A stretch of DNA of 61,096 nt. Source: an uncultured Candidatus Saccharibacteria bacterium. Its GTDB lineage: Bacteria > Patescibacteriota > Minisyncoccia > Phycocordibacterales > UBA9973. The notes beneath the pieces are model-generated. The model worked only from the letters and a program-made list of their open reading frames with translations. It did no database searches and had not been told where the DNA came from. Made by a program: the position numbers and the translations under genes. Each line of letters opens with the position of its first letter. Positions within the stretch are counted from its first letter, which is position 1. Below, piece after piece: positions 1-61,096 of this stretch. The stretch is taken from NCBI GenBank assembly GCA_964482735.1, contig CAYZYV010000003.1:1-61096 (forward strand), read 5' to 3'.

Positions 1-64
1 AGAAGGAGCAATGAAAATAGTAGAAGGTAGTGCTCGTTCAGCTGGAATCACAGTAATAGACTAA
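1..64 (+). CDS. rplK: 50S ribosomal protein uL11, 3' end only (partial)
   Basis: Frame 2 reads EGAMKIVEGSARSAGITVID*, matching the conserved L11 C-terminus (AAMKxIxGTARSMG). Too short for the ORF track. Confidence 0.85.
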   Translation, partial: EGAMKIVEGSARSAGITVID

Positions 65-82
65 TTCAAAATTTTAGAAAAC

Positions 83-117
83 AATCAAAAAACTTCCCGA
101 AGGGAAGTTTTTTGATT
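83..117. terminator. Bidirectional intrinsic terminator
   Basis: AATCAAAAAACTTCCC-GAA-GGGAAGTTTTTTGATT perfect hairpin between convergent rplK and GT2. Confidence 0.85.
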
Positions 118-1079
118 TATAAAGCATCTGTTTTAATTAAATAAGTTCTGCCGTGTTTGAGTCTGTAAAAAAAGATTAGTGTATTTATGATTCGGATTCC
201 AAACTTCCCCAAAAAGCTTAAGTAGTAGCCCACTTTTGCTGGTAAAAATCTTTTTTGAACTCTAAGAGATTCTTTAAAACAATCTCTGCTTTTTATTTTA
301 TCTCCTCCCATAAAATACATAACCCCCAATCTGAACCATCCTACATGTACATAATCATATTTTTCATATAGATTTCGATGTTTATTAAAGACATACTCAG
401 CATCCTTAACTTTCAGCAGACTATCCTTTGTTGCTTTTGTTACATTGTTGTCATGAAAATGATAATTGAATAGAGGTTTATTTATAAAACTTATTTTAAA
501 ATTATTTTCACAAACCCTAATCCACATATCCCAATCCTCGGAATATTTCATTTTCTCATCTCGTTTACCTACGATATTAATTACATCTTTTTTAATTAGA
601 ACACTACTGTTACTATAAATAGGATTCCTCAAAAGAATTTCAGGGAAATTAACCTTTATATTTTTAGGATTGTACACGCTGAACTTTTTTTTCTTTTTAT
701 TTATTAAATTTACACCACACGATACGAGACCAAGATTTTCATCTTTTGAATTCTGAAAAACTTTTAATTGTTTTTCTAATTTTTCGGGGAACCATTCATC
801 ATCATGGTCTAGGAAAGCGATATATTCTCCTTCAGCTTTTTCTACTCCAATGTTTTTTGGAGTAGCAGGTCCGCCTGAATTTTCAGGGGTTTTAAAGAAT
901 TTTATTCTCTTATCAAATTTGGTGAATTCTTTAACTGCTAATTCGGTGCCGTCTTTTGAGCAATCATCAACAATTATAAGCTCCCAATCACGAAAAGTTT
1001 GAGCGAGGACACTTCCTATGGTTCTTTTTATAAAACGACTACTATTGTATGCTGGGATGATGATTGATACTTTGGGCAT
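117..1079 (-). CDS. Glycosyltransferase family 2
   Basis: VSIIIPAYN, IIVDDCSKD, AFLDHDD (DxD) and EDWDMW motifs. Confidence 0.92.
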   Translation of the reverse strand: MPKVSIIIPAYNSSRFIKRTIGSVLAQTFRDWELIIVDDCSKDGTELAVKEFTKFDKRIKFFKTPENSGGPATPKNIGVEKAEGEYIAFLDHDDEWFPEKLEKQLKVFQNSKDENLGLVSCGVNLINKKKKKFSVYNPKNIKVNFPEILLRNPIYSNSSVLIKKDVINIVGKRDEKMKYSEDWDMWIRVCENNFKISFINKPLFNYHFHDNNVTKATKDSLLKVKDAEYVFNKHRNLYEKYDYVHVGWFRLGVMYFMGGDKIKSRDCFKESLRVQKRFLPAKVGYYLSFLGKFGIRIINTLIFFYRLKHGRTYLIKTDAL

Positions 1080-1122
1080 GTTTAAGCACTTAATGATTTA
1101 TGATATAATCAATATATAACAA

Positions 1123-1905
1123 ATGAGGACAAAAAGCCATGAAAATTATAGAGAATTGGTGATGCGACTTGCCAAGACAGATTTCAAACTCCGATATCAT
1201 GGAAGCACTTTGGGTTACCTTTGGGCTATCCTTCGTCCTCTTTTAATGTTCACTATCTTAAACTTTGTCTTCTCCTCTATTTTTAATTTTAGGAATTCTG
1301 GTACACCGAATTATCCACTTGAACTTCTAACTGGTCTTTTAATGTTTCAATTCTTCTCAGAGGGGACAGTGAATGGCATGAACGCCTTGTTGGTAAAATC
1401 ACAATTAGTAACAAAGATATACATTCCGAGGTGGACGATTATACTTGGATCTTCGGTCAACGCTCTGTTTATTTATGGTATGAATTTGATCGTCTTATCA
1501 GTTTTCTTTATTGTTTATGGCATTACTCCTTCTATCCCTGCTATTCTAATGTTCTTTTTCTTGTCTCTATTGCTATATATTCTAATTATTGCCTTTTCAT
1601 TTTTGACAGCTCCTCTTTTGGTTCGTTTTAGGGATTTGTCAATGATCTGGGAGGTTTTGTTGCAGATTTTAATGTACGCTTCGCCAATTATTTATCCACT
1701 TGCGATGATGCCGGAATACATTCAGAAAATTATGCTTTTCAATCCGCTTGCTTTTATCATCCATTTCTCAAAGAGGGGGTTGATCGAAAATTATTTTACA
1801 AACTTTTCAAATGTCTTATATTTAATTATTGGGGTGATTGGAATTTTTGCAATTTCATTATTAGTTTATAAAAAAACCGAACGTCGAGTCGCTGAGAATA
1901 TATAA
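1123..1905 (+). CDS. wzm: ABC-2 polysaccharide export permease (Wzm-like)
   Basis: DFKLRYHGSTLGYLWAILRPLL, FRDL, YASPIIYP and NPLA motifs; about 6 TM segments. Confidence 0.9.
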   Translation: MRTKSHENYRELVMRLAKTDFKLRYHGSTLGYLWAILRPLLMFTILNFVFSSIFNFRNSGTPNYPLELLTGLLMFQFFSEGTVNGMNALLVKSQLVTKIYIPRWTIILGSSVNALFIYGMNLIVLSVFFIVYGITPSIPAILMFFFLSLLLYILIIAFSFLTAPLLVRFRDLSMIWEVLLQILMYASPIIYPLAMMPEYIQKIMLFNPLAFIIHFSKRGLIENYFTNFSNVLYLIIGVIGIFAISLLVYKKTERRVAENI

Positions 1906-1918
1906 TCATAATTCCAAC

Positions 1919-2674
1919 GTGATGAATAAAGAAAATAAAACTGAAAATGCCATCGTAGTGAAAAACGTCTCAAAAAGGTTTATTATTCCTCATGAGAAAA
2001 TCAGCACTCTAAAGGGGGCGTTCATAAGCTTTTTTAAGAAAAAAGATTACGAAGTTTTTGACGCTCTAAAAGACGTGTCTTTTGAGGTTAAAAAAGGTGA
2101 ATTCTTCGGAATTATTGGACGAAATGGAAGTGGAAAATCTACTTTATTAAAGATTCTTGCCGGAATATATGTTCCAAATAAAGGCTCTGTAAAGATCCAT
2201 GGACGAATTTCACCGTTTTTGGAATTGGGAATTGGGTTTAATCCTGAACTTTCTGGAAGAGACAATATCTATCTAAACGGGACAGTTTTAGGTCTTACCA
2301 AAAAACAAATAGATGAAAAATTTGATTCCATTGTAGCTTTTTCTGAACTTGAAAGATTTATTGATCAAAAATTAAAAAATTATTCTTCTGGAATGTCTGT
2401 TCGCCTTGCATTCTCTGTTGCAATACATGCAAACCGAGATATTCTTCTCATGGATGAAGTTCTTGCAGTAGGGGATATCAATTTTCAACAAAAGTGTTTA
2501 GATGAATTTATGAGATATCGTGAACAAGGCAAGACTGTTATATTGGTAACTCATAACATAGATATTGTAGAAAAATATTGTGATATAGTAATGTTAATAG
2601 AAAACGGCGAGATACGAAAAATAAGTAACGCAAAAGATGTTGTCGAAGAATATAAAAATTTAAATAATCAATAA
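1919..2674 (+). CDS. wzt: ABC polysaccharide export ATPase (Wzt-like, no C-terminal carbohydrate-binding domain)
   Basis: Walker A GRNGSGKST, YSSGM signature, LMDEVLAVGD Walker B; 251 aa. Confidence 0.92.
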   Translation: MMNKENKTENAIVVKNVSKRFIIPHEKISTLKGAFISFFKKKDYEVFDALKDVSFEVKKGEFFGIIGRNGSGKSTLLKILAGIYVPNKGSVKIHGRISPFLELGIGFNPELSGRDNIYLNGTVLGLTKKQIDEKFDSIVAFSELERFIDQKLKNYSSGMSVRLAFSVAIHANRDILLMDEVLAVGDINFQQKCLDEFMRYREQGKTVILVTHNIDIVEKYCDIVMLIENGEIRKISNAKDVVEEYKNLNNQ

Positions 2675-2675
2675 G

Positions 2676-4010
2676 ATGAAAATAGAAGGATTACCGGAAG
2701 CAACAAAAGATTTACAAGTTGGAAATACTGGATTTTTGAAAAGATTATTTTTTTTATTATACAAAGGTTTTTGTGTTCTTAAAAAAGAAGGGCTGTTAAT
2801 TTTTCTGAAAAAAACTACAATGTTTTTAGCGAGAAACTGTAATCGCAGAATATTTAATCCTGTTTTTTTGTTTTTTTATAAAAAGAAAATTATTTTAAAA
2901 TCGCAGCAAAAAATAAAAGACTTTATAAAAAATAAAAATTTTTTAATGTTTGCTCCTTGGGTTGTTCTTGGTGGGGCAGACAAACTGATAATTGAATATA
3001 TTAGAGCAGCAAGAAATGAGTTTAAAATTGGGCTAATAACAACAATTAAACCAGGGGATAGAGTAAGCATGGTAGATTCTCCTTTTTTTGACTTGAATTC
3101 AAGTATTAAAGGATGGAATTATTTATCCGAAGATGAACAGTGTGATATTATCGTAGACGCGATAATAAATTCTAGTGTAAAAATAATCCATATAGTTAAT
3201 TCAGAATTAGCAATAAAAATGGTTTTATCAAAAAAGAAAGCCCTAGATAAAAATAACATAAAAATAGTAACCTCTCTTTTTGCCCTTGGGTATGATAAAA
3301 GTGTTGAAAAATTTTCCGGGTATCCATTAATGTATCCTAATATCATGATTGATTCAAATTTAATTTTAAGTGACAATAAATATTGGTTTTCTATATTCAG
3401 AGAAATAATAGGTATGGAATTTAATTACAAAAAAATACATTCTCCAGTTAAAAAGCATAATATTAACAAAAAAAGTTTAATTATTAAGAAAAAGATTCTT
3501 TGGGCTTCAAGAATTTGTGATACTAAATTTATAGATTTACTATATAAGATTTGTCAATCAGAAGAACAAATCACCTTTGTGATCTATGGCAATATAGGAG
3601 ATGATCGTGATGCTAATATGTTTTTTGATAAGATTGTAAAACTAAAAAACATAGAATATCGTGGTGCCTTTAATGATTTTTTGCAAGTAGATCCAACAGA
3701 ATTTGATATTTTTTTATATACTTCCTATATAGATGGATTACCTAACATAGTATTAGAAATTTCAACTATGGGTATTCCCATAATATCCTCAAAAATTTGT
3801 GGAGTTTCGGAAGTTTTAGGGAACAGTAATCTCTTAGTAGAAAATATAGAAGATTTTAATGAGTATATAAAGAAGATTAATGTTTTTTATAATAACCCTA
3901 TGCAATTTTATAAAGATGCTAGTAAAATTAGATATAAGGTTCAAGAAACTCATTCAGAAGAAAATTTTAAAAAGGAATATCTAGAAGCTATTAATTTGTT
4001 GTTAAGTTAG
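2676..4010 (+). CDS. Glycosyltransferase family 4 (GT-B)
   Basis: C-terminal FLYTSYIDGLPNIVLEISTMGIPIISS resembles the GT4 E-x7-E-type motif; GGADK N-terminal motif. Confidence 0.8.
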   Translation: MKIEGLPEATKDLQVGNTGFLKRLFFLLYKGFCVLKKEGLLIFLKKTTMFLARNCNRRIFNPVFLFFYKKKIILKSQQKIKDFIKNKNFLMFAPWVVLGGADKLIIEYIRAARNEFKIGLITTIKPGDRVSMVDSPFFDLNSSIKGWNYLSEDEQCDIIVDAIINSSVKIIHIVNSELAIKMVLSKKKALDKNNIKIVTSLFALGYDKSVEKFSGYPLMYPNIMIDSNLILSDNKYWFSIFREIIGMEFNYKKIHSPVKKHNINKKSLIIKKKILWASRICDTKFIDLLYKICQSEEQITFVIYGNIGDDRDANMFFDKIVKLKNIEYRGAFNDFLQVDPTEFDIFLYTSYIDGLPNIVLEISTMGIPIISSKICGVSEVLGNSNLLVENIEDFNEYIKKINVFYNNPMQFYKDASKIRYKVQETHSEENFKKEYLEAINLLLS

Positions 4011-4810
4011 TGGTAAATAAATATATGGATTTAAAAAAAATAAGTATAATTATCCCAACTTTTAACCAAGAAGCATACTTGTCCCAGACTTTGCTATCTG
4101 TAAAAAAACAAAATTATAATAATTGGGAGTGTATAATAGTTGATGATGGTTCAACTGATAGTACAAAAAAGATAGTAGAAAAATTTATAACCGAAGATTC
4201 CCGTTTTACTTATTACTACCAGCAGAATCAAGGTCCATCTGCGGCTAGAAACTATGGAATTTCAAAAAGTAACGGAGAGTATATATTACCTTTAGATTCA
4301 GATGACTTGATTTCTGCTAATTATATTAAGGATGCAATAGGTGTTCTAGAAAAGAATCCACGAGTAAAGTTGGTCTATTGTGATGCTGTCTTTTTTGGAG
4401 AAAAGACAGGGTCTTGGTTGTTGCCAGCTTATTCTTATAAGAAGATGCTTTTGGAGAATGTTATTTTTTGTTCTGCTGTTTATCGAAAGTCTGATTACCT
4501 TAAAACAAAGGGGTATGATAATACCATGAGAAGTGGACTAGAAGATTGGGATTTCTGGTTGTCAATCTTAAAGAAAGAAGATTCTGTTTTTAAAATATCA
4601 GAAACCCATTTTTTTTATAGAATAAGAAAAATGTCAAGAAATTTTATTATAAATTCAAATTTTATAATATTATTTTGGCTAAGGCTAAAAATTTATTCAA
4701 AACACTTTCGTTTATATGATTTTACTTCTACATTACTATACTTCTTAAAAACTTTTTATTTTGTAGCTTGTTCTATTAAATCTAATTTAACTAAAGAGTC
4801 CAAAGGATAA
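4010..4810 (+). CDS. Glycosyltransferase family 2
   Basis: ISIIIPTFN, IVDDGSTD, PLDSDD and EDWDFW motifs. Confidence 0.92.
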   Translation: MVNKYMDLKKISIIIPTFNQEAYLSQTLLSVKKQNYNNWECIIVDDGSTDSTKKIVEKFITEDSRFTYYYQQNQGPSAARNYGISKSNGEYILPLDSDDLISANYIKDAIGVLEKNPRVKLVYCDAVFFGEKTGSWLLPAYSYKKMLLENVIFCSAVYRKSDYLKTKGYDNTMRSGLEDWDFWLSILKKEDSVFKISETHFFYRIRKMSRNFIINSNFIILFWLRLKIYSKHFRLYDFTSTLLYFLKTFYFVACSIKSNLTKESKG

Positions 4811-4906
4811 CAACAAAAATAAAGTCCCTTCTTTCTATTTAAAAATAAGATTATTGAGAAAAACTATCGGTAAATACAATAAAACAAATGTATTTCGTGT
4901 GTTCTC

Positions 4907-4935
4907 TTGACTATTTTTGGGGAAAATGTTATACT
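4907..4935 (+). promoter_or_regulatory. Sigma70-type promoter
   Basis: TTGACT-17 nt-TATACT with an extended -10 TG. Confidence 0.6.
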
Positions 4936-5022
4936 CTATACAAGTTAATAAGGACTGGTGAAACGCACCAGCCAATTTGTATTGTTCATTGTATAAAAAT
5001 CAAAATAAAAATATAGTTAGTA

Positions 5023-5577
5023 ATGAAGAAAATTTTTGTTTTTTTGTTTATCCTTATCTTTTTTCCTCCTCAGTTAGGTAATAGTAGTATATTGAATGAG
5101 AATATAAAGAATATAGGGACAAGCAAAATAAAAGAGTCTGTTATTAAAAGCCACTCAAAAAGTAAAACCTTTAGGGTGGATAATTTCGATTTAAATGATA
5201 CTGTTTGGCATAAAGCTCAAGCTTCGTATTATGATCCAGAAGATCAACTACAAACAAAAGAGAATCCAAATGGAGTGGGGGCCTTTGGTCGCAAGATTGA
5301 TTCGGGGTCAATAGCTTTGGGCTCTAAGTTCACAAGGACTTTTATAAAAAAAGACGCAACTGTTTTTATAGAAGTAAAAGAACTTAGTCACATAAAGACT
5401 CCATATGGATATGGAATCTTTAGAATAGATGATCAAATGGGGAAGAGATTTTCGAGTAATAATAAATTCTTTGTTGATTTCTACCGGCATGACCTGCCGG
5501 AGAGACTGAAACGACTTGGTCGTTTCAGTATTAGTTTTAGGTTCATTTCATTTCACCAAGCCGAGTCATTTTCGTGA
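5023..5577 (+). CDS. Secreted 3D/RlpA-like double-psi beta-barrel protein (possible peptidoglycan-active)
   Basis: N-terminal signal-like segment; AQASYY...IALG...RIDDQMG...VDFY pattern resembles 3D/DPBB domains. Confidence 0.5.
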   Translation: MKKIFVFLFILIFFPPQLGNSSILNENIKNIGTSKIKESVIKSHSKSKTFRVDNFDLNDTVWHKAQASYYDPEDQLQTKENPNGVGAFGRKIDSGSIALGSKFTRTFIKKDATVFIEVKELSHIKTPYGYGIFRIDDQMGKRFSSNNKFFVDFYRHDLPERLKRLGRFSISFRFISFHQAESFS

Positions 5578-5603
5578 CCGGCTTTTTTCTTGCTTAATTT
5601 GTA

Positions 5604-5632
5604 TTGACAAACTAGCTTAAATATGATACAAT
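5604..5632 (+). promoter_or_regulatory. Sigma70-type promoter
   Basis: TTGACA-17 nt-TACAAT with an extended -10 TG. Confidence 0.7.
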
Positions 5633-5732
5633 ATATAAAGAAGGGTAGATCATTGATAAAAATTTAAAAATTAGTTTTCAGAGTTGATTTTTCAAAGTCC
5701 TTTCTGAAAACTAATTTTTAAATTAAGAAATC

Positions 5733-6035
5733 ATGAAAAATAATGAATCTTTAAGATTGACATTGCTGAGTATGGCATTTCCATTGATCGCTATAATTAT
5801 CATCGTTTTGGTAACGTTAATACCTGAACAAGAAGAAGGCTGGTATGTAGGGCAGAGGGCTGACGGAATCCACATGGTGCAGATGGATAATGGGAAAAAT
5901 GCTGAGGCAATGATGAAGGACGAGGTCAAAGCCAGATTAAATCGGGAAAAGAAGTCCCGTTTTAATACCATAAGGGTAATTATGGAGAGAGATTCCAACG
6001 GGAATCTTGTTATCATTGATAGCGAAGTTAAATAA
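5733..6035 (+). CDS. Hypothetical single-TM protein
   Basis: 100-aa ORF with an N-terminal hydrophobic helix, its own promoter, and a downstream hairpin at 6055-6082. Confidence 0.6.
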   Translation: MKNNESLRLTLLSMAFPLIAIIIIVLVTLIPEQEEGWYVGQRADGIHMVQMDNGKNAEAMMKDEVKARLNREKKSRFNTIRVIMERDSNGNLVIIDSEVK

Positions 6036-6125
6036 TTCCCTAGTACAAAAATTAACAACCGCAAAGCATAGCTTTGCGGTTGATTTTATTTAATCTTGCT
6101 CACTACTTTAAAATGTCTGCTATAT

Positions 6126-6194
6126 ATTGGTGTCGTGTTTGCTTCCTTCTATTCGTGTCATTCGTTTTCATTCGTGGATTGGTGTCGTGTTTGA
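6126..6194 (+). repeat. Dispersed ~50-bp repeat family, array A
   Basis: ATTCGTGTCATTCG-N4-CATTCGTGGATTGGTGTCGTGTTTGA; the same unit recurs at 15.7, 18.1 and 19.3 kb. Confidence 0.9.
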
Positions 6195-6199
6195 TCCCC

Positions 6200-6256
6200 T
6201 TAGTGTTTAAAAATTATTTGTACCGTGCGAACAAAAATTCCGAAATCCATGAAAAT
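6200..6256 (+). repeat. 57-bp direct repeat duplicating the 3' end of the sugar transferase gene
   Basis: Identical to 7922-7978 except one synonymous change; the minus strand of both encodes IFMDFGIFVRTVQIIFKH*. Confidence 0.92.
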
Positions 6257-6258
6257 TA

Positions 6259-6327
6259 TAATCGTATCATTTAGTTGCTTTAATCGTATCATTATGATAC
6301 GATTAAAAGATAAAAATGATACGATTA
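6259..6327. promoter_or_regulatory. Symmetric four-site operator-like array over the Fic gene start
   Basis: TAATCGTATCAT at 6259 and 6281 (+); its reverse complement at 6294 and 6316 (-). 22-bp spacing; the last site includes the ATG. Confidence 0.75.
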
Positions 6328-7368
6328 AATAATAGACAAATTAATATTTTAGAAAAAATTACCTTAGGGGGAGAAGTTTCTTCCTCAGATGTTTTTAGTT
6401 ACCTAAACGAAAGGGTTTCATTAATTACCGTAAAACGTGATTTAGATTATTTGACAACGTTAAAATATTTAGAACGTAAAGGAAAAGGAAGATCAACTTT
6501 TTACCTAAAAACAATTTTGGGAACTTTATTCACCCCGATAAATGCGGAAGAGTATAACAAGGTAGATCCGGATAAGAGATCTGGTGATGATAGTTTTAAT
6601 TTTAAATTGTTTGAAAATTTCCCTAGAAGTTTATTTTTTGATGAAGAGAAAAAAGTTCTTGATACTGCAACTAAAAATTATAGTAAAAAGATAAAGAAAA
6701 TATCAAATGTAATAAAGTCAAAGGAGTTAGAAAGATTTGTTATTGAGCTTTCTTGGAAATCATCAAAGATAGAAGGTAATACTTATACGTTGTTAGATAC
6801 AGAAAAATTAATAAAAGAGGGAATTCCTTCTAATAAAAATACAAAAGAAGAAACAACAATGATTCTAAACCACAAAAAAGCTTTTTCCTTTGTTTTAAAG
6901 AATGTGAACCTTTTGTCTAAGAAAGGAATCAATTCTTCTTTTGTTGAAAAAGTCCACGAGATTTTAATAGATGGGCTAGGGGTAAAAAAAGGTGTTCGTA
7001 ATGGGTTGGTAGGCATAACAGGAACTAAATATAAACCCCTTGATAATAAATACCAAATCAATGAAGCTTTAGAGGAACTCTATAAAACAGTAAATAAAAT
7101 AGACGATGTATATAGTAGGGCACTAAGTTTGCTTGTTGGTATTTCTTATATACAACCATTTGAAGATGGGAATAAAAGAGCGGCACGCCTATTATCAAAT
7201 GCAATTCTTCTTGCATACAATTGTGCACCTTTGTCGTATCGAAGTGTTGATGAAGAAAAATATAGGGAATCAATCCTTGTTTTCTATGAAAAAAATTCTA
7301 TTATGCCAATGAAAAATATTTTTCTAAATCAATATCTGTTTTCTACTGAAAATTATCTTGTTAAATAA
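6316..7368 (+). CDS. Fic-family protein with N-terminal winged HTH
   Basis: N-terminal SLITVKRDLDYL...GKGRSTFY wHTH; SSKIEGN; Fic-like motif QPFEDGNKRAAR. Confidence 0.88.
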   Translation: MIRLNNRQINILEKITLGGEVSSSDVFSYLNERVSLITVKRDLDYLTTLKYLERKGKGRSTFYLKTILGTLFTPINAEEYNKVDPDKRSGDDSFNFKLFENFPRSLFFDEEKKVLDTATKNYSKKIKKISNVIKSKELERFVIELSWKSSKIEGNTYTLLDTEKLIKEGIPSNKNTKEETTMILNHKKAFSFVLKNVNLLSKKGINSSFVEKVHEILIDGLGVKKGVRNGLVGITGTKYKPLDNKYQINEALEELYKTVNKIDDVYSRALSLLVGISYIQPFEDGNKRAARLLSNAILLAYNCAPLSYRSVDEEKYRESILVFYEKNSIMPMKNIFLNQYLFSTENYLVK

Positions 7369-7452
7369 TTAGTAGTGTTGAACAGTATTGAGTTGATCGA
7401 CAAAAGAATTTTTAAGGAAAGTGCATCTTTAATTATTTTAACTATTAGAATT

Positions 7453-7827
7453 ATGAAAAATGGAAAAGGATTAAGTCAAAGTTTTTTATACACATTAGTT
7501 TATGTAATAATAGGAATATTTGTTGGGATTTTAGAATCTGCTTTTTTGACGGTATCAGTGCTTCCACTATTGTTTTTAATGTTGATGCACTATGCTTATG
7601 AAGATAAGAGTAATTTTTGGGAAAATAATTTGGGCGTCATTTTCTTGGCGGTATGCTTCGTTGTCTCAGCCGTAACAATTTCATTTCTTGGAATTCATGG
7701 TTATAAAAATGGTAAGAGATACGATAAGAGCCAGACAAACAAGAAAAAGTGGCTTATCATTGCCCTTATAGTAGAAGTTTTAATTTTAATACCAGCGCTG
7801 TACTTCTTTGTCGGAATAATTTCATAA
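7453..7827 (+). CDS. Hypothetical membrane protein (about 4 TM)
   Basis: Hydrophobic ORF; ATG at 7453 preferred over the GTG at 7375. Confidence 0.6.
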   Translation: MKNGKGLSQSFLYTLVYVIIGIFVGILESAFLTVSVLPLLFLMLMHYAYEDKSNFWENNLGVIFLAVCFVVSAVTISFLGIHGYKNGKRYDKSQTNKKKWLIIALIVEVLILIPALYFFVGIIS

Positions 7828-7921
7828 TTTTTGGGTGTTTTAAAATAGCTTTTAGCTTTTACTCATTTTTCTGGTAGTAATGACGGTCCTTTTTATAGTG
7901 TTTGCATCGTGTTTGAAACCT

Positions 7922-9211
7922 TTAGTGTTTAAAAATTATTTGTACCGTACGAACAAAAATTCCGAAATCCATGAAAATGTTTCTATTTTTAATATAATAC
8001 AAATCATATTCAAATTTTTCTTTTGATGATAAAACTGAATTAGCATATCGGTATTTTATTTGTGCCCAGCCGGTAAAACCAGGTTTAATAATCTGACGAA
8101 TTCTGTAGTGGGGGATTTCTTTGATAAGGGCACTGACGAATTCAGGCCTCTCTGGCCTAGGACCAAATAGAGCTAATTCGCCCTTAATTATGTTTATCAT
8201 TTGAGGAATTTCATCTATATGAAGTTTACGAATAACTTTTCCTACTTTTGTTATGCGATTATCATTTTCTGTCGTCCAACGTGCACCGTTTTCTTCTGCA
8301 TTTACTCTCATTGATCTCAACTTAATTATATTAAACTCCTTATCGTCTAGCCCAACTCTTTTTTGAGTATAAAATACTGGGCCTTTATCTTCAATGAAAA
8401 TAAACATAGCTATGATGAGAATAACAGGGGAGAGAATTATCAAACCAATTACAGCAAATAAGATTTCTACCAATCTAGAAATAATTTTATAAACAAGATC
8501 TCTTTTGCCATTAATATTTTCAATAATCCAAGATTCGGAAACATAATCAACTGGAATCCTGAACAAATACTTTTCATAAGCCTCTGAAATATCAAGGATG
8601 TCATTTTTATTCTTGCGAATGTCGTTTAGTAACAAAGAATTGAGATTCTCGGTGTTTGTATCAATAACAAAAACAGCTTTTTTGATGTCTTTCCATTTCA
8701 ATAGAGACTCCTCTAGATTTGAAGAATAGTGAATTATTTTTAAACCAATTTGTGGGTTTTCTGAAATAGTCTTATTTAAATTATCGAGATATTGATGATC
8801 CCCGATTAAAATAGCAGGTCTAGTTATTTGATAAGCAGAAATAGAATAAAAAGATCTACGAATCAAGAATGAGATGATACTAAATCCGAGTGCTTGAAAT
8901 AACAGGTTTGCTTTAGGAGAAATTCCAAAAGATGGAATTAGATAAAACATAAAGATACCAAAAACAAAAGAGACCATGATAGCAAGTCCGAACTGTCTAA
9001 GGTGAGGAATGGTCGGTTTTATTTTGTATATATCGTATAGATCAAAGAGATAAAAAATCAAAGCCCAAACGATATAAAGAATCATAAAAGGACCAAAATG
9101 TTTAATTATGATATCGTGATTTGTTTCGCCATATCTGACATAAAGGATGGTTAAAAGGGTTAGCCAAAAAGCCACAAAGTCTCCAGCGATAATAAAACCA
9201 ATTCTTTTCAT
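7922..9211 (-). CDS. Polyprenyl-phosphate sugar phosphotransferase (WcaJ/WbaP-like priming glycosyltransferase)
   Basis: 4-5 N-terminal TM segments; KLRSM, RITKVGKVIRKLHIDEIPQ, GPRPERP and KPGFTGWAQ motifs. Start reassigned to MKRIGF at 9211. Confidence 0.92.
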   Translation of the reverse strand: MKRIGFIIAGDFVAFWLTLLTILYVRYGETNHDIIIKHFGPFMILYIVWALIFYLFDLYDIYKIKPTIPHLRQFGLAIMVSFVFGIFMFYLIPSFGISPKANLLFQALGFSIISFLIRRSFYSISAYQITRPAILIGDHQYLDNLNKTISENPQIGLKIIHYSSNLEESLLKWKDIKKAVFVIDTNTENLNSLLLNDIRKNKNDILDISEAYEKYLFRIPVDYVSESWIIENINGKRDLVYKIISRLVEILFAVIGLIILSPVILIIAMFIFIEDKGPVFYTQKRVGLDDKEFNIIKLRSMRVNAEENGARWTTENDNRITKVGKVIRKLHIDEIPQMINIIKGELALFGPRPERPEFVSALIKEIPHYRIRQIIKPGFTGWAQIKYRYANSVLSSKEKFEYDLYYIKNRNIFMDFGIFVRTVQIIFKH

Positions 9212-9262
9212 ATATAACAATATATTACCCCAATCCAACAAGAAATCAAACACGACACAAAT

Positions 9263-18446: not shown

Positions 18447-19274
18447 ATGAATAACCAAAAAGACACACAAAGGACAACAACAAATAGTTACGGACAACTA
18501 GATGTCTCTGATGTAAAAGCCTTATCTGGTATAGCTGTTTATGGGCTTACAAACAAAAAGACAGAAAAGTTGGTCACTGCACTTTATCTCGTATCTGATT
18601 GTATGGATACAGATGATGCACTCAAGAGTAAGATTAGATTATTAGGGGTAGAATTATTGTCCGATATCTACCAATACTCTGTATTATCACCAGTCGAAAA
18701 ATCCTCATTTGTCGCCACTCCTATCTCTCGAGTTTACGAACTCCTTTCCTTCATTGAAATAGCAAAAACGATTGGTTTTATCTCTGAGATGAATGCAAGT
18801 ATTTTGAACCATGAATTCTCTAAATTAGCTGTTGATTTGAGAGAGAGTGTAAGCAAAGATCGACACTTTTCTTTCACTCTTGATGACAAGATGTTTGAGG
18901 TTGGTGATGATGTATCTGAAGATTTACAAAAGGGTAATCAGAGTCTATCAAGGACATCTGAAAACATGTCCGTTAGAAATTTTGCACACAATCATTTGAC
19001 CAATAACGTCTCTTACAAAGACCAAAGGTTTGATAAGAAAGAGACAGCTAAAAAGACACTTTCTCATCTCCAAGGACCAGCCGCTAGAGAAGATAGAATT
19101 AAGAGGATTATGAGCCTCATCAAGGACAAGAAAGATGTTTCAATAAAAGACATATCAATCTTCCTTCCAGACTATTCAGAAAAGACAATTCAGAGAGAAT
19201 TAAACGGACTCGTAGATAAAGGACAAATCAAAAAGACAGGAACTAAGAGATGGTCTCGCTACAAACTCGCATAG
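18447..19274 (+). CDS. Hypothetical protein with C-terminal DeoR-like wHTH and helical N-terminus
   Basis: C-terminal RIMSLIKDKKDVSIKDI...SEKTIQRELNGLVDKGQIKKTG.KRWSRY. Confidence 0.75.
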   Translation: MNNQKDTQRTTTNSYGQLDVSDVKALSGIAVYGLTNKKTEKLVTALYLVSDCMDTDDALKSKIRLLGVELLSDIYQYSVLSPVEKSSFVATPISRVYELLSFIEIAKTIGFISEMNASILNHEFSKLAVDLRESVSKDRHFSFTLDDKMFEVGDDVSEDLQKGNQSLSRTSENMSVRNFAHNHLTNNVSYKDQRFDKKETAKKTLSHLQGPAAREDRIKRIMSLIKDKKDVSIKDISIFLPDYSEKTIQRELNGLVDKGQIKKTGTKRWSRYKLA

Positions 19275-19294
19275 TCAAATCCTAATTTGTTCCT

Positions 19295-19440
19295 ATTCGT
19301 GTCATTCGCTTTCATTCGTGCATTTGTGTCGTGTTTGATTTCTCCCATTCGTGTCATTCGTCCCCATTCGTGTATTTGTGTCGCGTTTGAAACCTATTCG
19401 TGTCATTCGCCCCCATTCGTGTATTTGTGTCGCGTTTGTC
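19295..19440 (+). repeat. Dispersed ~50-bp repeat family, array D (3 units)
   Basis: Units at 19295, 19347 and 19396 (periods 52 and 49 bp). Confidence 0.92.
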
Positions 19441-19564
19441 CTCTTTACTTATCCACACCCCATAAATAGCCATATATATTTGCATATTTATTTACGCGAG
19501 TATATAATATATGCATATATTATCGTTGCTGGTAATTATTTATCGAATATGGTAATATATGATA

Positions 19565-20165
19565 TCTCGTAGTTCTACTGCGGGAAGAGAAGATCATTGA
19601 AAATTTAATACCAAAAAGTGTTAATACCAAACAGTTTTTGGCGACAGTTTTTTACACTTCACTTCGGTGATGGGTAAAGACTATTATTACATTTTCTTTG
19701 GTCGGATCCGTTTTGATTTCACAAAGTTTGATTTCAAATTTTTGATCAACACTCAATATTTTTGATAGAGGAAATAGAGAGTTTAAATCTAAAAGTTTGT
19801 ATTACATTTTTTGAAAATCAAAATGTGTATCGGCCCTGTCGACAAGGCAGATATGCTTGTCACACTCTTCAATTATATTGAGGGGATGGCTAAGCAGATT
19901 TTTGTTTAGTTTACGACTCTAGATTTTGTTTCCATTTCGTTTTCATCTTTTTTATCTGACAACTACTTTTGATAGAGAGGTTGTGAAGAGGATAGGAAGA
20001 TCATAAACTTGGTTACGAGGTTTAGATGTTTAGTAAAAAATTATTAGTGATGTTTCATTGCTAGTAATTAAAAGATACACACACATTAGTTTTTTTCTTT
20101 AAGTACATATTTTTTAGCAGTCGTACTTAATGATAAGTCGGAACTAATCTAAACGTGTATAAATT
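19565..20165 (+). ncRNA. Candidate long structured leader or ncRNA upstream of the S-layer-like gene
   Basis: No long ORF; many hairpins (TCAC-TTCG-GTGA, GACAAGGCA-GATA-TGCTTGTC) and nested stems at 20075-20160. Not matched to a known family. Confidence 0.45.
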
Positions 20166-20172
20166 ATAAAAT

Positions 20173-21909
20173 ATGTCAAAGAAATTTTTAGCCGGAGTTT
20201 TCGCAGTAGCTGCATTCGCATTCGCAATGACAGTATCTGCTGCTTATGATTTCGGTGCTACTACTCTACGAGTAGGAAGCAAAGGAGAAGCTGTCAAAGC
20301 TGTTCAAACAGTTGTTGGCGCAACTCCAGTAGATGGAATTTTTGGAGCTATGACCAAAGCGAAAGTTATGGCATGGCAAGCAGCTAATGGTTTAGTAGCA
20401 GACGGAGTATTCGGTCCTGCATCTAAAGCAAAAGCTAACGCAACAGTTGTAACACCTACAACTCCTACAACACCTACAACTCCTACAACACCTACAACAT
20501 TGAAAGGTGGAGCAGGAGACTCTTCTATTAGTGCTTATTCAACAGGTTTGAAGAAAGACCTTAAAGAAGGAGATGAAGATGTTAAAGTATTGGGTGCTAA
20601 AATTGAAGCTGACGGTTCAGATATCGCAGTTAATAGTATTAAAGTAGAACTTAAAGGAGTAGGAACAAGTTCAACAAAAGTTTCAAAGTATGTTGAATCA
20701 GTAGATATCTACAAGGGTTCAGAAAAAGTAGGATCTGCAGATGTTTCTGACTTCTCAAAGGATGGAACAACTTACTCAAAATCAATAGCAACAGATGATG
20801 CTGTTGTTAAAGATGGAGACAAGGATGCTTTCTACGTAGTATTTAATGCTGCAAGCAGCATAGATGATAAGGATAATGGTAAAGACATTGATGTTTCTAT
20901 CGTTTCTTATAGATTCCAAGATGCTACAGGTGTAGTTTCAACAACTACAAAGACATTAACAAAGACAGTTAACCTTGATCTATCAAACACTTCTTCAGTT
21001 ACAATGAAGTCTTCTTCAAACAATCCTGAAAAAGCAACTATAAAAGTTGATGACAAGGATGTAACAGACGACGTATTAGCATTAGCTTTCAAGCTTGATG
21101 TTGATGATGATTCACAAGATCTTAAGTTAACAACTCTTCCTATCGTATTAACATTTGCAAACAACAGCACAGCAGAAGATTTTGCTGAGCAAGTAGTTGA
21201 TTCAGTAAATGTTAAGATTGATGGTGATGAATTTGAAGCAGAACTTAAAGTTGATGAGACAACAAACGGAGCAGGAAAGGCAATTTACGTTGCTGATCTT
21301 GAAGACGAAGATATAACTATTGAAGCTGGAGATGTTGTAGAAGTTAAAGCATACATCTCATTCAACGGCCAAGATGATTATGCAAATTCAACTACAGTTA
21401 CTGCATCAGTTGAAAATAGTGCTGGTCTATTTACTGACTCAGACTACAATACAGCTGCAGAAGTTGAAATCGTACTTGAAGACGAAGATGGTGACTCTGT
21501 ATACCTAGATGCTACAAAGACTGGTGGAGTATTAACTCTAAGCCAATCTCCAGCAGTTATTTCTTCAGTAACAGCTTCAAGTAAGACTGACAATAATTCA
21601 AAGATTGCTACATACACATTCAAGTTTACAGCTGAGGCTGATGGAAGTGATGTAACATTGACAAGTTCAACAATTGATACAACACCAGATGTTAATGGAA
21701 CAACTATTAAATTCAATATTGTGAAGAATAGTGGTACAGCTGTAACAAGTGGTGATGGATACAAGGTTGAAGATGGTAACAAGGCTACGTTCACAGTTAC
21801 TTACACTATTACAAGTGCTACAGGAGGAACATATTCTATGACTCTTGATAGCATTGATGGTGTTCAAATTGATGAAACAGCTGGACCAGAAACAATCGTT
21901 GCTGCTTAA
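20173..21909 (+). CDS. Secreted cell-surface/S-layer-like protein with peptidoglycan-binding domain
   Basis: Signal peptide; LRVGSKGEAVKAVQ...DGIFG..T...V.AWQ..NGL.ADG.FGP (PG_binding_1); (TPT)n linker; acidic beta-rich repeats; biased codon usage typical of high expression. Confidence 0.8.
   Translation: MSKKFLAGVFAVAAFAFAMTVSAAYDFGATTLRVGSKGEAVKAVQTVVGATPVDGIFGAMTKAKVMAWQAANGLVADGVFGPASKAKANATVVTPTTPTTPTTPTTPTTLKGGAGDSSISAYSTGLKKDLKEGDEDVKVLGAKIEADGSDIAVNSIKVELKGVGTSSTKVSKYVESVDIYKGSEKVGSADVSDFSKDGTTYSKSIATDDAVVKDGDKDAFYVVFNAASSIDDKDNGKDIDVSIVSYRFQDATGVVSTTTKTLTKTVNLDLSNTSSVTMKSSSNNPEKATIKVDDKDVTDDVLALAFKLDVDDDSQDLKLTTLPIVLTFANNSTAEDFAEQVVDSVNVKIDGDEFEAELKVDETTNGAGKAIYVADLEDEDITIEAGDVVEVKAYISFNGQDDYANSTTVTASVENSAGLFTDSDYNTAAEVEIVLEDEDGDSVYLDATKTGGVLTLSQSPAVISSVTASSKTDNNSKIATYTFKFTAEADGSDVTLTSSTIDTTPDVNGTTIKFNIVKNSGTAVTSGDGYKVEDGNKATFTVTYTITSATGGTYSMTLDSIDGVQIDETAGPETIVAA
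20452..20499 (+). repeat. In-frame 9-bp tandem repeat encoding the Thr-Pro-Thr linker
   Basis: (ACA/ACT CCT ACA) x5. Confidence 0.85.
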
Positions 21910-21948
21910 TTTGTTAAGTTTGAAAGATTAATATCCTCAAGGTATTCG

Positions 21949-21978
21949 AAAAACCCCGACTTCGGTCGGGGTTTTTTG
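21949..21978 (+). terminator. Intrinsic terminator
   Basis: AAAACCCCGAC-TTCG-GTCGGGGTTTTTT. Confidence 0.9.
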
Positions 21979-22161
21979 TTTGCCTAATTAAAATCACCCT
22001 CCCAAAAATCACTCCTTTATTTTTTCTCCTATCCCTGGGATAGGAGAAACAGGAGTGGAAAAAGGATTTTTTTTGCCTAATTCTCCAATAACCCTTGGAT
22101 CTTGCAGGATGGGGTAGAGTGGATGTAAAAATTAATACCTGTGGATATCAACAGAGGCAAG

Positions 22162-22213
22162 ACAGCCGAGGTCGGACCTAGTACGAGGTCCGACCTCGGC
22201 TGTTATCCACAGG
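22162..22213. repeat. REP/REPIN-like palindrome copy 1 plus TTATCCACA box
   Basis: ACAGCCGAGGTCGGACCT-AGTACG-AGGTCCGACCTCGGCTGT (18-bp arms), followed by TATCCACAGG. Confidence 0.9.
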
Positions 22214-22332
22214 TTAAATAAAAGCCTTATTCCATTGCTTTTATTGACAAACACCTTGACTTATTGTTATATAAAATGATATAATATAAGTATAAGAGTT
22301 CTTTTTGTTAAACCTTTTAATCACATCTTGTT

Positions 22333-22713
22333 ATGGACAGATATCAAGAAACAATTCTTTATGAGTGCGTAAATGAATTTTGTTCACTGTACCACCAAAG
22401 AGTTGAAGAGCTAAAAGAAAAGATCAAGGTAAAAAAAATTTCTAAGGGGTTTGTTTTTTCCGAAATCATTAATCTATTGTATTTCAAATACAAAAAAGAG
22501 CTGGGGTATGAAGGGAATCTGTCGGGTTTTAAAAGCCTGATAGTTAGAGAAAAGAATAGATTAAGAAAAGAAAAAGACGAATTCTTGGAGTCCCAAGAAT
22601 TATACGAGCAGAATTTGGTTTCTGATTCAAAAGAAGTCCACATGGTGGAATGGGGAGACGATATTTCTAAGCTTGATTTAGAAAGTCAAATAAAACTCGG
22701 TTTGAATATTTGA
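22333..22713 (+). CDS. Hypothetical protein between REP copies
   Basis: 126-aa ORF with a promoter (TTGACT 22256, TATAAT 22280) and a terminator at about 22714-22745. Confidence 0.6.
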   Translation: MDRYQETILYECVNEFCSLYHQRVEELKEKIKVKKISKGFVFSEIINLLYFKYKKELGYEGNLSGFKSLIVREKNRLRKEKDEFLESQELYEQNLVSDSKEVHMVEWGDDISKLDLESQIKLGLNI

Positions 22714-22792
22714 AGAGTGAGAATAGTCATATTCTCACTCTTTTTTAATTTTTAACTTACATAGGCCAGGGTCTACCTCTATCTAGTTTCCA

Positions 22793-22843
22793 ACAGCCGA
22801 GGTCGGACCTCGTACTAGGTCCGACCTCGGCTGTTATCCACAG
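22793..22843. repeat. REP/REPIN-like palindrome copy 2 plus TTATCCACA box
   Basis: Same 18-bp arms with the loop inverted (CGTACT). Confidence 0.9.
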
Positions 22844-22894
22844 ATTTTTAAAATATTACACCACATTTGAATAGCCATGTGTTATAATCAAAAC

Positions 22895-23566
22895 ATGACA
22901 ACTAGAAAAGTCTCTTTTGCACCGGGAGAGTTTTATCACGTATATAATCGCGGTAATGACAAGCGAGAGATTTTTCATGACCAACAAGATTATTCTTATT
23001 TCTTAAAAACCTTAAATATTTTTAATACTAAGATGAGTCTGCGCCTTCGATATGTGTCGAAGGATTTTTTTATTTGCAACAATAATCCCGGACTTGTCTC
23101 CATCGGTTGCTATTGCTTAATGCCTAATCATTTTCATCTTTTAATCACACAAACAGAAGATGGAGATATTTCAAAATTCATGCAGAAAGTCATGACTTCC
23201 TATGTGATGTATTATAATCAAAAATACAAAAGAACAGGGTCTTTGTTTGAAGGTAAGTTTAAATCAAAACATATTGGTGATGATAGGTATTTTAAATATT
23301 TATTTTCCTATGTGCACTTAAACCCAATAAAATTAATAGAACCTAAATGGAAAACAGAAGGAATTAAGAATCAAGAAAAAGCCTTAGAATTTTTGGAAAA
23401 ATATGAATACTCTAGTTATGGGAAATATGCAAAAGGAAAAGATAAATATAACATACTCAATACATCTGTTTTCCCAGAATATTTTCCAACGAAAGAATTA
23501 TTTAAAAAAGATATCTTTGATTGGTTAACCTATGGTGATGAATGCTTAGCTGACGAAGGAGGATAA
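22895..23566 (+). CDS. REP-associated tyrosine transposase (RAYT, Y1/HUH family)
   Basis: YHVYNRGNDKREIF, YCLMPNHFHLL (HUH), LFEGKFKS, Y.HLNP and YEYSSY motifs; flanked by REP palindromes. Confidence 0.92.
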   Translation: MTTRKVSFAPGEFYHVYNRGNDKREIFHDQQDYSYFLKTLNIFNTKMSLRLRYVSKDFFICNNNPGLVSIGCYCLMPNHFHLLITQTEDGDISKFMQKVMTSYVMYYNQKYKRTGSLFEGKFKSKHIGDDRYFKYLFSYVHLNPIKLIEPKWKTEGIKNQEKALEFLEKYEYSSYGKYAKGKDKYNILNTSVFPEYFPTKELFKKDIFDWLTYGDECLADEGG

Positions 23567-23577
23567 AAGCAAGGCAA

Positions 23578-23633
23578 GACCTAGTACGAGGTCGGACCTC
23601 GTACTAGGTCCGACCTCGGCTGTTATCCACAGG
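23578..23633. repeat. REP/REPIN-like palindrome copy 3 plus TTATCCACA box
   Basis: GACCTAGTACGAGG-TCGGA-CCTCGTACTAGGTC overlaps the standard hairpin, giving two alternative folds. Confidence 0.88.
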
Positions 23634-23710
23634 TTTAATTATGGTTGGAGTAAGATTAGATTTAAAAGTATAATGAAAATGTTGGAATTACAAGTATTTA
23701 TAATAAATAT

Positions 23711-24379
23711 ATGGAAAATTTAAACAATTTTAATCAAGAAAATATCGTTAGTGCAGGACAGGAAAAACCCAAAAGAAGTCTTGGAAGAAAGATTTTTTGT
23801 TTTATTAAATGGTTTTTGGTAACCATTCTCGCTTTATTGGTTGTAGGGGTAATTTTGCGTTCTATTCAATTATCAAAAATAGAAAAGACAGACAAACAAA
23901 TTGAGGTTATTCACTCAACTAAAATTACCATTGACGATGTGATGGGGGCAAATCTTCCGCCTGATCCAGGAGAAGAAGGTAATAAAACAATTGAGGGGGT
24001 AGATGCGAATAGAAACGGGATTCGTGATGACGTAGAGTTGGCAATTTTTAAAGAGTATCCAAATTCTGCAAAAACTAGAGCCGCACTTTTGCAGTATGCA
24101 AGAGCTCATTTTATGGCTACACAGCAGCCTTTCTTGAACAATGAAATTGCAACCGAAATTTCTAGAGAAATAAGCAGAGGATCTTATTGCATAGGAGAGT
24201 CTATTGATGAAGGAGATGACTATTTTGAAAAATTCCTATCATTAACTAATTTTATGGAATCAACAATATTTAACACAGAGGATAGGGTTCAATCTAGTAA
24301 TAATTTTTTTGAAAAAGTAAGAAGTTATTCTGATTTGGAAAATGAATGTGATTTAGATTACTCGACATTAAAAGGTTAA
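23711..24379 (+). CDS. Membrane-anchored hypothetical protein with a Ca-binding-like DxNxNG loop
   Basis: One TM helix; GVDANRNGIRDDVE; two Cys. Confidence 0.65.
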   Translation: MENLNNFNQENIVSAGQEKPKRSLGRKIFCFIKWFLVTILALLVVGVILRSIQLSKIEKTDKQIEVIHSTKITIDDVMGANLPPDPGEEGNKTIEGVDANRNGIRDDVELAIFKEYPNSAKTRAALLQYARAHFMATQQPFLNNEIATEISREISRGSYCIGESIDEGDDYFEKFLSLTNFMESTIFNTEDRVQSSNNFFEKVRSYSDLENECDLDYSTLKG

Positions 24380-24394
24380 TCATTAAAGAGTAAT

Positions 24395-27300
24395 ATGAAA
24401 AATAACATACTTAAAATGTGGTCATCTGCCATCGTACTTGGTTGTTTATTTTTATTTCCTGGAAGGTCAATTTTAGCCGAAGAAAAGTGCTCAACAACAG
24501 GGTATTCAATTATTTCTATTAACGGAATGCTTACAACTGCAAAAGGCGCCGTTTATAATAAAAATATGCTATCTGGAGCCTTGAAGATGAAAAGTTATAA
24601 CAACCAAAAGATCATATATGACTATGTTTATAATCCAACGCATGGATTTTTTGCTGATTTTATTGATGCTATGACACAAAAGACTTCGGAGAAAATGTTT
24701 ATATCTGATACGCACGATCTCAAAGATATGCTCGTCGACCTAAGTGCTAAAGTCAAAACTCAAAAGTTACTAATTGTTGCCCATTCACAGGGCAATTTTT
24801 ATGCCAATGACATCTATCGAACATTAGGGGATAAGCAGGGTGGAATTTCAAAATCTTCTATGGGTATTTATGGGATAGGAACGCCCACAAGCTATATTGC
24901 TGGAGATGGTAAATACATACTTTCAAAAAATGATAGCATAATAAATAAAATAAGATTGTTTGGAATGATTGATGTTTTGCCTGCTAACGTAGATATCCCA
25001 AAAGATGACGAAGACGAGCTTGATGGTCACGGCCTATCTGCAACCTATTTGAAATATCAAGGCAAAAGAATTTCTGCTGACGTTATGACAGCTCTTCATA
25101 AACTCAAAGAAGATCCTGTTCAAGATCCTAATCAAGCTTGTATTAATCCTCCAGAAATTACAATTTTAGATGAAACTGTTGACTTGGCATATAAAATTCT
25201 TGACCCAATTCAAGAGCTGATAAAAGATACAACAAATTTAGCCATTAACGATATAGCTAAACCAGTTTTTGGTCTTGTGAATAAATTTGGACGAGGTTAC
25301 ATGAAGCTAGTAAATAGTTTATTTTCAACTGCTAATATGTCTGAGAATACTAACGAAAATAAAGATCAAGATTATACACAAGAAGAAGCCGAAAATATTT
25401 TGGCTGATCAAAATTCAGAGGAAGGCACAGATATTGATTACGAAGATAAAACTAGAGAAGAAGAAAATCTTCGTCCTGTATTTGCGCAAAACTATGATGA
25501 TAATTTGACTAAAAATATAAATGAAGACACTAAAAATGAATCGCAAGAAATTAAAAAGATTAAAAGTAGCAGTCATCACTCCAGTCATCAACGAGATTTG
25601 AACAACGAAGAAGGGGCTGAAGAAAATAGTGGTGAAGATAATAGTAGTGAAGACGAAAATGATGATTCAAGTAACCAAGAAGGAAATCAAAATCCGAACG
25701 ACGAAGATGATGATGCAGATGAAAACAATGACGATGAAGATGAAGAAGTTATAAATCCACCCGTTAACCCCGGTGACACTGTGTCACCGGTTATTTTTTT
25801 AATTGGGGGTGAAAATATAAGGATATCAAATGGAACAACTTATACAGAATATGGTGCCACTGCTAGTGATTCGGTTGATGGGAATATAGAGGTAGAAATA
25901 ATTGGAAGTGTTGACGTTTTTGAAAATGGTATTTATACCATAACCTATAAGGCGACAGATAAAGCAGGGAACTATTCTACAAAAGAAAGGACAGTCGAAG
26001 TCTATACCCCTTTGCCAGGATTATACATTGATGAGAATACAGAGCTTCCGGCTGGTGAATATTTTTTTGAGAACGTGACAGTAACCAACAATGCTACACT
26101 TACTTTATTAACAGACAACGAATCAGACACGGATAATTTTCGAGGTGTAAAAATAAATGCAACTAATGTCACGATAGATTCAGGTGCGACGATTAGTTCA
26201 AACAATAATGGATTTTTTATTGGGCCGGGAACAATGACAGATAATCAATCTGGTGGTAGCCATGGGGGAAAAGGGGAATGGGCAGAGGAAGAGTATGTGT
26301 ATGGTTCTGCTGTATATCCTAAAAATTTGGGAAGTGGAGGTGCTATACAAAATCCGTATTATAAAGGTGGTGGTGCTATTTGGATAGAAGCAAGTGATAC
26401 TGTCATAAACAATGGTGTGGTATCAGCGACTGGTGGGGGAAGTGCTAGTGGAGGAAGTGTCTATGTTAATACAAAAAATTTAGAAGGCACGGGGACGTTT
26501 ATGGCAAACGGTGGAGGTCTGACTTATACTTCTATTTTTTATTATCCAGGAGGTGGTGGAAGAACGGCTGTTCATTATGAGAATTCTTCTTTTACAGGAA
26601 CAGTAGAAGCGGCTGCTGGAAGTGGACACGTGGGGTATCCAGATCTTGATAAGGGAGAAGATGGAACTGCTGGCTTGTTTGATAAGAAGAATAAAATTTT
26701 GTACGTAAACAAGAGTTGGGAATTTCTTAAGGTTGATGAATCGTTTGAAATAAATGAAGTTATTGTTTCAGATAGTGCTCAAATAAGATTTCAAGAGGGG
26801 TCTGATATTTTTGTTGATACTTTTATTCTAGAAGATCTTTCACAAATAATTTTGACTGGAGATGAAAACTTTGAAACTAAAGAGCTGTGGTTAAAAGATG
26901 GTAGTAAGGTTACAACTTATCCAGAGACCATCTTAAAAATAAAAACCGATAACCTTCATGTTGAGACAAACGCCACTATCAACGCTCAATCACTCGGTCT
27001 TTCTAATGGACCTGGAACACCCGATGTAGAAGATTGGGGTAGTACAGGAGCTAGTTACGGAGGCAAAGGAGGAGGCGATAATTCCAAACCAACTTATGGG
27101 GATAAAAATGAACCGTCAGATTTTGGTAGCGGAACAGAAGGATTCCGTGGAGGTGGTTCTATATATATTGAGGTAAAAGATACATTGTCGAATGATGGAA
27201 CAATTACTACAGATGGGTATCCTTGGAGGGTTAGTGGAGGATCAATATATATTAGGACAAAAATTTTATCTGGTGCTGGCAAAATATATTCTCGTGGAGC

Positions 27301-36345: not shown

Positions 36346-36386
36346 AACCAAACAAAAATCCGCCAGTGGCGGATTTTTGTTTGGTT
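36346..36386 (+). terminator. rRNA unit terminator
   Basis: AACCAAACAAAAATCCGCC-AGT-GGCGGATTTTTGTTTGGTT. Confidence 0.88.
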
Positions 36387-36410
36387 ATAAATATGCTACA
36401 ATAATCGTAT

Positions 36411-37187
36411 ATGTCGTGGGCATCAAGAAGACAATTTAAATACTTTTCTATATTATTGCTAGTAGTAGCTCTAATTGTTTTTGCTTTCATATATCCGATG
36501 ATTTTTAAAAAACCAACTTGTAATGACGGAAAACAAAACGGAGAAGAAACAGGTATCGACTGTGGAGGAAAATGTGCAGTTGTTTGTAAAGAGGATACTG
36601 TTACCCCGGTCGTTATTTGGAGTCGTGCTTTTAAAGTGATTGGCAATAACTATAATCTGGTAGCTTATATAGAGAACAGAAATAAAACAGCGGCTGCTTA
36701 CGAAGTGAAATATGAATTTCGAGCATATGATGTAAATAATAAATTTATAGGACGAAAAGAAGGAAAAACTTTTATTCCACCGAACCAGCCATTTGCTGTT
36801 TTGGAAACCAGATTTAATTCAGGAGAATCAGAACTTAAGACAGTATCTTTTGATTTTACTTCAAACATCACTTGGGTTAAGAAATCTCCAGTTTTGACTA
36901 CCTTACCATTACGTATAAGCAACATTTCAATGGATAATAATGAAGATACTCCAACTTTGAAAGCAGTGGTAAACAACGATTCAGTTTATGATTTACCTGA
37001 ATTTGAAGTAGTTGCTATTTTGTATGATATAGATAATAACGCTATAAACGCTTCAAAAACTCACAAAAATGGGCTAAAAAGTAATTCAAGCATGAATGTA
37101 GTCTTTACTTGGCCAGAAGCATTAGAAGGGATCCCCGTTACTCAAGATATTTTAGTCCAAATAAATCCTTTCTCTGTTTCTTTTTAG
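36411..37187 (+). CDS. Membrane-anchored hypothetical protein with a Cys-rich motif and Ig-like domains
   Basis: One TM helix; PTCNDGKQNGEETGIDCGGKC; two beta-rich repeats (V.AILYD, FxLYD-like). Confidence 0.7.
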   Translation: MSWASRRQFKYFSILLLVVALIVFAFIYPMIFKKPTCNDGKQNGEETGIDCGGKCAVVCKEDTVTPVVIWSRAFKVIGNNYNLVAYIENRNKTAAAYEVKYEFRAYDVNNKFIGRKEGKTFIPPNQPFAVLETRFNSGESELKTVSFDFTSNITWVKKSPVLTTLPLRISNISMDNNEDTPTLKAVVNNDSVYDLPEFEVVAILYDIDNNAINASKTHKNGLKSNSSMNVVFTWPEALEGIPVTQDILVQINPFSVSF

Positions 37188-37198
37188 GATTTTAAAAT

Positions 37199-38338
37199 AT
37201 GAAATTACAAACGACTGGAAATAAAATTTTTTCTTCGGGGGTAGATTGGCTCTTGGTTTTATTTATTTTACCGATTTTAGGAGCTGGACTTATTACAATG
37301 AATTCCTTTATGGGCGAAAGCTACTTGTTCAATCATCAATTGATTTGGATAGGAATTTCATTTTCTGTAATGCTCCTATTTTCTTTTTTAGATTTTCGTT
37401 TTTTAAAAAGAACTGATTTGCTAGTTTCTTTATACTTGCTTTTTATTGGACTTCTAGTAATGCTTTTCTTGTTCGGACACACATCAGGGGGTGCTCAAAG
37501 CTGGTTTGATTTTGGGAGTTTTTCTTTTCAGCCCTCAGATATGATGAAGATTGTTTTGATATTGATGCTAGCAAAGTATTTTTCTAGGAGGCATATTGAG
37601 ATAGGGAACATCAAGCATATTTTTATTTCAGGGCTTTATGCCTTTATTCCATTTGTTCTAATTTTTCTTCAACCAGATTTTGGGTCAGCAATAACTATCT
37701 TTTTTATTTGGTTTGGACTAGCTCTCGTATCTGGAATTTCTAAAAAGCATCTCATTTTAATTCTCGGTTTAATACTGGTGTCGTTTGCTTTTCTTTGGGG
37801 ATTTGTTTTTCAACCATACCAGAAAGCTAGAATAATAAACTTTGTTGAACCACTGTCTGACATAAGGGGAACAGGTTATAATGTGTACCAATCTACGATT
37901 GCTGTTGGTTCTGGACAGTTGCTAGGGAAGGGGGTTGGTTTTGGAACTCAGTCTCGCTTAAAATTCCTTCCAGAATATGAAACAGACTTTATTTTTGCGG
38001 CTTTTTCTGAAGAATGGGGGTTTGTAGGTGTTTTGATTTATTTTATATTGTTTGGTCTCATTATCTGGAGAATATTACGTCTCTCTATGCTTGGGACATC
38101 TAATTTTGAAATTTTGTTTGGGTTGGGCTTCGCTGTTTATTTAATGGTTCACTTCATAATAAATGTTGGAATGAATATTGGAATTATGCCTGTGACAGGA
38201 ATACCTCTGCCGTTTATGAGTTATGGGGGGTCACATCTCTTAACTGAATTTACGGGTCTTGGAATTTTGATGGGGATGAGTCGACATAGAAGAATTGCTC
38301 ACAGAGATGATTTAAGAAATGAATTCCTTGGAATTTAA
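37199..38338 (+). CDS. rodA: Rod shape-determining protein RodA (SEDS family)
   Basis: GAQSW, FQPSD.MK, LQPDFGSA, TDFIFAAFSEEWGF and P.TGIPLPFMSYGGS motifs. Confidence 0.92.
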   Translation: MKLQTTGNKIFSSGVDWLLVLFILPILGAGLITMNSFMGESYLFNHQLIWIGISFSVMLLFSFLDFRFLKRTDLLVSLYLLFIGLLVMLFLFGHTSGGAQSWFDFGSFSFQPSDMMKIVLILMLAKYFSRRHIEIGNIKHIFISGLYAFIPFVLIFLQPDFGSAITIFFIWFGLALVSGISKKHLILILGLILVSFAFLWGFVFQPYQKARIINFVEPLSDIRGTGYNVYQSTIAVGSGQLLGKGVGFGTQSRLKFLPEYETDFIFAAFSEEWGFVGVLIYFILFGLIIWRILRLSMLGTSNFEILFGLGFAVYLMVHFIINVGMNIGIMPVTGIPLPFMSYGGSHLLTEFTGLGILMGMSRHRRIAHRDDLRNEFLGI

Positions 38339-38367
38339 TCAATTATTGTTTAAAATAATAAAATGAA

Positions 38368-38485
38368 TCCCGTTAGAAGCCTCGGTCACGGAATTCAGAT
38401 ATAAAATTTTATTAACATTATTAAATTAATTTGCAGATACTGGTTGGTTATAAAGGATAACGACCGAGACCTGCTTCTAGCGGGA
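38368..38485. mobile_element. 118-bp MITE at the start codon of the PAP2 gene
   Basis: TCCCGTTAGAAGC ... GCTTCTAGCGGGA ends, inner CTCGGTC/GACCGAG, TGAA duplicated on both sides. Confidence 0.75.
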
Positions 38486-39042
38486 TGAACGATCAAATAT
38501 TTTTTGCATTATATAATTTAGCTCACCAAAGTTGTTTTACGGATAAGCTCATTATTTTCTTCGCGGAATATTTACCTTATTTGGCTGTTTTTTGGATATT
38601 GATATATGCTTTTTGGGCTGACTTTGGGAAATTTAATTTTAGAAAACCTTTTGCGATTTTTATAAAAAGATTTGGTTTTTTGTTTAATGTTTTTGTTCCA
38701 GCCTTCTCTGGATGGATTGTGACTAATTTGATCAAAGGAGTTATAGGTTTTCCTCGTCCATTTATTGCATTAAGAGAAATCGTTATACCGTTGTTTGTAC
38801 ACGGGGGGATGGATTCTTTCCCATCTGGACATGCGACATTTTTCGGAGCATTAACCCTATCTTCATTTTTAGTAGATAAAAAAATGGGATACTGGGTACT
38901 CCTAGCTTCTATCTTAATTGGAATAGCTAGAGTGATTTCAGGTGTTCATTACCCAATAGATATTCTTTCAGGTTATTTAATTGGACTTTTAGTTGTGCTC
39001 TTATTTTATATATTTAAAAAACCTAAAAAATTAGAAAAATAA
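38485..39042 (+). CDS. PAP2-family phosphatase (undecaprenyl-diphosphatase-like)
   Basis: K......RP, SFPSGHA and ARV..GVHYP.DI motifs. Confidence 0.92.
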   Translation: MNDQIFFALYNLAHQSCFTDKLIIFFAEYLPYLAVFWILIYAFWADFGKFNFRKPFAIFIKRFGFLFNVFVPAFSGWIVTNLIKGVIGFPRPFIALREIVIPLFVHGGMDSFPSGHATFFGALTLSSFLVDKKMGYWVLLASILIGIARVISGVHYPIDILSGYLIGLLVVLLFYIFKKPKKLEK

Positions 39043-39189
39043 CCTATTCCATTAAATAAAAACCTATCAAAATTGTATTTGATAGGTTTTTATTTTGAGC
39101 AATTTGGTATCTTTTTGAAAAACATGGTTTTCAATACAGCCTTGATTTTTAAGCCAAAAAAGACTAAAATTGGGGCATAATGGTTTAAT

Positions 39190-39302
39190 TCGCTAGAAAC
39201 CGCGGTCACGGAGATATCGAATTAGGCTCAAGATATTATTTAAGTTTTTAAAATAAACAAGTTTCGCGTTTTTAAAAAACCGACGGCTTGTTTCTAAAGG
39301 GA
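39190..39302. mobile_element. Degenerate second copy of the 38368 MITE family at the secD start
   Basis: TCGCTAGAAACCGCGGTCACGGA ... GTTTCTAAAGGGA; shares TAGAA.CC.CGGTCACGGA with the first copy. Confidence 0.6.
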
Positions 39303-40687
39303 TGTTAAAAAAACGAATTACAGCCTTGTTGATCTTGCTTCTTGGAGTAGGTCTCGGTTTTTTTGTTTATAAGACAGAGGTTAGCCATAGGAATTTAGCC
39401 CCAGAGGTAAAGGCAACTGGTTTAGCTAAATATAATTTTAAGTTAGGACTTGATCTTTCTGGTGGTACGCACTTAATCTATAAAGCAGATGTTTCTGATT
39501 TGGGACAAGGAAATATTAAAGACTCAATGGATTCTTTGAGAGATGTGATTGAAAGAAGGGTAAATGTCTTTGGTGTTTCAGAACCCGTAATACAAGTTCA
39601 AAATGCTGGATTTACTGGAAGTGGAGAAGAGAGATTGATCGTAGATTTACCTGGAGTGACAGATGTTGGAGAAGCTATAAAAATGATAGGTCAAACTCCT
39701 GTGCTAGATTTTAGAACAGAGAACCCTACATTTGATAGAACTAAAGAAGGAGCTGAGAATGCTACTTATGATGAGATGTTTGTTAAAACAGAACTTACTG
39801 GTAAGTATCTAGATAAAGCTACTCTTGAATTTAATCAAACAACAGGAGAACCTGTAGTTTCTCTCGTGTTCGATGAAGATGGAGCAAAATTGTTCGAAAA
39901 AATAACTGGAGAAAACATCAATAAAACTGTTGCTATCTTTTTGGATGGGGCACCTATTTCTATCCCTGTTGTTAACGAAGCGATTCCTGGAGGTAAAGCT
40001 CAAATTTCTGGTAATTTCACACCTACAGAAGCAAAGCTGTTAGTTGGCAGATTGAATTCTGGAGCATTACCTGTGCCAATTAATCTGATCTCTACACAAA
40101 CAATAGGTCCTTCGTTAGGAGATGAAGCCACTACTGCTGGAATAAATGCTGCAATAATAGGATTGATAGCCATAGCAATCTTTTTGATCTTTTGGTATAG
40201 ATTACCAGGTTTGTTAGCTGTTATTGCTTTATCATTATATATCGTGGTAGTCCTATCTTTGTTCAAGATAATACCTGTGACTTTGACGGCTGCTGGGATC
40301 GCTGGATTTATAATCTCAATAGGAATTGCCGTTGACGCTAACGTTCTTATATTTGAAAGAATGAAAGAAGAGCTTCGCAGTGGTGATGAAGTTTCAGATT
40401 CAATACACCATGGTTTTAAGAGAGCTTGGTTATCTGTGAGAGACTCAAACATTTCAAGTATTATTACTTCTCTTATTTTATTCTGGTTTGGGACTTCGTT
40501 AATCAAAGGATTTGCTTTGACATTCTTGATCGGAGTTGTTGTTTCTATGATATCAGCTATATCAGTGACAAGACTTTTCCTTTACTGTTTAAACTTCAAG
40601 AAGAGAAATGGATTTATCAACTTCCTTTTTGGGTCGGGATTTACTAATGCTAAATCACTAGCTTCTTCTAAAGAAGTTTCTAAATAA
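39302..40687 (+). CDS. secD: Protein translocase subunit SecD
   Basis: KLGLDLSGG, IERRVN.FGVSEP, LNSGALPVP, IGIAVDANVLIFER motifs. Confidence 0.96.
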   Translation: MLKKRITALLILLLGVGLGFFVYKTEVSHRNLAPEVKATGLAKYNFKLGLDLSGGTHLIYKADVSDLGQGNIKDSMDSLRDVIERRVNVFGVSEPVIQVQNAGFTGSGEERLIVDLPGVTDVGEAIKMIGQTPVLDFRTENPTFDRTKEGAENATYDEMFVKTELTGKYLDKATLEFNQTTGEPVVSLVFDEDGAKLFEKITGENINKTVAIFLDGAPISIPVVNEAIPGGKAQISGNFTPTEAKLLVGRLNSGALPVPINLISTQTIGPSLGDEATTAGINAAIIGLIAIAIFLIFWYRLPGLLAVIALSLYIVVVLSLFKIIPVTLTAAGIAGFIISIGIAVDANVLIFERMKEELRSGDEVSDSIHHGFKRAWLSVRDSNISSIITSLILFWFGTSLIKGFALTFLIGVVVSMISAISVTRLFLYCLNFKKRNGFINFLFGSGFTNAKSLASSKEVSK

Positions 40688-40688
40688 T

Positions 40689-41582
40689 ATGTTTATAATA
40701 AAATATAGAAAAATATTCGTAAGTATATCTGCATTGCTTGTAACATTATCAGTGGTTTCCATGATTTTCTTTGGAATAAATTTTGGTATTGATTTTCGAG
40801 GAGGTTCTCTTTTAGAAGTTGAATACACTGGTACAAGGCCTGAAAAAGTTGCAGTAGAGAATTCATTGAAAGAGTTATCTTTGGGCGATATGCTGATACA
40901 GCCTATTGGAGATAATGGATACAGCATAAAGACCCGAGATATTACTGACGGTGAAAAACAAACTATCCTGTCATCTTTGGGGGATGAGGCTACAGAAACT
41001 AGCTTTACCTCTGTTGGACCATCTGTAGGTGCAGAGCTTGTTCGTAAATCTACGATTTCATTTATATTGGTAGCACTTGGAATTATTCTTTGGATAGCTT
41101 TCTCTTTCAGAAAAGTTTCTAAGCCCGTTTCATCTTGGAAATATGGAATACTTGCTATTGTGTCCTTGGTACACGATGTAATTATTGCATCTGGTTTCTT
41201 TGCTCTTGTAAGTCACTTTATGGGTAAAGATGCAGATACGTTGTTCGTGGTAGCAGTTTTGACAGTACTTGGATTGTCTGTATCAGATACAATTGTGGTA
41301 TTTGATCGAATAAGGGAGAATATCCGACATATGCAATCTAAATCATTTGAAGAGATTGTTGGTACAAGCCTAAACCAAGTTTATACTAGATCAATAATTA
41401 CTTCTTTGACTACTATTATTGTTTTACTATCACTTGTTTTTTTCGGTCCTTCAAGCACAAAATTGTTTGCTATGACACTAGTAGCAGGAATGTTCTTCGG
41501 TACATATTCATCAATATTCTTAGCAAGCCCACTTTTGGTTATGGTTAACAACTTGCAAAGTAAAAGTAAGAAGAAAAAATAA
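40689..41582 (+). CDS. secF: Protein translocase subunit SecF
   Basis: GIDFRGGS, VGPSVG.EL, HDV, DTIVVFDRIRE and GTYSSIFLASPL motifs. Confidence 0.96.
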   Translation: MFIIKYRKIFVSISALLVTLSVVSMIFFGINFGIDFRGGSLLEVEYTGTRPEKVAVENSLKELSLGDMLIQPIGDNGYSIKTRDITDGEKQTILSSLGDEATETSFTSVGPSVGAELVRKSTISFILVALGIILWIAFSFRKVSKPVSSWKYGILAIVSLVHDVIIASGFFALVSHFMGKDADTLFVVAVLTVLGLSVSDTIVVFDRIRENIRHMQSKSFEEIVGTSLNQVYTRSIITSLTTIIVLLSLVFFGPSSTKLFAMTLVAGMFFGTYSSIFLASPLLVMVNNLQSKSKKKK

Positions 41583-41722
41583 GATTAAAAACAAAAAACC
41601 ACTTTCATATTCTGAAAGTGGTTTTTTGTTTTCCTAGTAAAAACGACCATTTTTTGGTATAATATATATAAGAGATTTAATCTTACAAGTCGTTTTTAAT
41701 ATATTTAATTTTTAGTTTATTT

Positions 41723-42271
41723 ATGTATATAGCATTAGCAATTTTAGCGGGTTTGATTTTGTTTTTAATTTACAAATATAATAGTTTTATTGTTTTTAAA
41801 ACTAGAGTAGAAGAAGCTTGGGCAGACATCGATGTTCAATTAAAGCGTCGATACGATCTAATTCCTAATTTGGTAAGCACAGTTAAGGGATATGCGACTC
41901 ATGAAAGTGAAGCTTTTGAAAAGGTTAGTGAGGCTAGATCTAAGGCAATGCAGGCTGGTTCAATAGAAGAAAAAGGCCAAGCAGAAAATGCATTAGCTGG
42001 AACTCTAAAGTCCTTGTTCGCTATTTCAGAAAGCTATCCAGAATTAAAAGCGAATACAAATTTCTTACAACTACAAGGAGAACTTTCTGATACTGAAAAT
42101 AAAATTCAAGCCGCACGAAGATTTTATAACGGAAACGTCAAGGAATTTAATACTAGAGTAGAAACTTTTCCTGGAAATCTAATAGCCAAAATGTTTAAAT
42201 TCATCAAAAGAGACTATTTTGAGCTTGAAGCAGACAGTAAAGAAAAAGAGCCTGTTGAAGTTAAATTCTAA
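41723..42271 (+). CDS. lemA: LemA family protein
   Basis: AWADIDVQLKRRYDLIPNLV and ESYPELKANTNFLQLQ motifs. Confidence 0.95.
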   Translation: MYIALAILAGLILFLIYKYNSFIVFKTRVEEAWADIDVQLKRRYDLIPNLVSTVKGYATHESEAFEKVSEARSKAMQAGSIEEKGQAENALAGTLKSLFAISESYPELKANTNFLQLQGELSDTENKIQAARRFYNGNVKEFNTRVETFPGNLIAKMFKFIKRDYFELEADSKEKEPVEVKF

Positions 42272-42277
42272 GCAGAA

Positions 42278-44005
42278 ATGAAAAAAACATTTTTTTCGAT
42301 TATAACTATAATTTTCGGGGTCCTTGCTTTTTATCCTTGCGTTACAAACGCAGAAATTATCAGAAGCTTTTCTTCTGATATTACTGTAATGCCAGATTCT
42401 TCCCTGGTTATTAAAGAAAAAATTGTTTATGATTTTGAAAATGCTTTACGTCATGGTATTTACAGGGATATCCCTCTAAAAAACAAAGAGGGGGAAAACA
42501 TAGAAATAGAAGTTTTGTCTGTCACAGACAAAGATGATAAACCTCAAGTATTTACTACTTCTACCAAAAACCAAGTATTAAACATTAAAATTGGAGATAA
42601 TGGCGTGATAATTTCTGGAGAGAAAGGCTACAATATCACTTACAAAGTTTTCGGAGCTGTAGACTACTATGAAGATTTTGATGAAGTTTACTGGAATGTG
42701 ACAGGAAACGAATGGAATGTTCCTATTGAATTTTCGGAAGTTTCGATTACTTTACCCAAAGATGTTTTTCCAAAAGAAAGAAAATGCTACTTTGGTCCAA
42801 GTGGAAGCAAAATTTCTTGTAAAGTTGTTGATGACAAAACTTACCAAGTAGAAAAAGTATTGGCAGAAGGAGAGGGTATGACCGTCGCAGTTGCTTTAAA
42901 TAAGGGGGCGGTTTCAGAATATCAACATAAAACAGACAATAAATTATTGGCGTTTTTATCAATCTTTTGGCCTGCATTTCTACCAGTAATAGTATTTTGT
43001 TTTATGTTCTATCGCTGGCACAGAAAAGGCCGTGACCCAAAAGGAAAAGGAATAATTAAACCTGAATATTTAGCTCCAGAAGATTTAAGTCCTGTAGAAG
43101 TAGGAGGAATCATACATGAATCTATTAAGCCAAGAAGTATCTCTGCTCAAATTATAGATCTAGCCATCCGTGGTTTTATTAAGATAAAACCAATAGAAAA
43201 TAAGCTTTTAGGTTTTTCATATAAACAAGACTACGAATTAACACTCTTAGTAGAGATAGGATTCTTGGATAATGATTTTGATAAAGAAATAATTAAAACT
43301 ATGTTTGGTGATAATCCAACCGTAGGTGGAGTAACGATGCTTTCCGCTCTAAATAATTTATTTTATAAATCAGTTTCAAAGATCTCTGGATTAGTTATAG
43401 ATTCTTTGTTAAAGAAAAAATATTATTTTAATTTTCCAAAAAATAATTGGTCCATAACAATTATTTTGCTAGGGCTTCTAGTGGTACAGCCTATTGGATT
43501 AATCATAATGTCCAATCAGACTCACGATCCAAGGAGAGACATTATTTTTATAAGCTCATTTATTTTTTCAATTGGTATAGCATTGATATTCCAATTTTTG
43601 ATGCCTTCAAAAACAAAAAAGGGGGTACTAATGAGAGAATATCTGTTGGGGCTTAAGGAATATTTACAGATAGTAGAAAAAGACAGACTGGTCTTTCACA
43701 ATGCCCCAGAAAAGAAACCAGAGGTTTTTGAAGCGCTTTTGCCTTATGCTATAGTTTTTGGGGTAGAGGAGCTATGGGCTAAAGAGTTTAGTGATATCTA
43801 TAAAACAAATCCTGAATGGTTTGAAAACAGTGGAGATGGCTTTAATCCAAATGGTTTTGGGAAAGAATTATCAACTTTTGGTATGGTTTTGATTTCATCT
43901 ATCTCATCTACTCCACATGATTCGAGTTCAAGTAGTGGATCTTCTGGGGTGTCGAGTGGAAGTTCTGGTGGAGGCCATGGAGGAGGCGGTGGTGGAAGTT
44001 GGTAG
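42278..44005 (+). CDS. DUF2207 membrane protein
   Basis: HGIYRDIP, YWNVTGNEW, LPYAIVFGV...W motifs and a C-terminal GGGHGGGGGGSW. Confidence 0.9.
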   Translation: MKKTFFSIITIIFGVLAFYPCVTNAEIIRSFSSDITVMPDSSLVIKEKIVYDFENALRHGIYRDIPLKNKEGENIEIEVLSVTDKDDKPQVFTTSTKNQVLNIKIGDNGVIISGEKGYNITYKVFGAVDYYEDFDEVYWNVTGNEWNVPIEFSEVSITLPKDVFPKERKCYFGPSGSKISCKVVDDKTYQVEKVLAEGEGMTVAVALNKGAVSEYQHKTDNKLLAFLSIFWPAFLPVIVFCFMFYRWHRKGRDPKGKGIIKPEYLAPEDLSPVEVGGIIHESIKPRSISAQIIDLAIRGFIKIKPIENKLLGFSYKQDYELTLLVEIGFLDNDFDKEIIKTMFGDNPTVGGVTMLSALNNLFYKSVSKISGLVIDSLLKKKYYFNFPKNNWSITIILLGLLVVQPIGLIIMSNQTHDPRRDIIFISSFIFSIGIALIFQFLMPSKTKKGVLMREYLLGLKEYLQIVEKDRLVFHNAPEKKPEVFEALLPYAIVFGVEELWAKEFSDIYKTNPEWFENSGDGFNPNGFGKELSTFGMVLISSISSTPHDSSSSSGSSGVSSGSSGGGHGGGGGGSW

Positions 44006-44035
44006 TATAATTAATATCTAATTTTAAGTAAAAAT

Positions 44036-44935
44036 ATGGCAACACTTTATACACATCAGGGACAAAATATAAGAAAAACGTGGTTATTAATGTCGGTCTT
44101 TTTTATAATACTGATTCTTGTTGGATTTATTTTTTCTAGGATTTATGACAATCCAAGTATTTTATATTTTTTTGTAATTTTTAGTGTTGGAATGAATATT
44201 GTGAGCTACTGGTATTCAGATAAGATAGCTCTTTCGGTTGCTAAAGCTCGTCCTGCTACCAGAGAAAAATATTTTGATTTTTATACTATAGTCGAAAATC
44301 TTTCAATAACAGCCGGACTTCCAACTCCAAAAATTTATGTCATAGATGATATGGCTCCAAACGCATTTGCGACAGGAAGGAACAAAAATCATGCAGTTAT
44401 AGCAGTGACTACTGGGTTGCTAGAGACTATGAATAAAAGTGAATTAGAAGGAGTTATTGCTCATGAAATGAGTCACATAGGTAATAAGGATATGCTGTTG
44501 ATGACAGTTGCAGTTGTTTTAGTTGGAGTGATATCGATGCTCTCTGATATGCTCATCAGGATGTCATTTTTTGGAGGTGGACGAGATAACGATAGAGACA
44601 ATAATAACGTTATTATGCTAATTGTAGGCATATTAGCGGCCATTCTAGCACCAATTGCGGCTACTTTGCTCCAATTATCCATATCTAGAAAAAGAGAATT
44701 TTTAGCAGATGCCTCCGCGGCTCTTTTAACAAGATATCCAGAAGGTTTAGCTAGAGCCTTGGAAAAAATATCAGCTTATGGAAGACCAATGAAAGTTCAG
44801 TCCAGTGCCATCTCACACCTTTATATTTCTAGTCCTGCGGGTTCAGGAAAATTTGCCAAAAAAATTAATAATCTATTCTCAACACATCCCCCAGTCGAAG
44901 AGAGGATAAAAAGGTTAAGGAGTAGCTTGGGTTAA
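44036..44935 (+). CDS. htpX: Zn metalloprotease HtpX (M48)
   Basis: PNAFATG, AHEMSH (HExxH), SRKREFLADA and STHPP...RI motifs. Confidence 0.95.
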   Translation: MATLYTHQGQNIRKTWLLMSVFFIILILVGFIFSRIYDNPSILYFFVIFSVGMNIVSYWYSDKIALSVAKARPATREKYFDFYTIVENLSITAGLPTPKIYVIDDMAPNAFATGRNKNHAVIAVTTGLLETMNKSELEGVIAHEMSHIGNKDMLLMTVAVVLVGVISMLSDMLIRMSFFGGGRDNDRDNNNVIMLIVGILAAILAPIAATLLQLSISRKREFLADASAALLTRYPEGLARALEKISAYGRPMKVQSSAISHLYISSPAGSGKFAKKINNLFSTHPPVEERIKRLRSSLG

Positions 44936-45044
44936 AAGACATTTGGCAAAATTGAATATTTTTAGTAATATAACCCCAGATGTTCTTTCAAGATTTCAGC
45001 CTGTGGCTGATTAATAGCACTTTCTGAATTTTCGGAGAGTGTAT

Positions 45045-45131
45045 GGAGGGTTCGCATAGTGGTCGAGTGCGCACGCTTGGAAAGCGTGTAAGGTGTCAAA
45101 ACCTTCGAGGGTTCGAATCCCTCATCCTCCG
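45045..45131 (+). tRNA. tRNA-Ser(GGA)
   Basis: Acceptor GGAGGGT/ATCCTCC, CACGC-TTGGAAA-GCGTG, long variable arm, GTTCGAATCC, G73; CCA not encoded. Confidence 0.95.
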
Positions 45132-45181
45132 CAACAAAATAATGAACCCAGTATGAATATACTGGGTGATTTATTTTTGTA

Positions 45182-45510
45182 GGAGGCGAGGGGTTCGAAC
45201 CGAGCCCCGACGAAGTCCGCGAAGCGGCCGGGGCGAGTGGGGGTCGAGCGAGTGAGATATTTTATGAGTGATAACGAAATAAAATATCCACGAGAGTGAC
45301 CGAATTCCTGCGTTTTCGCAACGACTAAAATCTATACCGCTATAGGTATCGATTTTTGGCGTATGTGTGTGGGTGGGGATTCGAAAGACGCAGGCAGAGA
45401 AAAGTTTAAAAAACTTTTCAAACTGCCGAGTCGGGGTCGAGAGTACTTTATTTTTTATGAGCAAAGCGAAATAAAAAATTTAGTAACTCGTGACCGAATC
45501 CCTCATCCTC
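45182..45510. repeat. Two related ~130-bp structured repeats after tRNA-Ser, ending in a 16-bp copy of the tRNA 3' end
   Basis: Units 45182-45309 and 45371-45510 share GG.TTCGAA, GAGT.GGGGTCGAG, TATGAG...CGAAATA and GTGACCGAAT.CC; CGAATCCCTCATCCTC at 45114 and 45495. Confidence 0.7.
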
Positions 45511-45582
45511 TGGATAGGGGGGTTGCATTTTATTTTAGTATATGATAACATTTAGATTATCTAACTATTAGATAATTTAAGT

Positions 45583-46002
45583 ATGGATAAAAGTAAAGAA
45601 AATAACATAGATTCAATTCTCATGCAATTCAAACAGATGATTACAAAGTCGTTGTTTAATGAGGCTCAAAAGATAAAAATGCCGTTTAACCACTACGAGA
45701 TAATCATGAGTATTGGTAGGAAGGGGTCTATGACTATGAAAGAAATTGCTTCAGTTCTAAATATTACACCCCCGTCTGCTAGTACGCTTGTAGACATCCT
45801 AGAGGATAAGGAGTTGGTGGTCAGGGTTCACTTAAATAAAGACAAGAGGACAACACACGTAATATTGGGAGAAAATTCTAAGAAATTCTTTTCTTATTTT
45901 CACAAGCAAAAGACTTTCTTGTTTAAGGAAACATTAAACAAATTATCAGAAAAAGAAAGAACCAGTTTGATTAATATAATCAAAAAGTGTCTTAACGATT
46001 AA
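45583..46002 (+). CDS. MarR family transcriptional regulator
   Basis: MTMKEIA..LNITPPSAS.LVD.LE...LV.R.....DKR motif. Confidence 0.9.
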   Translation: MDKSKENNIDSILMQFKQMITKSLFNEAQKIKMPFNHYEIIMSIGRKGSMTMKEIASVLNITPPSASTLVDILEDKELVVRVHLNKDKRTTHVILGENSKKFFSYFHKQKTFLFKETLNKLSEKERTSLINIIKKCLND

Positions 46003-46011
46003 TACTAAAAT

Positions 46012-46992
46012 ATGAATAAAATAAATTTTAAATTTTTGTCAAAACCAAAAATGGTCATTCCGGTCGCCGTAATTATAGGAATTATTGTTATAATAATTGG
46101 TTTTAATTATGTCGGTAAAGGGCCAAAGGTGAATATAGAAAATCAAGATGTAGTTCACCAAAAATTAACAGGTAATGTTGATCTCTCTTTTTCTAAGGGT
46201 GGTAAATTAGAATCTGTTCTTGTAAAAGCAGGTCAAGAAGTTAAAAAGGGTGAAGTCTTGGCAAAAATATCTGCCCCAGATGCTCTTGGTGTGATAAGTC
46301 AGACAAAAGGAGCTCTTGATCTAGCTGAGGCTCAATATGCCTCTCTTAATTCTCAGTATAAAACAGCAAAGAAACAGCAAGACTTATTAGTTTCAAATGC
46401 TTATAATACATTGCTTTCTGATGGACTTGAAGGTGTTCCAGATAAGCAAACATCGAATTATCCTATTATTTCTGGGTCATACACTTGTGGTAAAGAGGGC
46501 TATTACGAATTAGACCCTTACAAATCATCTGATAATGACTCTGGTTACTCTATTAATTTTTCTGGTTTAGAAAGTGGTATAACTTCTGTGAAATACGAAA
46601 CTCCAGTCCAATTAGGAAATTGTGGCTTACAAATCAAATGGGTGAAATCAGATTCTTACTTTGATGACCACATTAAATGGACAATAGAAATACCAAATAC
46701 GAGAAGTGCAAAATATCTTATAAATAAAAATGCCTATGATTTAGCTCGCGCTAATAGGGAAAAAACATTATCTGATTTAGCTTATAACATTGATAATGGG
46801 TCTGAAGAAACAAGCGTGGCAAAGGCTCAGGTTAATGCAGCAAGAGGGGCATATCAAGCAGCACTTGGCGCTTATGAAAACAATTTAATTATTGCACCAG
46901 GTGATGGAACTATTACTTCTGTTGATGAAAATCTAAAAGTTGGACAAGTCGTAACGGCTAATAAACCTGTTATAAGTATTACTCTAAAATAA
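46012..46992 (+). CDS. Membrane fusion protein (HlyD/EmrA-like) with an inserted domain
   Basis: One TM helix; DLSF..GG.LESVLVKAGQEVKKGEVLA and IIAP.DGTITSV lipoyl halves; Cys-containing insert. Confidence 0.8.
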   Translation: MNKINFKFLSKPKMVIPVAVIIGIIVIIIGFNYVGKGPKVNIENQDVVHQKLTGNVDLSFSKGGKLESVLVKAGQEVKKGEVLAKISAPDALGVISQTKGALDLAEAQYASLNSQYKTAKKQQDLLVSNAYNTLLSDGLEGVPDKQTSNYPIISGSYTCGKEGYYELDPYKSSDNDSGYSINFSGLESGITSVKYETPVQLGNCGLQIKWVKSDSYFDDHIKWTIEIPNTRSAKYLINKNAYDLARANREKTLSDLAYNIDNGSEETSVAKAQVNAARGAYQAALGAYENNLIIAPGDGTITSVDENLKVGQVVTANKPVISITLK

Positions 46993-46996
46993 ATAT

Positions 46997-47629
46997 ATGG
47001 AAGATAAAAAAGAAAGTATTTTTAAGAAACCTTGGGTTCAAAGCGTGACAGGAATTGCTGTAGTTATCGTCATTGTGGTTTTATCTCTGTTTTTAAAATC
47101 AACAACTTCTTCAGTTTCTATTGAAAACGGAAATATTTCCGCTCCAATAATATCTGTGAGCCCTACAAGTTTGGGTGTTTTAGATGAAGTTTATGTAAAA
47201 GTAGGAGATACAGTTGAACAAGGACAACCTCTTGCTCACGTAGGAGCAGAAGTTCTAATTTCTAAAGTAAATGGTTTGGTTATAGAAGTTAATAATAATC
47301 CTGGACAATTATTTTCTGCGACTCAACCTGTAGTAAAAATGATAAACCCAAATGAAATGAGATTGGTGGGTACAATCAAGGAGGACGCGGGTCTAACAAA
47401 AATTAATTTAGGAGATCCTGTTACTTTTACATTGGATGCTTATGGCGGTAAAAAATTTACTGGCTATGTTGAAGAAATTGGAGCTACTTCAAAGGACACT
47501 AGCGTTGTTTTTAGTATTTCTGATAAGAGAGTAGTAAAAGAATTCAATATAAAAATTAAATATGACAATACAGCTTATCCAGAATTTAAAAACGGGATGT
47601 CGGCAAAAATTAAAGTCTATATAAAATAA
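46997..47629 (+). CDS. Short membrane fusion protein (EmrA-like, no alpha-hairpin)
   Basis: V.VKVGDTVEQGQPLA joined directly to ISKVNG.V; beta-barrel GD.V.FTLDAY...F.G.V..I; GMSA.I.V. Confidence 0.8.
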   Translation: MEDKKESIFKKPWVQSVTGIAVVIVIVVLSLFLKSTTSSVSIENGNISAPIISVSPTSLGVLDEVYVKVGDTVEQGQPLAHVGAEVLISKVNGLVIEVNNNPGQLFSATQPVVKMINPNEMRLVGTIKEDAGLTKINLGDPVTFTLDAYGGKKFTGYVEEIGATSKDTSVVFSISDKRVVKEFNIKIKYDNTAYPEFKNGMSAKIKVYIK

Positions 47630-47630
47630 A

Positions 47631-49115
47631 ATGACACAAACCAAGCAGAAAAATCTGCGGTGGTGGGTTCTGATAACAGTAATCATTGGGACATTTCTAG
47701 GTTCTTTGGACCAGACTATTGTTAATCTCGCACTGCCAAAGATGATAGATGATTTCGGCGTTTCTGTTTCTACAGCCGGATGGATAGCAACAGCATATAT
47801 TCTTGCTAATGCGGTCTTTGTGCCTATTTGGGGTAAACTCGGAGATACTATAGGACGAAAAAAAGTTTATCTTTTAGGTTTTGTAATTTTTATAATAGGT
47901 TCAGTTCTAGCTGGTTTATCTTGGAATTTTAGTTCAATGATAGTTTTTAGAGTGATACAAGCTATTGCAGGATCTGCAGATTATCCTACTGCAATGGCAA
48001 TCATTACTGTTACCTTCAAAGAGGGGAAAGAGAGAGCTCAAGCTCTCGGTTTATGGTCAACGGCATTTGCTGCAGCTTCAGTATTAGGACCCCTTGTTGG
48101 AGGACCTTTAATAGATAGTTTTGGTTGGAGGTCAGTCTTTTTCATCAACCTGCCAGTTGGAATTCTTGGAACAATAATGGCTATAAAATTTATTGAAGAA
48201 TCAAAATCAGGAGTTAAGTCAAAAGGGTTTGACTGGTGGGGAGCAGTTACTCTAGGAGCTACTTTATCATCATTAATGCTAGTGCTAGAAAAAGGTTCTA
48301 GCTGGGGGTGGTTATCATTGGAAAGTTCTATTTGCTACTTGATAGTATTCATTTTCTTTATTTTATTTATTAAGATAGAGAAAAAAGCAAAAGAACCAAT
48401 TGTTGACCTGAGCTTTTTCAAAATACCAGCTTTTGTGAATACACTCTCAAATAATTTTATTGTGTTCATGGGAATGATGGGTTCTATGTTTTTAGTACCT
48501 GTCTTTGTACAAACATTTCTTGGTTACAATGCAACAAAAGCAGGTTACTTATTTATGCCGATGGCATTTACCATGGTTATTTCAGCCGCAATAGGAGGAA
48601 AATTTGCGGGAAAAATAAAAGCAAAATACGCGATATTCGTAAGTACAATGGTTGCTTCGGTTGGATTGTTTTTGCTTTCTTTTCTAGATCCAAGGTCAAG
48701 CGCTATTGAGGTGATAATTCCTCTATGTATTATGGCGTTGGGAATGGGAATAGGTATGCCTCAACGTACAAACATTATTGCCTCTGTTGTTAAGCCAACA
48801 GAGATAGGAATAGCCTCTTCTGTCTTGTCACTGGTCAGAAGTATCTCGGGTGCCTTTGGAATTGCTCTTTTTGGAACGATACTCAATAATGCGATAGAAA
48901 ATAATGTTTTAACCATAAATAGGTTTAGTAATTTTATGGGTAGTACTACAATTGATTTTCAAAAGTATGTTTCCTTAATAACATTAAAGGCTCAAATTAA
49001 TGCATACAGCCTAGTTTTCATTGTCTCCAGTCTAGTTGTATTTATAGGTTCATTCACGATATTGACGTTAAAACTAAAAAATGAAAAAACCGACGCAAAA
49101 ATAATGATTGAATAG
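47631..49115 (+). CDS. MFS DHA2 (EmrB/QacA) efflux transporter
   Basis: LDQTIVNLALP, GKLGDTIGRK, GPLVGG and WRSVFFINLPVG motifs; 14 TM segments. Confidence 0.93.
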   Translation: MTQTKQKNLRWWVLITVIIGTFLGSLDQTIVNLALPKMIDDFGVSVSTAGWIATAYILANAVFVPIWGKLGDTIGRKKVYLLGFVIFIIGSVLAGLSWNFSSMIVFRVIQAIAGSADYPTAMAIITVTFKEGKERAQALGLWSTAFAAASVLGPLVGGPLIDSFGWRSVFFINLPVGILGTIMAIKFIEESKSGVKSKGFDWWGAVTLGATLSSLMLVLEKGSSWGWLSLESSICYLIVFIFFILFIKIEKKAKEPIVDLSFFKIPAFVNTLSNNFIVFMGMMGSMFLVPVFVQTFLGYNATKAGYLFMPMAFTMVISAAIGGKFAGKIKAKYAIFVSTMVASVGLFLLSFLDPRSSAIEVIIPLCIMALGMGIGMPQRTNIIASVVKPTEIGIASSVLSLVRSISGAFGIALFGTILNNAIENNVLTINRFSNFMGSTTIDFQKYVSLITLKAQINAYSLVFIVSSLVVFIGSFTILTLKLKNEKTDAKIMIE

Positions 49116-49237
49116 AGTACTTGACATAAACATTAAATATGATATGATTAAGAACAATAAACAAAGAGACATTTTCTCTCTTTAAAATTTGAAATTTAAA
49201 ACCGGGGACAGGGGGTTAATTCTGAACAAATATTATT

Positions 49238-50497
49238 ATGACACTAGGCATTATTGTCATCGTTTTAACTGCTATCCTTTGGGTGGTAGATTACTTTTCA
49301 AAGAATTTTTCTGACGAAAAGAAAGAGATTGTCAAAAATCCATTTGTGTATGTCGGAGCTTTTTTATTTGGGTTTATTCTGATAACAAACCCATTTATTT
49401 ACAACAGTGCCGGAGAAAGGACGTATACCCAAGATCCTATTTTTGGATCAGAAAAAATTTCTTTTTCTCCTGGATTGCACTGGGGCGGTTTGTTTTGCAG
49501 AACTCAAAAATGGCCAGATGTTATGTCTACAGAGTTTGACTCAACAAACACTGTATCAATTCGGTTTAACGATGCAACTCAAGGTGAAGCCCAGGCTAAT
49601 GTTCGTTGGGAACTTCCTAATGATGAGGTGGCAATGATAAACCTTCATAAATCGTATTTGAAGCCACAGAATTTGCAAGAGAGAACTCTTGAACCGTATG
49701 CTCGTGAATGTCTTGCTTTTGCAGCCCAGCTGATGGAAAGTGAGGTTCACTACTCTGGAGGACAAAGTAAACTAAAGGAAGATTTTCGTGACCAATTATT
49801 AAATGGTCAGTATGTTTTATCTACCAATGTTTCGTTTATGTTTGATTCCGTAAGAAATGAAAGAATTAAAATTACTAATACGGACATCAGAAAAGACCAA
49901 AACGGACAACCCTTAAGAATTCCCTCAGATGTGCAGACTTATCGGGTAGAGACGGTTTTTGCAGCTGTTCCAAAAGTTGACTACGAACAAATAGTTGACG
50001 AAAAGCTCCAAGCAAAAATAGAGCAATCAACTAAAGAATCTATCGCAAAGCAAACTCTAATTACTGCACAGCAGGAGGCTTTAACAGCCAAGGCAAGGGC
50101 CACTCAAATGCTTGAGGAAACTCGTGCAAAAGAAGAGGCCGATAAATTAAAAGCAGTAATACAAGCTGAAAAAGAAAAGGCTGTTGCTCAACAAGAAGCA
50201 TTGAAAGCTAAGTTTGTGGCAGACAAGGTGGAACAAGAAGGACGAGCTAAAGCGGTGGCAAATCAGGCATTACGTGCAGCAGGTCTTACTCCTCAAGAAC
50301 AGGCGGAGTGGGATTACAAAAAACACGTAGATGGGATCAGGGCTCTTGCCGAAGGTATAGGCAAGACTACTTGGCCTAGTATCATGACTTTTGGTGGGGG
50401 ACAAGGTAACCCTACTAACCCCATAGAAGCGTTGGGGATCAAATCTCTACTGGATATTACTAACCAAATTAAGTACAAAAATGGTAATGAAAAGTAG
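49238..50497 (+). CDS. SPFH/Band 7 (prohibitin-like) membrane protein
   Basis: Two N-terminal TM segments, SPFH-like core, long A/E/Q/K coiled coil; own promoter (TTGACA 49121) and terminator (about 50515-50552). Confidence 0.75.
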   Translation: MTLGIIVIVLTAILWVVDYFSKNFSDEKKEIVKNPFVYVGAFLFGFILITNPFIYNSAGERTYTQDPIFGSEKISFSPGLHWGGLFCRTQKWPDVMSTEFDSTNTVSIRFNDATQGEAQANVRWELPNDEVAMINLHKSYLKPQNLQERTLEPYARECLAFAAQLMESEVHYSGGQSKLKEDFRDQLLNGQYVLSTNVSFMFDSVRNERIKITNTDIRKDQNGQPLRIPSDVQTYRVETVFAAVPKVDYEQIVDEKLQAKIEQSTKESIAKQTLITAQQEALTAKARATQMLEETRAKEEADKLKAVIQAEKEKAVAQQEALKAKFVADKVEQEGRAKAVANQALRAAGLTPQEQAEWDYKKHVDGIRALAEGIGKTTWPSIMTFGGGQGNPTNPIEALGIKSLLDITNQIKYKNGNEK

Positions 50498-50637
50498 AAT
50501 GTAGTGTAAAATTGCAAAAGAGGTGTGGAAAATTTTTCTGCACCTTTTTTTGTTAGCTTATGTTATACTAAAAAACGACTGAATAATTTATTATATTTTT
50601 CTTTTTAAACCGTCTGTATTTAGTGTATAATTTATGT

Positions 50638-51180
50638 ATGGAGGGATTAAATACACAAAACAGATTAGCTGAAAAGGAAGGCAAGAAAAATACCCATCAA
50701 GAAATAAAAGACGATTTGCTGTCAGAGAGTATTTCTTTTGCAAGTTTTAGAGATAAGCTGATAGAGCTTGATCAATCTGATTCTTCTAGAACTAAATCAA
50801 TCGACAACCTGGAATTGTTAAAAGATGAAGATGTGACTAATTTTATTTTTTCTAAAAATGATCTTGAGTTAGAAAAAAAATATAAAAATTTATTAAGTTT
50901 TACAGAATTTCATGTTGGACAAATAAAATTATCTAGTAAGGATGAAGATGGGGTAGCTCATATTAAAGAAGCTTTAAATCTAGCTGAGGAGTCAGAAGCA
51001 GATAATCGCTGGATTAATTACTTAAAGGGCACATATCTTTATTTGAACAATCAAGAAATACCGGAAGATATTTTAGATGGTGCAAAGGATATGGGGAATA
51101 ATTCTAGAATTTTAGAATCATTTAATAAGGGATTAAAAGAAAGAGGATACCCCGATTACCTAGTAGATTATAAGTTCTAA
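50638..51180 (+). CDS. Hypothetical helical protein
   Basis: ORF with a TPR-like helix pair; ATG 50638 preferred. Confidence 0.55.
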   Translation: MEGLNTQNRLAEKEGKKNTHQEIKDDLLSESISFASFRDKLIELDQSDSSRTKSIDNLELLKDEDVTNFIFSKNDLELEKKYKNLLSFTEFHVGQIKLSSKDEDGVAHIKEALNLAEESEADNRWINYLKGTYLYLNNQEIPEDILDGAKDMGNNSRILESFNKGLKERGYPDYLVDYKF

Positions 51181-51196
51181 TTCTTGAAATGAATAA

Positions 51197-51946
51197 ATGG
51201 AAACAAAAAATCATCAACTAAATAAATCAACCGGGTCATCAAATCTCTTTTTAATACTTACAAGTCTGGTTTTTGCGTTGCTGGTTGTTGGTAATTTATA
51301 CAGTTGGTTAAAAAACATAGAATATAGAAATCAGATAAATATTTTAGAAAAAAAGTTGGAGGATTTAAGTAAGTCAGGAGGCGGAAAAGAAGAAGAAAGA
51401 AAGAAAAAAGACGAACATTCAAGAAGAGAAAAACTTTCAGGGGAATATAGATGGACAGATTTATCTTTACAAAATCAGTATGAAGATGTTTTATGGAATA
51501 AAATTGTTAGTGGTAACACAGAGGGGCTTTCTCCTAAGATCCCTGTGACAGAAAAGGAGGAAACGATAGAAGACTCTGTCCAGGCTCTTAAAAAATCAGG
51601 ATGTCGCTTTATTTTTTCTGGAAGCTGGTTAGAGACGTCAGATGGAACGAGAATAGATACTAAAGAAAAATTAATTGCTACTTTTGGACCGATTGAAAAT
51701 GAAGTAGAAGCTATTTCTTTTCTAGGTCTTACTGAGAGATCATTAATAAGTGAAAATGAAATACTGATAGGATTGAGTTTGAGTGTAGATGATGGTTTTT
51801 TGATCCAAGTTAAAAAATCTCATGATTGTGGTTGTGGGGATCCTAGAGATAGAGGAGTTATTTATAAAGTTACAAAAAATGGCGAAATAACTTTAGTTGC
51901 AGGAGAAATTTTACCCCCAGCGGATGTTTGGGTTTGTATTGATTAA
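51197..51946 (+). CDS. Hypothetical membrane-anchored protein
   Basis: One TM helix, coiled coil, C-terminal HDCGCG...VCID. Confidence 0.6.
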   Translation: METKNHQLNKSTGSSNLFLILTSLVFALLVVGNLYSWLKNIEYRNQINILEKKLEDLSKSGGGKEEERKKKDEHSRREKLSGEYRWTDLSLQNQYEDVLWNKIVSGNTEGLSPKIPVTEKEETIEDSVQALKKSGCRFIFSGSWLETSDGTRIDTKEKLIATFGPIENEVEAISFLGLTERSLISENEILIGLSLSVDDGFLIQVKKSHDCGCGDPRDRGVIYKVTKNGEITLVAGEILPPADVWVCID

Positions 51947-52000
51947 AACATGGAGAAATTTAAAAGATTGATATAATAAGAGAAGATAAAAATAAAAAAT

Positions 52001-52462
52001 ATGAAAACTAGAAAAGCAACAGAAAAAGATTTAAATAAATTAGTGTTTTTATCAAAAAAAATGACAGAATTTCACTCTGATATTGATCCCTATTATAACA
52101 TTTATACTAAATATGAAAACGAGGAAGAGTTTTTTACTGACCAGTTAAAGAAAAAGAACTTTTTATATATAGTGACTGAAAATGAAAAAAGAGAAATTGT
52201 GGCTTTTGCTTCAGCAAAAATTATTTCTATTCCAAAAACACGAGCACCTAAAATAGGGGTTTTGATAGAAAATTTTGTTTTAAAAGAATATAGAGGTAAG
52301 GGGATAGGATTGGCCCATTTAAATTATAGAATGGATTGGTTCAAGAAAAATAAAGTAAAGTATGTAGAAATGACAGTAGATGCTAGGAATAAAAAAGCCC
52401 TCTCTCTTTGGAAAAAACAAGGGTTCGAAAACTATCAAATTAAATTAAAGAAAAATCTTTAA
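52001..52462 (+). CDS. GNAT family N-acetyltransferase
   Basis: V.KEYRGKGIG motif A; N.KA..LW.K.GF. Confidence 0.9.
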   Translation: MKTRKATEKDLNKLVFLSKKMTEFHSDIDPYYNIYTKYENEEEFFTDQLKKKNFLYIVTENEKREIVAFASAKIISIPKTRAPKIGVLIENFVLKEYRGKGIGLAHLNYRMDWFKKNKVKYVEMTVDARNKKALSLWKKQGFENYQIKLKKNL

Positions 52463-52482
52463 AAAGTTTTTATAATATCTAA

Positions 52483-53247
52483 ATGCAAAAAGTTGTTGTT
52501 TTAAATAAAAAAGAGGGAGAGACTCCGCTCCAAGCACTGGAGTCTTTTCGTCGAAAACATAAAGAGTATAAAGATTTGAAAATGACTTATGCGGGCAGAC
52601 TTGATCCTATGGCTTCAGGTCTTTTGATAATTTTAGTAGGCGAAGAGACTAAAAATAAAGAAAAATATTTAAGACTAAACAAAGAATACAACTTCGAAAT
52701 TCTTTTTGGTTTTGCGACAGATACATACGATATCTTAGGGAGGGTGACAAAATCAAGAAATGTGATTGTTAAAAAAGAAATTTTAGAAAAAATAATTAAA
52801 AATGAATTGAAAAATTTCAAAGGTAAATTTGTTCAACAATACCCAATTTACTCTTCGAAAACAGTAGGTGGTAAACAACTTTTCAAATACGCTAGGGATG
52901 AAGAGGAGGTAGATATTCCTAGTAGGGATGTGGAAGTGAAAAGCTTAAAATTAAACAGCGTAAGAAAAGTAAAAGGAGAAAAAATTAGGCAAAACATAAT
53001 TAAACGGATTGGTAAGGTTAAGGGAGATTTTAGACAGAAAGATATTTTAAAAATATGGAGTAAGAAAGTAACAGATGAAAATTACTTTTTTATTGCTAGT
53101 TTAACTATCAGATGTAGCACAGGCACTTATGTCAGGGGGATAGTAAATTCTATTGGAGAAAACATAGGGATTCCAACACTCGCTTGGTCTATAAAAAGGA
53201 CAAAAGTGGGGAATTATAAGATAAAAAATAAAGATATATTTTTATAA
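52483..53247 (+). CDS. truB: tRNA pseudouridine(55) synthase TruB family
   Basis: LNKKEGETP, YAGRLDPMASG, TDTYDILG and CSTGTYVR motifs. Confidence 0.85.
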   Translation: MQKVVVLNKKEGETPLQALESFRRKHKEYKDLKMTYAGRLDPMASGLLIILVGEETKNKEKYLRLNKEYNFEILFGFATDTYDILGRVTKSRNVIVKKEILEKIIKNELKNFKGKFVQQYPIYSSKTVGGKQLFKYARDEEEVDIPSRDVEVKSLKLNSVRKVKGEKIRQNIIKRIGKVKGDFRQKDILKIWSKKVTDENYFFIASLTIRCSTGTYVRGIVNSIGENIGIPTLAWSIKRTKVGNYKIKNKDIFL

Positions 53248-53374
53248 TACTATTGACTATTATAGTAATTTGTGATACAATGTAATTAGAAGTGATTCTT
53301 TGAAATTGGATTTAATTAGCTTTTAGAGCTGATTATTTTTGTCTGTTCTAAAAACTAATTAAATCTTTTAAATC

Positions 53375-54004
53375 ATGAAAAATTTATTTTTTTGTTGTAT
53401 GATTGCCTTTTTTATGCCAATATCTGTATTTGGACAGGAAGTGCCACAAATTCCCGGGGTTAAAGACTCTGTGGATAATTTTAAATTATCAAGCGTCGAA
53501 ATTTCATCCGGAAAGGGTGCTGTAACTTCAGGACTGTACCTGTTTGCTAACTTGGAAAGCGAGAAAGCTTTTCTAACCTTCACGCTGAGTGAAAGTGATC
53601 TAGAGATTACATATCTCTACAGATTGTTCAAAGATAAGTTATTGGTAGGTCCAAACTTTGGCTATTTCTTTAACGCAGCCTATGGAGGTGTGCAGACCAT
53701 TTTCTGTCCTAGCAAATATATAGAGACCTTTCATTGGGTTGGATGGTCAATAGGAAAACCTGATCAAAAAATAGTTTTAAAACAATCAGGGTTTCTATTT
53801 GCTATAAATTCTGTGAGTTTAAAATTTTGGAGGCTTAAGGCAACATATTGCCTTATTAACTACCAAAAAAACGCACCGCAACATACCGCGACGTTGCAGT
53901 ACACCCAAAAAATAAACGACAAATTTAATATTTACACTAACGTAGGATATGATTTCTTAAATGAAAACCAACTCTTGCAGTTGGGGATGAAATATAAATT
54001 ATAG
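53375..54004 (+). CDS. Secreted beta-strand-rich hypothetical protein
   Basis: Signal peptide, alternating hydrophobic strands, C-terminal LLQLGMKYKL; own promoter (TTGACT 53253 / TACAAT 53276) and terminator (54021-54053). Confidence 0.65.
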   Translation: MKNLFFCCMIAFFMPISVFGQEVPQIPGVKDSVDNFKLSSVEISSGKGAVTSGLYLFANLESEKAFLTFTLSESDLEITYLYRLFKDKLLVGPNFGYFFNAAYGGVQTIFCPSKYIETFHWVGWSIGKPDQKIVLKQSGFLFAINSVSLKFWRLKATYCLINYQKNAPQHTATLQYTQKINDKFNIYTNVGYDFLNENQLLQLGMKYKL

Positions 54005-54102
54005 AGTTATAAAAAACTAAAAAGAGGCTTCTGGTCAGAAGCCTCTTTTTTTTTTAACCAAAATCAGTTTTTATTAACAAATAAATTAAAATAATCTCTA
54101 TA

Positions 54103-54228
54103 CTAAGGTATAGAGATTATGGGATTGAAATTTTCGACTACGTAAGTAGTGATCCAGCAAATGGCAATTAAAACAACTACCAAAAACATTGCGATACATA
54201 GTATCTCGGACACTTCTTTCTTCTTCAT
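54103..54228 (-). CDS. Possible 41-aa single-TM small protein
   Basis: MKKKEVSEILCIAMFLVVVLIAICWITTYVVENFNPIISIP*; the stop lies in a 13-bp-arm hairpin (54091-54120). Confidence 0.35.
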   Translation of the reverse strand: MKKKEVSEILCIAMFLVVVLIAICWITTYVVENFNPIISIP

Positions 54229-54340
54229 GTCTATATAGTTTAAAAATGATTTCTTAATAAATACATTACTCTTTTTATCTATTTTGGCAAACCTTTAATT
54301 TCTTTGTACTTTTTGTGAGATAGATGTTATAATTAACATT

Positions 54341-55027
54341 ATGGAAAACATTAAAAACAACAAATTTTTATTTATTAGTGGTGCTATAGTAGTATTCTCA
54401 ATATTGCTTTCCGCATCTTTCTTTTTAGCAGCCAAAAACTTTTCTAAGCAAGGTGCTTATATAGAAGTAAAAGGATTGTCTGAAAGAATAGTAAAAGCAG
54501 ATACTGCTATTTGGTCAATGAGTTTTGAAGTAAAGTCGAACAATGTTGATACTTTGTATTCTGATATAGAAAAGAATATATCAACCATTAAAGCTTTCTT
54601 GACAGAAAAGGGCTTTGAAGCTTCTGAAATAAATGTTGCCCCTGTAAACATCTATCAAGATACATACAAGGATGCTGCATTTAGATACAATTCAAACAAC
54701 CAAGTTTCTGTTTATACCAAAAAAGTTGATCTAGCCAAGGCAACTTCAAACGAAACATTATTATTAGTTCAAAAGGGAGTTGTTTTGAATCAGAATTATA
54801 TCTCATTTGAATTTTCAGACATAAATAGCATTAAACCTGAGATGCTTGCAGATGCAATAAAAAATGCAAAAGACACAGCTTCACAATTTGCTCAAAATTC
54901 TGGTTCTGTAGTTGGAAGCGTTGCTCGAGGTAATCAAGGAGTATTTGATATAACAGATAAAGATCCAGGATCTCCTGAATACAAAAAAATAAGATTAGTT
55001 TCAACCCTAAGATTCTTGTTACAATAA
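54341..55027 (+). CDS. SIMPL (DUF541) domain protein
   Basis: IEVKGLSERIVKAD.A.W, IKPEMLADAIKNA...A.QFA..SG..VG motifs. Confidence 0.9.
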   Translation: MENIKNNKFLFISGAIVVFSILLSASFFLAAKNFSKQGAYIEVKGLSERIVKADTAIWSMSFEVKSNNVDTLYSDIEKNISTIKAFLTEKGFEASEINVAPVNIYQDTYKDAAFRYNSNNQVSVYTKKVDLAKATSNETLLLVQKGVVLNQNYISFEFSDINSIKPEMLADAIKNAKDTASQFAQNSGSVVGSVARGNQGVFDITDKDPGSPEYKKIRLVSTLRFLLQ

Positions 55028-55098
55028 AAATTTTTAAAACAGCGGCCATTCGGCCGCTGTTTTAAAAATTACCAATTTTATTATGATATAATTGTTTT

Positions 55099-55785
55099 AT
55101 GTCACATCAAGGAAATGTTTGGGAAAGGGAATATCGGAATCCGAAGCTTGTTACAAAGGATGATAAACCACAAGCAGATGTTTTGCGTTTTTTGAAATTT
55201 CTCAAAAAAGTCGAAAAGTATCAAGTTGAAGATAAAAACATTCTCGATCTTGGTTGTGGTACAGGAAGGAATTCAAATTATTTAGCAAAAGAAGGATGTA
55301 GTGTTATTGGAATAGATATATCCAAGACGGCTTTATTAATTGCAAAAGAGCGAGCAGAAGAGCTTGGCTTGAGGGTTGATTATCGTCTAGGTGATATAGG
55401 AGAAAATTATGATATTAAAGACGAATCGATAGATATGATTCTTGATGTTACAGCTTCAAATTCTTTAGATGAGAAAGGGCGTGAAAATTATTTAAGAGAA
55501 ATGAGTAGAGTTTTAAGAAAAGGAGGATTTGTTTTTGTAAGGGCCCTTTGTAAAGATGGAGATGATAATGCCAAAAAACTTTTAAAAGAAAATCCTGGGG
55601 AAGAATATGATACGTATAAAATAAAAGAAATGGGGTTGACGGAAAGGGTTTTTTCTAGGGCTGATTTTACAGCTACCTATGGTAAATATTTTGAAATATT
55701 AAAGCTAGAAAAGATAACTCATTACTCAGCTTTTAACAATAGGGTATACAAAAGAAACTATTGGTTAGCTTACCTAAAAAAATGA
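55099..55785 (+). CDS. Class I SAM-dependent methyltransferase
   Basis: ILDLGCGTGRN and IGIDIS motifs. Confidence 0.9.
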   Translation: MSHQGNVWEREYRNPKLVTKDDKPQADVLRFLKFLKKVEKYQVEDKNILDLGCGTGRNSNYLAKEGCSVIGIDISKTALLIAKERAEELGLRVDYRLGDIGENYDIKDESIDMILDVTASNSLDEKGRENYLREMSRVLRKGGFVFVRALCKDGDDNAKKLLKENPGEEYDTYKIKEMGLTERVFSRADFTATYGKYFEILKLEKITHYSAFNNRVYKRNYWLAYLKK

Positions 55786-55799
55786 TATAATCTAAATAT

Positions 55800-58787
55800 A
55801 TGGCAACTGAAATTTTTGACCAAGAAATAAAAAAACTAAATGAGAAGCAGAAGGAAGCTGTCGAGACAATTGATGGCCCCGTTATGGTTGTAGCTGGTCC
55901 CGGGACGGGGAAAACTCAAATATTGTCATTACGCATAGGAAATATTCTTAAAAAAACAGATACTCCAGCGGAAGGAATTCTTTGTTTAACCTTTACTAAT
56001 TCAGGGGTAGAAGCGATGAAAAATCGTTTGGAGAGATATATTGGTAAAAGAGGGCAGGAAGTATATGTCTCAACTTTTCACAGCTTCGCAATAGGTTTAA
56101 TAGAGAAGTATTATGATTTCTTGGATTTTGAAGTTTCTCCAACTTTAATGGGGGACGACGAATCTATATTTTTAATAGACGATATTTTAAATAATTACGA
56201 ATGGGAATATCTTAGCCCTCTATCAAATAAAAGTTTATATTTCAATGAGCTAAAATCCTTAGTTTCTTTATTAAAAAGAGAAAGAATAAGCGCCAAAGAA
56301 TTCTTATCTTTTACTGAAGCAGAAATTGAAGATTTAAAAAATGACCCAGAAAATATATCGTCTCGAGGTTCCACAAAGGGGGAGATAAAAAAGAGTGTTG
56401 AAAAAAGAATTGAGTCTTTAGAAAAAACAAAAGAATTTGTTCGATTTTATGAAACATATGAGGAAGAGAAAAAGAAGCTCTCGATGATGGATTATGATGA
56501 TGTATTAGAATATGCAGTTTATTTAGTAGAGAATTTTGAGGATGTTAAAAATGAAATCAGAGAAAATTATCTGTATGTTTTAGTAGACGAACACCAGGAT
56601 TCAAGTGGTGTCCAAAATAGTTTTTTGAAGGCAGTCTGGAAGGATACAGAAAATCCAAACATTTTTGTGGTGGGAGATGATCGGCAGTTAATTTATGGGT
56701 TCTCCGGTGCAAATTCTTCTTATTTTGAAGAATTTTCTCACATATTTGGAAAAACAAAGTTAATCTTTCTAGTAGAAAACTATAGATCAACAGCACCAAT
56801 ACTTTTGGCAGCAGATGATCTTTTGTCTAGCTCTCTTTCTTCAGAGAAACTAAAGAGTAATAAAAAAGGTGAAGACAAAATTTTTATTAATGAATACTCT
56901 TATCCTAGAGATGAAATAATTGGAGCAGGAATTTATTTTAAACAAAAAATAGAGGAAGGCATTAATCCGAGCGAATGTGCCATTTTGGTATCAAAGAATC
57001 ATCAAGTTAAAACAGCTATAAATATCTTGAGAGATATGGGGCTACCAGTGGCAGATGGAGGTAATTCTTCTTTATTTAATGAATATGATGCAGATGGTAT
57101 GAGGCAGGTATTGAAGATTATAGCTGACCCACTAGATCATATAACCTTATCTAAAACACTGCTAAATAAATCAAGTGGCATTAGCTTATTAAAAGCTCAT
57201 CAATTTTTAAAAGACAATAAATATGAAGAGATAAGCATAGAGAGTCTTATTGAAAATAATAAAACTGAGAAAAATTTATTTGAAGAAAATGATGAAATTT
57301 ACAAATGGGGTAGGAAACTAGAAGATTGGATAAATAGATTTCAAGGAGAGAAATTAAGTAACATTGTTAACATTTTAGGAAACGAGTTGCTAATCAATGA
57401 ATCTCTAAATAACAAAGAGATGCTAAAAAGGGTAGAGATAGTAAGGAGTTTTATTCATCTAGCAATAATGTTTGAACAAAAACAAAAAGAGCCAACCCCG
57501 GACAAATTTATTGAATACCTTGATCGTCTTGATTCTTATAATGCTCAGATAGAGATAGCTAGTTTTGGTCAATCTGAAGGAATAAGGGTAATGACATTGT
57601 ATAAATCAAAAGGGTTAGAATATGAAGCCGTTTGGATAGCACACGCCAACGAAGAAGTTCTGTTGAGTAATAAAAACAACAAATTGGCACTACCTACTAA
57701 ATTAGAAGAACACAGAGAAAAGAAAAGTATAGAAGAAGTAAAGAAAGAATTGTACGTTGCTATAACAAGGGCGAAGACATTTTGCAATATCTCGTATGCT
57801 CGTGAAAACTATAATGGTAGAGACATGAATTTGGTATCAGTTATTAAAGAATTACCGGAATCTCATTTTAACAAAAAGACCAGTGAAGAAACAGAGAAAG
57901 AATTACTTCTCGTGGATCCTCTTATTTTTACCAAGATTAACAAAACAGAATTTAAGGGAGAAATAGTTGAAGAGGTTAAAAATTTGGTAAAAGAAAATTA
58001 TCCATCCCTCAAGGTCTCGGTATCAATGTTAAATAACTTCTTTGAATGTCCTTGGGAATGGTATTTTAGGAGTTTTCTAAGGTTACCAGAACCACAGCCT
58101 AATTACTTGGCTTTAGGGACTATTGTTCACGAAACTATTGAATACATATTAAAACAAGAAAAATTACCTTCAAAAGATGAGATAGAGAAAAAAATAGAAG
58201 ATAGTTTTACCAAAAAAAATATAATAAACCAAATAGATAAAAATCGTTTAGTCAAAAAAGCGGTAGAGGCTGTAAATTCCTGGACTAAGAATTATTATAA
58301 AGACCTTTATTCAAGCTTTAAATCAGAATACTCTATTTCTTTTAAAGATAAAGATTTTCCTAGTCTTGTAATGTATGGAAAGATTGATTTGATAGAGTCA
58401 GATAAAGATAACAACATTAGGATTACAGATTTTAAAACGGGTTCTTCTAAAACTAAAAATGATATAGAAAAAATAGATGACGAAGGTAGATTGTCCAAGC
58501 AGATGAGGCAATTAGCCATGTACTCATATCTATTACAAGGAGAAAAGAAAGACCTACTTATAGATAAATCAAGATTGTTATTCTTGGAAGAAGATATTGA
58601 AAATAAGAACTCATTATATGAGACTCATATAGATCAGGAAAAAATAGATTTACTCAAAAGAGATATTCGAGATTATGAAGAATCTTTAAGGTCTGGTGAT
58701 TTTGTAAGCAAAAAATGCCAAGTCAAAGCCTATGGTGGGGAAGAGTGCGAATATTGTAAATTGGCTAAAAGAATACTCTTAAAATAG
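55800..58787 (+). CDS. UvrD/Rep-family helicase fused to a C-terminal PD-(D/E)XK nuclease
   Basis: VAGPGTGKT, LTFTN, LVDEHQD, VGDDRQLIY, NYRST, KGLEY and YVAITRAK; C-terminal GKIDLI...ITDFKTG, QLAMY and four Cys. Confidence 0.92.
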   Translation: MATEIFDQEIKKLNEKQKEAVETIDGPVMVVAGPGTGKTQILSLRIGNILKKTDTPAEGILCLTFTNSGVEAMKNRLERYIGKRGQEVYVSTFHSFAIGLIEKYYDFLDFEVSPTLMGDDESIFLIDDILNNYEWEYLSPLSNKSLYFNELKSLVSLLKRERISAKEFLSFTEAEIEDLKNDPENISSRGSTKGEIKKSVEKRIESLEKTKEFVRFYETYEEEKKKLSMMDYDDVLEYAVYLVENFEDVKNEIRENYLYVLVDEHQDSSGVQNSFLKAVWKDTENPNIFVVGDDRQLIYGFSGANSSYFEEFSHIFGKTKLIFLVENYRSTAPILLAADDLLSSSLSSEKLKSNKKGEDKIFINEYSYPRDEIIGAGIYFKQKIEEGINPSECAILVSKNHQVKTAINILRDMGLPVADGGNSSLFNEYDADGMRQVLKIIADPLDHITLSKTLLNKSSGISLLKAHQFLKDNKYEEISIESLIENNKTEKNLFEENDEIYKWGRKLEDWINRFQGEKLSNIVNILGNELLINESLNNKEMLKRVEIVRSFIHLAIMFEQKQKEPTPDKFIEYLDRLDSYNAQIEIASFGQSEGIRVMTLYKSKGLEYEAVWIAHANEEVLLSNKNNKLALPTKLEEHREKKSIEEVKKELYVAITRAKTFCNISYARENYNGRDMNLVSVIKELPESHFNKKTSEETEKELLLVDPLIFTKINKTEFKGEIVEEVKNLVKENYPSLKVSVSMLNNFFECPWEWYFRSFLRLPEPQPNYLALGTIVHETIEYILKQEKLPSKDEIEKKIEDSFTKKNIINQIDKNRLVKKAVEAVNSWTKNYYKDLYSSFKSEYSISFKDKDFPSLVMYGKIDLIESDKDNNIRITDFKTGSSKTKNDIEKIDDEGRLSKQMRQLAMYSYLLQGEKKDLLIDKSRLLFLEEDIENKNSLYETHIDQEKIDLLKRDIRDYEESLRSGDFVSKKCQVKAYGGEECEYCKLAKRILLK

Positions 58788-58837
58788 GCCTTTTTAAAGT
58801 AAGGTAGCAAATACAGGCTAAAATATGCTATATTATT

Positions 58838-59554
58838 ATGATGCAAGAAGGATATAAAAAGGGTAGTTTACACCCATTAACACTAATAACTAACGAAGCA
58901 GTAACTATTTTTAAAGAAATGGGTTTTGCTGTAGAACAAGGTCCTGAGCTTGAAGATGAATGGCATAATTTCGACGCACTCAATGTACCCAAGGATCATC
59001 CAGCTAGGGATATGCAAGATACCTTCTTTATCAAAGGTAAACCTGGTATTGTACTACGTACACATACTTCTAGTTCACAAATAAGATACATGGAAAATTT
59101 GGTAAAAAATGGTGGCAATCCTCCGTTTGCAATTGTTGTGCCTGGAAAAGTTTTTAGAAACGAGGCAACAGATGCTAATCACGAAATGCAATTTTATCAA
59201 ATAGAAGGACTTGTTGTTGGTAAAGATTTTTCTGTTGCTAACATGAAAGGAGTTTTGCTCGAATTTTTCAAAAGATTTTTTGAGGGAGAAGAAGTGGATA
59301 TTCGCATAAGACCAAGTTTCTTCCCGTTCGTTGAGCCAGGTTTTGAAGTAGATTTGAGAAGAGGTGAAAAGTGGATTGAATTGTTGGGAGCTGGTATGGT
59401 CCATCCTAATGTTCTAAAAAATTGTGGAATAGATGGCGAAAAATATCAAGGTTTTGCTTTTGGAATGGGGTTAGATAGATTGATGAAAATGAAGTTAAAA
59501 GTAAATGATATTCGAGTTTCTTATCAAGGTGATCTAAGAGTTAATCAATTTTAA
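58838..59554 (+). CDS. pheS: Phenylalanine-tRNA ligase alpha subunit (N-terminally short)
   Basis: GSLHP, FDALNVP.DHPARDMQDTF, LRTHTS, FPFVEP and GFAFGMGLDRL motifs. Confidence 0.96.
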   Translation: MMQEGYKKGSLHPLTLITNEAVTIFKEMGFAVEQGPELEDEWHNFDALNVPKDHPARDMQDTFFIKGKPGIVLRTHTSSSQIRYMENLVKNGGNPPFAIVVPGKVFRNEATDANHEMQFYQIEGLVVGKDFSVANMKGVLLEFFKRFFEGEEVDIRIRPSFFPFVEPGFEVDLRRGEKWIELLGAGMVHPNVLKNCGIDGEKYQGFAFGMGLDRLMKMKLKVNDIRVSYQGDLRVNQF

Positions 59555-59559
59555 AGCTT

Positions 59560-61096
59560 ATGTTAATTAGTTACAATTGGATAAAATCATACATAAAAGA
59601 TATTCCAGAGCCAGAAAAACTGGCTGAGCTTTTAACTTTCAAGCTATGTGAAGTTGAGGGCGTAGAGGAAAAAGATAACGGAGATGCAATTTTAGATTTA
59701 AATATCTTACCTGATAGGGCTCATGATTTACTTTCTCACAGAGGAATAGCTAGGGAAATAGCAGGATTGCTCGGTCTACCTTTTAAGGAGAGTAATTTTG
59801 AAGAAAAAGAAATTATAAGTGAGCCTACGGATTTAGAAATAGATGTACAATCTCCTCTTTGCCGAAGATACATGGGTAGAATAATTAAAAATGTAAAAGT
59901 TGGACCTTCTCCTGTCTGGTTGAAAGAAAAAATTGAATCTATCGGACAAAGAAGTATAAATAATATTGTAGACCTATCTAACTTTATTATGTTTGATTTA
60001 GGTCAGCCTATACACACTTTTGATTTAGACAAATTAGAAAGTCCTAAACTAATAATTAGGAATGCTAACGAAGGTGAAAATATTGAGCTTTTGGGGTTTG
60101 AAAAAATAGGGGAGATAACAAAAGAAAGGAACGCTATCTTAAGTTCCAGCGAACTCGTAATTGCAGACGAAAAGGATGCACTTGTTATCGCAGGAGTTAA
60201 AGGTGGTAAAAAGGCAGAAGTAGATAAGAACACTCAAAATATCATTATAGAAGTGGCTAATTTTGATCCTGTGGCAATTAGGAAAACTGCTGGTAAATAC
60301 AACATTAAGACTGATGCCTCAAAAAGATACGAGAACGAAATTTCACCGGAACTTTGCAAAGATGCAATGGAAAAGATTTCTCACTATATAACTTTGATTT
60401 GCGAAGATGCCAAAGTAGAAAAAATTGTTGATATTTACAACCAAAAACCAGAAATTAAAAAAGTAACTTTTGATAGAGATTATATTTCAAAAGTTTTAGG
60501 GATAGGAATTACCATAGAAGAAATTAAAAACATTCTGACAGATTACAATTATGAATACGAAATAGATGGAAATGTTTTTGTTGTTACTATTCCTTGGTGG
60601 AGGTTAGATTTAAATATACCCGCAGATTTTACCGAAGAGATAGGCCGAATTTATGGATATGATAAAGTGGGTGCTATTTTACCAACAAACATTCCTGAAG
60701 CTAAAGATAATGATTCTTGGAAGAAAATTTGTCTTGTGAAAAATAAATTAGTAAACGAAGGTTATCAAGAAGTTATTAATTCAGTTTTTAGAAATAAAGG
60801 TAACTTCTCGGTTTTTGCTGCGGCTAGTGATAAAAGTAATTTAAGAGATAATCTCAAAGATGGTTTAAAGGAGAGTATTGAATTTAATTTAAAAAATCTT
60901 CCTTTATTGTTAAATGAAGATGTAAAAATCTTTGAAGTGGGAACTGTTTTCTTAAAAGACAAAGAACAGATTAATGTAGCTTTTGGTAACAAAAAAAATA
61001 TCAATGAATTGTCTTTAGATAGTTACTATGAAGAAATTAAAGATGGATACTCTGATGATTCTCTCGTAACTATTCCTAAAAAAGATCGTGATTTCG
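59560..61096 (+). CDS. pheT: Phenylalanine-tRNA ligase beta subunit (partial, runs off window)
   Basis: ATG at 59560: MLISYNWIKSY...LNILPDRAHDLLSHRGIARE, SINNIVDLSNF, GQPIHTFDLDK; open to the window end. Confidence 0.95.
   Translation, partial: MLISYNWIKSYIKDIPEPEKLAELLTFKLCEVEGVEEKDNGDAILDLNILPDRAHDLLSHRGIAREIAGLLGLPFKESNFEEKEIISEPTDLEIDVQSPLCRRYMGRIIKNVKVGPSPVWLKEKIESIGQRSINNIVDLSNFIMFDLGQPIHTFDLDKLESPKLIIRNANEGENIELLGFEKIGEITKERNAILSSSELVIADEKDALVIAGVKGGKKAEVDKNTQNIIIEVANFDPVAIRKTAGKYNIKTDASKRYENEISPELCKDAMEKISHYITLICEDAKVEKIVDIYNQKPEIKKVTFDRDYISKVLGIGITIEEIKNILTDYNYEYEIDGNVFVVTIPWWRLDLNIPADFTEEIGRIYGYDKVGAILPTNIPEAKDNDSWKKICLVKNKLVNEGYQEVINSVFRNKGNFSVFAAASDKSNLRDNLKDGLKESIEFNLKNLPLLLNEDVKIFEVGTVFLKDKEQINVAFGNKKNINELSLDSYYEEIKDGYSDDSLVTIPKKDRDF

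Follow-up and report, generated by a model that had tools for sequence, protein, structure and literature searches.

The locus described here lies in a 61-kb stretch of DNA (the window, analysed over its full length) from an uncultured wastewater bacterium of the Patescibacteria, or candidate phyla radiation (CPR). The gene of reference is a polyprenyl-phosphate glycosyl-phosphotransferase gene (PGT; Table 1), a conserved gene bordering a variable glycan-synthesis locus. In relatives the gene begins with the Met at 9211; the PGT reading frame here remains open as far as position 9274, the first 21 codons of this longer version consisting of repeat-family sequence. At the nucleotide level, the stretch of the gene most conserved between species is its last 120 nt. 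Directly beyond this 3′ end is a 1.65-kb segment (6257–7906) that contains only two open reading frames (ORFs), encoding a Fic-fold protein and a small membrane protein, and that is bracketed by two direct copies of the PGT terminus. The window also holds recA, at 13972–15042.

Table 1. Features of the PGT–Fic locus, in window coordinates.
Feature	Position	Strand	Remarks
52-nt family, about two intergenic units	6097–6198	+	Host DNA left of the insertion; last 14 nt enter the left repeat
Left direct repeat, attL-like	6185–6256	-	Displaced, non-functional PGT 3′ end (6200–6256) and tail (6185–6199)
Nested palindrome	6259–6327	+	Four TAATCGTATCAT 12-mers (two forward, two inverted); fold z = -8.4
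Fic-fold protein, 350 aa	6316–7368	+	PF02661, E = 3.5e-11, 44.2 bits against a cutoff of 24
Small multi-pass membrane protein, ORFan	7375–7827	+	150 aa from GTG as listed
Cassette right end, non-coding	7828–7906	.	No inverted repeat matching the left end
Right direct repeat, attR-like	7907–7978	-	15-nt tail and the functional last 18 codons and stop of PGT
PGT, WcaJ/WbaP-like	7922–9211	-	PF02397 Bac_transf, E = 3.5e-62

A repeat search of the window returned the bracketing sequence as a two-copy direct repeat of 72 nt (68 of 72 positions identical, spacing 1722 nt), which is the sole long direct repeat near this locus that falls outside the local repeat family; a 20-nt piece of it gives two matches, both here, where 0.02 are expected by chance. 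The repeat comprises the final 57 nt of PGT (18 codons and the stop) followed by a 15-nt non-coding tail, and on the minus strand 6200–6256 and 7922–7978 each translate to IFMDFGIFVRTVQIIFKH and a stop. A single mismatch between the copies falls in the coding part and is synonymous (CGC at 6227, CGT at 7949), and the remaining three lie in the tail (6195, 6196 and 6199 versus 7917, 7918 and 7921). The tail itself, TCGTGTTTGA, corresponds to the end of the 52-nt unit of a tandem-repeat family found in the window at 6097–6198, 15663–15824, 18134–18243 and 19293–19451. Repeat search and translation thus bear out what the initial annotation had read from the letters alone, namely a 57-bp duplication of the gene end with one synonymous change (CGT/CGC), a match reaching about 15 bp further into the tail of a repeat unit, and a 1,722-bp period enclosing two oppositely oriented genes. 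The repeat shows no attC-like fold on either strand (z of 0.3 to 0.9 relative to shuffled sequences), and a comparison by eye with the Escherichia coli dif consensus gave only a weak match.

With respect to cargo, canonical Fic enzymes carry the catalytic motif HxFx(D/E)GNGRxxR, a pattern that the window protein does not match. Its architecture instead consists of an N-terminal winged helix-turn-helix (wHTH) domain, the inhibitory motif SSKIEGN and the active-site motif QPFEDGNKR. Among 120 Fic homologues, 112 contain QPF-x-DGNKR (exactly QPFEDGNKR in 105), with Gln in place of the catalytic His, and 97 share the auto-inhibitory helix motif SSKIEGN, of the (S/T)xxxE(G/N) type. Because the catalytic His is replaced by Gln throughout the family, the protein probably combines a Fic fold with an activity other than canonical AMPylation. 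It also matches the PADLOC models SoFic and PDC-S04 (E = 8e-17 and 1e-18), both defence candidates, which makes it a putative defence gene, although its family differs from these models in the Gln substitution and in carrying the wHTH at the N- rather than the C-terminus. For comparison, the Fic genes at the PGT end of two other loci, L011 and L041, match SoFic at 1e-44 and 1e-45.

The second ORF probably has its true start at the ATG at 7453. Metatranscriptome contigs span it, and a homologue search with the membrane protein gave nothing informative. Upstream of both genes, a nested palindrome lies 2 nt from the left junction at one end and extends across the Fic start codon at the other. Its constituent 12-mer gives 5 matches where 0.39 are expected, and it is kept upstream of every examined homologue of the window Fic family. 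This palindrome is probably an operator for the N-terminal winged-helix domain, through which Fic would be expected to repress its own promoter. The segment 6257–7906 is an accessory cassette, probably of a defence-type or toxin-like nature.

The two genes account for all ORFs of the cassette, leaving no recombinase ORF inside it, and no integrase was found in the cassette, among the 40 ORFs of the window, or in the neighbourhoods of the comparable loci L011, L041, L074 and L076. The same holds for an intI/attI platform, for which no integrase was seen among the 40 window ORFs or the PGT neighbourhoods of other loci. No terminal inverted repeats join the cassette ends; this, together with a duplication of 72 nt rather than a short one, sets the cassette apart from insertion sequences, transposons and MITEs. 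Viral contigs scanned for the PGT end, as a possible attP, and for Fic relatives yielded neither. The window's only transposase-like gene is a Y1/RAYT-like ORF (22877–23566) with REP-like hairpins of its own; it was rejected as a mobilizer, its hairpin being missing from the cassette and its ends. An adjacent GIY-YIG gene was likewise rejected as the driver, as it lies 1.3 kb from the window junction, is absent in L014, was not seen beside PGT in L011, and is about 1.6 kb from PGT in L074.

Comparison of the locus in relatives does not show an ancestral Fic gene with a local duplication. In L063, whose PGT end is 94% identical at the amino acid level, there is no cassette, and methyltransferase and acetyltransferase glycan genes directly follow the PGT stop. 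L014 is syntenic (RecA, EF-P, Wzy, PGT, then ABC-transporter genes) and has neither Fic nor the duplication. Every sampled strain of the species itself carries the cassette at the same site, and always at the same minimal size across strains and samples, with no longer variant.

Within the species, the cassette and its surroundings have diverged to very different degrees. L003 differs from the window at 1 of 1650 cassette positions as compared with 43 of 1296 (3.3%) in PGT (Fisher p = 8e-15 for this contrast) and 46 of 561 in the left flank, and its identical block, 6243–7909, has both limits inside the repeats. L004 has 0 of 1650 differences in the cassette versus 88 of 546 in the left flank, and X9 has 0 of 1749 versus 5–6% divergence on either side; across the compared strains, left-flank divergence is 8–16%. 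Consistent with these comparisons, 0.98–1.00 of the cassette k-mers are present in sequencing runs from wastewater, sludge, landfill, freshwater and groundwater that contain just 0.56–0.80 of the k-mers of the 4.5-kb region. Judged by these sequence comparisons, the Fic and membrane-protein pair is a cassette inserted at the PGT 3′ end that restored the gene and displaced a copy of its end. Moreover, since it is near-identical in strains with 3–16% flank divergence, the cassette looks recently mobile between strains, though without a recombinase of its own. The initial proposal of a minimal, integrase-less island that restores the end of a glycan-biosynthesis gene is therefore supported by the two cassette-free relatives as well as by the near-identity of the cassette across diverged strains.

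The repeats themselves carry a mixture of alleles. At repeat offset 42, the G of attL and the A of attR found in the window are exchanged in L003; the attR of L004 bears L004's own attL-type tail. Alleles at offsets 10–14, 39, 42 and 57 appear, at the population level, to have been reassorted among the window, L003, L004 and L006. Wherever a single crossover is placed, the part of the repeat that would derive from the element is less conserved than the cassette.

One public contig, L006, presents the cassette in circularly permuted order (7507..7906, repeat, 6257..7499). It could be a circle, a tandem copy, or the product of an assembler walking a graph loop, the last if the repeats of the L006 strain are identical for at least k bases. 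Neither an excised circle nor an empty site was observed directly, and a 1722-nt skip was absent from the 12 runs compared over the cassette region, all of which are k = 31 contigs in which rare variants are lost and a 57-nt repeat is beyond resolution. X2, X5, X9 and X11 have break points that resemble circle junctions (such as 6228..7978 in X2, or a 1723-nt contig in X11); these were not counted, because a strain with repeats identical over 57 nt gives the same graph at k = 31.

Scars of this kind at the PGT end are also seen in other CPR species, where the cargo is different (SoFic-type Fic, HicAB-like, RhuM-Doc, AbiE and NYN genes) and the independent duplications span 18, 21, about 62–66, and 93 codons. 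L011 contains a 282-nt duplication (84% identity) enclosing a SoFic-type Fic gene, and L074 a 198-nt duplication (88%) enclosing a NYN gene, with a homologous Fic gene just outside. L041 is a serial array, consisting of PGT, a HicAB-like pair, a PGT end, RhuM-Doc and Fic, and a further displaced PGT end split by a 2.9-kb AbiE insert that has an overlap of about 10 nt, TTTAT(T)GATTT, at both borders. Homologues of the window Fic also sit in unrelated contexts in other genomes, and duplications of different local sequences flank such homologues: in L076 the gene is flanked by an 83-nt copy of the next gene's 5′ end, and L078 is an array of toxin–antitoxin (TA) and defence genes in which a terminator module of 30–79 nt is repeated after each cassette. 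Several breakpoints cluster near PGT codons -16 to -21, namely the window boundary, L041 copy 1, the L041 AbiE overlap and, in X2, a chimeric PGT allele diverging after ...KN. Short PGT fragments in the protein database, retrieved with the last 109 aa, were dropped as candidate displaced ends; of three on long contigs, one was frameshifted, one belonged to a decayed locus and one was truncated by the end of its contig.

With respect to mechanism, the reading we favour, with about even confidence, is that the cassette is moved by host-driven recombination between the repeats, by way of a circle and Campbell-type re-entry. In such a cycle, host functions (RecA-type or RecA-independent repeat recombination) would recombine the two repeats and loop the cassette out as a circle with one repeat. 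Once a related cell had taken up this DNA, re-entry could follow by a single crossover between the circle and the highly conserved PGT 3′ end, which would recreate the duplication and mix repeat alleles. Repeated re-entry at the same anchor would build cassette arrays split by PGT-end copies, as in L041. The cycle as proposed begins from an already repeat-flanked cassette, and the origin of the first such cassette lies outside it. We favour host-driven recombination over an integrase acting in trans on the basis of the missing integrase, inverted repeats and attC fold, duplication lengths of 18–93 codons, and shuffled repeat alleles. Points against it, besides the origin of the first cassette, are that neither circle nor empty site was directly observed and that L006 may be a graph loop. 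For efficient RecA recombination, moreover, repeats of 72 nt (94% identity) or 83 nt (86%) are short and imperfect; a site-specific enzyme would fit the clustering of breakpoints between codons -16 and -21; and L003 by itself fits a fixed crossover at offsets 58–71.

The leading, though unlikely, competitor is a cis-mobilizable, cargo-only element of the CIME or satellite type, served by a recombinase of the tyrosine or serine family that is encoded on a helper element or at another place in the genome and recognizes a core near ATTTTCATGGATTT (PGT codons -18 to -14). This enzyme would integrate the cassette, which brings along a replacement gene end. The layout is the classical one in which a 3′ end is restored, breakpoints fall at the IFxDF codons (including both borders of the L041 insert), and the attR of L003 equals the L006 junction over offsets 4–71, as expected if offsets 0–57 travel with the element. 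Serial accretion as in L041 is moreover typical of site-specific integration, tycheposon arrays being an example (10.1101/2020.12.28.424599). Set against these points, no such enzyme came to light in the 40 window ORFs or four other neighbourhoods, the 5′ boundaries of the duplications are spread from codon -18 to -93, and cassettes of this Fic family have long duplications of unrelated targets. Of the 58 positions in the supposedly element-borne part of attR, 3 distinguish the window from L003, against 1 of 1650 for the cassette, and viral contigs bear neither a PGT-end attP nor Fic relatives. Mobilization in trans through an att site, as the initial annotation had suggested, finds no clear support in the classical form of a fixed core used by a recombinase, given the varying duplication lengths, shuffled repeat alleles and unrelated targets. 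Nor does its suggestion that the 52-nt repeat family forms part of the att site hold generally, as homology in other species stops 3–8 nt past the stop codon.

Less probable still is that the duplication is an old, inert scar and that the cassette spreads as a gene-specific sweep, by uptake and double crossover in the flanks with no circle. The minimal mobile elements of Neisseria are a model for spread by uptake and flank recombination. A cassette between a conserved gene and a glycan locus that is replaced wholesale among relatives would suit such a sweep, as would its occurrence at one site in all observed strains, and the identical tract of X9 may reach 48–93 nt past the repeats. The tract in L003, however, ends 14 nt and 3 nt beyond the cassette ends, and the corresponding tracts of L004 and X9 reach no more than about 100 nt out, though about 1.3 kb of 94–97% identical PGT was open to crossovers; the divergent left flank is a poor arm, and the permuted contig L006 and the reciprocal swap of repeat alleles are left unaccounted for. 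It is improbable that a larger prophage or ICE-like island entered at the PGT 3′ end by means of its own integrase and was later reduced to the Fic module, leaving the present cassette. Displaced gene ends are typical island scars, and Fic and Doc genes are frequent cargo beside island att sites. The single minimal size, the distinct small cargo in several species with no integrase fragments, the lack of a relative among viral contigs, and a near-zero divergence indicating that it was the small unit that moved recently all argue otherwise. Finally, the two repeat copies are nearly identical and all sampled strains of the species bear the cassette, which is what would be seen had there been no insertion, with an ancestral Fic gene and a local tandem duplication whose later deletions left a stray PGT end. 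This we consider scarcely credible: the closest relatives outside the species have no Fic gene here, homologues occur in unrelated contexts, it would take two deletions with precisely placed ends, and the contrast of 0–1 differences in the cassette with 3–16% in both flanks largely refutes it.

Beyond the host-driven cycle favoured for this cassette, we tentatively raise the rather doubtful idea that Patescibacteria possess an integron-like but integrase-independent cassette platform, which reuses the last 60–280 nt of PGT or other short modules such as the terminator unit. On such a platform, defence and TA cassettes would be captured, stacked and exchanged across strains and species by a dedicated mechanism (a trans recombinase or specialized repeat recombination). 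CPR genomes are tiny; the mobile elements described from them are, to our knowledge, few, and how these bacteria exchange genes is poorly understood. If duplicated gene ends do suffice to move cassettes, they would offer streamlined genomes a cheap path to a flexible defence repertoire, and the displaced gene end would serve as a simple sequence signature for spotting such cassettes in metagenomes. The locus further draws attention to a large and conserved subfamily of Fic proteins in which the catalytic histidine is missing and which has its own palindromic putative operator.

Several known systems share parts of this arrangement. CIMEs have att-like flanks and no integration genes, with trans functions proposed and a defined core of a known ICE integrase; for the cassette, no helper or fixed core was found. 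Integron arrays and CALINs resemble the CPR arrays in holding small TA or defence cassettes that lack recombinases and are split by a repeated recombination sequence, whereas the CPR cassettes have their own promoters and operators and mixed orientations, and what is repeated between them is part of a host gene, with no attC fold and no IntI seen. SGI1/MGI-type islands (trmE, yicC) similarly supply a replacement gene end, the displaced copy marking the far junction, but are 10–100 kb in size, encode an integrase and use one fixed crossover site. The E. coli H47 island, which encodes microcin H47, is recombinase-less and excises and integrates via imperfect direct repeats with several crossover segments (PMC3191183, PMC5426353). 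Extended imperfect direct repeats and the lack of a recombinase gene in a small island are common to H47 and the cassette; in H47, crossovers in several identity segments produce hybrid att sites, and host functions do the work. The H47 island is a 13-kb element of E. coli with experimental, RecA-independent mobility, whereas the cassette measures 1.65 kb, belongs to an uncultured CPR bacterium, has a mobility inferred from population data, and has as repeats a protein-gene 3′ end that must be restored. Tycheposons of Prochlorococcus (10.1101/2020.12.28.424599) provide a further parallel, in that successive 3′-end integrations push older ones inward and leave partial-gene scars, with adaptive or defence cargo in a streamlined genome. 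They target tRNA genes and encode tyrosine or serine recombinases and replication genes, whereas the CPR cassettes encode neither and target a protein gene. Integrases specific for dusA, another protein-gene target, act at the 5′ end (PMC4482086).

The Fic gene and the membrane-protein gene form a cassette (6257-7906) enclosed by a clean two-copy direct repeat, whose 72-nt copies (attL on the left, attR on the right) are identical at 68/72 positions and spaced 1722 nt apart. Translated on the minus strand, both copies end in IFMDFGIFVRTVQIIFKH plus a stop codon, which is the C-terminus of a polyprenyl-phosphate glycosyl-phosphotransferase (PGT). A synonymous codon, CGC (6227) in one copy and CGT (7949) in the other, is the sole coding difference between them, and the remaining three mismatches all fall in the 15-nt tail past the stop codon. 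A 52-nt tandem-repeat family with four intergenic locations in the window ends in this tail. Since an inverted piece of the family reaches into the 5' end listed for the PGT gene, translation probably begins at the Met at 9211 and not, as listed, at 9274; the same 12-mer of the family stands at the same place in L014, a locus in another CPR genome.

Coordinates of the cassette, its surroundings and comparable features at related loci (window positions unless a locus is named)
Feature	Position	Strand or context	Basis or detail
attL, displaced PGT-end copy	6185-6256		
attR, functional PGT end	7907-7978		
Fic-domain gene	6316-7368	opposite PGT, between repeats	domain search
Membrane ORF, 150 aa	7375-7827	opposite PGT, between repeats	ORF listing
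PGT ORF	7922-9274	minus	Bac_transf PF02397
52-nt family ATTCGTGTCATTCGC...CCATTCGTGnATTTGTGTCGTGTTTG	6097-6198, 15663-15824, 18134-18243, 19293-19451	intergenic	tandem repeats
Inverted 52-nt-family piece	9240-9282		
GIY-YIG gene, 84 aa	about 9279-9533	minus, between Wzy and PGT	
22-nt inverted repeats	9261-9282 / 9558-9579	flanking GIY-YIG gene	95% complementary
Recurrence of this pair	18220-18240, 18340-18360		
Y1_Tnp gene	22877-23566		IS200/RAYT-like, 35.7 bits
54-nt perfect-hairpin repeats	22162-22215, 22793-22846, 23582-23635	flanking Y1_Tnp gene	
LSU rRNA match	32321-35881		3561 nt
tRNA hits	35073-35149, 35160-35234	within LSU span	Rfam
5S rRNA gene	36136-36243		
Copy of 5S 3' part	36187-36255 / 36279-36347	92 nt downstream	69 nt, 97% identical
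Copy of region at 5S 5' end	35950-35995 / 36119-36164		46 nt, 87% identical
L041 REP-like perfect palindromes (ACCCACGAGGCAAGGCCTCGTGGGT)	2651-2688, 3897-3934, 4066-4103, 4869-4906	between PGT-end-array cassettes	
L076 duplication	5800-5882 / 7053-7135	around Fic homologue	83 nt, 86% identical
L078 array	2496-6191	also L079-L083	HEPN-MNT, ParE, small 126-aa ORF, Fic

With respect to the origin of the cassette, two relatives are without it: L014 has neither Fic nor PGT-end duplication at the locus, and in L063, a locus with 94% protein identity over the PGT end, methyltransferase and acetyltransferase genes follow directly after the stop. In public contigs of the same species assembled from further samples, the cassette occupies an identical position and is nearly invariant between diverged flanks. 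Relative to the window, contig L003 shows 1 difference in 1650 positions of the cassette against 43 in 1296 (3.3%) in PGT, its right flank (Fisher p = 8e-15) and 46 in 561 (8.2%) in the left flank. For contig L004, which does not cover PGT, the corresponding counts are 0 in 1650 for the cassette and 88 in 546 (16%) for the left flank, and sequencing run X9 has 0 differences in 1749 against 5-6% in either flank. The identical block of L003 extends from 6243 to 7909, with both ends inside the repeats. Since strain-specific bases 4-15 nt from the cassette ends link it to the divergent flanks at k = 31, the contrast is no assembly chimera. In a k-mer index, the cassette is 98-100% covered in runs that cover just 56-80% of the 4.5-kb region; these derive from wastewater, sludge, landfill and freshwater studies, and two groundwater runs cover 83-86% of it. 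An ancestral Fic gene diverging along with its neighbours was rejected as incompatible with a near-zero cassette between diverged flanks. Judged from these alignments, the cassette is best read as an insertion that has moved recently. The initial annotation had described the duplication and its enclosed genes correctly in all details, as re-derivation of the repeat, translation and ORFs confirmed, and its reading of a minimal island without integrase was largely right, given the absence in two relatives and the near-identical cassette between diverged flanks.

The region was located by exact-protein look-ups on a 16-kb wastewater-metagenome contig, and PGT relatives in species-representative genomes all belong to Patescibacteria (MAG labels Nomurabacteria, Paceibacterota and 'Saccharibacteria'), the closest being L014 at 72% identity. 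Synteny with L014 covers RecA, EF-P, Wzy and PGT on one side and, on the other, two genes equivalent to window 1123-1905 and 1919-2674, the latter with an L011 homologue containing an ABC-transporter ATPase domain. Because the 6 kb between these blocks is wholly different, the PGT 3' end marks where a conserved block meets a replaceable glycan-synthesis locus. Its last 120 nt are the best-conserved nucleotide stretch of PGT between species and, lying where the variable region begins, offer a natural anchor for homology.

The same scar is seen in other CPR species. In L011, whose PGT is 58% identical, the intact gene is followed by a SoFic-type Fic on the opposite strand and then by a 282-nt PGT-end copy (84% identity) with mostly synonymous differences, as read from the translations. 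In L074, a 198-nt copy (88% identity) brackets an NYN-nuclease gene, and a homologue of the window Fic (71% identity) lies just outside the bracket. L041 holds an array in which PGT is followed by a HicA/HicB-like pair (called from translations alone, without family-scan support), then by a first PGT-end copy (71 nt, 87%) with RhuM-Doc and a SoFic-type Fic, and then by a second copy that ends ...NIFIDF, a 2.9-kb AbiEi/AbiEii segment and the copy's missing last 16 codons. Cargo at these duplications is consistently of defence or toxin-antitoxin type. Taken together, these loci suggest that cassettes are captured repeatedly at the PGT 3' end. The kind of element is already known from repeat-flanked recombinase-less islands and defence hotspots, of which this is a new variant; to our knowledge, such islands have been little described in Patescibacteria/CPR.

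The Fic family itself appears mobile. Homologues of the window Fic (50-78% identity) are abundant in CPR, and some have brackets of a different origin. The L076 homologue (69% identical) lies between Wzy and an unknown 219-aa gene, and the duplication around it copies the 5' end of this downstream gene; it thereby mirrors the 3'-end duplication of the window. The L078-L083 array has GTCGAATAAAGAATTGAATC and a terminator hairpin after every unit (5 copies), an integron-like layout but with no integrase within 5 kb, and no flanking repeat was found at the L072 and L084 homologues. Because Fic homologues are bracketed by different local duplications, what recurs is long duplications of whatever adjoins rather than one specific att sequence.

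In terms of mechanism, we favour host-function recombination between the repeats followed by re-entry, because the boundaries vary, alleles are reassorted, no recombinase was found and the PGT end is a conserved anchor. Host functions would recombine the two repeats to yield a cassette circle, which would re-enter by a single crossover. The cassette can be likened to the H47 island of E. coli, which lacks a recombinase, forms hybrid att sites at several identity segments and is excised independently of RecA (PMC3191183, PMC5426353); excision and integration are documented for H47, whereas for the cassette we infer them. The integrase mechanics proposed initially, with a site-specific enzyme acting in trans on a fixed core, were not supported as stated, and we regard such an enzyme as rather unlikely. 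It predicts one boundary for all events, whereas the duplications begin at -18, -21, about -62/-66 and -93 codons. It also predicts that whatever portion of the repeat travels with the element should be no less conserved than the cassette, but under any single assumed crossover the window and L003 differ within this portion at 2-3 sites in <70 nt, against 1 in 1650 for the cassette. Alleles are swapped at offset 42 of the repeat, where attL and attR read G and A in the window but A and G in L003, and the L004 attR bears its own attL-type tail. It further predicts a recombinase somewhere, yet no integrase was found among 40 window ORFs or in the neighbourhoods of the PGT-end-duplication loci examined. 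A RAYT-like Y1 transposase alone among the window genes resembles a recombinase, and its REP-like hairpins are absent at the cassette; the repeat lacks any special fold, and inverted ends are missing from the cassette. What keeps a site-specific enzyme in contention is that four breakpoints lie close together around the IFxDF codons, one of them that of a chimeric PGT allele in run X2 diverging after ...KN, and that both borders of the 2.9-kb L041 segment share ~10 nt, TTTAT(T)GATTT. The X2 contig has a loose end at window 7985, where its PGT allele matches the window to ...YYIKN and then continues into a very divergent homologous end (RSIMLDASII...), ~6 nt from the repeat boundary.

Other origins fare less well. 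A plain sweep carried by the flanking arms is hard to square with tracts that end so near the cassette, and we consider it unlikely. Decay of a large island fits worse than such a sweep and is improbable, and a local duplication, which also fits worse, is very improbable; its form with Fic ancestral at this position, named initially as the refuting case, is contradicted by L014 and L063, which are without the cassette, and by the divergence pattern.

A 1715-nt ENA contig (L006) runs from 7507..7906 through one repeat to 6257..7499, a permutation of the 1722-nt unit short of closure by 7 nt, and may represent an excised circle, a tandem copy or an assembler walk round a collapsed-repeat loop. 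A 1722-nt skip denoting the empty site was absent from 12 runs over the region, a weak negative as k = 31 contigs drop rare variants. Some contig break points, such as 6228..7978 in X2, are compatible with a circle-junction k-mer but were set aside as evidence, since a second strain with identical 57-nt repeats gives the same graph.

With regard to cargo, the window Fic is hit by two PADLOC models for candidate defence genes, PDC-S04 and SoFic. It combines an N-terminal winged helix with SSKIEGN, an auto-inhibitory motif, and its active site reads QPFEDGNKR versus the canonical HxFx(D/E)GNGR. Of 120 homologues, 112 have Gln at the position of the catalytic His (QPF-x-DGNKR; exactly QPFEDGNKR in 105), and the CPR subfamily (window Fic and homologues P0121-P0240) has a Doc-like Lys and keeps SSKIEGN. 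Such conservation indicates that the His to Gln change is functional, and canonical AMPylation by this Fic appears unlikely. A four-fold TAATCGTATCAT palindrome overlaps the Fic start codon (fold z = -8.4 versus shuffles), is found just upstream in every homologue examined and is retained even where protein identity has fallen to 67-71%; upstream of the L011 Fic, whose wHTH is C-terminal, stands a related ATACGATTA repeat. Autoregulation through the wHTH domain on this palindrome is likely, and on sequence grounds the subfamily shares a non-canonical Fic fold that is conserved and comes with a palindromic putative operator of its own. The membrane gene is an ORFan: out of 1.84 billion representative proteins, a single one is related to it (44% identity, 127 aa), and as this alignment begins at residue 31, translation likely starts at the ATG at 7453. 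Both genes are represented in part, as is the attL-operator junction, in metatranscriptome contigs, for which DNA carry-over is possible.

Elsewhere in the window, the Y1_Tnp gene and its hairpin repeats form a REP/RAYT-like arrangement. A similar Y1 gene with REP-like palindromes lies near the L074 Fic locus, and one of the L041 palindromes stands in place of part of a displaced PGT fragment. The GIY-YIG gene is absent at this position in syntenic L014, and contigs from five runs join 9282-9283 to 9554-9558; together with its inverted repeats, it may be a small mobile unit. The LSU rRNA match exceeds the 2925-nt model and encloses two tRNA hits, one of which ARAGORN confirms as tRNA-Glu, which suggests that the 23S gene carries an insertion or intervening sequence. 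No 16S gene was found in the window, and the 5S rRNA gene is surrounded by partial duplications of its 3' part and of the region at its 5' end.

Follow-up and report, generated by a model that had tools for sequence, protein, structure and literature searches.

An ATTCGTG repeat family in a CPR bacterial genome, probably the terminal arms of a miniature GxxExxY nuclease cassette

Short repeats that lie between bacterial genes have been described in several forms, some with a dedicated gene and some without one. Mycobacterial MIRUs are units of 40-100 bp, often in tandem, which occupy the spacers of operons, are oriented with the genes, touch stop codons and vary in number between strains; to our knowledge they have neither an associated gene nor a cassette with inverted arms. 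Rickettsia palindromic elements are palindromic short repeats that are tolerated in frame within protein genes, and we know of no enzyme linked to them. Two further systems pair a repeat with a gene: in REPIN/RAYT (PMC3116915, PMC3337134), a usually single-copy gene is flanked by an inverted short repeat that is also dispersed in intergenic DNA; and in Ssn/NTS (SRM) (PMC11893778), the gene of a small single-domain nuclease is framed by a multicopy repeat, at which cleavage has been shown for Ssn.

The repeat considered here was recognized in a stretch of 61,096 nucleotides (‘the window’, C3:1-61096, where C numbers denote contigs of the genome) from an assembly of 630 kb in 5 contigs, with 34% G+C. 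That genome is called G000 below; other G numbers denote compared genomes, and L numbers related strains or contigs. Relatives of the window’s proteins are labelled Candidatus Nomurabacteria or Paceibacteria (Parcubacteria within CPR). As argued in the following sections, the repeat unit is probably the terminal inverted arm of a miniature cassette whose sole gene encodes a GxxExxY nuclease (PF13366/TIGR04256, PD-(D/E)XK fold), and the arrays in the window are, on that same reading, gene-less copies of the arm. On this view, the unit system would be selfish or semi-domesticated DNA, of a design that the literature searched describes for other nuclease families only.

The repeat unit, its arrays and the elements entangled with them

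The core of the unit comprises 41-43 nt and reads ATTCGTGTCATTCG-N4/5-ATTCGTGTATTTGTGTCGTGT(TTG); the full unit, ATTCGTGTCATTCG-N4/5-ATTCGTG-N-ATT(T/G)GTGTCGTGTTTG, is followed by a pyrimidine-rich spacer of 5-9 nt, giving a period of 49-52 nt. Each unit is composed of four to five ATTCGTG-type sub-repeats of ~9-10 nt, approximately one per helical turn. Four arrays of such units are found in the window (Table 1), all of them intergenic and all on one strand (+), and the pattern ATTCGTGTCATTCGNNNNNATTCGTG, allowing at most 2 mismatches, matches 8 times there, always on the plus strand, where 0.00 matches are expected (100 shuffles). When folded as a single strand, the unit performs no better than shuffled sequence on either strand (z-scores of +0.7 to +1.3). 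The initial annotation had described a dispersed, tandemly arrayed, non-palindromic family of ATTCGTG sub-repeats, with arrays at these four places, and was correct in both respects. It had also described the copies as intergenic and uniformly oriented, which holds within the window and fails for the genome as a whole, where a profile search located ~22 units, full or partial, spread over ~12 loci, three contigs and both strands, with one unit lying inside valS.

Tandem Repeats Finder assigns a period of 52 and 2.5 copies to the array at 15667-15819, and a period of 49 and 2.9 copies (85% matches) to the array at 19295-19444. The genes that neighbor the units in the window are those for Fic, a sugar transferase, a small GIY-YIG protein, ftsK, recA and a 275-residue HTH protein. 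When the arrays were compared with Rfam, no family reached its gathering threshold. Coding or peptide repeats were rejected, as the periods (49-52 nt) are not divisible by three; the ORFs that run across the arrays are artefacts. The initial annotation’s exclusion of CRISPR stands, as the variable stretches are only 4-5 and 5-9 nt long and there are no unique spacers of repeat length.

Table 1. Positions of the units, of the elements that interrupt them and of the GxxExxY cassette in G000 (window positions unless a contig is given)
Feature	Position	Strand	Remark
Array of 1.5 units (half + full)	6125-6199	+	Adjoined the minus-strand sugar-transferase gene at its stop codon until arrival of the Fic cassette
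Unit tail	7901-7921	+	Belongs to the 72-bp direct duplication on either side of the Fic cassette
Outer half of a unit (ATTTGTGTCGTGTTTG)	9241-9264	-	Remainder displaced by insertion of the GIY-YIG cassette at 9263-9577
Array of two degenerate half units and two full units	15667-15819	+	Outer end 2 nt from the ftsK stop codon
Unit 1 and inner part of unit 2, between ftsK and the HTH gene	18136-18220	+	Stands where a REP-like palindrome (18100-18135) would have its right arm
131-bp gene-less element inside unit 2, termini TCCCCACACC/GGTGTGGGGA	18221-18351	.	TTTG target duplication; GIY-YIG cassette family
Outer part of split unit 2	18350-18370	+	Separated from the inner part by the 131-bp insert
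Array of three full units, 49-52 nt period	19295-19444	+	21 nt after the HTH gene stop codon
GIY-YIG family copies	9263-9577 (full), 18221-18351; C4 97951-98265, C4 108386-108515, C1 129928-130045		
GxxExxY cassette of G000	C4 131103-131585		Between nusG and rplK, outside the window

Some of the units have been disrupted by other elements. The GIY-YIG mini-cassette consists of an 84-residue gene and a promoter-like sequence between terminal inverted repeats of ~20 bp (CCCCACACCYATATTTTTAT), and gene-less derivatives of the same family measure 118-131 bp. The 131-bp insert within the second unit upstream of the HTH gene is absent from L075, which displays a clean empty site, and an insert of this family occupies a different position in each of three strains (the window, L137 and L136), accompanied by the 4-nt duplications TTTG, TTCG and GCTT; two of the three positions lie within ATT(T/C)GTG sub-repeats. 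The GIY-YIG elements are a separate family that inserted into the units, rather than elements bordered by the repeat as first proposed. The isolated unit tail that had been reported at 9243-9262 is real, and exists because a full GIY-YIG cassette split a unit.

The other reported tail, at 7907-7921, is also real and belongs to a direct duplication of 72 bp (6185-6256 = 7907-7978, 94% identity) that contains a unit tail together with the 3' end of the sugar-transferase gene. The two copies bracket ~1.65 kb of DNA with the Fic gene (6316-7368) and a gene for a 150-residue membrane protein (7375-7827). This DNA has the appearance of an insertion in which the sugar-transferase gene regained its 3' end. 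The repeat had been regarded as a border of the Fic cassette; its presence on the flanks stems from this duplication.

The IS200-like Y1_Tnp gene (22877-23566, in a region spanning 22203-23640) carries on both sides a palindromic repeat (..GGACCTCGTACGAGGTCCGACCTCGGCTGTTATCCACAG) that has at least 10 copies in the genome, with termini that mimic DnaA boxes; half of such a repeat, at 18100-18135, immediately precedes the array at 18136. Transposase gene and palindrome together are a classical REP/RAYT arrangement. The perfect TTATCCACA boxes (at 18108 and 19449) are mostly termini of this palindromic repeat, and a reading of the region as oriC with DnaA boxes was rejected. It might be supposed, from a distance of only 3.4 kb between the Y1_Tnp gene and the arrays, that this transposase mobilises the ATTCGTG units in the manner in which RAYTs mobilise REPs. 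That explanation is largely refuted and appears very improbable: relatives of the transposase occur in 13/15 repeat-bearing and 19/25 repeat-free genomes (p = 0.69), the gene is flanked by the different, palindromic family, and the ATTCGTG units have no hairpin. Elsewhere in the window, the match to 23S rRNA (32321-35881) covers 3.56 kb for a model of 2.9 kb and encloses two matches to tRNA models, at 35073-35149 and 35160-35233 (tRNA-Glu), which together suggest an intervening sequence in the rRNA gene.

Close strains, defined as contigs with an HTH protein 97-99% identical to that of the window (DNA identity 92-97%), differ in their arrays by whole units. L075 lacks exactly one of the units that follow ftsK in the window, and behind the HTH gene L136 carries two units where the window and L137 carry three; relatives with 79-84% identity in the HTH protein display remnants, an inverted unit or none. 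Such changes in unit number were seen among the close strains, but no ATTCGTG unit was found in them at a new locus. A single Logan contig was retrieved by look-up of the exact protein, and its arrays match those of the window without a difference. The same contig diverges sharply at about 19860-20100, a strain-variable stretch upstream of the gene for a 578-residue peptidoglycan-binding protein.

The GxxExxY cassette and its arms

Inverted units spaced 350-450 bp apart enclose a GxxExxY gene (TIGR04256, PF13366) in G000, G162, G155, G118 (two copies) and G128. The resulting cassette is ~450-480 bp long and consists, in order, of a reverse-complement unit, the nuclease gene and a forward unit. 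Such arms bracket the gene in 9/9 members of the subfamily that were examined, and the units of the window match them; the nine cassettes come from eight genomes or metagenome contigs and represent at least five genomic contexts. The spacer between nusG and rplK is filled by the cassette in five genomes of five families; in eight other genomes it is a spacer of 20-190 nt with no unit. Exact-sequence look-up yielded three further subfamily members, located between recR and rplU, after a gene for a VTT-domain protein and before PrgI/TraC-like genes, and the cassettes on those three contigs again possess inverted units on both sides, starting right after the upstream stop codon.

The arms are also part of the reading frame that they enclose. 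For most cassettes, the left arm supplies the start codon and the residues M-x-x-N-D-T-N (in the frame ..DTNTRM-x-x-NDTN), and the right arm encodes the C-terminus KPIRVIR-x-x-S (I-R-V-I-R-x-x-S) and the stop codon. Residues P117, I118, R119, I121 and R122 are at least 90% conserved among 26 homologues of 62-90% identity.

The GxxExxY protein of G000 is 125 residues long, and its structure was predicted with a pLDDT of 88.5. When this model was used for a fold search against the PDB, the best matches were PD-(D/E)XK nucleases of the lambda-exonuclease, Cas4 and RecB/AddB types; a search of the PDB with the sequence of the nuclease gave no matches. E30, D68 and K82 are invariant in the 26 homologues, and the cassette proteins have an acidic D or E two positions ahead of the lysine. 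Judged by predicted fold and residue conservation, the protein looks like an active nuclease.

These observations bear on a second explanation, according to which the units would be an older, host-level intergenic element (for example, a DNA or mRNA site for a host factor) and GxxExxY a homing-type gene that inserts between the two units of an inverted doublet, the units being its target. The conserved C-terminal motif KPIRVIR is part of the family’s domain and is encoded by the arm itself, so that an arm derived from the gene fits better than an unrelated target. Moreover, the two-armed cassette has at least five different genomic settings and, like solo units, stands directly behind a stop codon, and the empty nusG-rplK sites in eight genomes hold only short unrelated spacers and no doublet. 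The explanation is weakened by the coding contribution of the arm and by those empty sites, and is considered unlikely; the points in its favor, which concern the distribution of the units, are given below.

Between families, GxxExxY proteins are 59-72% identical, versus 72-78% for NusG (a small comparison). This similar degree of divergence, together with the shared nusG-rplK position in five families, is as compatible with long vertical residence and losses as with mobility.

GxxExxY domains of another subfamily were observed inside long reading frames of RecG (L036, L037, L040 and L041; genomes G062, G124, G213 and G162) and of LepA (L038, from G226); the residues that flank the domain in the LepA frame, RRLTQTMAQTTQTE, resemble the translated arms of a different repeat. 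An SSB-like protein (ORF 2149-2637 of L032, G128:C24) has a C-terminal insert, INADGQTTQINADADQRESASNQRKSAS, that resembles yet another translated short-repeat family.

Distribution, insertion sites and orientation

At the level of the order, 33/300 other genomes have at least one match to the unit, and three or more matches occur in ~20 genomes from many families; within the window’s own genus, the repeat is present in G000 itself and in 1/24 other genomes (G024). The TIGR04256 gene was identified in 13/15 repeat-bearing versus 2/25 repeat-free genomes (Fisher p = 8e-7), and among the 12 members of the window’s genus in this 40-genome panel it was present only in G000 and G024, the two repeat carriers. 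An association with small nuclease genes, above all GxxExxY, which the initial annotation had named among the families to check, is seen both in this count and in the bracketing of the gene by its arms (9/9). The exceptions that carry the repeat without a GxxExxY gene are G027 and G057. G024 (5 contigs) has many units, an empty nusG-rplK spacer and only a GxxExxY gene of another subfamily that does not possess these arms, and G027 (8 contigs) has many units, an empty nusG-rplK spacer and no GxxExxY gene. Units therefore persist in both genomes without a detectable cognate gene, unless that gene was lost in an assembly gap.

Identity of the 41-nt core averages 0.90 among the copies of one genome and ~0.88 when genomes of different families are compared; the corresponding NusG proteins are 72-78% identical, versus ~88% for the core, and the variable positions of the core are concentrated in its internal N4-5 spacer. 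Inverted doublets, (-)(+), with units 15-25 bp apart, are found in G024, G027, G118, G124, G162, G226 and G277, with none in the window, and some units outside G000 form short tandem runs. The frequency of such doublets in other genomes, the retention of many well-conserved units in G024 and G027 without an arm-type gene, and the conservation of the unit across families would all suit a host element into which the nuclease gene had homed. Units are, however, absent from roughly 90% of the genomes of the order, and no general host function is needed to account for them.

The same distribution can be set against a simpler explanation, in which the units are plain MIRU-like VNTR repeats that spread by slippage and recombination without any dedicated protein, and their link to GxxExxY is incidental. 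Arrays that differ by whole units between strains are what such repeats would produce, and the units resemble mycobacterial MIRUs in being intergenic, often within operons, and in abutting stop codons. Slippage cannot, however, account for copies at unlinked loci, for inverted arms around a single gene family (9/9), for a co-occurrence of 13/15 versus 2/25 genomes or for an identity of 88% across families in a non-coding 41-mer, and this explanation is regarded as improbable.

Five spacers of ribosomal-protein operons contain a unit in G024, and the orthologous spacers of G000 (8-38 nt) are empty; the units of G027 occupy yet other spacers than those of G024. Comparison of the filled with the empty sites at the five spacers, which are strongly diverged, revealed no recognisable target-site duplication. 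The orientation of the inserted units follows the genes: when all loci collected were considered, with the stop codons of ORFs of at least 100 residues, 35/36 stop-abutting units were found to aim their outer end (..GTGTCGTGT) at the stop codon (p = 1e-9). The array at 19295-19444 is an exception, with its inner end facing the upstream stop codon. Outside the window, units of G000 that run against the window orientation lie directly 3' of the stop codons of argS, gatC, an ftsX-like gene and nusG. The unit within valS (C3 137543-137586, outside the window) is read in frame, and gives the ValRS of G000 an insert of 14 residues, PKHDTNTQMETNDA, after HRIPVWY that six relatives do not have. The idea that a small ORF within the unit couples translation, as in MIRUs, was considered and rejected as inconsistent, since it applied at one G024 site only.

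A role of the units as operators of the 275-residue HTH protein (18447-19274), or as polar sequences that orient FtsK, is suggested by the arrays on both sides of the HTH gene and of ftsK in G000, and by a homologue of the HTH gene in G027 that also adjoins a unit. Nevertheless, a unit lies within 3 kb of only 5/141 loci that encode relatives of the HTH protein, units occur in unrelated operons in other genomes, and ~22 copies per genome with an orientation set by gene ends are incompatible with a KOPS-like motif. Both versions of this explanation are largely refuted and scarcely merit belief. The initial annotation’s speculation on a polar or FtsK-related role falls with them, given the low number of units, the 35/36 that follow gene ends and the quite different loci (ribosomal-protein operon spacers) at which the units of relatives are placed. 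Its more general proposal of protein-binding or recombination sites pointed in the right direction, because the unit is (on the reading preferred here) the end sequence of a nuclease gene cassette.

If the units are arms of the GxxExxY cassette, their present arrangement might have arisen in a few steps. Single arms would have been copied into other intergenic spacers, typically landing just behind a stop codon and with the outer end turned toward the gene, and arrays could then have grown or shrunk by whole units through slippage or unequal recombination. The ATTCGTG sub-repeats are candidate recognition sites for the GxxExxY nuclease, which, by analogy with RAYT/REPIN and Ssn/NTS, may bind or nick there and so promote both the copying of the units and the uniformity of their sequence. 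From that analogy we infer that recognition and cleavage of the units by the nuclease would be the means of their spread. A broader possibility, which we hold only tentatively and consider less likely than not, is that GxxExxY proteins serve as dedicated enzymes for minimal repeat-armed elements, a class that did not turn up in the literature searched. In such elements, a PD-(D/E)XK nuclease of ~125 residues would read arrays of ~9-10-nt sub-repeats (here ATTCGTG), nick them and thereby drive the copying of the arms as solo units, doublets and tandem arrays, after stop codons or in frame in essential genes.

Relation to known repeat systems

GxxExxY (PF13366) is a common and very large family of small bacterial proteins, annotated as ‘hypothetical nucleases’ and without an assigned role. 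Few papers in the literature searched mention GxxExxY, and repeats, to judge from titles and abstracts, are not the subject of those listed; the match for PDDEXK_3 was a general survey of the superfamily. No inverted-arm GxxExxY cassette was found in that literature. The link of this family to a conserved and countable DNA repeat offers a direct and cheap test, that of the protein against its own arm sequence. If the proposed relationship is true, the cassette would represent a third enzyme class among nuclease-plus-repeat systems, as the PD-(D/E)XK counterpart of RAYT/REPIN and Ssn/NTS. For the annotation of streamlined CPR genomes, it would account for odd intergenic repeats, spurious ‘MTRI...’ extensions of ORFs, short in-frame inserts in essential genes and breaks between assembly contigs.

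The units share comparatively little with KOPS, a dense short motif with an orientation set by the replichores: there are only ~22 units per genome and their orientation tracks gene ends, although an assembly of 5 contigs does not allow replichores to be defined. The resemblance to VNTRs of the MIRU type is closer, in that tandem units are found in operon spacers and differ by one unit between strains at two arrays; in contrast to MIRUs, the present units are conserved across families and tied to a gene cassette with inverted arms. They resemble Rickettsia palindromic elements in their capacity for in-frame insertion into an essential gene, here as 14 residues in ValRS.

The two systems that possess a dedicated gene provide the nearest comparisons. 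As in Ssn/NTS, copies of the repeat stand on either side of the gene, and gene and repeat co-occur across genomes. However, Ssn is a GIY-YIG nuclease (cd10448) and its repeat a hairpin that is cut as single-stranded DNA, whereas the enzyme of the present cassette is a GxxExxY protein, its repeat an unstructured ATTCGTG array and its cleavage of that array putative. As in REPIN/RAYT, a gene that is usually present once per genome lies between inverted copies of a repeat that is also scattered through intergenic DNA, where singlets, inverted doublets and clusters are all found, and the gene appears to have long resided at one locus. The differences from that system are of four kinds: the enzyme is a PD-(D/E)XK nuclease of ~125 residues instead of a Y1/HUH transposase; the unit has neither palindrome nor hairpin, whereas a REP is an imperfect palindrome that forms a hairpin; the Y1 transposase that the window does contain is flanked by a different, palindromic repeat and does not co-occur with the units; and the arms of the GxxExxY cassette overlap the start and stop codons of the gene that they enclose.

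Follow-up and report, generated by a model that had tools for sequence, protein, structure and literature searches.

A conserved structured leader RNA upstream of a surface-protein gene in a CPR bacterium, with a boxA-like element near its 5' end

The long intergenic region upstream of a peptidoglycan-binding surface-protein gene in this CPR bacterium of the Nomurabacteria/Paceibacteria type is best read as the 5' leader of the mRNA of that gene, beginning at or before position 19537 and ending at 20172 of the window, which is the whole stretch of 61,096 nucleotides that was analysed. With a probability of roughly 0.55, the region acts in cis as a leader of at least 636 nt that combines Nus-recruiting, rRNA-style transcription with putative protein-binding, stabilising and translation modules placed after it. 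The features of the region are listed in Table 1.

Table 1. Features of the surface-protein leader and its flanking genes, in window coordinates.
Feature	Position	Strand	Description or basis
P0001, upstream syntenic gene, 275 aa	18447-19274	+	C-terminal HTH_DeoR-like domain
Intergenic region	19275-20172	n/a	898 nt, between the wHTH gene and the PG_binding_1 surface-protein gene
TTATCCACA motif upstream of promoter	19449-19457	+	Alignment of leaders
Promoter P1, TTGCAT + 17-nt spacer + TATAAT	19480-19508	+	Consensus scan, 10/12 matches
Promoter P2, extended -10 TGGTAATAT	19550-19558	+	Conserved as TGnTAnnAT
5'-proximal hairpin, 9 bp, UCU loop	19565-19585	+	MFE fold
boxA-like element AAGAUCAUUGAAAAUUUAAUACC, putative NusB/S10 site	19590-19612	+	Also 5' strand of M1 outer helix
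Module M1	19592-19703	+	Outer helix GAUCAUUGAAAA/UUUUCUUUGGUC, inner hairpin, lineage-specific insert hairpin
GAUAGA-hexaloop hairpin, copy 1	19757-19776	+	Loop 19764-19769
Invariant hairpin B, UAUCGGCCCUGUCGACAAGGCAGAUA, 26 nt	19828-19853	+	UCGA loop, one C.A mismatch, one 1x1 loop
Region after B	19854-19932	+	UGCUUGUC, variable hairpin, block C (alignments; pairings read by eye)
Variable hairpin	19865-19885	+	Alignments
Conserved block C, GUUUAGUUUACGAC...	19904-19932	+	Alignments
GAUAGA-hexaloop hairpin, copy 2	19960-19983	+	Loop 19971-19976
Module M5	20075-20160	+	Four nested helices: AUACAC/GUGUAU, AUUAGUUUU/GAAACUAAU, variable P3, apical P4
A/U-rich unpaired spacer and start codon (ATG 20173)	20161-20175	+	Sequence
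P0002, downstream gene, 578 aa	20173-21909	+	PG_binding_1, Pfam PF01471, E 1.7e-8

The original prediction had pointed to an unusually long, ORF-free gap in front of an S-layer-like gene, and this was confirmed: the gap of 898 nt has no conserved ORF, and the only ORFs within 19565-20165 were of 32-39 aa with GTG or TTG starts. The best-conserved block differs between species by a 1-nt indel (ATGT-GTATCGG versus ATGTGGTATCGG) and its ATG is absent in one relative, so the frame of a small ORF is not kept. A small-ORF reading was ruled out, the frame being broken inside this block.

The protein encoded upstream, P0001, matched HTH_DeoR in Pfam over residues 217-264 (E 1.3e-4), and sequence searches of Pfam, NCBIfam and the PDB found nothing beyond this HTH. 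An AlphaFold2 model of P0001 (pLDDT 73 overall and >90 over residues ~40-130) was compared to the PDB with Foldseek and matched the four-helix bundles 2gsc and 2rld (target TM 0.8, E 1.4e-3). The predicted architecture of the protein is a four-helix bundle at the N terminus, followed by a disordered linker and by a winged HTH at the C terminus. P0001 is a core gene of the order, with homologs in 94 of 100 genomes from other families, and a homolog adjoins the leader in 18 of the 19 relatives' loci. The downstream gene product, P0002, is presumed to be an abundant surface (S-layer-like) protein; its translation has a signal peptide, the PG_binding_1 domain, a Pro-Thr linker, and a Thr/Asp/Ser-rich part of ~450 aa, and a homolog was found downstream of the leader in 16 of the 19 loci. 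The flanking proteins were ~32-59% identical over the best tblastn segments, and hairpin B of the leader between them was 100% identical.

The leader was conserved, syntenic, and present as a single copy. Islands of it were found by blastn in 28 of 36 same-genus genomes, and block B was found in 65 of the 93 genomes of the genus, at about one copy each, including 49 of the 64 high-quality genomes. Parts of the leader recurred in other families of the order, in which the intergenic region ranged in length from 378 to 1279 nt. Sixty sequences of the genus and about 35 from other families were examined; the order of boxA, B, and the M5 anchor was kept in the 60 sequences, and the M5 anchor was found in 55 of them. 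Five of the 28 genus genomes lacking a match to block B were inspected. In three (G001, G012, and G115) the locus ended soon after the P0001 gene, probably at the end of the contig; in G110 the leader had diverged, with B and M5 replaced and boxA, M1, and the GAUAGA hairpins kept; and in G010 none of the leader motifs was found with the patterns used. Several MAG contigs ended at the leader locus, so a leader that is missing from an assembly cannot be equated with loss.

Structure was evident in the fold of the region and in its covariation. The + strand of 19565-20172 folded to -168.2 kcal/mol, compared to -121.0 +/- 6.1 kcal/mol for 20 dinucleotide shuffles (z = -7.75), and the - strand to -105 kcal/mol (z = -3.0). 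The large, ORF-free, multi-hairpin RNA element that had been proposed was upheld for the + strand, with structure that covaries among homologs. The M1 inner hairpin and M5 are proven conserved structures. The former (19611-19641) has the constant loop AAUACCA, and 10 of its 11 pairs showed compensatory changes. Across the whole of M1, 92.4% of cells were paired (36-52% in slid controls), and the covariation score was reached by 0 of 500 shuffles. The M1 outer helix was 90-94% paired, with no compensatory changes within the genus and one, read by eye, relative to family f55. The insert hairpin of M1 (~19648-19683) holds the C(UUCG)G hairpin that had been predicted at 19651-19678, which is present and part of the MFE fold but is lineage-specific, being restricted, among the 60 sequences, to the window and its two closest relatives, L037 and L042.

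The nested ATACAC/GTGTAT, ATTAGTT/AACTAAT, and AAGTAC/GTACTT stems that had been noticed ahead of the gene are real and correspond to M5. In the 47 sequences aligned for this module, 15 of 23 pairs showed compensatory changes and 95.8% of cells were paired, compared to 27-45% in slid controls, and 0 of 500 shuffles reached any of the five measures used. M5 includes a conserved unpaired AGUCGAA, and its 3' end is located 12 nt ahead of the AUG. No Shine-Dalgarno sequence precedes the P0002 ATG, as is usual in the genome to which the window belongs (G000), where only 26 of the 359 long ORFs have an SD-like 4-mer between -20 and -4 and where positions -11 to -2 are A-rich.

Between M1 and M5, and partly beyond hairpin B near M5, were hairpins with a constant GAUAGA loop on stems of ever-changing sequence. 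GATAGA occurred 186 times in the 60 leaders (2-6 each), compared to 2 occurrences of its reverse complement. A stem of at least 5 bp flanked 121 of the 186 copies, compared to 5% of random positions, and 118 copies were in the context UU-GAUAGA-GA. A search of G000 for TTGATAGAG gave 7 sites in the forward and 2 in the reverse direction, compared to 1 and 4 with the reversed control. Because a clear hairpin was present only at the two copies in the leader, a TTGATAGAG regulon was ruled out.

Hairpin B showed no differences among 20 aligned sequences, nor among 38 in another alignment. A variant was present in six f55 genomes, with changes at unpaired positions or to G.U on the + strand. The GACAAGGCA/TGCTTGTC hairpin of the original prediction has 6 bp that can pair (GACAAG/CUUGUC, with a 9-nt loop), but its 5' arm is inside hairpin B and several relatives lack the 3' arm, which makes it at most an alternative pairing. 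The UGCUUGUC segment (19854-19861) can pair, by eye and without compensatory proof, with either B or a downstream AAGCAGA-type segment. The predicted CTTCAAT/ATTGAGG stem proved to be a variable hairpin whose sequence is not conserved. Several of the hairpins that had been named differ from the conserved ones.

Upstream of the structured region were two candidate promoters in tandem. The P1 pattern, TTGCAT (at most 1 mismatch)-N16-18-TAKAAT, was found in 48 of 59 genus leaders, and RNA contigs begin downstream of P1, at 19537 and 19538, which is a weak hint only. An extended -10 had been noted near 19550 and is indeed present at P2, where TGnTAnnAT was found in 56 of 59 genus leaders, at a median distance from the -10 to boxA of 45.5 nt. 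Transcription from P2 would start near 19565, and the conserved 5' hairpin starts a few bases past this promoter. The P2 region contains a 16-nt sequence that is repeated at 20055-20070. Upstream of both promoters is TTATCCACA, a DnaA-box-like motif. The form TTATCCACA(C/T) was kept in most of 20 aligned leaders and also in family f55. The genome has 28 copies of TTATCCACA, and 10 of them precede an ORF of 100 aa or more at a distance of 40-200 nt (7.5% for random positions); the motif is thus one that this genome generally has near promoters.

The 5'-proximal hairpin is kept in structure among relatives and varies in sequence. When the 46 nt ahead of boxA were folded in the 60 sequences, nearly all formed a hairpin of about -9 to -17 kcal/mol, with its 3' end 0-8 nt ahead of boxA in nearly all cases. 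The share of segments with z < -2 relative to mononucleotide shuffles was 0.95 of 59, with at least one segment too short for its value to be valid. A long-range CTCGTAG/TTACGAG pair that had been suggested for this part of the RNA was not supported, CTCGTAG being the 5' arm of the local hairpin and the TTACGAG region being unconserved. The position of the hairpin is that of the hairpin in rRNA leaders.

Directly after this hairpin is the boxA-like element. GATCATTGAAA, with at most 1 mismatch, was present ahead of core B in every one of the 60 genus sequences, and the motif was invariant over 12 nt in all 60, whereas its pairing partner varies. The element agrees with the boxA-like consensus AUGAUCUUUGAAA of the B. 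subtilis rrn operons (PMC13753749) at 11 of 13 positions, and with the consensus GYTCTTTAANA of PMC5725501 at 8 of 11. The B. subtilis 13-mer at up to 2 mismatches had 67 sites in the genome, compared to a mean of 50 in shuffled genomes, which is at chance level in an AT-rich genome, so this likeness was not used as stand-alone evidence. The element is identical at 15 of 19 positions to that of the organism's own 16S leader, and the 16S 19-mer, with up to 4 mismatches allowed, matched 29 of 1.26 M positions, one of them the leader site. A motif derived from the leader, 16S, and 23S sites was found at only 4 places in G000, in a circular search that recovered the three sites from which it was derived.

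The arrangement around the element was also similar. In the 16S leaders of four genomes (G000, G020, G024, and G061) and in the 23S leader (window position 32133), a promoter is followed by a hairpin and then by ..UCUUUGAAAUUUnAAUAG / AUGAUAUUUGAAAACUGAAU, with AUGAUAUUUGAAA in the 23S leader; in the surface-protein leader, a promoter is followed by a hairpin and then by AAGAUCAUUGAAAAUUUAAUAC. GACAA was found in both the 16S and the surface-protein leader of G146, and GAAAA/GAAAU in both leaders of G470 and G000, a co-variation that represents one event in two f55 genomes. Among five f55 genomes searched for further rRNA leaders, 16S was found in two and a usable 23S in none, and the other f55 MAGs lacked assembled rRNA genes. 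A weak LSU match in G146 was discarded, since it did not mark an rRNA leader. Of 28 further families, 8 had the strict boxA motif on the coding strand downstream of the P0001 homolog, compared to 0, 1, and 1 of 28 in controls.

The genome encodes NusB (PF01029, C3:68160-68549) and NusG (PF02357, C4:130581-130889). A Rho RNA-binding domain was not found in this 99.9%-complete genome, so the classical role of boxA, blocking Rho on untranslated RNA, is inapplicable. In the finished RNA the element is predicted to be base-paired in the M1 outer helix, so it may be simply a helix strand. According to PMC13753749, the B. subtilis boxA AUGAUCUUUGAAA directly follows a 5' hairpin and binds NusB, and boxA is also active outside of rRNA, in suhB and in CRISPR arrays (PMC5725501; PMC13753749). 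The 5' module of the leader looks like this known device, the hairpin and boxA of rRNA leaders.

Metatranscriptome contigs were found on 19537-20199 in three of the four runs compared, from three studies, and RNA-library contigs also lay over 20170-21890; neither strand nor ends nor single transcripts can be read from such contigs, and the libraries can hold DNA. In one run (X2), a 383-nt contig with 0 differences extended over 19817-20199, through M5 and into the coding sequence, and in another (X7) contigs covered 19835-20165. The contigs starting at 19537 and 19538 were from X2 and X5. Contigs of X1 covered the coding sequence only and had many differences, so they come from a relative. Contig cover in the four runs together spans 19537-21890, with none of the runs giving contigs on 18900-19536 or beyond 21890, and neither the uncovered parts nor the contig depths prove anything. 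The small word shares of 20 further runs likewise say nothing about habitat or expression. No terminator-like site was identified by a scan of 19100-20400, and no conserved promoter was found between the leader and the gene in 20 aligned leaders. In the leaders of 54 relatives, 24 had a terminator match, all of which were motif hairpins followed by an interrupted U-rich tract; the scan was not discriminating, with matches in 11 of 37 control regions. Because a contig runs into the coding sequence, with no conserved promoter or canonical terminator separating leader and gene, a cis-regulatory leader is favored over an independent ncRNA. Covariation and RNA contigs over the leader were thus found, rather than an unstructured region with transcription starting close to 20173.

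Possible, though rather unlikely, is a structured cis leader that controls stability or translation through a protein or ligand and does so independently of Nus factors, with GAUCAUUGAAAA serving as a helix strand or as some other site and owing its boxA likeness to AT-richness. The 90-94% pairing of GAUCAUUGAAAA with UUUUCnUUGGUC is what such a leader would have, the match to the B. subtilis consensus is at chance (67 sites versus 50 in shuffles), Rho was not found, and specific binders of some other kind are suggested by the constant loops and by the invariance of hairpin B. However, the motif is invariant over 12 nt in all 60 leaders while the strand that it pairs with varies, it stands directly after a promoter-proximal hairpin as in the organism's own rRNA leaders, and its likeness to the 16S element spans 19 nt. 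Its recurrence on the coding strand (8 of 28 other families versus 0-1 in controls) and the GACAA/GAAAA state that it has in common with the rRNA leader of the same genome also argue for a Nus-recruiting leader. A more elaborate reading, which appears quite improbable, is that the leader is the RNA half of a dedicated, order-wide RNP switch for the main envelope protein, in which boxA, the GAUAGA array (comparable to nut boxB), and hairpin B assemble Nus factors and a lineage-specific factor on the polymerase. This factor could be the adjacent P0001, with its four-helix bundle of the 23S-IVS-protein type and its winged helix.

It is very doubtful that the region encodes an independent ncRNA, such as a CsrB-like GAUAGA sponge, transcribed from P1/P2 and ending before M5, with a promoter for the gene near 20050-20075. 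Repeated constant-loop hairpins in 2-6 copies are typical of sponge RNAs, and the P2-region repeat at 20055-20070 would be consistent with a second promoter, but RNA contigs bridge the supposed boundary in X2 and X7, the terminator scan of 19100-20400 was empty, and the terminator-like matches of the 54 relatives are motif hairpins with poor U tracts. Furthermore, the stretch ahead of M5 is not conserved as a promoter, GAUAGA hairpins are also found downstream of B near M5, and neither CsrA nor Hfq was found in G000. Most improbable of all is conservation at the DNA level, in which case the islands, among them block B with its near-palindrome around TGTCGACA, would be operators bound by the wHTH protein or by other factors. 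The inverted repeat of block B is nearly perfect and invariant in the genus, so covariation cannot speak on it, and the wHTH gene always adjoins the leader. Operators would not account for the compensatory changes in M1 and M5, for the extreme strand asymmetry (186 versus 2 copies of GATAGA, and z of -7.75 versus -3.0), or for the presence of the region in RNA libraries, and the f55 variants of B pair only as G.U on the + strand, being A.C on the other.

Searches of Rfam gave 0 matches in the region at the gathering threshold when the whole window was scanned, chance matches far below the thresholds when the region was scanned at E<=10, and 3 sub-threshold chance matches in 18 relatives' loci; no Rfam family thus matches the leader, whether riboswitch, leader, or RNA such as OLE, GOLLD, ROOL, HEARO, raiA, EAR, 6S, RNase P, or tmRNA. 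The original prediction of a new large cis-regulatory or ncRNA class holds with respect to a cis-regulatory leader, but a new class is not fully supported, the 5' module being like the hairpin and boxA of rRNA leaders.

It is known in principle that surface-layer mRNAs can have long leaders; mRNAs for S-layer and outer-membrane proteins have tandem promoters and stabilising 5' leaders of tens to a few hundred nt. The leader described here is like these in preceding a gene for an abundant envelope protein, in its tandem promoters and 5'-proximal hairpin, and in the structure before the start codon, but it is longer, at 636 nt or more, and has a boxA, constant-loop hairpins, and an invariant hairpin. 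Processive-antitermination RNAs of phage and polysaccharide operons include the boxA and boxB of lambda nut, which act with N, and the EAR and LoaP leaders. With these the leader has in common a boxA together with constant-loop hairpins before a long transcription unit for an envelope component, but the leader has no Rfam match, EAR included, and no N-like or LoaP-like factor was identified. With CsrB/RsmZ RNAs and CsrA-bound leaders it has in common a shared loop on unrelated stems in variable copy number; the CsrB/RsmZ loops, however, have a GGA motif, whereas those of the leader are GAUAGA and are located within an mRNA leader. Hfq (PF17209) and CsrA (PF02599) were rejected as partners of the leader, neither gene having been found in G000.

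In layout the leader is like the antitermination signal of rRNA leaders, in which a promoter, a small hairpin, and a boxA-like sequence occur in the same order, as do the -10, hairpin, and boxA of the B. subtilis rrn operons (PMC13753749). In contrast to rRNA leaders, the element of the surface-protein leader precedes a protein gene, is ~580 nt upstream of the start codon, and is followed by modules that rRNA leaders lack. BoxA elements outside of rRNA, in the suhB 5' UTR, in other gamma-proteobacterial genes, and in CRISPR arrays, are likewise Nus-factor sites, one of them preceding a long RNA that is not translated (PMC5725501; PMC13753749). The suhB BoxA is near the start codon and represses (PMC5725501), whereas the boxA of the surface-protein leader is far from the start codon; the BoxA of CRISPR arrays blocks Rho (PMC13753749, citing Stringer et al. 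2020), whereas the CPR genome has no detectable Rho.

If the surface-protein leader does recruit Nus factors, transcription would start at the tandem promoters P1 and P2, and in the nascent RNA the 5' hairpin would form first and the boxA-like sequence would be exposed next. By analogy with the organism's own 16S and 23S leaders, this sequence would load NusB-S10, with NusG and NusA, on RNA polymerase, and the polymerase, in an rRNA-type mode resistant to pauses and terminators, would cross the folded untranslated leader and continue into a gene with a very high level of expression. Formation of the long-range M1 helix may also be aided by the tethering of boxA. More speculatively, the GAUAGA hairpins and hairpin B may be protein-binding sites for control or protection, and M5 may insulate and stabilise the mRNA upstream of an unstructured, A-rich start region without a Shine-Dalgarno sequence.

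The CPR, or Patescibacteria, are a large and almost uncultured share of bacterial diversity in which RNA-based regulation is little known, and this leader is one of few large (~0.6 kb) CPR non-coding elements with proven conserved structure. It precedes the gene for what is probably the most abundant envelope protein, and so bears on the attachment life-style of these organisms. The GAUAGA-loop array and the invariant hairpin are ready baits for CPR RNA-binding proteins. Should the leader prove to be part of an RNP switch, the surface-protein gene would be transcribed and its mRNA matured in the fashion of rRNA, and the leader would represent a class of large structured RNA that is new, as would be the protein that partners it. 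If the boxA reading is true, an organism that lacks Rho has recruited rRNA-type Nus transcription to express a protein-coding gene, and where there is no Rho to antagonise, the purpose of Nus factors and boxA may be speed, pausing, or RNA chaperoning.

The 275-aa wHTH protein gene and the gene for the secreted surface protein are separated by 898 nt in this genome (630 kb, 99.9% complete, 34% G+C; the window is C3:1-61096), and the ORFs inside the gap were merely 32-39 aa long with GTG or TTG starts. The plus strand folded at -168.2 kcal/mol, compared with -121 ± 6 for shuffled sequences (z = -7.75), while the minus strand reached just -105 kcal/mol (z = -3.0). Both results agree with the original prediction of an ORF-free, multi-hairpin RNA. 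The proposed Rfam comparison returned no family for this region or for the loci of 18 relatives, and the leader as a whole belongs to no described RNA family.

Features of the leader and its surroundings (positions in the window)
Feature	Position	Strand	Basis or remark
275-aa ORF with C-terminal HTH (P0001)	18447-19274	+	gene calling and domain search
P1, TTGCAT-17-TATAAT	19480-19508	+	consensus scan; kept in 48/59 leaders
P2, extended -10	19550-19558	+	kept in 56/59 leaders
M1	19592-19703	+	covariation, inner hairpin
Hairpin B	19828-19853	+	alignments
M5	20075-20160	+	covariation
578-aa secreted PG_binding_1 protein	20173-21909	+	gene calling and domain search
IS200-like Y1 transposase ORF	22877-23566		
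TTATCCACA motif sites	19449, 22203, 22834, 23623, 31033, 18105(-)		22 more in the genome
tRNA gene in 23S insert	35073-35149		
tRNA-Glu UUC in 23S insert	35160-35233		ARAGORN

Collinear islands of the leader were found by blastn in 28 of 36 same-genus genomes; outside the genus there were marginal matches alone, in 3 of 24 other families. The best island, block B, was present at about one copy per genome in 65 of the 93 genus genomes, including 49 of the 64 of high quality. Five genomes without a block B match were inspected: in three the retrieved locus stopped just past the P0001 homolog, probably at a contig end, one (G110) had a diverged leader that retained the 5' module, and in one (G010) the leader motifs were not found with the patterns used. 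In many MAGs of the genus, contigs break in or beside the leader (L010, L017, L021, L152-L154 and others), so the locus is under-represented in assemblies. In the first 19 loci, the arrangement of wHTH gene, gap of 630-1100 nt and PG_binding gene was retained, with the HTH gene in 18 and the PG gene in 16. The flanking proteins share only about 32-59% identity where they match best; within the gap, by contrast, 26-34 nt are the same in every sequence. Across a set of 60 sequences (the window, 19 loci and 40 retrieved around block B), the order GATCATTGAAA, core B, M5 anchor, ATG was constant in all 60, the M5 anchor itself being found in 55, and the spacings between these elements varied from 106 to 392 nt and from 99 to 462 nt.

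The inner hairpin of module M1 has a constant loop, AAUACCA, on a freely changing stem in which 10 of 11 pairs showed compensatory change. Its outer helix, GAUCAUUGAAAA/UUUUCnUUGGUC, was 90-94% paired; it is neither proven nor refuted within the genus because it does not vary there, and one compensatory change was read by eye in f55, another family of the order. The C(UUCG)G hairpin noted earlier exists as an insert in M1 but is confined to the window and two close relatives. Runs of heptamer-like repeats (TAATTCT/TAATTCG...) occupy variable parts of relatives' leaders (e.g. L011, L014 and L015), at the M1 insert and in the stretch ahead of M5.

The 60 leaders contained 186 copies of GATAGA (2-6 each) and two of its reverse complement. 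Stems of 5 bp or longer directly flanked 121 of the 186 copies, compared with 5% of random positions, and these stems were unrelated in sequence; a loop that stays fixed while its stem keeps changing typifies a recognition hairpin. Hairpin B was invariant in the genus, in 20 of 20 and 38 of 38 aligned sequences (the 38 taken from the 60 leaders), and its pattern, with up to three mismatches, matched only the genus and six f55 genomes among 401 genomes of the order; the reversed-pattern control gave one match. The f55 versions differ at two unpaired positions or by C-G to U.G and G-C to G.U, so the hairpin is retained on the plus strand RNA alone. A GACAAGGCA/TGCTTGTC stem, also predicted, draws on the 3' half of B and the next segment, which is absent in several relatives, and could represent an alternative pairing. 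At least one protein may bind the GAUAGA hairpins and hairpin B.

Module M5 comprises the nested stems predicted just before the ATG, and here the covariation analysis was positive: changes on both sides at 15 of 23 pairs, and 95.8% of cells paired in 47 sequences. None of 500 shuffles reached any of the five measures, and sliding the partner by 1-3 columns lowered pairing to 27-45%. M5 ends 12 nt ahead of the AUG and is followed by an A/U-rich stretch lacking a Shine-Dalgarno sequence. Such a start is ordinary here, since just 26 of 359 long ORFs in the genome have a Shine-Dalgarno-like 4-mer; positions -11 to -2 are A-rich. M5 might shield the start region on its 5' side and perhaps stabilize the mRNA.

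Of the words sampled from 19300-21900, each of 24 RNA-type runs from 13 studies contained 6-24%. Contigs were aligned from four RNA runs of four studies, and those of three runs (X2, X5 and X7) covered the leader, supplying the metatranscriptome coverage that had been suggested. A 383-nt contig with zero differences ran from 19817 to 20199, through M5 into the coding sequence, and a second spanned 19835-20165. Such contigs reveal neither strand, ends nor single molecules; they show presence in RNA libraries and continuity with the gene. Contigs from two studies began at 19537 and 19538, which weakly hints at a 5' end at 19537 or further upstream. These starts agree with promoter P1 and indicate that P2, the predicted extended -10, is not the only start. 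The leader is conserved, structured on the plus strand and at least 636 nt long; RNA libraries contain it in continuity with the gene.

Past P2, almost every one of the 60 sequences folds into a hairpin, variable in sequence, that ends 0-8 nt before the invariant GAUCAUUGAAAA. In the 16S leader of the same genome the promoter TTGACT-17-TATAAT is followed by a hairpin and CUUUCUUUGAAAUUUUAAUAGG, an arrangement also found in the 16S leaders of three relatives, and the 23S leader in the window (32133) has a hairpin and then AUGAUAUUUGAAAACUGAAU. The 16S (C2:140497-142038) and 23S (C3) genes are not linked, and each has a promoter, hairpin and boxA to itself. The surface-protein leader element, AAGAUCAUUGAAAAUUUAAUACC, is identical to the 16S element at 15 of 19 positions, a level at which the 16S 19-mer had 29 matches in 1.26 million positions. 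One recent paper describes B. subtilis rrn operons as opening with a small hairpin directly followed by a boxA-like consensus, AUGAUCUUUGAAA, which binds NusB, and cites CRISPR arrays as another BoxA setting (PMC13753749); a second shows BoxA to be active in mRNA leaders as well (PMC5725501). Of the 13 positions of the B. subtilis consensus, the surface-protein leader matches 11 and the 23S leader 12. With up to two mismatches this 13-mer had 67 sites in the AT-rich genome and 50 in shuffles, which is chance level. The case for boxA is therefore not built on the consensus alone but on the position of the element, its invariance and its resemblance to the rRNA leaders of the same organism. In f55, GACAA occurs in the 16S and the surface-protein leader of G146, and GAAAA in both leaders of G470, which together count as one co-variation event. 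In 8 of 28 further families the strict motif was found on the coding strand, at most 1.5 kb downstream of the P0001 homolog; the controls gave 0 for the opposite strand and 1 and 1 for the 1.5 kb upstream. The genome has genes for NusB and NusG. These context features suggest that the 5' module functions like an rRNA-type boxA signal and probably constitutes one, with putative NusB binding.

A structured leader that works independently of Nus factors is a possible but distinctly less probable reading. An independent, sponge-like ncRNA is unlikely: of the earlier alternatives, cis-regulatory or independent ncRNA, a structured leader joined to its gene is favored. The bridging contigs speak against the independent RNA, as does the absence of both a terminator and a conserved inner promoter. 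Operators acting at the DNA level are very improbable given the covariation and the strand asymmetry.

Hfq and CsrA were not found in the genome. P0001, tied to the leader RNA by position alone, is a candidate partner. It is a core gene of the order, with homologs in 94 of 100 other-family genomes, and its model has a confident four-helix bundle, a disordered linker of about 50 residues and a winged helix. The bundle is like PDB 2gsc and 2rld, of the "23S rRNA intervening-sequence protein" type, and the winged helix also resembles Z-alpha domains.

The first 165 nt of the gap (19292-19438), just past the wHTH gene, hold three tandem repeats of about 50 nt (CCYATTCGTGTCATTCG...CATTCGTGTATTTGTGTCGCGTTTG), which are a separate matter from the leader. 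Related copies occur at 12 other places in the genome, including 15715-15811, 18136-18220, 6126-6194 and sites on C1 and C4, and relatives have ordinary GC-rich terminator hairpins at this position instead; the Y1 transposase ORF could be related to the repeats. The motif TTATCCACA, often as GGCTGTTATCCACAGG, has 28 copies in 630 kb, 10 of them 40-200 nt upstream of a long ORF, compared with 7.5% of random positions. Identical to the DnaA-box consensus, it has the look of a general motif near promoters. The 23S rRNA gene (32321-35881) is interrupted, especially at 35022-35240: model positions 2307-2632 end at 35022, and the whole-window match continues to model position 2925 at 35881, a 3561-nt span for a 2925-nt model. 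The tRNAs inside the insert suggest that it is excised by tRNA-processing enzymes. At 29236-29374 a ribosomal protein L10 leader (RF00557) scored 44.3 bits against a gathering threshold of 44.

In the literature searched, outside subscription journals, nothing was found that joins "boxA" with "S-layer", the boxA and NusB papers listed made no mention of Patescibacteria, and nothing on the leader element was found in work on CPR non-coding RNA and surface layers. As on rRNA genes, NusB-S10 would be loaded onto the polymerase by the putative boxA immediately downstream of the 5' hairpin. The RNA-binding domain of Rho was not found in this 99.9%-complete genome, and without Rho the benefit would lie in rapid elongation, resistant to pauses and hairpins, along a leader that is long, untranslated and strongly folded and whose folding the Nus complex may also aid. 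Retention of the Nus network in bacteria with Rho dispensable or absent is stressed in a recent paper (PMC13753749, 2026). The locus is classed as a modular leader of great length, headed by a probable boxA, on an envelope-protein mRNA of CPR bacteria.
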